A stretch of DNA of 64,000 nt from Macrostomum lignano. Taxonomy: Eukaryota. Location: the NCBI GenBank assembly GCA_002269645.1, contig NIVC01000029.1, forward strand, positions 1,054,001 to 1,118,000, given 5' to 3'. Below, piece by piece: positions 1 through 64,000 of this stretch. The notes beneath the pieces are model-generated. The model did no database searches. It was not told where the DNA came from and saw only the letters and a program-made list of their open reading frames with translations. The position numbers were made by a program, and so were the translations under genes. Within the stretch, counting starts at the first letter, position 1; every line of letters begins with the position of its first letter.

Positions 1-2370
1 TCAAAGAGCATCAGCTCTGTGTATGATAATGCAGTGAGCGAGACATGGGAGTTTTGCGGCAAAACGCCAACAAATGTTTCTCATGGAGAAACACTGACAG
101 TTCCTTGTATCAGGGATCAGGTAACAATTTTTTGCGTGAAGTTTAAATAGAGTAGAAATGATTCAATTTTATCCACCATATTGTGACCCCGAGAAAAGAC
201 ACTAAACTCTGTATTGCTTCAGCTGTAAAATGGGTGCCAGCATTAGCTGGGGTAATTGAGGGTGTGTGGGCGACCCCTCAGTCCTTGGACTGAACAGCCG
301 TACGCAGCCTTCAGATGCGCCGCGCAATAGCTGCGGCTGAGCTGTCGGTTGCACATCTGGCCCAAATGGGGTAGGTGTAAATATTTAATTAATTACTTAT
401 TATTATTTATCAGGTTCAGATAATACTACTTCGAAAATATGTCGCCAATGAAACTGTGCCACAAAGACAGTGCATGAACTTTGTCGATATGTGGATCGGC
501 CTCCATGGCGTTCAAAGTGAGTCGCTATATAAATTTAAAATCTTAAGATAGTTCCCATCCAATGTACCGCTAATCATATCTGATCTCATCCAGCTGATTT
601 TCAAACATTGAACGGATCTTCAATTGGACAAGTGAAACAGAACTCAAGTGTGACAGTGAGCTGCCAATCAAACTGCTCAATAAATACCTCACTGATCACT
701 CTGACTCGAAATGACGAGAATCGAACTCTTGCAAACGGAAGCCAGGCTTATGAGATTTCGCATGTGCAACCATCAGATGCGGGAAACTACACCTGCAGAG
801 CAGGTGGTGTCGTGTTGAGCTCCAAGTATCTTCGCGTGCTGTGTGAGTTGATGCACTTAAAAGGGATTAGGCTCAAGACTGTTTATATGTTTAATGTATG
901 AAACAAATTTAAGAAGTGAGCATTATCTGAGACGTACTAAATAAACATGAAATTCTAATTTTAACTAATACATTTGCGTAACTTCCAGTATGCTAACTAC
1001 ATCAAGCTCGGAGCCACTTTTTAAAGATTTCTTTTATACCATTAATTGACTAGTTGCATCACTATTTTAGCCCCTCTTATTATTCTTGGTAAACTATAAC
1101 TTCTTATAATTAAAAAACTCTACCGTATTTCAGATCCTCCGATGGACCTTACAATCGGGATAGTCAAGTCCTGCAACTGCGACACCAACTCTGCCAGCCA
1201 ACTGCTGACTTTCGAGTTCAAGTCATCCGAGTCAGAGCCAGTAGCGAATCACAGCTGCTCTGTGAATGGCAATCTTTCAAATGAAATTAACGCCACTGTT
1301 GCTGTCACAGCCGAGGAATTGAACAACTCTTTTGACAACGGTTCAGTGAAAAAAATCCAGTTGGACCTGCTATGACTGTTGTACAGCCATCGGCTTGTCG
1401 AATTTAACTATAAATTGCACGGCTGTTCAGTCAGGAGTGCCCTGGCATTCGACCATCACCGAAATTCTTTCAATATCTAGATGTGGTACGCAAGTCCTTT
1501 ACGTCTCGCAAGTCATGACGGACTTAAAATACGCATTGGAGAAATATTACACTGTAGTATATAAATAAATAAAAATCTTTGACACGTTTAGCAGGGACTA
1601 CGTGTAGTACAGTATCTAACGTCAGTGGAAAACTATCTGGGTAAAATAAGGATAGACTAGAGTATTACTCGTATTTTTATACTTACGCTCGTATTTAGGA
1701 TTTTTAGTTGAGATTTTTAGCCACACTGAACACTGTAAAATATTCAGAGACGAAGTCGGTTGGCTCGAAACAGCAGAAAGAACCCTTATGGTTGGCATTC
1801 GTCTTAACCGTATCGACAGTGGTTGCGGTGGGCGTTCTTGCTCTAGCGATCATCTACCAGATGAGAAAGGTGAATTCCAATGAATTTCTTATAACGATCT
1901 TGTACTGAAATTTACACAGAAGTTTTAAATTATTTTATAAACTTTAGAAGCCGGCAGTTCAGGTGCAACCGCAAAAGTCTCAGGAAGTTGAAACTAAGCC
2001 AGCTATAGCCCAAGATCAAGCTGATGAAGCACTACCACGAGAGCCTCCGCGATCTACAGAGAGTTTCGATCAGGCTTCCAACAGTCGACTGAACTCTGCG
2101 TACGGGGTATGTGATTACCAGCAGAACACGTAGCTACCTTATCTCACTGCACGTGAGGCAGCTTCTGGTCACAGATTTTTACGCGTACTTTCTTCACTTC
2201 AGAACGAAACTGAATGCATATATACAGCCCTGGTACCTAAAGCTAATGGCAAATTCAACGCTGATATTCTACAAGAGACGTCGGGCGCGAGCACGCGACC
2301 TATCAGCGACTGCACCGAGTACATTGAGATTGTATCTGATGGGCCTCTGATAGATGCTGAGAATGGCTAA
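1..2370 (+). CDS. Receptor paralog 1 (5'-truncated by window): end of F-type-lectin-like domain, Ig domain, second Ig/Fn-like domain, TM, tail with TEYIEI; has a +1 frameshift
   Basis: Exons <1-120, 414-516, 594-842, 1134-1485, 1748-1869, 1948-2106, 2203-2370, all GT-AG. Phases agree except 1134-1485, which is 352 nt (one extra base at the A7 run 1349-1355). Ig motif DAGNYTC; TM LWLAFVLTVSTVVAVGVLALAIIYQMRK; homologous exon by exon to the gene at 4448-7833 (WEFCGKTP vs WDFCGKTP; 103-nt exon in both). AATAAA at 2405. Confidence 0.8.
183..378 (+). mobile_element. SINE family 1, 5'-truncated copy in an intron
   Basis: Near-identical to 3600-3800 and 30340-30540 (GCTGTAAAATGGGTGCCAGCATTAGCTGGGGTAATTGAGGG...CAGCCGTACGCAGCCTTCAGATGC). 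Confidence 0.85.
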
Positions 2371-3505
2371 ATACAAGCTGCTAACCGTTGAGTCGAGAAA
2401 CTTTAATAAAGAATTTTGAGACAGATTTTATAATGTATTATTCATGTATTGATAACGATTGTATTTATTCTTGACCTTAAAATAATAATTATTAATCATC
2501 TTTGATACTTTAGGACTCTCATAAAGTAGGACTGTCACAACTCTCATAAATAGTTTCTCTAACTTGATCGTTTTTTTAGTCCTACCAACTCAAATTTGAC
2601 TTTTTAAATGGAGGTTATCAGGTTTGAAAAACAGTTATTGTATGTTAATGAAAACGATATAAACACCAAGGTCCCCGTTATAAGAAAGCCTTTTAGTGGT
2701 CTTTGTCACTAAACCTCTGCTCTGTAACCATAATTGATTAATGATTAGTTATTCAATAAATACTCAATAGGCTTTGAGCATGTACCAATACGAGCCACAC
2801 CTTTTGTATGGTAGCTACGGTAGCTATGGTAACCGATCTGTTTGTTCTACGTCAGATTTTTTCCAAGCCGCTCCCAACGCTCTCAGTATTTCAGATGCAA
2901 GCATGCACACACAAACTGTTTGCCCCTCATTGCTTCAATTTTAATAGCTCTGATGTTTAAATTAAGATACATTTAACTCTAGACTAGACCGATATTTACT
3001 ATAATCTAAATATTATTTCATACCAACATCATGCTATTTATTTAAAGTGTCAATACACTATAAAAAGCATAAGAGCCACTGAGAGTTTGTGAATCTACAC
3101 GTATCTCAAACGGCAAAACTTTTATGGCGACATTTTTCGGGCTGTGGGAGAGATTTTACTATTCAAATATTTCTTTGTCTACTTTTCTCAGTAGTATAAA
3201 TTGAACAGCTGCGAAAAGCAAGAAAAATTTCAACATTACAAAAACATTCATGCAGTTTTTAGAAAACACCATAGCTAGCTGCAGCAGAATTTCGATTTAT
3301 CCTATGCTGGAAATTTATAAATCTGCGAGCTAAATTGCGGTTTAAAAGTTTAATTGTGATCAATTAGCTACTGAATTCTTCGATGACAAATTTTAGTTTG
3401 CACTCTGCTTGGCTTTTAGTTGACATTTAAAAAAATATATTGTATATGAGCTGTCGCGAATGTAGTTAGTTCTACCGGGGGTATATTAAGAAGAATAATG
3501 AATAA

Positions 3506-3812
3506 GAGTCTATAGCCTTAATGGTTAGAGCGTCGGACTTACGACTTGAAGGTCAGGGGTTTGATTCCCGATCCCATGCACTAGAAAAAAATTGTGTTCT
3601 TGAGCAAGGCATTTACAACTCTGCATTGCTTCAGTTCACCCAGCTGTAAAATGGGTGCCAGCATTAGCTGGGGTAATTGAGGGTGTGTGGCGACCCCCCA
3701 GTCCTTGGACTGAACAGCCGTACGCAGCCTTCAGATGCACCGCACCGCAATAGCTGCGGCTGGGCTGTCAGTTGAACATCTGACCCAATCGGGACAGGTA
3801 TAGTCTATTATT
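3506..3812 (+). mobile_element. SINE family 1, full length: tRNA-derived head, CORE-like central domain, (TAT)n tail
   Basis: A-box-like TAGCCTTAATGGTTAGAG and B-box-like GGTTTGATTCC. TGTTCTTGAGCAAGGCATTT...CTTCAGTTCACCCAGCTGTAAAATGGG resembles the MIR/CORE motif CCTTGGGCAAGTCACTT...CTCAGTTTCCTCATCTGTAAAATGGG. At least 4 copies in the window. Confidence 0.8.
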
Positions 3813-4287
3813 ATTAAAAATTAAATTGAGGTCTGCACGAGTATAGTCTCTCTGTATGAAATTGGCCGAATTCAGCGGTTTCCCTAACAATGTCATCAGT
3901 TTTCTGACAATAGATAAGTCCAAATCATGCAAGTACAAACACGAATGACGCTTACCGAACGGTAGGAGTTTTTCACTCAGAGATTTAGTCCTAGTGAACT
4001 TCCTCTTGTCTCCTTTGGGACTTCTCGAAGTCTGAGACTTCCGCTTGAATTTTATAAGTTTATAGAAATACAAAAATGTAGGCTGAACTTCGGTCAAACC
4101 GGTTCTTTGATGAGTTTTACGGAAAGAAATTTAAATATTTGGCAGGTGGGAATCTATGAATTTGAGGGACGCGCACGATCAAGATTTGGGATCATTTTCA
4201 AGGCAATGCTTACCACATTTAGAATTCTAAAAATAGTGGATAGGCACACTTGTTTACATAGTATTTGCATACAACTATTTAATACAT

Positions 4288-4441
4288 GCGCAACCTTGGG
4301 AATCACTCAGCCGTTTCTATTGGCAACACACACATGTAAGTCGCTATTGGACGGAATAGTAGTCACGTGACTACTCTTAGCCAATAGCGACTTCCATGTG
4401 TGTTGCCAATAGAAACGGCCGGGTGAATCCCAAGGTTGCGC
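4288..4441. mobile_element. 154-bp near-perfect palindrome (MITE-like hairpin) centred on GTCACGTGAC
   Basis: Arms GCGCAACCTTGGGA... and ...TCCCAAGGTTGCGC pair along almost their whole length; the perfect core is AGTAGTCACGTGACTACT. Confidence 0.7.
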
Positions 4442-4447
4442 TCAAGC

Positions 4448-7400
4448 ATGAACCATTTACACCTCTTTGTTTTGCAGGGTTTCAGCTTACTACTTTTAGC
4501 AGCACACTTATATATTGCTTGTAGGTCCAAAATTCAAAATTAACGGTAAAATGACTGCAGCAAACACGATGTCAAAATAATTTTAAACTTAATTCGATTC
4601 CTCAAGTGATCCTAACTTTGGTTAAAAAAGGTTTATTTGAAACTGAAAAGGCAGAAGATATAATACCTTGCAAACTATTTTCATTTTTGCTGGCACTATA
4701 CGTGTATTTGTTCGAATGTGAAGAAAGGATGAAGTGCTAGGCACACCGATGCACAGTTTAAATGCAGTTAATACAACTATTTTCGTTTGAAAATTTTAGA
4801 AATTCATTGCTATCGAATCGATTATTCAGATTTGAAAGTGGCCAGCAAAGGTATAAACAATCTAGTATGGTATATATTTGCACCACAGAATATTCTGAGA
4901 CTTGCACTGTAGCTATAAATTATCTGGGTTACCATCTATCTAGCAGATTCCACCGCAGTTGTCGTGAACCAGTGACTTTATTTTCCCGCTCCAGTGATGA
5001 ATATTCTGGCAACCATCTGCTTTTCTGTGGGAATTTTTATAAGACAAACTACAGGAGACTTCAAAGCATGTGAGTGTGAATTATATGATATCATTTTCGG
5101 AGAGAAACCGTACGTTTGAGTTAAACAACTTTTATCATGTTTACATGTAGCTTTGCTGTTTAAAAATTTTAGGTAGAGAATACATCACCAGAGACACAGT
5201 CGGTGATTCGTGGCAGTCTTCAAGTTTTTATGATAGAAATACTGAGTCAACGTGCTTTAAAAATCAAGCAACTAAGACAGATGACTTCAGATTCTTACAT
5301 TATAAAGTTGGCTTGAACTATACGGACAATGGATTTCATTGGTTTGTGATAAAGCTAAAGGAGCAGAAACTGATCAGCTCAGTCACCATCACTGCTAGAA
5401 GTGAGTTTATTTTCATTGCATTTTTTAACGAGCCTATGCAGAGTTTTACGAGTTTGTTTAATGTAGTTGTGATGATCAATTACAATAAAAAAATCGACAC
5501 AGTAAAGCACTCACCTTTTCCTTTTTGTGAAGTGCACCTTGTGACAGTTTAAATTACCAAATAATATAATTTGTTATAGTTTCGTAGCTATTTTCACGCG
5601 GTAAGCAGTCGTTCTGTATGCGTTTCAGAGAAAGTTTTCAATATTCTTGGTCAATTGCTTGTACATTCATTGTAGCATGTATTGCGCCATCCGATACACT
5701 AAAAACGAAGTGATTCTTACGTCAAAGTATTGATTTGACTTTAACAATTGGTTTTCATTTCATTCAAACTACGTCAGAGCTGCATACCGGGGAAGAGAAA
5801 GACAAAAGTGGCATATTAAACCCTCGAGCAGCAGAAATTGAGATATGGACATCCAAGACAGACGGGATGAACTTCGGACAAAACCACTGCGATACTAAGA
5901 ACAGACTGGCTAACTTTGAACAAGCAGAGAACCGCTCGTGGGATTTCTGCGGCAAGACTCCACAAGAAGTATCTTCGGCAGATAACCTCACTGTCGATTG
6001 CGTCAGGCCAGGGGTACGTAAGCCTTCATCTTCAGGTGCAAATTTCGCACTCAATTTGTGGTTTTATCCGGATAACCAAGCGGTTGGGTGATTCAGAAAA
6101 AGCAACAAGATCACATAGACTTAGCTTCATTTGCAGTGAATTTAGGTTGCAATAGTGCTCGACCACAGATCAGTTTTGATCATTTTTGAGGGAAGTGAGT
6201 AAGTCTGGTTGTCTAAAAGTATGGCCATATCTAAAAAATATAGGGCATCCATCCAACTTCTACGATTAACCTCTTTATTATCTTCACCTCATTGCTTTCA
6301 TGGTAGGTTCGAATGCTACTGCTCCGAAAGAAAGCCACCAGTGAGGGTGATGATGAAAAAAATTGCATGAATTTTGAGAACATGTGGATTGAGCAAGTCT
6401 ACACCCAAAGTAAGTTACTTTGTAACATCCATGAGTCTGTCTTGAGTTTGTTTTATAAGTGGCTCGATCTAAGCCAATAAAAAAGTTATAAATCAGTCAC
6501 TATTTGTAAAGAGAAAAGCTAGAAAATGTATTGAGACTTGTCTAACAAAACTAGTAATTCGCAAAGCGATTTTTAGTGGACTATATCAACGATTTTTAAA
6601 AAAGAAGCATATTTTGCTCTTTGCAGTTAAAATCCCGCTTCAATCGGTAACAATAAATTATTCAGTAGCTGTAAACTGTAGCGTACAGTGCACCAGAGAT
6701 TCGAATATTACGGCCATACTGGAGCACTTCGGGACTCGGGCAAGCAGGCGCACTCTTGCCTCAGGAAACAATACTCACCCTGCCACAAAAATGATTGAAA
6801 AAGCGCGACCAGAAGATGCTGGGAATTACACTTGCAGCAGCAGTTTTAGTGGACAACCGCTTGACATCAAGAGCAGACATCTCCAAGTATTTTGTAAGTT
6901 CATAAATGATAAATCTACTGACGTGTGTTGGTAAATAACCTATTTCGGATGAATAGCAACTTGTCTTTTAAATTTCAGATCCGCCTGAAAATTTGAAAAT
7001 CTCTGCAAACACTAGCGATGGTCAATGCCTCACATCCGGCTCGCTGACTTTACGATTTTTATTCGAGTCCTGGCATTCTGAGCCGGCTCCTGAGCACAGC
7101 TGCGCAGCTTCCGACTCGCTAAATAACAGTATTTCACTGGTCATAATTGCTAACGTTAGTAAAACAAAAGCGTACACATTTACATCAGTTCGGCTGTGCC
7201 CGAATTGCAGCGTTAGCAATGTCTTGACGGTAAATTGTAAAGCAATTCAGTACAACGAATCGAAAGTTTTGTGGAGCGTCCATCGGAATAAAAGTATGAA
7301 GATTTGCAATGAGATAGAACGACATAAGTTGGTGTTCATTGTTGCAACCGTGCTGAGCGTCGTTATATTGACTGTTTTGGGCGGCTTTGGCGTAAATATC

Positions 7401-7833
7401 ATTTGGCGATTAAAAAAGGTATACATCTTCCTAAAGAAAGCGCCACATTTAACTTTCAATCATTGATGCTAAACGTGTCAACTTGAAAACATGATTTGCA
7501 GCAGGATTTGCCAGTACAACTGCTCGTGACTACTGGTACCAGTCCAACCTCTGAAGAGAATTCAGCAACTGTGAACCACGAAATGTTACAACCGCAGCAA
7601 AAACCGAAGCTAGCAAGAGCTGCGACTACAACATATTTTGCAGATGTAAGTTCTACTCTGGAATAATTAGCGCATGATACATAACAACAGTGCAATACCC
7701 AAACTTTATACAGGAATCAAAGACCGTCACGTATTCCGTGCTGCTTCCAACGTCGTCCCAGGATCAGACGGAGGTCAATCGGCCTCAAAGCGACGCAACA
7801 GAATACTTAGAAATTGTCAACGATGGACTCTGA
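4448..7833 (+). CDS. Receptor paralog 2, about 578 aa: signal peptide, divergent F-type lectin (FTP/F5-8C-like) domain, Ig, second Ig/Fn-like domain, TM, ITIM (VTYSVL) and ITSM (TEYLEI)
   Basis: Exons 4448-4524, 4830-5069, 5291-5400, 5778-6013, 6307-6409, 6627-6893, 6979-7418, 7502-7645, 7714-7833 splice in phase into an uninterrupted 1737-nt ORF. FTP-like motifs KQSS, HWFVIKL..ISSVTITAR, AEIEIW, FCG..LTVDC..GVR; Ig DAGNYTC; TM LVFIVATVLSVVILTVLGGFGVNIIW. The first exon is the least certain. Confidence 0.8.
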
Positions 7834-8088
7834 CGTGCACTTATCAAGCACTGCATCGAGGATATTATTAGACAATTTGAAGTAGATGTACTTTGCAAAC
7901 AGTCAAAAGTAGCAAAATTAGAGTATGTATGCCCAAAGCAAACGGTACCTAGGCCAAGAAGCGTCCCGTTAGAGTCAGTTGCGTCGCGCCAGAGCCGTTG
8001 CAGGTAACACAGGTACTCGTAAAATAGGAAAGTGACTTAGGACGACTCTAAAACGACGGGATGCCTCGGTACAAGCCGCCAAATAATA

Positions 8089-8325
8089 ATAATAATTGAT
8101 TACACCTGTCCCAATTGGGCCAGATGTGCAACCGACAGCTCAGCCGCAGCTATTGCGCGGCGCATCTGAAGGCTGCGTACGGCTGTTCAGTCCAAGGACT
8201 GGGGGGTCGCCACACACACCCTCAATTACCCCAGCTAATGCTGGCACCCATTTTACAGCTGGGTGAACTGAAGCAATGCAGAGTTAAGTGTCTTGCTCAA
8301 GGACACAAACTGTTCCAGTGGGTTT
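8089..8325 (-). mobile_element. SINE family 1 copy (reverse orientation, headless)
   Basis: Reverse complement of the 3590-3810 body; tail appears as TAATAATAAT at the left end. Confidence 0.85.
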
Positions 8326-8535
8326 GTTTGAGTCACTTTGAAGCGTTTTGTTGTCTGCGATATACTCGTATATACGCTATAACGACTCTGGGGCCGTAGT
8401 TTTATTTGAGGCGTGATAGAGTCGCTGTAGAGGAACTGAGTAGCGTTTAAAGCGCATCTGGGTCACTTGATAAATTAATTAGTCACATCTTAAGTGCCAT
8501 CACGATTCTTGGACGATTCTTTTTCGCGACTCTTA

Positions 8536-8866
8536 TTTTTATTAAAGGCAGGGGGTTGTGTGCACCCTGGCGACACAGGCACACAACCGGCGAGAGGCAT
8601 TACTGCCCTTTCCGCCGACTCCCCTGAGCAGGCATACAAGCGCGCGGATACGTACGCAGGCACACACTCACACTGTCACTTTATTTTATCGTTAGGCATG
8701 TACACTTCACTGCGCCTTGGGGGGTTGGCTTTCAAGGCCGTTAATTGCACGAGCAGAGCCAAGCCGAGATTCCAATTCAGCCCCAAATTTATGTGACTGC
8801 ACTTGGAATCGAGCCTGGGCCGCTGGCACACCAGAGCCTGCGCTAGACCGCTGGGCTACGGCCCCC
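8536..8866 (-). mobile_element. SINE family 2, full length, with 14-bp TSD
   Basis: Minus-strand head GGGGGCCGTAGCCCAGCGGTCTAGCGC...GGCTCGATTCC (A/B boxes), A-rich tail, TSD TTTCGCGACTCTTA at 8522-8535 and 8867-8880. Second copy at 30781-30968. Confidence 0.85.
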
Positions 8867-9764
8867 TTTCGCGACTCTTACGATTCTTCAACATAAAGTG
8901 ACGCGCTTGCGACGCAAAATTCGTCTTTTCGTCGCATATAGAGACTCGTTTGAGTCGTTAAAAAGTCACAGGAGTTGCTCATTAGTCGCGAGAGTCACTG
9001 GAAAGTTACTTCGTACTTGTAATGACTTTTTTAGCCATTCTTGTCACGGTAACATTTTCAACAGGATTCTTCTCCGAGTGTACGAGCGTAGAAACGAAGT
9101 AAAAAGCTGATAAAAAGAGAATAAAAGTATTACCTAAGTGATAATCTGTTTAAGTCTTAAGAAGTGAAGATCTGCTATCTATTCACTGCAAGTTAAGCAG
9201 ATTTGGTCGTGGTTAGCACGCAGCTGAATAGGCTTGCGTGTCACTTTCTGGCGAGTAGAGAAGAGAAAATCATTCTGCTGTGATGATAGGGTAGGTAGCT
9301 TGCAAGTCACATTGTAGCCAGAAAAAATGATTTCGCGATCTTGTATTCATTCACTTTCAACTATTATTCAGCTCCTTTGTCAATAAAAGCATCCATTTTT
9401 TGTCTTGATTTACTAATTATATAACTCGTAAAAATTTTAATGCCTATTAGACAGCTAATTGGACAGAGTACTACTGTCGAAACTGCTACTTACTACTATC
9501 AGTACTACCAGCATTACTACCAGGTGAAACATAATAGTCTATTCAAGCAGTTTTTCCTATTCTACCTTTGACTCCCTTGTTAAATGAAAGAAAAATAAAC
9601 GAGCACTACCATTAAAGAAATTTATTTTACAAAAATAGCTAAGCTGTGTTGCCGTAAAAAACCAACACAAACGCGCATGTATTTCCTGAAAATGTTGTTT
9701 TAAGTTGCGTAACAATTTCTGCCTCGAATAACACTAGAGTTTACAGACAAGAATAGACTGTGAA

Positions 9765-10625
9765 AATGCGATTTTAAGGAGTGGTTGATGGCGATTTCAG
9801 GGAGTGGTTGATGGCGATTCCAAGGAGTCGTTGATGGCGATTCCAGGGAGTGGTTGATGGCGATTCCAAGGAGTCGTTGATGGCGATTCCAGGGAGTGGT
9901 TGATGGCGATTCCAAGGAGTCGTTGATGGCGATTCCAGGGAGTGGTTTATGGCGATTCCAGGGAGTGGTTTCTGGGGATTCCAGGGAGTGGCTGATGGCG
10001 ATTTCAGGGAGTGGTTGATGGCGATTTTAGGGAGTGGTTGATGGCGATTCCAGGGAGTGGTTTCTGGGGATTCCAGGGAGTGGCTGATGGCGATTTCAGG
10101 GAGTGGTTGATGGCGATTTTAGGGAGTGGTTGATGGCGATTCCAGGGAGTGGCTGATGGCGATTTCTGGGAGTGGATTCTGGGGATTCTAGGGAGTGGTT
10201 TATGGCGATTTTAGGGAGTGGTTTATGGCAATTCCAAGGAGTCGTTGATGGCGATTCCAGGGAGTGGTTAATGGCGATTTTAGGGAGTGGTTTCTGGGGA
10301 TTCCAGGGAGTGGTTTATGGCGATTCCAGGGAGTGGTTTCTGGGGATTCCAGGGAGTGGTTTATGGCGATTCCAGGGAGTGGTTTCTGGGGATTCCAGGG
10401 AGTTGGTTTATGGCGATTCCAGGGAGTGGTTTCTGGGGATTCCAGGGAGTGGCTGATGGCGATTTCTGGGAGTGGTTGATGGCGATTCCAGGGAGTGGTT
10501 TATGGCGATTTCTGGGAGTGGCTGATGGCGATTCCAGCGAGTGGTTTATGGCGATTCCAGGGGGTGGTTGATGGCGATTCCAGCGAGTGGTTTATGGCGA
10601 TTCCAAGGAGTCGTTGATAGCGATT
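9765..10625. repeat. 23-bp minisatellite (GGGAGTGGTTGATGGCGATTCCA)n
   Basis: Direct tandem units with variants; lies just 3' of the RPAP1 stop codon. Confidence 0.95.
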
Positions 10626-10771
10626 CTACGGATTCAAAGGAGTAGTTTTTACTGTTTCCAGAAAAAAATTAAAGCAGTCTTTGTTCAGAAGACTTATTCA
10701 GGAAAAATGGAACAATTGGTTGGCAATTTAACAACTAAAAGGAGTGAACAAAAACTTGGTCAGAGAGTCAG

Positions 10772-24234
<13,463 letters not shown>

Positions 24235-24429
24235 TATTTTATTGGTGTTATTTTTTAAGCAAAGGCTGAAATATAATACGGATTTGCGGCGCACCTATTA
24301 CAAATAGTAGAGACAACATGTTGTCATTGTTTCGTATGGTATTCGTTCGAAAATCCAGCATATACTTGAGCATATCCCTTCCTTGCATGAATGTACGAGA
24401 GTCACTATCACTCGAATGCTACTGACCAA

Positions 24430-24965
24430 AGTCACTGACGGACAAATTTCACTGACAGTCAAATGTCACCGTCAGTCAAATGTCACTGACGGTCAAATAT
24501 CACTGACGGTCAAATGTCATTGACGGTCAAATGTCACTGTCATTCAAATTTCACTGACGGTCAAATGTCACTGACAGTCAAATGTCACTGACAGTCAAAT
24601 GTCACTGACAGTCAAATGTCACTGACGGTCAAATGTCACTGTCATTCAAATTTCACTGACGGTCAAATGTCACTGACAGTCAAATGTCACTGACAGTCAA
24701 ATGTCACTGACAGTCAAATGTCACTGACAGTCAAATGTCACTGACGGTCAAATGTCACTGTCATTCAAATTTCACTGACGGTCAAATGTCACTGACAGTC
24801 AAATGTCACTGACAGTCAAATGTCACTGACAGTCAAATGTCACTGACGGTCAAATGTCATTGACGGTCAAATGTCACTGTCATTCAAATGTCACTGACAG
24901 TCAAAAGTCACTAGCAGTCAAATGTCACTGACAGTCAAATGTCACTTGCAGTCAAATTGAGCAAG
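24430..24965. repeat. 18-bp minisatellite (GTCAAATGTCACTGACAG)n upstream of the RPAP1 start codon
   Basis: Direct reading. Confidence 0.95.
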
Positions 24966-25599
24966 CAGTCAAATGGCACTAGCCCAAGGGCCGAGGATTG
25001 CCTTCTATGATCCAAAAACTACAGCTTAAGCAAAAGTGCACAAGGCCGCAAACATAAGAAATTTCTAGTCTTTCAACAAAGTGATTTGCTCATTATAAAG
25101 TAGTACCAAACGAACAAGGCTGTGCGAATTTATTAAACAATGCAAAATTGTTATTAATCGCAGAACAGAGACGGAAGCAATAGTTTTGAGTTGACTTTTT
25201 TAAGCTATTTTATTGAAAAGAAATAAAGAAAACGAAAAAATGCTTATAAGTAGCTGCTTAAGTAGCACCAACACATTTTTTACTATTTAATGCCAAAATG
25301 CTTAGACATTAAACGAAAATAATAAATATTTATGAAAATAACAAACACAAACAAAACTATTTTATAAACGATAACTAAAAACAAGAAAATAGGAACGAAA
25401 GCACAAACTCAAAGAAGAAATATGGACTGATTCAAGATTTTGCACCACCAGCGAATAAATGTGAAAACCTTTAGAATCGACTGCTTAGGTGCAGCAGCAG
25501 CAGCCATTTATAGGGTAACCCAATCAAACTTTATTAGATTGCATCAAAAACCGACGCAGTATATGTGTAAATGCCTGATATATATAAGGACAACCCTTT

Positions 25600-26510
25600 A
25601 AAAAGAAGACACAACCTTTTGAGTTTGAATATACACAACCCATTAAATGGAATTGCCACAACCCTTCAAGAGTTGCCAAAACCCTTCAAAAATAAGACAC
25701 AACCCTTCAAATAGACACAACCCTTCAAACAAGACACAAGCCTTCAAATAGACACAAGCCTTCAAATAGACAAGCCTTCAAATAGACACAAGCCTTCAAA
25801 TAGACACAAGCCTTCAAATAGACACAACCCTTCAAACAAGACACAACCCTTCAAACAAGACACAACCCTTCAAATAGACACAACCCTTCAAATAGACACA
25901 AGCCTTCAAATAGACAAGCCTTCAAATAGACACAAGCCTTTAAATAGACACAAGCCTTCAAATAGACACAAGCCTTCAAATAGACAAGCCTTTAAATAGA
26001 CACAAGCCTTCAAATAGACACAAGCCTTCAAATAGACAAGCCTTCAAATAGACACAAGCCTTCAAAGAGACACAAGCCTTCAAAGAGACAAGCCTTCAAA
26101 TAGACAAGCCTTCAAATAGACACAAGCCTTCAAATAGACACAAGCCTTCAAATAGACACAAGCCTTCAAATAGACACAAGCCTTCAAAAAGACACAAGCC
26201 TTCAAATAGACACAAGCCTTCAAATAGACACAAGCCTTCAAATAGACACAAGCCTTCAAAAAGACACAAGCCTTCAAATAGACACAAGCCTTCAAATAGA
26301 CAAGCCTTCAAATAGACACAAGCCTTCAAATAGACAAGCCTTCAAATAGACACAAGCCTTCAAATAGACACAAGCCTTCAAATAGACAAGCCTTCAAAAA
26401 GACACAAGCCTTCAAATAGACACAAGCCTTCAAAAAGACACAAGCCTTCAAATAGACACAAGCCTTCAAATAGACACAAGCCTTCAAATAGACACAAGCC
26501 TTCAAATAGA
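25600..26510. repeat. 18-bp minisatellite (AGCCTTCAAATAGACACA)n with 16-bp variants
   Basis: Direct reading; units degrade toward the left edge. Confidence 0.95.
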
Positions 26511-26690
26511 AGACACAGCGCTTAACATCGAGACACTTTCTTCCAATATTCATGGCGCAATCTATCGGTCGTAAGAGAGAGTAGACAAACTTTTCCCATC
26601 AAGCAAAAAATTATTGTAAATAACTAGCTTAGTTAGCATGTTTAAGAGTTAATAGTCAAAAGCAAGTCTTCCAGCCATATTAACAGCGGC

Positions 26691-27365
26691 TCACACTTTC
26701 GGAACAACCGCATTATGCTCTTCATCAGTCTCCAATCCGACCTCTTCAAAGAAGGCCTTCTTACTAGCTGGATAGCCTTCCAATACGCAGTCGATCAGGT
26801 CAACGCAAGCCCGTTTCCGTTTGCGCCATTCCGAGACAAGATTAGCGCGTATCTTCCTCGCGTCGGACATCAACTCCGGCGTGACCTTGCGACCCTCGCC
26901 GCTGTCTATGGCCGCTAGGCGTTCAGTTTTAGGCGCCAATTCGGCTTGTAGCTCGGCAAGTCGAGCTCGCAATTGTTCGCAAGTTGGTCGCTGACGCAAG
27001 GTCGCGAGTTCGCGTTGTAATTTTTTCACCTCAGCCTGCTCAACGACTAGTTCCCGTTCGGCTGTTTGAGCTCGAGTCTCTAAATCGCGTTTCTCAGCTT
27101 CGTCCGGCAGAGCATTGGTAGGCGCACTACCGTCGCTATTACTACTACTGGCAGTAGGCTGTTTAACAACGTAAACTTTCTGCTTGCCGTAGGTTTTCTC
27201 GTTAATTAGGCCGGCAGAGACAAGGCTGTCCAAGGCGCGTTGGATGGCAGTTTTACCTACGGCTTTGTGCAAATTACTAAATACGTCATTAACGCTATAG
27301 GGTCTGTTAGCGTCGCGCATGTAGTCAAGGACGCGTTTTTCGTCTGGATTCGAGCTGGTTGCCAT
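26691..27365 (-). CDS. PSMC3IP: Homologous-pairing protein 2 (HOP2/TBPIP), intronless, 224 aa
   Basis: Winged-helix N-terminus YMRDANRPYSVNDVFSNL..GKTAIQRALDSL..KTYGKQKVY, coiled coil, WRKRKR and EEVGLETDEE C-terminus typical of Hop2. Confidence 0.93.
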   Translation of the reverse strand: MATSSNPDEKRVLDYMRDANRPYSVNDVFSNLHKAVGKTAIQRALDSLVSAGLINEKTYGKQKVYVVKQPTASSSNSDGSAPTNALPDEAEKRDLETRAQTAERELVVEQAEVKKLQRELATLRQRPTCEQLRARLAELQAELAPKTERLAAIDSGEGRKVTPELMSDARKIRANLVSEWRKRKRACVDLIDCVLEGYPASKKAFFEEVGLETDEEHNAVVPKV

Positions 27366-30261
27366 GATGATTATTTATTTGATTAATTAGCATGCAATAA
27401 ATAAAGCCTTGGTGTAATTAAAAGCCAGAGAAGCTGGGTTGAATTCATACAGAAGCTCAGTGCCTATTGTCTGAAATGTATCTGCATACACATGTATGCA
27501 TAGTGTGAGTTCTGAGGGTCAGCGATATGTGCATGACAGATGACATCAGATCGACTAACCAACAGCTGCCATAATAACTATAAATGCCACTTGCAAAAAA
27601 TCCGCTCATCTACTCTTTTTCAGTAGCATAATTAGCGTTTATGCCATCATAGCAGCGACATATTTTGTAAAATTTTTAAAGATATTTAAAATTTCTCAAA
27701 ATGAAACAGGCTTTCTACAAGCAGATAAATTAAATTAGCATGTTCATCCTCTTTTACTGACTCAGATCTGTTTCAAACTGGAAGTTAATGTAAGAAAAAA
27801 AATTCAAGACTGAAGATTGCAGGAAAACTTGAAAAACCTAAATCCAGCGTGTGTGTTTAGCGAGCAAAAGAGAAAACGGGTGGCGCCCCAGCCCCCAAGC
27901 CAGGCCACAGATACTAGAATAACTAGATGGTCCACTCTGGCATATATGCTTGGCAAAACAGCTTTTTACTTTCAGTTCAGTAGCAAAGAAGAATACATAA
28001 ATCTATTTTATAAGAATAGGGCAGCTGAGATGACTGATAAGTTTAGAAGCCCAAGCTTGCAGAAGTAAACAACTTGCTAATTAGTTCAGCCAAAATGTAC
28101 ATTAGCCACTGAAATGTACAGGGCAGATTTAGGCTGGAACAACCGAAGAAGGTAATAAAATTAGGTCGCGGGCCGGGGGTAAGAGGTTTTATGAGGAGTT
28201 TGAGGGTTTAATAGCTTGGGGGGGGGTAAGAGCCAATAAATAAGCTTTGTCTTTAAAAATACATTAAAATGCTTCTGTTTAACTTACTACTGAACTGAAA
28301 GTAGCTAGCACGCAAATGTGCCGAGTTGCCTATCTAGTTATTCTAGTATCTGTGAGCCAGGCTGACAAACAGTTTGGCTTTCCTCTTGCCTCCTCTTGTG
28401 TCTGACGTTGACCTCTATCCTTAATGCTCTCTCATTGGCTGAGCTGGATTTGGGCCTATGACTATGACTATGATAAGTACTTCCGGCGCCTCAGCCTAAG
28501 TAAAAAGGCTCTTACGCCACTAGAGATAATTTAGATTCCAGATTGGGAGTGTACTCATGTACACTAAAAGCCAAATTAGACTATAGAGGACTGTACAGGG
28601 CAGTATCAGAAAAACCAAACCTCCCCGGGGGACAGTGACAGCGGTTCGACGAACCAGTCAGGAAGCCCGTGCCCAAAAAACCAGGTTAGAAGGCCCCCAA
28701 AGCCTATTAGAGATGGCCCGAAGGCCTAGAGCCGTGGCAACCATGCTGGGGCCGACCGCCCACCACCCCCGGGTACAAATCAAAAACCTCCCCGGGGCCA
28801 GAGGGGGTTGAGTGAACCATTCAGGGAAGCCCGTGCCTACTCCTGGGTTAGTTAAGCCAATGCCGGTCATTTGACCGCTCCCCACGGCCGTGGCAACCCG
28901 AAGGAGCCTCCCCCCAACTAAACCCCGGGTACTCTTGCCAACAGACAGTCTCTTATCTTTGAAGCGGCAGGAGGGCTAATCGCCGGGACTGTTTCACCCT
29001 TTGCTTCGCCAACCCGCCATTTCTATTGTGACCGTGCCAACGGTCTCGTCCTGCTCAGACTCAGTCCTGGTTCTGGCACACTCCAGCTTTAATGGGGTCG
29101 CTGGCTGTACGCTCAGAGGGCGCCTGAGGGATACCGTCAGAGCACCTTGGTACAGGTATAGGCCTGCCTTCCTATACAGCTACCCACAGCCCCTCCCGAT
29201 CCACTATTACCCTCCAACCCAGCCTACTCACTCATTACAAGCTTTCAGCCAGGCAGAGACAAGTTTCACAGAAGTGACTGCGGTTAGGCGTCTCTATGCG
29301 AGACAAAACCAAATGCTCTCTCATTGGCTGAGCTGGATTTGGGCCTTCCCCCTAGGTTGAGTTTTATAGTCCGTCTGACTTTGACCTCTCTCCTTACTGC
29401 TCTCTCATTGGCTGAGCTAGATTTGGCCTACCCCCCCCCCTAGGCTGAATTTCGTCCGCCTCGCGTCCAGTTGTGTACATAGAGTTAAATACTTCTTATG
29501 CTTCCTCCTTCAACCCCATATGCCCTGAGTCCCGAGGAAGGAAAGCAAGGGTTTAATTGCCACATTTAATTTATGTGAACACTGCGCAGAAAAACTACTG
29601 GAAGAGTGAGTAGACACCTTACTTTTTACGTAAAAACTTCACGTAAGCCTAAAACGATTGTTAAACGAAAATAATTAAGCCTGAGAAAAAAACTACAAAC
29701 TTGAATAAATTTATTGCTACGTAGTAATTCTTTTAATTAACAAAAATTTTATGTATAAGTGCAATAAAATCAAGTACACGGTGTACTGCTTGAAAATCAA
29801 TAACAACACGCTTCAGATGCTACGTTTTACGTTTACAAAAAACATGGGCACCGAGAATAAAATAATGTTGAAATAGTATAAAAATAAAATATCAATATAC
29901 TGAGCTCACATAGCACCAATATAATATCATACTCTCGTGATAGTGTAAAAATTTATTGCTACCGTTTTAAAATGCAACATAAAATAGCTGTGTAAATTTT
30001 TAATAAAAATGACATCAATAGTGTAAAAAGATTACAACACGCAGATATTATTGAGACTATTAATCATTTTAAATATAGCACACTGATTTCTTACTGACAG
30101 TAGACAAGTGAGCAAATTCTTCGACAAATAAGTTGTGAATAGATCAATTATTGAAAATAACTATATAAAAATTCTGAAACTATGATAAAAATCCATCAAG
30201 AGACCACTGGAGCGACAGCGCTTTGTGCTTAAATATTGATTTCTCATTTGTTTTTATAGGG

Positions 30262-30548
30262 GTTATAGCCTAGTTGTTTGACCGTTGAACTTGCGAATGA
30301 AAAGTCGGGGTTTCGATTCCCGATCCTACTGAAACAAGCTGTGTCCTTGAGCCAAGACACTTGCATTGCTTCAGTTCACTCAGCTGTAAAGTGGGTGCCA
30401 GCATTAGCTGGGGTAATTGAGGGTGTGGCGACCCCCAGTCCTTGGACTGAACAGCCGTACGCAGCCTTCAGATGCGCTGCGCAATAGCTGCGGCTGCGCT
30501 GTCGACTGCACATCTGTCTATCAGGGCAGGTGTAATCAATTTATTTAT
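30262..30548 (+). mobile_element. SINE family 1 copy with a degenerate tRNA head
   Basis: GGGTTTCGATTCCCGATCC B-box followed by the same CORE-like body as 3506-3812. Confidence 0.85.
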
Positions 30549-30780
30549 TACCATTTACCATTTTATATTTTACAACTCATTCTAAGTTTACTGTTGTGCC
30601 AAAATGAAGGTCACTTTTTGCAGTCAATAAATCAATATGGTGATGGTTATTAACATCAAACATAATAATAATAAAAACTACTCAATTAGTAATCACTCAA
30701 TCAGTTATTGAAAAATAATTAATAGGTAAAACCAATCAATTAATGAGCCAATCTATTAAATCAACATTTATTCATCAGCA

Positions 30781-30968
30781 ACGTAGCGTAATGGTCTATC
30801 GCGACGCTCTGATGTGCCAGCGGCCCAGGCTCGATTCCAAGTGCAGTCATTAATTAATCTGGGGCTAAATTAAAATCTCGGCTTGGCTCTGCTCGTGCAA
30901 TTAACGCCCTTGAGAACCAACAAACCCAAAGGCACAGTGAAGTGTACATGCTTAACGATAAATAAAGT
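30781..30968 (+). mobile_element. SINE family 2, 3'-truncated
   Basis: Matches the reverse complement of 8680-8860 (GTGCCAGCGGCCCAGGCTCGATTCCAAGTGCAGTCA...). Confidence 0.8.
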
Positions 30969-31027
30969 TAGGGCCGCTGTACACTCCTGTTTGAGTGTGC
31001 GCCAGCGCTTGTAAAGCCTTTGTAAAA

Positions 31028-38296
<7,269 letters not shown>

Positions 38297-38849
38297 CTGA
38301 AATTTATGGCAGAATTATTTATTTAAAAAGTGATGTTTTAGTCCTCAAAGAAATGAATTGTAGTCATTCATCATTATCAACCTCCAAGGCTGCCTTCTCA
38401 ACATAGTCTCTACCTGTAGCAACACACTTCCCGCTGCTTAAGCATTCCATGCCTTTAGCCTTCTTTTGATTGCACACTCATGATGGTGTCAATAATCACA
38501 AAAATCAAACCACTTGCAAAGTGCAAAACAGTGAGATTTGTTTACAAGTGACAAAATGTATAAAAAAATCAACACAGAAGGGGTGGATGGTAAGAGAGAG
38601 GGATGCACTGTATATTAGAGCCATTTTGTATATGCTTCTATATGCTCACACTTGCCTATTGCAAACAAGATCTATAAAAACTATGTACTTCAGCTGGTAG
38701 TTATAGCTGGTAGCCCCTGGTAGTTGGCAAGAAAGTGCTTTAAAACTGGCTTGGCATCTATTCTAGCAGATCTGTAAACACTGCTAAGCACCCATCTTGC
38801 TGCCAGCTTTGCATGTAGGCTAGGTAGATTACCAATGAACTCATTAATT

Positions 38850-39800
38850 AACAACATCTTAATACAGCTTTTTGCAGCCCATTTGGGCTTATGCGCATTA
38901 AATTTAATCTAAGATGTTTGTCAATGCAATGGAGCTTTTGTCTATGGTAGCAAAGCAAGGCTGGCAAAGCGCCATTAAATTTGGTCCAACAAGCACCAAA
39001 TTGGTTCAAATGCTTTTTGAATTGAAACAATTGGTCCAATTAGTTTAATTACGAGGGTTGTCCCAGAAATGTTCTGCTTCTGCTTCAGATTAGCTTCTAC
39101 TTTTTTTGAGGGCTTATATGTTCTTTTGTTTTTTTTTCAGCTTCTTCCTTTGCTTTTGTTTTCTCGAATTGATGGTTTTGACTAAATATCAAAAGTTTAG
39201 TCTATGGACAGCATAGTAGGCTTGACTTAGTGTAATTCTATCCCCCTACCATTTGTTCTAATTATAGGCATAACTTTTGAATGAATTGACATTTTTATCC
39301 CATTTAAAAAGCTAAACAACTATTAGATTTTTTCTACTTATGACACAAGTTGCATTAAATTAGAATATCAAAGTCAGCTACTATATTGGTTTTTCTTGCT
39401 ATTTCTGGGATAACCCTTGTACTATTTAGCAAATTTCTTCCTTTTTGCAACAGTCTATAGTTGTTAACCTCTGGAATGTTAGCATCTTTACCAACAATTT
39501 TCAGTTGCCTTACAGAGCTCTGCTGATAGTCAAAACTTGATAAGATAACCAACTGGAACTGCTCATTTAATTTTTGCTATTTTTTTCATAATTAACAAGG
39601 GGTTTGTCTTAATCCAATTGAGTATTGGTTCAACCTGAAGCTCTAGCAACTTTCCTTAGCAATTGTTATCCCTTTGCAGGCAGTTTCAATATGCCAGTAA
39701 ATGCTATAAACCATATTTTATTTTATATTCAGTAACCTTGTCATGTCCTTTGGGTGCTGACCTTTGTTGATTGCTTCCATCATAAGCCAATAATGGCACT
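38850..39800 (-). pseudogene. Possible highly degenerate Tc1/mariner-like transposase remnant
   Basis: Stop-riddled minus-strand fragments EAINKGQHPKDM, ILNWIKTNP, TVAKRKK, KHLNQFGACW..LHCID loosely recall Tc1 HTH and DDE regions. Weak. Confidence 0.3.
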
Positions 39801-41387
39801 TGTTCAACTTCAAGTTTGACAGCCTAGCATATGGTCCAAAATTAAAGAGCTGATCTTGCTCTTCTCAATAGTTTCAAATAAAGCTATAGACCAAATTAAA
39901 TGGCACTAATTTAACTAAAAGTGGTTGAATGTGAAATGTTGAAAAAATACTTAGGCCCTAAAACATAAAATTGTCAAGCACATTATTTTTCTTTCAAATC
40001 ACTACTGGTTGTTTATAATTATTTTATAATATTTATAATTATTTATAATTACGACATTTATAGTTGGTCGTTGGAGTGGGCGTGGCCTGTTATATGAAAA
40101 CATAAAACTATCATTTAAAAGTTTAAGAAAAGCAATTTCAATATGCTTTTTTAGAACTAAATTAATAATTATTATATTAAAAACTATAAATAAACACTGA
40201 GTAATAATAATAACTAAAGTAATAATTATAAATATAATATTAATAGAGTTCACCCATAGCCATATGCCCAGAGTTCAAGGCATATGGCTATGGGTGAATA
40301 CAAAAATGAATACAGAAATTTTTTCGTGTCTTCCTAAAATTTACAGCAAACAGAGAATTTTTGCAGCACCATAACAATAAAAAGTTGATTAGACAACTAT
40401 TCAAAACATCATTTAAAAGATTGGTATATTGAAACGCAAAGTTTTTATTGCGTAAAAAAGTTTTAAAAAATTCAACAAAACGAATGTCTTTTTAAAGCTC
40501 TTTTGTTTTTAAATAACTGTAATTTTACTTGTACTCAACGAAGACACTCTATCCTGATGTCATTTTTTTAGTTATATTGTTTTACTACCTATTATTTAAA
40601 AACGTGTCAGCCATTTTGATTTTCGAAAGCAACTTGCAGTGTCCGTCCATTTATTTCGATGTCCACTTATCGACACCTGGAATTTAATTTTAGTAAGTTG
40701 GCTGTATCTATATTATTAAATATTTAAAAATTTCTTGTGCATTAATATTGTCTTGCAATTTATTAGTCACCAATGAAGTTATTTGTTTCTGTACATTGCA
40801 AAATTATTTTTGACCAATACTTTAAATTTAATAGCACAACTTCCACAAGGTGTCCACTTGCTGACTATTCCACTATTCCTATTTAATTTAAGTGGTTTTT
40901 ACCAGGTTTTACTGTAGGAGATTGATTGAAATTGTGTTGGTGAGAGGCACCATATTATTAATAAAATAGCACAAAATGTCCACTTACCGATGGCCGATGG
41001 GTAGCAGAATGGGCGACGCTCGCCTCCCTGCTGCGTCTTCGGACGGCCCTGCAGCTAAGATGGCCAATGGGCGATGGCATTAATCAGTGGACATCAGTAA
41101 GTGGACAAAGAACATCAGTGAGGGAATTAATTAGTTTTTGCAATTGCAAGTGAATAAATTGACTTATAATGTAGGCCTATTTTAACAATTTATAATGTAT
41201 TTTAAAAAATTTTAGCTCATTAGGCTCCATATTGTGGATCTGTATGCCAGAAAGTATTTGCTATCTAGTAAAGTATATGCCAGTAGATGACATTAATTAA
41301 GTGGTCTAGTAAATTGTATGCCACTAAAAATTGTATGATGAAAAAGGACATAACTAATACCACAACCAATAGTACACATACGCATAG

Positions 41388-42899
41388 GGGCATTTCCGCC
41401 AATTAGGCACTATTGGAAAATTACACTTCAACAAACAGAAAATAATGAATTGTAGCTTAAGCCAGCTAATTGAAGTCAAACAAAGACTTAAACTGAAAAA
41501 TACAACCACTTTTGCTCAATTTAAAGCTATTTAAAGATTGTTAATCACAAAATTAATGTTGAATAAACCATTTTAAACTTACGTAGACGCCACTTTTTTG
41601 GATGTCCAAACACACAATTTTTAACTTTAACATTGAATAAAAGAGCGAAAAAAACATTCTTGATAGTAATTCTCTTTGTTTCATGAAAAAAACACATTAA
41701 ACTTTGTTAAAATCATTCCTTTTCGTCACAACACCTGCAAGAAGTCATTGATTTTTGTCAGTTTTCTTGCTATACCAAAAATTATAAACGGTAAGTTTTT
41801 GTATCGTTTGTACTCATGTTGTACCCTCTCATTTACTCATAAGGCTTTCAATCTAGACGTTTTTTTAGCTTAAATGAAGGAAAACATCTTTGCGATGATG
41901 TATCAGTATATTTTTTAGCAATAGAATTTGCTTAATACATTTTTCTAAGACATTAATTTTTTTTCGATGTGACATCTTAACCACAAGATTGTACTCATGT
42001 TGTACCCAATAATTTTTTTTAGTGCTTTTCATTAGCTGAAAACGATATATTTATGGATTGCCGACATACAGAGCTTCACAAAAAGTGGTCTGCTGAACCT
42101 TAATCTGTCAAAATACCTTAAATATTAACATTTAAATGTAGTAAGCACACTACTTACACGAGATGTATTTTCATGTTGTACCCTTTATTTTATTTTTCGC
42201 TAGTTTTTTTTTTCAAAATCAGTCTTACAAGACTATCATTAAGTATAAAAGCTGGAAAATAAAACAGTTTCACATTAATTTCTTGTTTATTTATCAATAA
42301 AAATGTAATTTAAATTTTGCACTATAGTATGTAGATATTAATTTACATAGTACTAAATCAATTTTCCCCACATTTACTTGTAATATTGCTTCAGAAAAAC
42401 TTTCTCTAGATTGTGGAAGCATATGCATTTCTTGCTGCTTGCAAAGTTGCACTGGAACTTCTGAATAATTACGGTGATCGGCTAGTTACTGAAAAGTAAA
42501 ATTAGAGATTTACGTTCGGTATATCGCGCAGAAAAAAACATTTTGACAAAGTTAAAAAATATCGTATGAACTTATGCGCAAAAATAACAAAATCTGAATT
42601 AAAAAGTTGATTAAAAGCATTAAGAAACAATTAAAAAATTATTGACTGAAAGAAAGTTAATTATAAGCAAGCAATTACGCCTCAATATAAAATTTTATGC
42701 TCCTATGGTATTAATCGTCTTCTTAGATCAGTATAACTTTTATTGGCAACTTTTATTGTTACCAGAAAATTTCTTGTGCTTCTACAAGATAGAAAAAGAA
42801 ATTTAATAACAAATTCTAGTTAGATTTCCTGTTTTCAACATTTTTCTTCTTCTTTGCACACTCGGACACAATTTGTGTCCCTATTTGGCGGAAATGCCC
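41388..42899. mobile_element. 1.5-kb AT-rich DNA transposon remnant with about 21-bp TIRs and 4-bp TSD (ATAG)
   Basis: GGGCATTTCCGCCAATTAGGC (41388) vs reverse complement GGGCATTTCCGCCAAATAGGG (ending 42899); ATAG at 41384-41387 and 42900-42903. Confidence 0.8.
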
Positions 42900-43234
42900 A
42901 TAGTAATTAATGGCTACAAAAAATCTAAGTATATATTAACAAGCTGTTGAAACCCGCGGATTTTGAACCCGGGGAATTCCAATACCCGGAACTACTTTTG
43001 CATGTATTCTGAAATCTAAGGCCATACATAAACAGAAACTTGTTAATAGTTAGTAGGATAGAGGTAGACATAAAATGGAGCACATTCGTGTAAAATTTGG
43101 GTTTGAGACATTGTTGGCTGGGGTACTGCGCAGAATGTCAGGCAATGTCTGTCTGACTCTAAAACATATATTGCTAAACTCTGGTCTCTCCCTGACTCTC
43201 CCTACGTCCCTTGGATCCTTTAAAATTTCTATCG

Positions 43235-43622
43235 TCTCTTTGTTTCCTCTCATCTCTCTCGTCCCTCGTCTCTCGTCTCCTCTCTCCTCTCTCCCCTCTT
43301 CTCTCGTATCTTCCCTCATCTCTCTTCTCTTTCATCTCTCTTATCTCATATCTTGTCTCTTCTTTTCTCTTTCCTCTCCTCTCTCCTTTCCTCTCTCCTC
43401 TCTCCCCCTCTCCTCTCTCCTCTCACCCCCTCTTCTCTCTTATCTTCCTTCTCCTTTCTATTCTTTTCTCTCTTCTCTTAACTCTCTCCTCTACTCTCTT
43501 ATCTCTCCCCTCTTCTCTTGTCTCTTCCCTCACCTCTTTTCTCTCTCGTCTTTGCTCTCTCATCTTTCCTTTCTCTTCTTTTATCTTTTCTCTCTTATCT
43601 CTTCTCATTTCTCTCTGCTTCC

Positions 43623-43691
<69 letters not shown>

Positions 43692-43725
43692 TCTCTGTCT
43701 TTCTCTCTTATCTCTCCCCTCTCTT

Positions 43726-43758
<33 letters not shown>

Positions 43759-44430
43759 TCTCTGTCTTTCTCTCTTATCTCTCCTCCTCTCTCTACTCTC
43801 TCCCCTCTCCATTCTCCTCTTTCCTCTCCTCTCTCCTCTCGTCTCTGTAACCTCTCCTCTGTTCTCTCTACTCTCCCATCTTTTATCTGTTCACTCTCGT
43901 CTCTGCTCTCTCACCCCCCTCTTTAATCTGGCATCTCTGTCTTATATGTTCTCTCACCTCTCTCCTCTGTACTCTTTTCTTTCCCCTCTTTTGACTCCTC
44001 ACTTTCCTTTCTCCTTTCTTCTTTTCTCTTCTCTTCCCTTTTCTATACTCTGTCTCCCTCTCTTCTCTCACTCCACTCTCCTCTCTCCGTTATCTCTCAT
44101 CTCTCATTTCTCATCTCTCCTTCCACCTCTCTCATCTCTACAACCTTAGAGATGTAGAGATGTATCTTTATCTTTTCTCTCTTCCATTTATTCTCTCATC
44201 TCTTCTTTCACCTGTTTCCTTTCTGCTCTCTTCTCTGCTGTCTCCTCTCATCTGCAGCTCTCTGCTCTCATCTCTACTCTCTCCTCTTGCTTTTCCTCTC
44301 TCCCCTCTTCTCCCCCTCTCTCTCATCGTCCTCACCCTCTCATCTCTCCTATTATCTTTTATCTTTTCTTTTATCCCCTCTGTCGCCTCTCCTCTCTTCG
44401 AATTGTCTATTCCTTCTTCTTTCCACTTTC
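43235..44430. repeat. CT-rich polypyrimidine simple repeat
   Basis: Direct reading. Confidence 0.95.
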
Positions 44431-45129
44431 ATCTGCCCCTCAGCTATGAGCTGGATTCTTTATCTGGCCTTTGAGATAAAAGTCTGCCCATCCCTGCTTG
44501 GAAAGCCAGTTTGTGGGACGTAGTACTCTCATGGTTGTTCTCATGCTTTGATCACGTCATCTTTCTTGAATTCTTGCCAATTTGCAGCCCTGAAAAGAAT
44601 TTGTGTATCTTCAGCTCCACTGCAGTCTGCATCAGTCTAACAACCAAGGAAATACGCATTTCTTAAGAGGCCATTTAAAATTTACACATTACCTTTAAAA
44701 GAAACCTAAAATTTCCATGGTATGCCTAATTTAGTAGGGTTGTATTGCATTGCATCGCATCGCCTTTTCATAAATCTTTCGCTTTTACAAACCATGCTGG
44801 ATAGTGGATTCCCTCGATTTGCCAATTGCCATCCACTGTTAAACTGCTGCAGAGTTTGCCAATACAGAGGGGAGGGCAGTGGTTAGAATTTCTCACTAAA
44901 CTGTTATGGCTAAACATAGCCTCTCCACTCTCGGGGTGCAGAGAAGGCTATAAATAAAGTTATTCCAAAACACTGTACATTTGCTATGTACATTCAGTCC
45001 TATCGCCTGACCCTTCGTCTGGCTCTGGGGGAATGAGTGAGTGAGCGGCACAAACAACAGAAAAAGCAGACAAACTTCACATGCTTACAGTTTCTGTCCT
45101 GATTGAGATACAGAGTTGAGACTTTACAT

Positions 45130-45675
45130 GTAGGCAGAGAATGAGTCAATAAAGAATTGTGTCAAATTTGAAGTCAATCGCTTTATGTGGAGCAAAACTA
45201 TGGCAGCCAAAAGTTAGGCATTTTAAAACCTATTCACACCCTTTGCCCAGATCGGGAAAGAGAGGCAGGCGGGCGAAGGTTGGGGTGGCTGCCTCGCTGA
45301 AAAAACAGCCTAACTTTAAAAGTGCACAGCGGCTTTCAGGATTAACTTTGAGCTTTGAAATTTTACACGATTGTGTCAAAATAGTTGAAAATTGCCTGTG
45401 TCAAATTTGAAGAGAATCGGTAGAAGTGGGGCGGCGCTATAGAGGATTTAGTGAAAAAATCGCGCATTTTGAGCAGTTTTTTGTACTTTTAGGTAGGAAG
45501 ACTTGAGTCTAGGAAATTAAAAGGTAGCCTAAGACATTCTCCATAGTAAGTTTAGGGTGGGTGTAAAGTTTGGTGTCATTTGGTTGAGCGGTTTAGGAGT
45601 CCATAGCGATCAAAATTGTCCACACACAGACAGACAGACAGACAGACAGAGTTTTGATTTTTATATGTAGAGATT
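45130..45675 (+). mobile_element. Helentron/DINE-1-like non-autonomous element
   Basis: Layout AAAGTTTGG..TTGGTTGAGCGGTTTAGGAG..(ACAG)n..TTTTTATATGTAGAGAT matches the 3' organisation recalled for HINE/DINE-1-type elements. Confidence 0.5.
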
Positions 45676-46499
45676 TAAAAAATGGAAATAATAAGTAAAA
45701 CAAAATAGTGATATATACTATTGTTTTAGATATTGTTTTATTAGCCTAGTTATTGTAGAAAAACTAGATTTATTATTTAAAAAATTAATCCATTGTCTTA
45801 AAACTGAAATTAACTTCTACTACAACAAATGATTGCTTAGTGTAATTTACATAATTATGATACATACTTCAATGCATTTATACGCCGCATTGAATTAATT
45901 TTTAACATAATTCAATGTATGTTAAAAATTGTAAGCCAATGAATATGCTAGAAAGTTGTTTTTCCTCTTTGTATGCCACTATGTAGAATGCTAAAGTTAT
46001 ATACAGAACAAATAATAGGGGTCGAGTCACCTCAAAAGCTCTCTGCGGAGGACAATGCCTAGATCCAGGGCCTGATTGACCTGAGCAAGGCAGAAGACAG
46101 TTTGGCCCTTAGAAAGTGGGCTCACAAAATTGAAAAAACACCTTCAGTTTTAATGGAACTAAAAGGTTTATAAAGTTGGTTGCTTTTCTTCCAAAAGTGT
46201 AAGAAAAGATGATACTTTTGCACTTTGATCATATGCAAAGAAGTTCACAATGAAAGAGAGATACACAAAAATCAAATGAAACGTAATTAAGCAATGATTT
46301 TATTATATGGCATTGATTAAATATTGTTGCATTGATTAAATATTGATCCATTGGATAAATATGATTCCATTGGTGCAAGCTTTGGTCAGAAAACACAGGG
46401 ATAAATACAGAGTGCAAAGTGCTGGTTTAAATGTTTTGCGTTGGATAAATATCAAATTATGCACTGTACATAATCATTGAACAGTTCAAAAAAACGCTG

Positions 46500-46710
46500 C
46501 TTTTAGCCAAAAAGCATAAGGAAATGGTAGAAAATCAAAAAAGTTGCTTTTATCTTGAAGCAAAAGGAAATGACAGAAAATTAGTTGTTTTTGCCCTCAA
46601 GCATAAGGAAATGATAGGGAATTAGTTGCTTTTGCCCTCAAGCATAAGGTAATGACAGAAAATTAAAATTAATGCCTGCTTTTATCCCAAAATCATAAGG
46701 AAAAGTAGAA
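46500..46710. repeat. About 41-bp degenerate tandem repeat (AAGCATAAGGAAATGACAGAAAATTAGTTGCTTTT...)
   Basis: About 5 units visible. Confidence 0.75.
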
Positions 46711-48562
46711 ACTTAGAAAATAAAAAATCATCTTTTAGCACATAACAGGTGCAGAGAAAGCTTATAGCAAGATAAAATTTAGAATGCATTTGCAAAATTG
46801 ACTACTAACAGTAATGCACATGATAGTTAGCAACTAGGCACTACATAAAATTTGTTGGTAAATACCTTTTAGACCTCAATTTCCATGCCAATGTTATGCA
46901 GATCCAGGTCACCTTTAGGTAGCACTTCCTGCCAGGCTCGAATAGCTAGCTGCCTCGCAGGTCAAGCTGAGCTGTGGTTGGCTAGTTTGGAGCGGGTGGA
47001 TTGGCAGGGTCAGCTTTGCTTTCATGGCTTGACTTGTAGGGCAGCATCTAGGCCATTCAGTTTGGTGCTATGACTCTTGTGGTCAATCTGCTATCACCTG
47101 CAGCACCTTAATGATATTGTTGCAATGAACCAACATTTCAGCTGGGCATCCTTAGTGGGCTATTGCAAGCTTGATCTAGTACACAACTTTTCCAACTTTG
47201 TGGTCAACTTTATACATGCTTTTGTATAGCCAGTGGAACTTGGGTAGCTCTCCCAACTCAAGCTTTGGGTTGGCCAGGGAGACCAGGTCTCAGGGCCACA
47301 GCTCCACAGGCTTTGGCCAGTTCTTGTAGTACTCTTTTTGGCACTAGATTTCAGCTTGCAGTAGCTGTCGTACAATCCTCTCAGTCTTGGCTAGTCTGCG
47401 CTGATGCTTTGCGATGTACTCGTGGAGGTCAGGCAATATGTCCAGGTGGTCTAGGGTGTTATTGATTGGATACCAATAGGGCACTCCGTAGACAACGTAG
47501 TGCGGCAAGAAACCCGTCATATAGTTGATAGCTGATCTCAAGGCTGTCAAAAAGGCAGGTAATATTTTTTCCCATTGCTGATGGTCTTCTAGAAGACAAG
47601 TGAGCACTTTCTTGATGTTTTTGTTGCATAATTTGGCTTGTCCATTGACCTAAGGTGACTATGGTAGCGTTGTTATTTGCTGGATGCCATAGACTTCGTA
47701 GAAATGTAAAAACTTGTGCCCTGTAAACTGCTTGCCTTGATCCGAATATATCTATGCGGGGATTCCGGTGATTGGAAAGACTTGTTCTTGCAGGAGAGTT
47801 ATGATCGTCTTGGCATGCTGAGTCTTCATGGTGAAGGCAAAAGGATATTTCGACAGTATCAACATAGGTTAGGATGTATTTGTTGCTTTGGTCTGTTGGA
47901 TCTCCAGTGGGGCCCAAGATGTCGATTGTGCATTGCCTATAGATTTTGCAAACTGGGAATAATTGTATATGCACCAGAATTTGTTGCTGTCCCTTGCTTA
48001 AAGTGCAGGTCTGGCAAAAAGTGACATAGTCATACATTGCCTTGGCTAGAGCAGGTTGCCAGAATCTCTCATGCACTTTAGCAATGGTGAGATCTCTATC
48101 CATGTGTTCACAGTAGGGCAAACCATGCAGGTTGGCAAACATGGTAGCATTGAGGCTCTGGTAGGATGATTTGCACTGTGTCCTCCTTGTTGATATTGTC
48201 AAGATATATCACTAATAGCCCATCATCTTGGACTTCTAATTGTTTGTAAAACACTAGCAGGTTTCACTTGTCTCTTGTCAAACTTAATCACTGATTCAAT
48301 AGCGGCTTCGGTTGTTGAATTTCAATTAGATTGATCACCATAGCAATGGCAGAGTCAACATGCTCTAGAGCTCCTCGCGACCTCGTGACTGGCCTTGGGA
48401 TCAGTTAAGTTCAATGTTTGGCATTGGTTGGTAGAATTTGTCAACGCAGCTTTTGGCTGTGGCGGCATGGCGAGGGGACTGGAGCTCCCCTGCATGATTG
48501 CTACTCTGACTGGTTGCCGGGCTGTTGATGAATTTAAAGGCCAATCCTTGTCGGTGGCTTCA

Positions 48563-48773
48563 GCTAGGTTTTTTTTTCGTCCATAACTTGGGTGCGATTT
48601 TGCACCCTGTGCTAGATTTCAGGGTGCGATTTTCAAGACCAGGATGCGCTGCACTGCTGCAGACAAAAACTTGCAAAAATTTGGATGCGCTTTTCGCACC
48701 CTGAGTCAAATTTCAGGGTGCAATTTTTAAGACCAGGATGCTATTCGCACCCATTCGCACAAAAAAACCCAGC
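48563..48773. mobile_element. Small MITE-like insertion inside the gypsy element
   Basis: Ends GCTAGGTTTTTTTT..GGGTGCGA and TCGCACCC..AAAAAAACCCAGC are imperfect inverted repeats; internal duplicated CAGGGTGC(G/A)ATTTT..AAGACCAGGATGC. Confidence 0.5.
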
Positions 48774-51700
48774 GTCAGCCTCACTGTTGTTGGAATTAGA
48801 TTCGTTAGCAGTTGATGATGAGTCAGCAAAGCTATCAGAGTTGCTGCGAAATCACACTCTTTTCTTGAATACTAAATGGCAAGCAGGTTGGCAGCGGTCA
48901 TCACTGATTGCACTGTGGTTGCAGTCCTTGTCACCTTTACCTAGTAGACATCGGCTCCTTGAGGGGCAACATGTGGTGCTACTAAAGCTGGTAGGCAACC
49001 TCTGTGAGTCCTGATAATGGCAGGCAGATGGCCTCTGCTTTGTTGTCGGTAGATGTAGCTCTGTCAGCAGCTTGCTATTGGCTGCTGGTGTTGCTGGCAG
49101 CGTAGTCTCCCCATTAGACTCCTTCGGTTTCGTCAGCAACCTTTATCAATTCTGGCTAGTTGGTTGCCTCTTGCTCAGTGGAGGACTAGGGTGGCTGCTC
49201 TTGTGGACCTTAGGCGCTGCTGCACCCCTTATTGCAGCTGGCTGCTTACTTTGGTCCTCATCAGCTGCCTTACACTAAGCCTCCATGCATTTAGTGTCAT
49301 CCTCAGGCCATCTTAAAAGATTGTTGGCATTCTGGTGCTGACTTGATTTTTGATATTGAATCTCAAACTCAAATTTGCTTAGGCATTGTAGCCATTGTCC
49401 AAAGATACCTACTTGCTGAGTTTGCCTTAGGTTCTAGGTCAGCACTGCATGATCCGTTTGGCAGATGAACTTCTTGGCCAGTAGGTAGAAATAGAAATGT
49501 CGCATGCCATCTATGACTGCCAAGAGTTTCTATTTAGTAATTGGATATCGGGCTTCAGCCAGTTTGAGTCACTGGGAAAAATAGCCAATTGGTCGCTCGA
49601 CTCTGTCAGCTTGGTGTTGGCTCAAGCAGGCTCCAATTCTGGTTGCAGAAGCATCTGTGTCCAGGACAAAGATAACATCAAGATCCTCGCTAAACTGCAG
49701 ATATGCAAGCATTGATGTCAAAGTCATAGCTGACTTGAGCTAGTTGAATTTATCTTGCTGGGCTTTTCCCTATAGACAATTGAATTTTCAAATTTTCTTC
49801 TCTTCAATTAGATCATGGAATAGAGCTGCAAGTTCTGCATAGCCAGGTATGAATTTTGCATAATAAGCGCACATGCAAACAAAGCTTTTCAGTTGCCAAG
49901 CTGTTCTTGGTCTTGGCTAGGTCTGAATTGCTTCAATCTTTGCTGGGTCAGTCTTGATTCCATCTTTCATTACTACATGTCCCAGATAGTTTAGACTTGC
50001 CCAAAATAGATGGCACTTCTTGCCTTTGAACTTTAGATTAGCATCTTAGACTTGCTTGAAAAACTTCCTCTATATGTCATAGATAGTCATTGAATTTCTT
50101 CGAATAAATGATTATGTCATCCCGATAGACAATTTCATTTTTATAGGCAATCCCATTGAGCACAACGTTCATTAGGCGCATAAAGCTGGCTGGTGCCAAA
50201 CTTAGTCCCATTGGTATAACATTGTAGGCAAATTGTCCGCAGTGCAGCGTCACGAAGGCAGCCGGATCTTGATCTTCTATATGCAGTGGGATTTGTTAGT
50301 AGCTGCTATTTAGATCAAATGTACTGAATAGCTAGCTCCCTTCAAGGCTGGCGAATACTTCTTGGATGTTTGGTATCAGGTATGGAAAGTACTCACACTT
50401 CTGGTTCAAATCTTGTATAATTCTCAGACTGCCATCCTTCTTTGGGATGATCTCTAGTAGGGTGTTGTAGCTGGAGAAGCTTAGTCAAATCACACCTTTG
50501 GCAAGTAGATTGTCAAGCAGCTGATCTACCTTGGGCAACAGATGTGGCGGAATCCTTTGTGTTGGCAGATGTACTGGATTCTTGTCTTTTAGCACAATAC
50601 TGTAGGTGACCAGGTGAGTTTGGCCGAGATCGTGTGACCCTTGGGAGAAGATGTTCTTGTACTTCTTTAATAGCTCCATGACTTGAGTGTGCTGGTCACT
50701 GGACAGATCTTCACTGATGTCAATCTCTTTGATCCAATCGTCAGGTTCTATGTCTTGGACTTGATTGACAGAAGCTTCTGACTTCAGCAGCAGGAAGAAC
50801 TGTAGGCGTAGCTTGGGCAGTCTAATTGGTCTCACTATCCCAACTAGGGCATTCGCTTGCACTTTGTTGGATGTAGTGCCTTTGTTGATCATCTTGATTG
50901 TGCCTTCTCTATTAACCATAGATATTAAGGCAGACAGGGTGTCTAGGTGTTGCAAATTGTCTGCGCCAAGCCGGTTTTAGTAGCTCAATCACAGCAGGCA
51001 TCCCTTGATTCTTTTCTTGTCCCTTAGCTAGTTTGATCTTAATTTAGGCTGATGATAGTGGCAGCATGGTTGTGCTCTTGGCCGTGTAGATTCTGCATAT
51101 GGTGGCTTTAGTTTGCGTGTAGCAAAGTGGTGCAGCAGTGCCATCCTTAAAGAACAGCATCTTGGTGGCAAGGTCTAGTGAGGTGCTGTACTTCTCCAGG
51201 AACTCAAAGCCCAGGATGTTGTCATGTGATCCTTTTGCTAGCAGAAACTTGACTGTAGGCTTGGGATTACCAATCTTGACTTTAATAGACAGGTGGCCTG
51301 CCATTTGAATAGGTTCTCTATTATAGGTCACAATGCCCTGCAGACAAGGCTCGATTTGGCCATATAGGGTCGGGTTGTCTATCATAGTTGGTGCCAGGTG
51401 CTAAATTCTAGGACTTCATACTTGGAGCCAGTGTCAAGCAGATAAGCAAAATGGCTGTGAATCTCACTAGTTAAAAATGGATCCCTTCGAGGTTGCTTGG
51501 GTGCAGGGTGCTGTATAGGTATGGCGGAGGTGGTCTTAGCAGTGGCCTGCTGAGTGACTAAAGTCCACGGCAGGGACTTGGGTGCTAGCTTGGCTGCTGG
51601 ATAGCGCTGCCCCCAATGGCGCGTCTAGCCATCCCATTTCCCAAGCTGCTGTTGCGCTGGGACATAGTGCTGGCCAACCATCAATGTAGGCACTCATCAG

Positions 51701-52805
51701 CGCAATGCTCGCGGTTGCATCTGTAGCATATGGCATTGAGGAGTTGTGGGCACCAGACATCAGTTGCGCTGTCACGCGGCTAGTAGCAAGTAGCACGGTG
51801 GTGAGCAGAGGTTCCCATGGCTCCGGGGTATTATTATTGCACAATCCCCATGAGTAGAACTCTCAAATTTTGTTACTCAAAGTCTCTAGTAGACATTGTT
51901 GCTCTTGTAGAGTCTTGGCTTGTTGCTCTATCACTTCACGCAACCTGTTCTCCTCGGGCCAAGATGACTTGCCATCGTGTTGCATTGCAGTTGGCGTCTG
52001 ACTATTATCATCCTTGAGAACCTGGACATGTCTCACTGTTGGCAACAGTGCTGCTCGCTGAGCCAGGCTAGTTGCTGTCTACAAGCGTAGCATGGCCCTC
52101 CTTGCTATAGTCAGATTCTGCAATCGCACCAGGATTAGCTGTTCTCTCATCAACTGAGCAATTTGCATTCCCACAGTGAATTAATTGATCTACCAGTTTA
52201 GCCTCCTTCTGAACTGGGGTAAAATGCAGAAATTGTTACGCTTCTTCTTCTCGGGTTCTTGAAGATGTTCCTAGAAAATAGAACCCGCTGCTCCTAAAGA
52301 AGCTAGATAGCATCGCAGTACTACCTATCGATTTGCCTGAAAATGAACCTAAAACATTAGCCGTGACTTGGTAGGGTTGCTGACACCTTGGTGTGCAGAC
52401 TCAATGCATTGGCGGAGTTGTCTATCCGTTACCTGAAAGAAAAATAACAAGGTTGCTCAGAGCAAAGGCAAATCTGAAAATGTCTCAACAGTCGATCGTC
52501 TTAGTAGAATGCTGCTTGAACCTGAAAACCTGTAAAACCTGAAATGAGAAAGGAGAGCTTAGAGGAGGCTTCACTAGTCAGCTACGATGCTCCGCAAGGC
52601 GTCGCAGTCGGCTCCACGTTGCTCCACAATCTAAAGAAAAATGGCTCGCAGATGCTCCATATTTATAGCCAAGTGGACCCCCAAAAGTCACGAGTTTCAT
52701 GCGGTAAGCGCGTGAAACTTCCCTTTTTGGTCACAAAAATCATGCAAGCGACACGTGATTCAAGTCAACTTCCAAATAAGGCAACACTGTCATATAGCAG
52801 TGGCG

Positions 52806-53077
52806 TGACTCAAGGTCAGTGGCCACGCATGGTATGCGTGCACAGTCACTTGCTTTTCTGTGCTAAAAATAGAATTTGGGCAGATGAGTCATCCTGTTTA
52901 TTCTATCTAGGCAGCCGTTACACTCTGCGCAAGTGATGAGTCATCTTGCTATGCCTCTTAGTGCAAGATGACATTGAGTGTGGCTGCCCATGCCTGCTCA
53001 GGGGATGAGTCATCGGGCAGTAAACACTTAGGCCTAGCACAGGGTAATTCTCTCTCTAGCTCAGGTGGACTGAGTCA
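52806..53077 (-). promoter_or_regulatory. Cluster of five AP-1-type TGA(G/C)TCA sites in the putative LTR U3
   Basis: TGACTCA at 52806; TGAGTCA at 52885, 52937, 53006, 53071; upstream of the minus-strand TATA at 52660. Confidence 0.55.
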
Positions 53078-53155
53078 CTGTGCAGCGGACCACAGCACTC
53101 TTAGGGAAAGCTAGTGAATGCTGCTGAATAGCCGGTTAGTAGCCAGTCACTACAC

Positions 53156-54690
53156 AGGGGGGGGGGAGTTTCACTAGGCCAAAATTTCACTTTGCCAAAA
53201 GCATATTCCTTCACAAGGCCAAAACTTCATTAGGCCAAAACTTCACTTTGCCGAAAAATCATTTAGCATAGTTTTTCTCTAAACCAAAACTTCACTTTGC
53301 CGAAATGACTAGCATGCTTTTTCATAAGGCCGAAACTTCACATTGCCGAAAAATCATTTTAGCAGCCTTTTTCACTAGGCCGAAACTTCACTTGGCGGAA
53401 ACTTCACTTTGCCAAAATGACTAGCATGCTCTTTCATAAGGCCAAAACTTCACAAGGCTGAGAAATCATTTTAGCAGCCTCTTTCATTAGGCCGAAACTT
53501 CACTTTACATCAAAAAAACATTTTCACTAGGCCAAAACTAACATGGTAACATTAAACTGAATCTTTAATTATTAATAATGATTATCATTGTATTATTATT
53601 TTTATTATTATTATTATTGATTAATAATTAATCACTATTATTAATCATTAGTCATTAAACAGACCTTAGAGATCTAGAACTAGAACCTGCTAGATCTACG
53701 AGTCCTTGCACAGACCAATAACAGACAAAAGACCAGGCCTGCATAGGGCTTGTTCCCGCTAGCAGCTAGACTGAAAGGTATGAGCGAGCAATTTAAGAAA
53801 AAAATGGGGAAGAGAGAAGAGAGAATATGAGGCATATAAAAAATCATATACTATTGTACATTGTCTTTTTGATACTAAAAACATACGGGTTGAATTTCAC
53901 AAAAGCCAAAGAATTAGAGACTAAAAGCCATGCATATTCTATAAATTGGAATCCAAGCAAATCTGCATACTTTCAAAGGAGCCTTAAAACAACATACGAG
54001 CACTCTACAACTTAAAAGTCCATCCAACTGAGACAGAAAATGCAATGAAAATAATAAGCAATCACAGTTAACCCCAAATGAAGTAAGGAATGTTAAAAAT
54101 ATTCCATAAAAAAACTGAGTGACCATATCGTGCTCCCACTTTAGTAGCAGTAACACTTAGGTCAAAATAAAGAAACTGATGCAGAGAAATCGTCACTGCT
54201 TGCTTGTGGTTCCATTTTGGATGCTTAAGTTCACATCCCCTTTCAAACATAGTAAGGATGCTGCTAAAATGATTTTTCGGCAATGTGAAGTTTTGGCCTA
54301 GTAAAAGAGGCTGCTAAAGTGATTTTCGGCAATGTGAAATTTTGGCCTAGTGAAAAAGGCTGCTAAAATGATTTTTTGGCCTAGTAAAGTTTCGGCCTAG
54401 TGAAGTTTCGGCCTAGTGAAGTTTCGGCCTAGTGAAGTTTCGGCCTTATGAAAGAGCATGCTAGTCATTTCGGCAAAGTGAAGTTTTAGCCTAGTGAAAG
54501 AGGCTGCTAAGATGATTTTTCGGCAAAGTGAAGTTTCGGCCTAGTGAAGTTTCGGCCTTATGAAAGAGTGTGCTAGTCATTTCGGCAAAGTGAAGTTTCG
54601 GCCTAGTGAAGTTTCGGCCTAGTGAAAGAGGCTGCTTTTTGGCGAAGTTAAATTTCGGCCTAATGAAAGCGCCCCACTACACTCTCCCTG
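53156..54690. mobile_element. Foldback-type element with inverted minisatellite arms (GGCCGAAACTTCACT units)
   Basis: The 53170-53540 arm is the reverse complement in unit structure of the 54270-54670 arm (AGTGAAGTTTCGGCCT); CAGGG...CCCTG ends; AT-rich centre. Confidence 0.75.
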
Positions 54691-55071
54691 TCCAAAATAA
54701 ATTGCAGCAGCGGAATAATGATTCAATTTTATTTGAAAAACAAAATCGGCTCTGACAAGGCCACTGAGTAAAGGATGTTTAGTGCTAATTTGGCTACAGA
54801 ACAAAACAAGAAAATTGCACGCCAGTCAAAAAGATGGTGTACTATGGCGTAAAATTTAAAAAGGCAACGTGAATTGCGTACAGTATTGATTGCAGAATAA
54901 AGAGTAAGAATTATAGATTAATTAGAGTAAAATATTTGAGATTGAGAGATTAATTAATTTTGAGTATTACTAAACTTTTTTTGATAAAATTGAGATGAAA
55001 TATGAGTTAGATTTTTTTTTGTTTATGATTAAGGATTGTTTATGACCTTATTGGCCTAAAATTGGATAGAA

Positions 55072-56137
55072 TTAAAAATGTACAAATTTATTGAATTTGG
55101 CCGGCACATCAGTTGCGAGGCCCAAGAAGAATAGCAGTTTAATTATAGCTAATTCTAGTGACGTAGCATGCGGCAGATGAGGCGGGAGAGCAGTAGCCAT
55201 TCGATAAGCGATGTCTTCTATGGCCCGGCACCTTTCTTCTGGAGCGGCGGCAGGGAATTTGGATCTGATCCCCTCCGGCCACTTTTGGCAGAGTTGCCCC
55301 TTCAGTCCAGCTGATAGCAGGAGCTCAGTAAGCATGACAATGGCTTTCTCAGATATTGAGCTCGGGCAGTTGCTCTGGGTTCCTGCGTCTACTAGTTGCG
55401 GTTGAGCCCGGGTAGCAGCGCTGATCGCCTCTGCTAGTTCTGTTTTGCTGAACAAGCGGGGCGGCGACGGCACTGGTGATGGTCGGCGGAATTGAGGAGT
55501 CGGCGGCGTGGGCGGTGTCGGGATGTCATCCAAATTGATGACGTCAGGCTAAGGCAGTGGTGTTAATATGCCCAAATAATGTCCTGGCGGCGGCGAGAGT
55601 GGCTGAGGTGGCGTGTGCAGCACCTCATTTCTCGCGTCTAGCAATTCAGGAGCTGCTACAATCGGCAAAGTTGGGGTGTTGGCAGCCAGCAGGTCCTGCA
55701 GTGCCGGGAGCTGGTCTTCATCTGGCTCTTCTTGCAAGGAGCTTGACATACTCCCGAACAGTTGGAGCACATCCTCAGCTTGGCGCTGGTGAACGGGCAA
55801 GCCCTGCGCCTGAGGCTCGGCTAGCGGCTGCACCAGTGGAGAATCAGGTCGGGCTGGCGAAATCAGCTTGTCAACTGCTGGCGGCCGAGAGTCAGCCTGG
55901 ACTGCTCGAAGCAGATCTAGCCGGAGCCGGATAGCGGCGGCTCGCTCCCTGGCGACCGCAAGAGGATCGCCGCGATGAGATGGCTGTAGCAGCGCCAACC
56001 GGCGCACCTCCATCCGGGGTTCTTGATGCGGATGCTCGTCCTAATGGCTTCGGCGCCTACATGCCGGGTCTTGCGCTGGTGCTGGGATGACTTGGGTTCG
56101 GCCGGCAGGTAGGGTGGGCCGCGTCCGTTTGCGTCCA
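55072..56137 (-). pseudogene. About 355-codon Pro/Ala-rich ORF of unknown family, interrupted by two in-frame TAG codons
   Basis: ORFs 55549-56013 and 55072-55533 share one frame, which extends to 56136 (GRKRTRP...). TAGs at 56043-56041 and 55551-55549; GC-rich island preceded by a CAG acceptor at 56140-56138. Confidence 0.6.
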
Positions 56138-56769
56138 CTGGCCGGCGAGGACAAGAAATATTTGAAATGGGACCTGTCTCACTAGGATTAGTAATTGGCC
56201 AGAGAACTGAATATTAGTTGTTATTGTTATTAGTTAAAATAGATTGGATGGTCAGTCAAGAAAGGAGCTGGTCATGATGGGAGACTAGGCTTATACATAT
56301 AGAAGTATAAGCCTTTGTAAAGGGACATAGAGGTCCCTTTTTATCTTGGAGTCTGGGATGCGGCTGCAAAAAAAGTCTGCTAGAGTCCTAACAATGGTTG
56401 GGACAGTGGTCAAAAATGAGAGTCTGGCTGGGAAAGGAGGGGTGCAGACTTAAATATGCTCTCATGAGCTACTAAGAGGACATGAGGACATCAAATTTTT
56501 GAGGGAGGGGGCCGCATTTAAACAATTAATAGAGTTATAACAAAAAATGGACTTATTGTGGGATTTAAACAAATGGAGAGAAATTACCTGATTGGTTGCA
56601 ATAAAATGTTCGGGTTTAGCTACTGTTAGTAATATAGATAGTTCATACAACCCTGCCTCACTTGCTAAGAGTATTATCTGCAATAAATGCAATAGATGCC
56701 AGCCTATTCAACAAGTTATTAAACAGCTACTACACACGTCTCAAATGCAACACTGCTGTGCTCCTTGCT

Positions 56770-56935
56770 AAATCTCCAACCACTTACTAAAGGCATCCAC
56801 AATCAGGTAGGTACAACTGTTAATAGGGTGAAGTCCAGGTCTGTCAACTTCTCCATCTTAAACTCCATCTTAATCGCCTTTGCTAGTGATCTCACTCCAT
56901 TGATGTCGATGCAGTGACCCAGGTACTTAAAGTTA
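56770..56935 (-). mobile_element. Internally deleted gypsy fragment (RT end fused to integrase core)
   Basis: Translates FKYLGHCIDINGVRSLAKAIK followed by DLDF...TYLIVDAFSKWLEI. Confidence 0.65.
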
Positions 56936-57503
56936 ATTCAGTTCAATAAAAATTGTCTATAATGATAGGTTAAAGTTTCAATCTGACAGTATACAAGGAT
57001 CACTATAGGTTTTTAGACAAGAAGTTGCACAGCACTTCTGGTGTGGGCAAATAAGGATGTAGCAGCAGCTAGATACAGTGCTGTGTTATGCATTTTGGTC
57101 TGGTGTCCAGTCATTGGTATGTGGACTGACATTGTCATGGTCCCACAGAAAGCTGTCAAGTCATGTGCCATTTAATAGCCACTGTGCACTGCTTTTCAAT
57201 AAAAACAATTCAATAAAAATTTCAACTGTAGCTTTTAAAACGTATCTACTAACACACTACAAGTGATAGGTTCTATTATAACAGTTAGCATTTATGGAAT
57301 TACCTTTTATGTTAGTTATTTTTCACAAATTAAAATTGCTGACAATTAAGGTTAGGTTATGGCTAGGGTTGGCAGTAAAATCGCATTAGAAGTGAATTGT
57401 TTTTTATCGAAATTTTATGATTTAATAATTTAAAATTTCCAATTTTCAGGTCAGCCAAGCCCAAAAACTAGTTAGAGTCAATTAACTCAATACTGGTTGC
57501 GCC

Positions 57504-58508
57504 ATGAGCTCATCAGCTGACAATAACTCAGCTGAGGAGCGCGAGTTACGTCAACTCCGCGTAGCAGCATCAGACGCTGGCCTGGACTGTCGAGGCAATG
57601 CTGAAATCCTGCGTCGTAGAATTCGCAGCTACAAGCAGGCTCGAGTTGAGCAGGCCTATCGCTACCTGCTAGTTGTAGACTTTGAAGCCACCTGCGAGAG
57701 TCAAAATCCCGATAATTATCAGCACGAAATCATCGAATTTCCATTAGTATTACTAGATCTACACGAGGGCAAAGTTGTAGATAAATTTCACACCTATTGT
57801 CGGCCTAAACTGCATCCTAAACTGTCTGAGTTCTGTCGTCAGTTTACTGGCATTGAGCAGGATGTTGTGGACTCGGCGCCGAGTTTCCCAGCCGCACTGG
57901 CCGCCGTTCAAGCTTGGCTGCAGCATTCTGACGCATTGACTGAGCCGCTGGCTCTGGCTGCCGACTGTCAAGCAGATGTGGCAACATTTCTGCGCCTTCA
58001 GTGCTCTCTCGACGGCATTCCAGTGCCAGCTTGGGCGCACTATTGGGTGAATCTGAGGATCACATTCCAGCGTCACTATGCACTAGAAAGGAAGCTTAAT
58101 TTATCTGGCATGCTGGCTGCTCTTGGCCTGGAATTCGAGGGCAGGCCGCACTGCGGTCTGGACGATGCAGTTAATGTGGCTAAAATAGCTTTGCAGTTAG
58201 CGGCCGACGGCTGCAGATTGTTAGTTAATCAGCGACTCGATCAGAATAAATCGCCATACTATTGGCGCCCCGTTTACAAAGCCGAAGCCGAGGCCAAGCT
58301 GCGTTCGGACGCGGCTGCCGGTGGAACGACGACAAGTCGACAGCGTGGCAGACGAGGAAGACGACAGGCATCCCCGGAGGCGGCCGCTGCAGAAGCCAGA
58401 CTTGATGATATTTGTGACGACGAGACTGAAGAGAGTTTAAGCGATCTACTCTACCTGGTGAACCTGCGTAATAATCGCGGCGGTGCTGGTGGCAGTTCTA
58501 CTAGATAA
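57504..58508 (+). CDS. ERI1: 3'-5' exoribonuclease ERI1 (SAP + DEDDh domain), intronless CDS, 334 aa
   Basis: SAP-like LRQLRVAASDAGLDCRGNAEILRRRI; VVDFEATC, HEIIEFP, FHTYCRP..HPKLSEFC..FTGI, LGLEFEGRPHCGLDDA. Upstream acceptor TTTTCAG at 57449; AATAAA at 58538. Confidence 0.93.
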   Translation: MSSSADNNSAEERELRQLRVAASDAGLDCRGNAEILRRRIRSYKQARVEQAYRYLLVVDFEATCESQNPDNYQHEIIEFPLVLLDLHEGKVVDKFHTYCRPKLHPKLSEFCRQFTGIEQDVVDSAPSFPAALAAVQAWLQHSDALTEPLALAADCQADVATFLRLQCSLDGIPVPAWAHYWVNLRITFQRHYALERKLNLSGMLAALGLEFEGRPHCGLDDAVNVAKIALQLAADGCRLLVNQRLDQNKSPYYWRPVYKAEAEAKLRSDAAAGGTTTSRQRGRRGRRQASPEAAAAEARLDDICDDETEESLSDLLYLVNLRNNRGGAGGSSTR

Positions 58509-60015
58509 ATTCGTTATTTTTTTGTTTGTTATAGTCAAATAAAAAGGCTGCATGACCCCAAGTTTTAAATTTGCGGAACTAACTACCGAGTAAGTCGCAA
58601 TAAGTTGCAAAAATATAGCCAATTATGTTTTAAAAATTATAGTTGAGTTCTGGAAGTTTTTTAACTTTCTCCCAGGAACCTCTTGTCTTTCCCTCTTTGT
58701 CCTACATTATGTTTATTTTGTGTAAATATACAATCCACATGCATGCGAAACAAAAACCAAATATCTGATTAAATGCGTCTGTTCGCTTACTTCGAAATGT
58801 CATCTGTTATTTGCATTTTCTAACCATCGTAAATATAAACTTCGATTTGAAAATTCGACAAATTGATGTTTTGATTTCAAACAGCATTGGTTCTATTTAT
58901 TAATAATAATCACGATAAATTTTTCGTTTACAAAATGATGTAAGTTCTGAGTTCTTAATTTTACAGTAATTTAGTCTATGGCAGGATCGTGCATCTATGC
59001 AGTAGAGCGCTCCGCGGTTCTGCGGTCAAACTGTTATCAAAAAAGCGTTTTCTCTAAGAGAATTTCTTTAAATATTTTCCACAGTGCTCTGAAACCGTAA
59101 TCAAATGAACCGTAAAATCCCTCATTTGATCTGTCGGATCTAGCTGTCTACACAAGGACCACTTTACAACTGCATACTACAGTGGTCACTGTATTACAGT
59201 CGAAAAAATATATAAAAGCGGTGTCATTACATAAATTGGGCTTATCCAAAGAGTATTGAGGCGACCTCATAGTCTTTTCATGTGGTCACATGAAAGAAAC
59301 CACATTTGATTTGGGCCTATTTGATGGCAGTACGACTACAGTAGCTCTTAGACTATCCATGCGGTTTTAACCCAGAGTTTTCACAACCAGTAGGGTCCAT
59401 TGAGAATTGCCCGCCGAGATATGCCCACAGTGCATTTTGCTCTCGAGTGATTAATTGTCCGCCAAGGTTTGTCCGCAATGCTTTTTTCCTGCAAGAGCAT
59501 TTAGCCACTCGGCAGATTTTGTCTCCATTGCCTGTCCCAATGCTTAGTAAATCTTAAATGAAGACATTTGCACTATCAAAACGTTCTGATAATAACTGCA
59601 TATCAAATGCATATTTTTTTTTGGGGGGGGGCAATTCAATGCAGACAGAATCTACATGTAGCTGCCATATATGCGCTGCAGGAAAAAGTCATTATGGCCG
59701 TGAAGGAAATTCGCTCGCGGGCATTTCACCCGCGGTCGCAGGCAAATTACAATGTCGACGGCCAATTCTTTTGCAATCTCGGCATTTGTCGTGCTCCCTC
59801 TCGTTAAATTTACGCTAACAGTAACTTAACTTGTAATTTTTGTTATAATGATTAGTAAATTTAACTTAATGAAATTGTTAGAAAACAAAATCATTTTTAC
59901 TTCAAAGTCCCAAATTATTTCCTGCTGCCCTCTCTCAAGTTGTACACAATACATCTTTTCTGGTTTTCTACCTGGTTGAGATACTGAGTTTTAAGCTTAA
60001 AATTCATTCCTGACA

Positions 60016-63000
60016 ATGCGATTCGTTGTTTATGCTGTGTCTGTTCTGTTTATCATCAGTTTGGGTAAGTACGAACGAATTTGAATTTGAACATTTAATA
60101 GTTAACTATCTAGTCTTTGAGACTTGGCTTAGCTAAGATCTTAGCTTAGCGTCAATCTCATTGTATGTTCTAATGTTTCGGTAAGCGTAAAAATTTTGCT
60201 CGGTTATTCCTAAATTAACAATCATATTTTAGTTTATAAAATTATTAAATTTGGTCTTTAAATTTGGATTTGAACATGCAATCAATAAATACCCTATCTC
60301 TTTTTTAGGCACAGGCGCCAGTTATGCTGCAGTTTATAAGTTAAAACAAGACGATACAACTTGCATCATCATCAACTCAACCCTCCGGGTGGCTGTAGCC
60401 TATGTCAACAACCATAATAAAACAGTAAGAATATTTAGAGCTAAGAGTTACTATGCTATGTAACTAACATTTCAATGATTTCATTATTATTAGTTTGTTT
60501 CTAATTATTTTCACTGTTATAAACAACACTAAAAAGCTAGGAAATTAACAAAAATTATGTCTTAAATTTTGAAAAATTGCAATTTTTAACCAAAAAGGTA
60601 TAAAATAAAATAATTATATATAATATAAATCATTTTATTTCTAAATTCCTAGTTTGATTTCTAAATTCCTAGCTCTCTAGACCATATTATATATGTTATA
60701 TCATATATAATATAGGCTTAATAGATCTCAAAGTTAGTAGGCCTAGCATTTAAAATGGTAGTGTTCTACTAATATTAGGGAGCCAACAATGTTAGGCACG
60801 ATACTAAAAAAATATTGATAAAAACTGATACTTTGATACCCTTTCTGAAAAAAAGTATTGCCAATACCTTTAAAAGTTTGATACCCAATTTTGAATATTG
60901 GCAATGCACTGATTCTGATACTCTATTCCAATACCCAATTTTAACTAAATTAAATGTTTAACAAATATAAATGCATATAATTTAAGCTTGTTAGACCTTC
61001 TAGATTTTTAGGGCAAACAAAGCAAGCTTAGCATTGTTTTATTTTTAATGATGAAGCCTTCAGTAAAACAAATAGAAGCAAATTTACAAATGAAAACCAA
61101 TAGTTGCCATTGTAATCAATCATTAATATTCCATTTACTTGCCTCTATAGTCATTCTTCTTTATTCTGAGTATTATTATTGTTTCAGTATAGTGTGGCCT
61201 GCTAGTCTGTGATTAGTGTACCTTCATACTTAATCTTAATCTTAAGTATTAATCATACTTATTCTGTGATTAGCCTCACCCAATATGTGCACAAAGTAGT
61301 AGATTTATTTATTTCTGTTCTGTATTTGACTCTTTGCATGTATGCATTGTTTTCTAAATTGCTTGTGTTATTAGTGTAGTACTTTTATATACTATATATT
61401 GTAGAAATTATAAAATCAATTGCAAATCAGTGGCTGACAGGGACAGTGTTGCAGAACTTGCAGTATGATAATTGACTAAATATTAGATTTTGATGATAAT
61501 TACTAATTACTAACTAATTGATAAGGTAATGGGTAGGCAAAGGTAGGAGACCTTCCCATTTTTACAACAGCTGTGGCATAAAAATTCTTTATTACTTAAT
61601 TATCTATCCCCTACTACTTGCGATTTCATTTCACAAAATCTTCAACAATAAAAAATTCAATAAGTCATGGGTGGAGTTTATTGCTTTATCCCTTACCCAT
61701 GAAAGCAAGGGTTCCAATGGTTTATTAAGTCTTTGTAATTGAATGGCTAATATTAATTATGGAAAATGTTTTCATTATAACCATAATCATATCTGTATGT
61801 TCTACCTAAAACCCCCATATATGTAACTCCTGTTGTTAAATATATATTATACCATAGAACTCTATAGAATAAAACTTTATATACTTATATCCTATTATAT
61901 TGCTTTGCTATTGGCTGGCTTACAATGAAAGTCTGCAATAAAAGAAAAACTTTGTTAATAAAAAATGTGATCTAGTTTAGTTAGCTAACTACAATTCAGT
62001 TATGACTATCATTTTTTATAGTTAACCAGGCTGGTAGATATGTAAACCATTTGCAAACCTAAGCATAGATCAGGGGCTGGCAAACTCTGACCTGCGGGCC
62101 ACATCTGGCCTGCAAAGCCTCTTTATCTGGTCCTTAAATCATTTGAGACTTCAAAATAGCAATCCAGCCTGTTCAAGGTTTGTGCTTCTCAGTTCTCCTC
62201 TCCTCTCTCTTCTTTCGTCTCCACTTATCTTCTCTAATCTCCTGTCCTTTCCCCCCGGCCCTCCTCTCTTCTTCTCCTCTCCTCTCTCTTTCTCTCTCCT
62301 CTCCTCTTCTCTTCTCTCTTCCTCTTTCCTCTCATCTCTCTTCTCTTCTCCTCTCTTCTCTTCTCCCCTCTTCTCTTCTATTTCGTCTCTGTTCTCTCGC
62401 CTCTTTTTTCTCCTCTCTCCCTTCTCTGGCCCACAGTCATGTGCCAGGTTCTGTGTCTGGCCCTTGAGTAAAAAAGTTTGCCGACCCCTGGCATAGATGC
62501 ATGCAAGAATAGAGGTACTTACACTTAGTATGCAATAACCCTCGAGGCATTTTTGCTGTATTTTAAAACAAAATAAGAGTGTTGTTGATCCATTTGACCT
62601 GATCTGAATTTACTGTTATTAATTTAAAACACATTTCAGGTTGTAACATCCTGGACATTAGGCAAACCGGGTCAAAATGCAACTAGCGGATTCTGTGCTT
62701 CAAAATCGCCTAATAAAAACTGGTCTGAGATGTACATAAATGTCACCGATGTCCTTGTTGGCTTTAGATTTTTTAGTCAGCAAGACGGACAGGTGTCATT
62801 GGAGAATATCAGTTTGACAGTTAACATTGTCAATGGCAGTCATTTTATTAACCCAATGACCCCTGGTCCAGTGCGTTTTATTGCCAAGACAGGTTTGCCA
62901 CTGTCGAGCAATACAGAATGCTTTGTCTGCAAGTCTGAGCTGGACTTGCCAGTTAAGCCTGAAAATGAAACTTTGAGCGACATTGCAGAGCTGAAATTAA

Positions 63001-63213
63001 CATCTGGAACTCTGATTCAGGTAAGATTTCTTGAATATGTGGTATTTATATTTTATTTTTTGTTTCTGTTCGTACTTCTAAAATAAGGAACTCTTTAAAA
63101 TTCCAATTCAAGGCATTTAATGTCACCAATGGCACATTTAGCAGCAAAGTGGCCAGATGCCCTGAAGACTCCAATGGTACTATTCCTACTTCTGTGGCAC
63201 CGTTCACTACCAG
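60016..63213 (+). CDS. LAMP-family lysosomal membrane glycoprotein, 5' part (signal peptide, first LAMP domain, start of S/T/P hinge)
   Basis: Exons 60016-60064, 60309-60424, 62640-63020, 63113-63213 join in phase. Signal MRFVVYAVSVLFIISL; LAMP pattern Y..K...TTCIIIN..L.V.Y ... C ... FVC..E ... IQAFNVTNGTFS....C.ED; many N-x-S/T sites. The remainder lies beyond the identified exons. Confidence 0.75.
62071..62490. mobile_element. hAT-type MITE with 8-bp TSD and an internal CT-rich tract
   Basis: TIRs CAGGGGCTGGCAAAC / GTTTGCCGACCCCTG; GCATAGAT at 62063-62070 and 62491-62498. Confidence 0.9.
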
Positions 63214-63240
63214 GTTTGTTTTGTTGCTTAACAATGCTTT

Positions 63241-63485
63241 GTAGTCACTGATTAGCTACCTCAGGGGGTATTTAACTGCTGACTAACATTGTGTAGTAGT
63301 CACTGATTAGCTACCTCAGGGGGTATTTAACTGCTGAATAACATTGTGTAGTAGTCACTGATTAGCTACCTCAGGGGGTATTTAACTGCTGAATAACATT
63401 GTGTAGTAGTCACTGATTAGCTACCTCAGGGGGTATTTAACTGCTGACTAACATTGTGTAGTAGTCACTGATTAGCTACCTTAGC
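63241..63485. repeat. 55-bp tandem repeat, about 4.5 copies, in a LAMP intron
   Basis: GTAGTCACTGATTAGCTACC starts at 63241, 63296, 63351, 63406, 63461. Confidence 0.95.
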
Positions 63486-64000
63486 TACCTATTTTACTGC
63501 TAAGCAAACATTTTACTCTGATAAGTTAATTCAAAGGGTGTTTAAATTTCATTTTATTCATTAATATCTGTCTGTATTTTAAAAAATCTTAAGCACAAAT
63601 CGCCAAATATGTACAAATGTTTATACAAATGTTTATACAGAAATGTCAATATGTTGGGCCTAATACTTTTGCAAAATGTTAAAGTTAAAACAAACGGACT
63701 AAAAAGTGAAAATTCTAGCAGTTTTGATGCGTCATTCTTGAACGCAGAGTTTAGATTTGCAACTGAAAATCTGTTGAAAGTGTTGAAATGAAAGCAAAGC
63801 TTAACGATGTACAGTAACTGTAGAAGATAGTTATCGAATTCACTTGGTGCTTCCAAGTGCTGCGTATGCCAAAGCGCCCGAGCTTACTTGTAGGATATGA
63901 GTTTTAAGGATGTGAAAATTTAATTTGCAGCGAAAAATTTATTCACTTTTATTTTGTTTGTTTAGAATGACCATTAACTGATGGTGTTAGTTATTAAATA

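What the first reader, a model, noticed from the sequence alone, without database searches (positions are those of the whole stretch)
1..7833. Tandem invertebrate lectin-Ig receptors with a Siglec/PD-1-like ITIM + ITSM tail: candidate inhibitory immune-receptor family
Seen: hand-splicing gives two paralogous type-I membrane proteins, [F-type-lectin-like domain]-[Ig]-[Ig/Fn-like]-TM-tail. The last exon of paralog 2 encodes VTYSVL (7726-7743) and then TEYLEI (7798-7815) near the C-terminus. Paralog 1 has CIYTAL and TEYIEI at equivalent positions, although the rest of the tails barely align. Established: (S/I/V/L)xYxx(I/V/L) is the ITIM and TxYxx(V/I) the ITSM, and a proximal ITIM plus distal ITSM (e.g. 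TEYSEI in CD33-type Siglecs, TEYATI in PD-1) recruits SHP-1/SHP-2. Inference: a glycan-sensing inhibitory receptor cluster that reached Siglec-like logic independently, using an F-lectin fold. The motifs do not appear in the ORF track because they sit in short terminal exons.
Basis: partly seen in the sequence, partly recalled or inferred. Interest (0 to 1): 0.88.

Follow-up and report, generated by a model that had tools for sequence, protein, structure and literature searches.

The report
Flatworm Ig receptors with ITIM/ITSM-like tails
Two neighbouring genes of the flatworm Macrostomum lignano encode lineage-specific cell-surface proteins whose otherwise divergent tails keep three tyrosine motifs, including a near copy of the vertebrate "switch" motif, so they are credible but untested candidates for phosphotyrosine-signalling, possibly inhibitory, receptors.

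Summary
The window is Macrostomum lignano (Mlig_3_7, NIVC01000029.1). The splice chains, motif sequences and coordinates are real. Paralog 2 (4997-7833) is an intact 8-exon, 536-aa (not 578) type I glycoprotein. Its parts are a signal peptide, an orphan ~190-aa N-domain, one Ig domain, an unclassifiable Cys-rich domain, a TM segment and an 87-aa tail. Paralog 1 is cut by the window start and has a 1-nt frameshift in an A7 run.

The tails are about 15% identical except for three aligned tyrosines. TEY(L/I)EI lies in a block with 12 of 16 residues identical, and half of those use different codons, which argues for purifying selection. VTYSVL is a canonical ITIM. CIYTAL is not, because Cys is at -2.

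The "F-lectin-like" label has weak but specific support. Pfam and PDB sequence searches find nothing. hhalign against solved F-lectins scores 25.1 (0 of 300 shuffles reach it), equal to the true F-lectin/discoidin relation under the same conditions, and two of the three fucose-binding positions align with Arg.

Relatives were found only in M. lignano. The one other member with a tail lacks ITIM/ITSM. Immune function, glycan binding and SHP recruitment are all untested. Verdict: a new variant of a known kind, of moderate interest.

The parts
1..120 (+). Paralog 1, end of the N-domain exon (cut by the window start): SKSISSVYDNAVSETWEFCGKTPTNVSHGETLTVPCIRDQ, donor gtaaca
   Evidence: The M. lignano UniProt entry P0002 (A0A1I8G312) ends in SKSISSVYDNA, so this exon continues upstream of the window.
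414..516 (+). Paralog 1, last N-domain exon (VQIILLRKYVANETVPQRQCMNFVDMWIGLHGVQ)
   Evidence: 46% identical to P2 exon 4.
594..842 (+). Paralog 1, Ig-domain exon flanked by phase-1 introns
   Evidence: Taken alone it passes Pfam thresholds: Ig_3 34.1 bits (cut-off 30) and Ig_2 30.3 bits (cut-off 27). The GTGAGT donor follows base 842.
1134..1485 (+). Paralog 1, third (Cys-rich, membrane-proximal) domain exon; the frame is broken by one extra A in the A7 run at 1349-1355
   Evidence: Dropping one A restores the alignment to P2. The assembly is Pilon-polished PacBio, so this may be an assembly error or a very recent lesion.
1748..1869 (+). Paralog 1, separate TM exon (LWLAFVLTVSTVVAVGVLALAIIY, then QMRK)
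1948..2106 (+). Paralog 1, proximal cytoplasmic exon ending in the first conserved tyrosine (NSAYG, 2095-2106)
2203..2370 (+). Paralog 1, last exon: ITIM-like CIYTAL 2215-2232, ITSM TEYIEI 2314-2331, conserved block 2296-2343, stop 2368-2370. AATAAA follows at 2405-2410.
4997..5069 (+). Paralog 2, exon 1: start codon and signal peptide (MNILATICFSVGIFIRQTTG)
5173..5400 (+). Paralog 2, exon 2: first part of the N-domain, with HWFVIKLKEQKLISSVTITAR, the stretch that matches the F-lectin WWRVDL...VTITNR motif
5778..6013 (+). Paralog 2, exon 3: middle of the N-domain (PRAAEIEIWTS...HC...WDFCGKTP...LTVDC), the most family-conserved ectodomain stretch
6307..6409 (+). Paralog 2, exon 4: end of the N-domain (VRMLLLRK...CMNFENMWIEQVYTQ)
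6627..6893 (+). Paralog 2, exon 5: Ig domain flanked by phase-1 introns
   Evidence: Pfam family 'ig' 21.9 bits against a cut-off of 21.8, with Ig_3 and Ig_2 below their cut-offs.
6979..7418 (+). Paralog 2, exon 6: third domain of unknown fold (6979-7328), TM helix LVFIVATVLSVVILTVLGGFGVNIIW (7329-7406) and the stop-transfer RLKK
   Evidence: hydropathy peak at residues 415-447. No Pfam family was found. AlphaFold on the single sequence gave pLDDT 32 and is unusable.
7502..7645 (+). Paralog 2, exon 7: proximal tail ending in the first conserved tyrosine, TTYFAD (7628-7645)
7714..7833 (+). Paralog 2, exon 8: ITIM VTYSVL 7726-7743, ITSM TEYLEI 7798-7815, conserved block 7780-7827, stop 7831-7833

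Best explanation
Two tandem, anciently diverged paralogs (33-40% identical in the ectodomain) belong to a Macrostomum-restricted family of type I membrane glycoproteins.

Architecture: signal peptide; a ~190-aa N-terminal domain with no recognisable family, most likely a beta-sandwich distantly related to F-type lectins; one Ig domain; a Cys-rich membrane-proximal domain of unknown fold; a single TM helix; and an 87-108-aa cytoplasmic tail.

In the tail only three tyrosine-centred motifs are conserved:
- Y1, [ST]xYxx[DE], at the end of the penultimate exon.
- Y2, YxxLxP, the 7th residue of the last exon in both genes. It is a canonical ITIM in paralog 2.
- Y3, TEY(L/I)EI, a canonical ITSM.

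Proposed mechanism. The N-domain plus Ig domain engages a ligand, possibly a glycan. A Src-family kinase then phosphorylates the tail tyrosines. The Y2/Y3 pair docks an SH2 protein, most plausibly the tandem-SH2 phosphatase Csw/SHP-2. The receptor then damps, or switches, tyrosine-kinase signalling in the cell that carries it.

What is shown: gene structure, topology, the Ig domain, motif identity, and purifying selection on the motifs. What is inferred: phosphorylation, the SH2 partner, the inhibitory sign, the ligand class, and any immune role.
For: - Gene models: eight canonical GT-AG exons with an open frame, Ig exons flanked by phase-1 introns, and shared intron positions and phases in the two paralogs.
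- Topology: an N-terminal hydrophobic signal, a single 26-residue TM helix followed by RLKK, and all 14 N-glycosylation sequons on the ectodomain side.
- Ig domain: passes Pfam thresholds.
- Family: independent M. lignano gene models (UniProt A0A1I8GI92, A0A1I8JL91, A0A1I8J0M2, A0A1I8G312) carry the same N-domain spliced to an Ig or a third-domain-plus-TM segment.
- Tail: about 15% identity proximally, but all three tyrosines of each tail align in order. The terminal block RPxSDxTEYxEIVxDG is 12 of 16 identical (P=2e-7), and 6 of the 12 identical residues use different synonymous codons. This points to selection on the protein, not to gene conversion.
- Motifs: VTYSVL fits the ITIM and TEYLEI/TEYIEI fit the ITSM; they are rare by chance. 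Y2-Y3 spacing is 24 and 33 residues.
- Precedent: Shp2/Csw is present from cnidarians to bilaterians (PMC7260276). Invertebrate receptors with ITIM-type motifs that bind SHP/SHIP are documented, for example amphioxus BbLcLRR (PMC8211107).
- N-domain: hhalign against five solved F-lectin domains scores 25.1 over 53 columns, and 0 of 300 column shuffles reach it. Discoidin, galectin, Fn3 and Ig controls score 11-15. The true F-lectin/discoidin relation scores 24.4 in the same set-up.
Against: - There is no transcript, expression, phosphorylation or binding evidence.
- No gene model for either paralog turned up in the protein collections. Those searches also missed proteins known to be in the collection, so this negative carries no weight either way.
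- Paralog 1's Y2 motif has Cys at -2, and its reading frame is broken as assembled.
- The only other family member with a tail (P0006) has SVYVDD/SVYVSD and no ITIM or ITSM.
- All four YxxL/I motifs also fit the YxxPhi AP-2 sorting signal. From my own knowledge, pYxEI also resembles the optimal Src-family SH2 ligand pYEEI, so the partner need not be a phosphatase.
- ITIM-like strings are common and poorly predictive on their own.
- Whether M. lignano has Csw/SHP-2 or a SAP-like adaptor was not tested here.
Confidence: 0.4

Rival explanations
1. The tail does signal through phosphotyrosine, but it is neither inhibitory nor immune. The tyrosines would dock other SH2 or PTB proteins, such as Src-family kinases through pYxEI, or Shc, PI3K or Crk-type adaptors. 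The proteins would then act as adhesion or developmental signalling receptors, in the manner of PECAM-1, CEACAM1 or PZR/MPZL1, in neural, epidermal, gut or reproductive tissue.
For: All the structural evidence for the best explanation applies equally. A third conserved tyrosine, [ST]xYxx[DE], is neither an ITIM nor an ITSM, and it is the only tyrosine motif retained (twice) in P0006. Nothing in the neighbourhood is immune-related: Hop2, an ERI1-like exonuclease, a Lamp-like gene and a rhomboid-like ORF.
Against: The ITIM-then-ITSM order and the 24-residue spacing in P2 fit a tandem-SH2 phosphatase best (own knowledge of PD-1, Siglec-7/9 and CEACAM1). Thr at -2 and Ile at +3 are conserved in both paralogs, which generic SH2 docking would not require.
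Confidence: 0.25
2. The tyrosine motifs are YxxPhi (with an acidic cluster) sorting signals read by AP-2 or AP-1. The proteins would then be endocytic, scavenger or recycling receptors that take up a ligand, possibly a glycan, without phosphotyrosine signalling.
For: YSVL, YLEI, YTAL and YIEI all fit YxxPhi. Acidic residues flank Y3 (SDxTEYxEIVxDG). The ectodomain is heavily glycosylated and possibly lectin-like.
Against: YxxPhi needs only Tyr and the +3 residue. Here Thr at -2, Glu at -1, Glu at +2 and residues from -8 to +7 are also conserved. Three conserved tyrosines in a tail with no other conservation is more typical of multi-site phosphorylation. The first conserved tyrosine (YFAD/YGNE) has no hydrophobic +3 residue and cannot be a YxxPhi signal.
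Confidence: 0.2
3. The loci are not functional genes. They would be decaying copies of a lineage-specific family, or a hand-spliced artefact, and the motif resemblance would be fortuitous.
For: Paralog 1 carries a frameshift. No gene model for either locus was retrieved. P0004 looks like a frameshifted twin of P0005. The DV1 genome is highly redundant.
Against: Paralog 2 is intact over 8 exons and 1611 nt with consensus splice sites. After its single-base lesion, paralog 1 stays open for about 200 codons over 4 exons, and an AATAAA lies 35 nt past its stop. The synonymous-versus-replacement pattern in the motif block indicates long-term purifying selection. The frameshift sits in a homopolymer of a PacBio-based assembly. 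The retrieval failures are technical.
Confidence: 0.08

Closest known systems
CD33-related Siglecs (e.g. Siglec-7/-9)
   Same: Type I membrane protein with a candidate N-terminal carbohydrate-binding module followed by Ig-type domain(s). The tail has a proximal ITIM and a distal TEYSEI-type motif; TEYLEI and TEYIEI share 5 of 6 residues with it (own knowledge of the Siglec sequence).
   Different: The N-terminal module is not a V-set Ig domain and has no Siglec sequence similarity. Flatworms are not known to make sialic acid ligands. Any likeness would be convergent architecture, not homology.
PD-1 (ITIM VDYGEL + ITSM TEYATIV)
   Same: The ITIM-then-ITSM order; a Tyr-Tyr spacing of 24 in P2 against 25 in PD-1; and TEYxxIV, shared with TEYLEIV and TEYIEIV (own knowledge of the PD-1 sequence; window sequence).
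   Different: PD-1 has a single IgV ectodomain and belongs to the CD28 family. The flatworm proteins have three unrelated ectodomain modules and no sequence homology outside the 7-residue motif.
CEACAM1-L and PECAM-1 (Ig adhesion receptors with paired ITIM/ITSM-type motifs that bind SHP-2)
   Same: Ig-containing, heavily glycosylated type I proteins with two spaced tyrosine motifs. The CEACAM1 proximal motif VTYSTL shares 5 of 6 residues with VTYSVL (own knowledge). These receptors show that such tails also serve non-immune adhesion signalling.
   Different: No homology of the ectodomains. Only one Ig domain here. An orphan N-domain is present.
Documented invertebrate receptors with ITIM-type motifs: amphioxus BbLcLRR (PMC8211107) and the Botryllus fester family (PMC12582321, PMC11507803)
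   Same: Lineage-specific, clustered or multi-copy receptor genes outside vertebrates whose tails carry ITIM or ITIM-like motifs. For BbLcLRR, SHIP/SHP binding was shown in a heterologous system.
   Different: Different ectodomains (LRR; SCR/other) and different phyla (chordates). No such receptor turned up for Platyhelminthes in the literature searches.
F-type lectin domain (Anguilla agglutinin 1K12, MsaFBP32 3CQO, bacterial FTLDs)
   Same: The WWxVDL...V.ITNR core motif aligns with HWFVIKL...VTITAR. In the hhalign alignment P2 Arg80 matches AAA Arg79, and the family-invariant Arg97 and Glu102 match AAA Arg86 and Glu91 (A1 position 82 plus 9) in GAE. The score equals that of the true F-lectin/discoidin relation.
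   Different: No Pfam or PDB sequence hit even at E=10; hhalign probability is only 10-20%. There is no CC pair. The His52 equivalent is not aligned. There is a 10-residue insertion and an extra ~25-residue segment (WDFCGKTP...). The fold and fucose binding are untested.

Membership tests
Immunoglobulin superfamily | An Ig-domain profile match at the curated threshold | tested here: met
   P1 Ig exon alone: Ig_3 34.1 bits (cut-off 30) and Ig_2 30.3 bits (cut-off 27). P2 Ig exon alone: 'ig' 21.9 bits (cut-off 21.8). The DAGNYTC motif is present in both.
Immunoglobulin superfamily | The domain is encoded by one exon flanked by phase-1 introns | tested here: met
   Exons 6627-6893 and 594-842 both begin and end in phase 1.
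ITIM/ITSM inhibitory receptors (functional class) | A type I membrane protein with the motifs on the cytoplasmic side | tested here: met
   Signal peptide, single TM helix at residues 420-445 followed by RLKK, all 14 N-glycosylation sequons N-terminal to the TM, and motifs at residues 502-507 and 526-531.
ITIM/ITSM inhibitory receptors (functional class) | ITIM consensus [S/I/V/L]xYxx[I/V/L] | tested here: inconclusive
   P2 VTYSVL fits. P1 CIYTAL fails at -2 (Cys). P0006 has none.
ITIM/ITSM inhibitory receptors (functional class) | ITSM consensus TxYxx[V/I] | tested here: met
   TEYLEI (P2) and TEYIEI (P1) lie in the most conserved block of the tail. The motif is absent from P0006.
ITIM/ITSM inhibitory receptors (functional class) | Tyrosine phosphorylation and recruitment of SHP-1/SHP-2/SHIP or SAP, with an inhibitory outcome | not testable with these tools
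   This needs biochemistry. Only the general presence of Shp2/Csw across Eumetazoa is documented (PMC7260276).
F-type lectin domain (FTLD) | A sequence-profile match at the curated threshold (Pfam F5_F8_type_C family models) or a match to solved FTLDs | tested here: not met
   No Pfam hit at E<=10. No PDB hit by phmmer or by profile at E<=10.
F-type lectin domain (FTLD) | Remote homology by profile-profile comparison | tested here: inconclusive
   hhalign score 25.1, P=0.003, probability 10-20%, 53 columns. 0 of 300 column shuffles reach it (maximum 18.7). Unrelated beta-sandwiches and discoidin score 11-15. The true FTLD-discoidin pair scores 24.4. My own FTLD HMM gives 7.4 bits, reached by 2 of 2000 shuffles.
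F-type lectin domain (FTLD) | The fucose-binding triad His52/Arg79/Arg86 (AAA numbering) | tested here: inconclusive
   Arg80 and the family-invariant Arg97 align with Arg79 and Arg86 in a low-probability alignment. The His is outside the aligned region, with candidates H47 and H60.
F-type lectin domain (FTLD) | The beta-jelly-roll fold and fucose binding | not testable with these tools
   The domain is split over three exons, and the structure tool refuses spliced sequences.
Siglecs (I-type lectins) | An N-terminal V-set Ig domain with the sialic-acid-binding Arg | tested here: not met
   The N-terminal ~190 residues give no Ig match. The single Ig domain is the second module and matches Ig_2, Ig_3 and 'ig'.

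The most novel reading that the evidence does not exclude
A flatworm lineage independently assembled a lectin-Ig-ITIM/ITSM inhibitory receptor family. A divergent F-lectin-type module would sense fucosylated self or microbial glycans and signal through Csw/SHP-2, so this would be Siglec/PD-1-like checkpoint logic arising by convergence in Platyhelminthes. The family might even be paired: P0006 lacks the Ig domain and the ITIM/ITSM and has a Glu inside its TM helix, as a counterpart of opposite sign might.
Probability: 0.12. Interest if true: 0.8.

Novelty: new variant of a known kind. Interest (0 to 1): 0.5.

Why it matters
In the literature held here, receptors with ITIM-type motifs are documented outside vertebrates only in a few lineages, such as amphioxus and Botryllus. 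My searches found none described for flatworms. M. lignano is transgenic-tractable and regenerative, and its innate immunity and cell-cell recognition are poorly known.

A lineage-restricted receptor family whose only conserved cytoplasmic features are three tyrosines, one a near copy of the Siglec/PD-1 switch motif, gives a concrete handle on two questions. The first is how old and how convergent SHP-2-type inhibitory signalling is. The second is what an orphan, possibly F-lectin-derived, ectodomain recognises.

If instead the motifs prove to be sorting signals, or the genes prove silent, this is just one more lineage-specific IgSF gene pair.

Tried and rejected
- The search for homologous proteins with full-length P2 and with a family alignment returned nothing. 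The second query contained P0005 and P0006, which are in that collection. These negatives are therefore failures of the word prefilter, not evidence of absence.
- The neighbour-gene search confirmed the species through a 66% paralog. It returned no gene model for this contig, so I could not walk upstream of the window.
- Structure prediction and the search of protein representatives refuse spliced proteins. The N-domain could not be modelled.
- The contiguous exon-6 ectodomain, folded alone, gave pLDDT 32 and was discarded. MAFFT misaligned the two halves of P1's frameshifted exon, so no alignment was used.
- PDB sequence searches with the N-domain, as a single sequence and as 2- and 4-sequence profiles, gave no hits at E<=10.
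- Pfam on the third domain of both paralogs gave nothing meaningful.
- The metagenome scan for relatives found none.
- Rfam and tRNA scans of the region found nothing.
- ITAM reading rejected: the Y2-Y3 spacing of 24-33 residues is too long.
- PDZ-ligand reading rejected: the C-termini differ (…VNDGL against …DAENG).
- Siglec and PD-1 family membership rejected on domain grounds.

Full report
**Origin of the window.** Two intronless genes in the window are a Hop2/TBPIP homologue (26691-27365, minus strand) and an RNase_T/ERI1-like exonuclease (57504-58508). Both are found exactly on NCBI GCA_002269645.1, contig NIVC01000029.1. This places the window at 1,054,001-1,118,000 of that record, in the same orientation. 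NIVC00000000 is the Mlig_3_7 assembly of the free-living flatworm Macrostomum lignano. It was built from PacBio reads with Canu, polished with Pilon, and is highly redundant because of chromosome duplication. A paralog of a neighbouring gene is also labelled M. lignano in UniRef.

**Check of the observation: paralog 2.** I re-spliced both genes from the raw sequence.
- The exons are 4997-5069, 5173-5400, 5778-6013, 6307-6409, 6627-6893, 6979-7418, 7502-7645 and 7714-7833.
- Every intron is GT-AG with good consensus, and the 1611-nt frame is open.
- It has an N-terminal hydrophobic signal and one strong hydrophobic segment (residues 420-445) followed by RLKK. There are 14 N-glycosylation sequons, all N-terminal to that segment. 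It is therefore a type I membrane glycoprotein.
- VTYSVL is at 7726-7743 and TEYLEI at 7798-7815, exactly as reported.

**Check of the observation: paralog 1.**
- It lies 2.6 kb upstream on the same strand and is cut by the window start.
- The exons are 1-120, 414-516, 594-842, 1134-1485, 1748-1869, 1948-2106 and 2203-2370.
- Intron positions and phases match paralog 2, except for one extra intron that isolates the TM exon.
With one A removed, the sequence aligns with paralog 2 and stays open for about 200 more codons to the stop. An AATAAA follows 35 nt later.
- In a PacBio-derived assembly this may be a homopolymer error or a very recent lesion. I cannot tell which.
- CIYTAL is at 2215-2232 and TEYIEI at 2314-2331.

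**Are the motifs more than chance?**
- Shuffled tails contain both an ITIM and an ITSM in 0.4% (P2) and 0.15% (P1) of trials.
- TxYxx[VI] occurs 17 times in the whole six-frame translation of the window, and two of these are the homologous last exons.
- Conservation is the stronger argument. The paralogs are 40% identical in the N-domain part available for P1, 32% in the Ig domain, 33% in the third domain and about 15% in the proximal tail. The block RPxSDxTEYxEIVxDG has 12 of 16 residues identical (binomial P about 2e-7). Six of those 12 use different synonymous codons. That indicates long-term selection on the peptide and not recent gene conversion.
- Each tail has exactly three tyrosines, and all three align in order. 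Y1 ends the penultimate exon (TTYFAD / SAYG|NE). Y2 is the 7th residue of the last exon in both genes (YSVLLP / YTALVP). Y3 is TEY(L/I)EI.
- Y2-Y3 spacing is 24 residues in P2 and 33 in P1.

**The ectodomain: Ig and third domains.** The Ig domain is real. Taken alone, P1's exon passes the Pfam thresholds for Ig_3 and Ig_2, and P2's just passes 'ig'. Both exons are flanked by phase-1 introns, which is the classic IgSF arrangement. The third, Cys-rich domain matches nothing. AlphaFold on the single sequence was useless, with pLDDT 32. 'Ig/Fn-like' therefore remains a guess.

**The ectodomain: the N-terminal domain.** This ~190-residue domain gives no Pfam hit at E<=10. It gives no PDB hit by phmmer or by family profile.
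- I retrieved five solved F-lectin domains from the PDB: 1K12, both domains of 3CQO, 4GWI and 2J1R.
- hhalign with P2 plus the P1 fragment aligned only the HWFVIKL...VTITAR / WWRVDL...VTITNR core (probability 20%, P=0.001).
- A four-member family profile extended the alignment to 53 columns (score 25.1, P=0.003, probability 10%).
- Controls: 300 column-shuffled profiles averaged 11.9 ± 2.3 with a maximum of 18.7. Discoidin (factor V C1/C2, sequences verified), galectin-1, an Fn3 domain and the protein's own Ig and third domains scored 11-15.
- Calibration: the true superfamily pair F-lectin versus discoidin scored 24.4 under identical shallow-profile conditions.
- A home-made F-lectin HMM scored the domain at 7.4 bits, matched by only 2 of 2000 shuffles.
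- In the hhalign alignment, P2 Arg80 and the family-invariant Arg97 fall on the fucose-binding Arg79 and Arg86 of the eel agglutinin. The His52 equivalent is not aligned.

My reading is that a distant F-lectin/galactose-binding-like origin is more likely than not. Membership is not demonstrated, and sugar binding is entirely untested. The decisive structure prediction could not be run, because the domain spans three exons and the tool refuses spliced sequences.

**Family breadth.** An exhaustive HMMER search of 1.84 billion cluster representatives with an exon-3 profile returned seven hits. Three (P0003, P0007, P0008) are internally repetitive proteins with multiple short matched stretches, and I treated them as spurious. 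The other four are all M. lignano UniProt entries.
- P0002 ends in SKSISSVYDNA, which are the first 11 codons of the window. It shows that paralog 1's N-domain continues upstream.
- P0004 and P0005 are near-twins whose N-domain is spliced to exon-4-type and Ig sequence at the same junctions. This is independent support for the exon chain.
- P0006 has the N-domain, no Ig domain, a third-domain-like segment, a TM helix containing a Glu, and a 58-residue tail with two SVYV[DS]D motifs but no ITIM or ITSM.

Nothing outside M. lignano reached E<=0.001, and a metagenome scan found nothing. The family therefore looks lineage-restricted, and the ITIM/ITSM pair is so far specific to the two window paralogs.

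The word-indexed protein search missed even P0005 and P0006 when they were part of the query. Its negatives say nothing about annotation or expression.

**Mechanism.** The best-supported reading is a ligand-binding type I receptor whose tail works through tyrosine phosphorylation. The proximal ITIM and distal ITSM, the Thr at -2 and Ile at +3, and the spacing in P2 fit the requirements of a tandem-SH2 phosphatase (own knowledge of PD-1, Siglec-7/9 and CEACAM1, which carry TEYATIV, TEYSEI and VTYSTL). P1's 33-residue spacing lies somewhat beyond that usual range. Shp2/Csw is documented from cnidarians onwards, and amphioxus offers a precedent for an invertebrate receptor with ITIM-type motifs that binds SHP/SHIP.

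The sequence shows the gene structure, the topology, the Ig domain, the motifs and the selection on them. Phosphorylation, the SH2 partner, the inhibitory sign, glycan sensing and any immune role are inferred. The rivals are:
- signalling through other SH2 adaptors in a non-immune adhesion or developmental setting;
- YxxPhi sorting signals;
- non-functional loci.

**Comparison and novelty.** The proteins are not Siglecs, since they have no N-terminal V-set domain. They are not PD-1/CD28 relatives, and they are not demonstrable F-lectins. They resemble these only in architecture and in 6-7-residue motifs. Receptors with ITIM-type motifs are documented in other invertebrates. Literature searches found none described for flatworms, and none combining an F-lectin with an ITIM. 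I therefore rate this a new variant of a known kind, with moderate interest. The conservation signal is good and the organism is tractable, but there are no functional data, and ITIM-type motifs predict function poorly on their own.

Noticed in passing
window 220-387 (+), 3480-3816 (+), 8087-8285 (-): Three copies of a SINE-like interspersed repeat of about 170-330 bp, 82-100% identical over the shared parts. One lies in an intron of paralog 1, one between the two genes and one inverted just downstream of paralog 2. The middle copy has a tRNA-like head, but ARAGORN calls no tRNA.
   Followed up: partly
window 4288-4441: A near-perfect inverted repeat (45-nt arms, 93% complementary, 64-nt spacer) about 550 bp upstream of paralog 2's start codon. 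It could be a MITE-like element or a regulatory palindrome.
   Followed up: no
window 1349-1355: An A7 homopolymer breaks the frame of paralog 1's third-domain exon. A6 would give an intact gene. This is either a PacBio homopolymer error or a very recent pseudogenising change.
   Followed up: partly
P0006 (UniProt A0A1I8J0M2, M. lignano; not in the window): A family member without the Ig domain. It has a Glu inside the TM helix (FWLLVVLLTEIIVL...) and a short tail carrying two SVYV[DS]D motifs in place of the ITIM/ITSM. It might be a functionally opposite or partner-dependent counterpart.
   Followed up: partly
P0004 / P0005 (UniProt A0A1I8JL91 / A0A1I8GI92): Near-identical family members that diverge abruptly after about 141 residues, as a frameshift between duplicated copies would produce. 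UniProt names P0004 a 'Ricin B-type lectin domain-containing protein', but Pfam finds nothing in it.
   Followed up: partly
window 9722-9997; 16.7-17.7 kb; 19.4-20.9 kb; 33.8-34.5 kb; 36.3-38.1 kb; 43-44.1 kb: Long simple or tandem repeat arrays: a 23-bp unit at 9722-9997; CTGT-type arrays that read as LSVCLSVC in ORFs; and a G-rich array with GC skew 0.72 at 36-38 kb. These fit the repeat-rich M. lignano genome.
   Followed up: no
window 10-21 kb (-), 26691-27365 (-), 31-36 kb (-), 47.4-51.4 kb (-), 57504-58508 (+), about 60-63 kb (+): Neighbouring genes are housekeeping in type: a large multi-exon gene whose paralog UniRef calls 'UCH domain-containing'; intronless Hop2/TBPIP; a membrane-protein ORF that I read as rhomboid-like (not tested against any family library); broken retrotransposon protease/integrase ORFs; an intronless ERI1-like RNase_T exonuclease; and a Lamp-like gene. 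Nothing is immune-related.
   Followed up: partly
tool behaviour: The word-indexed protein search returned no hit for a query alignment that contained two proteins known to be in its own collection. Its negatives for this low-complexity-flanked eukaryotic family are unreliable.
   Followed up: yes
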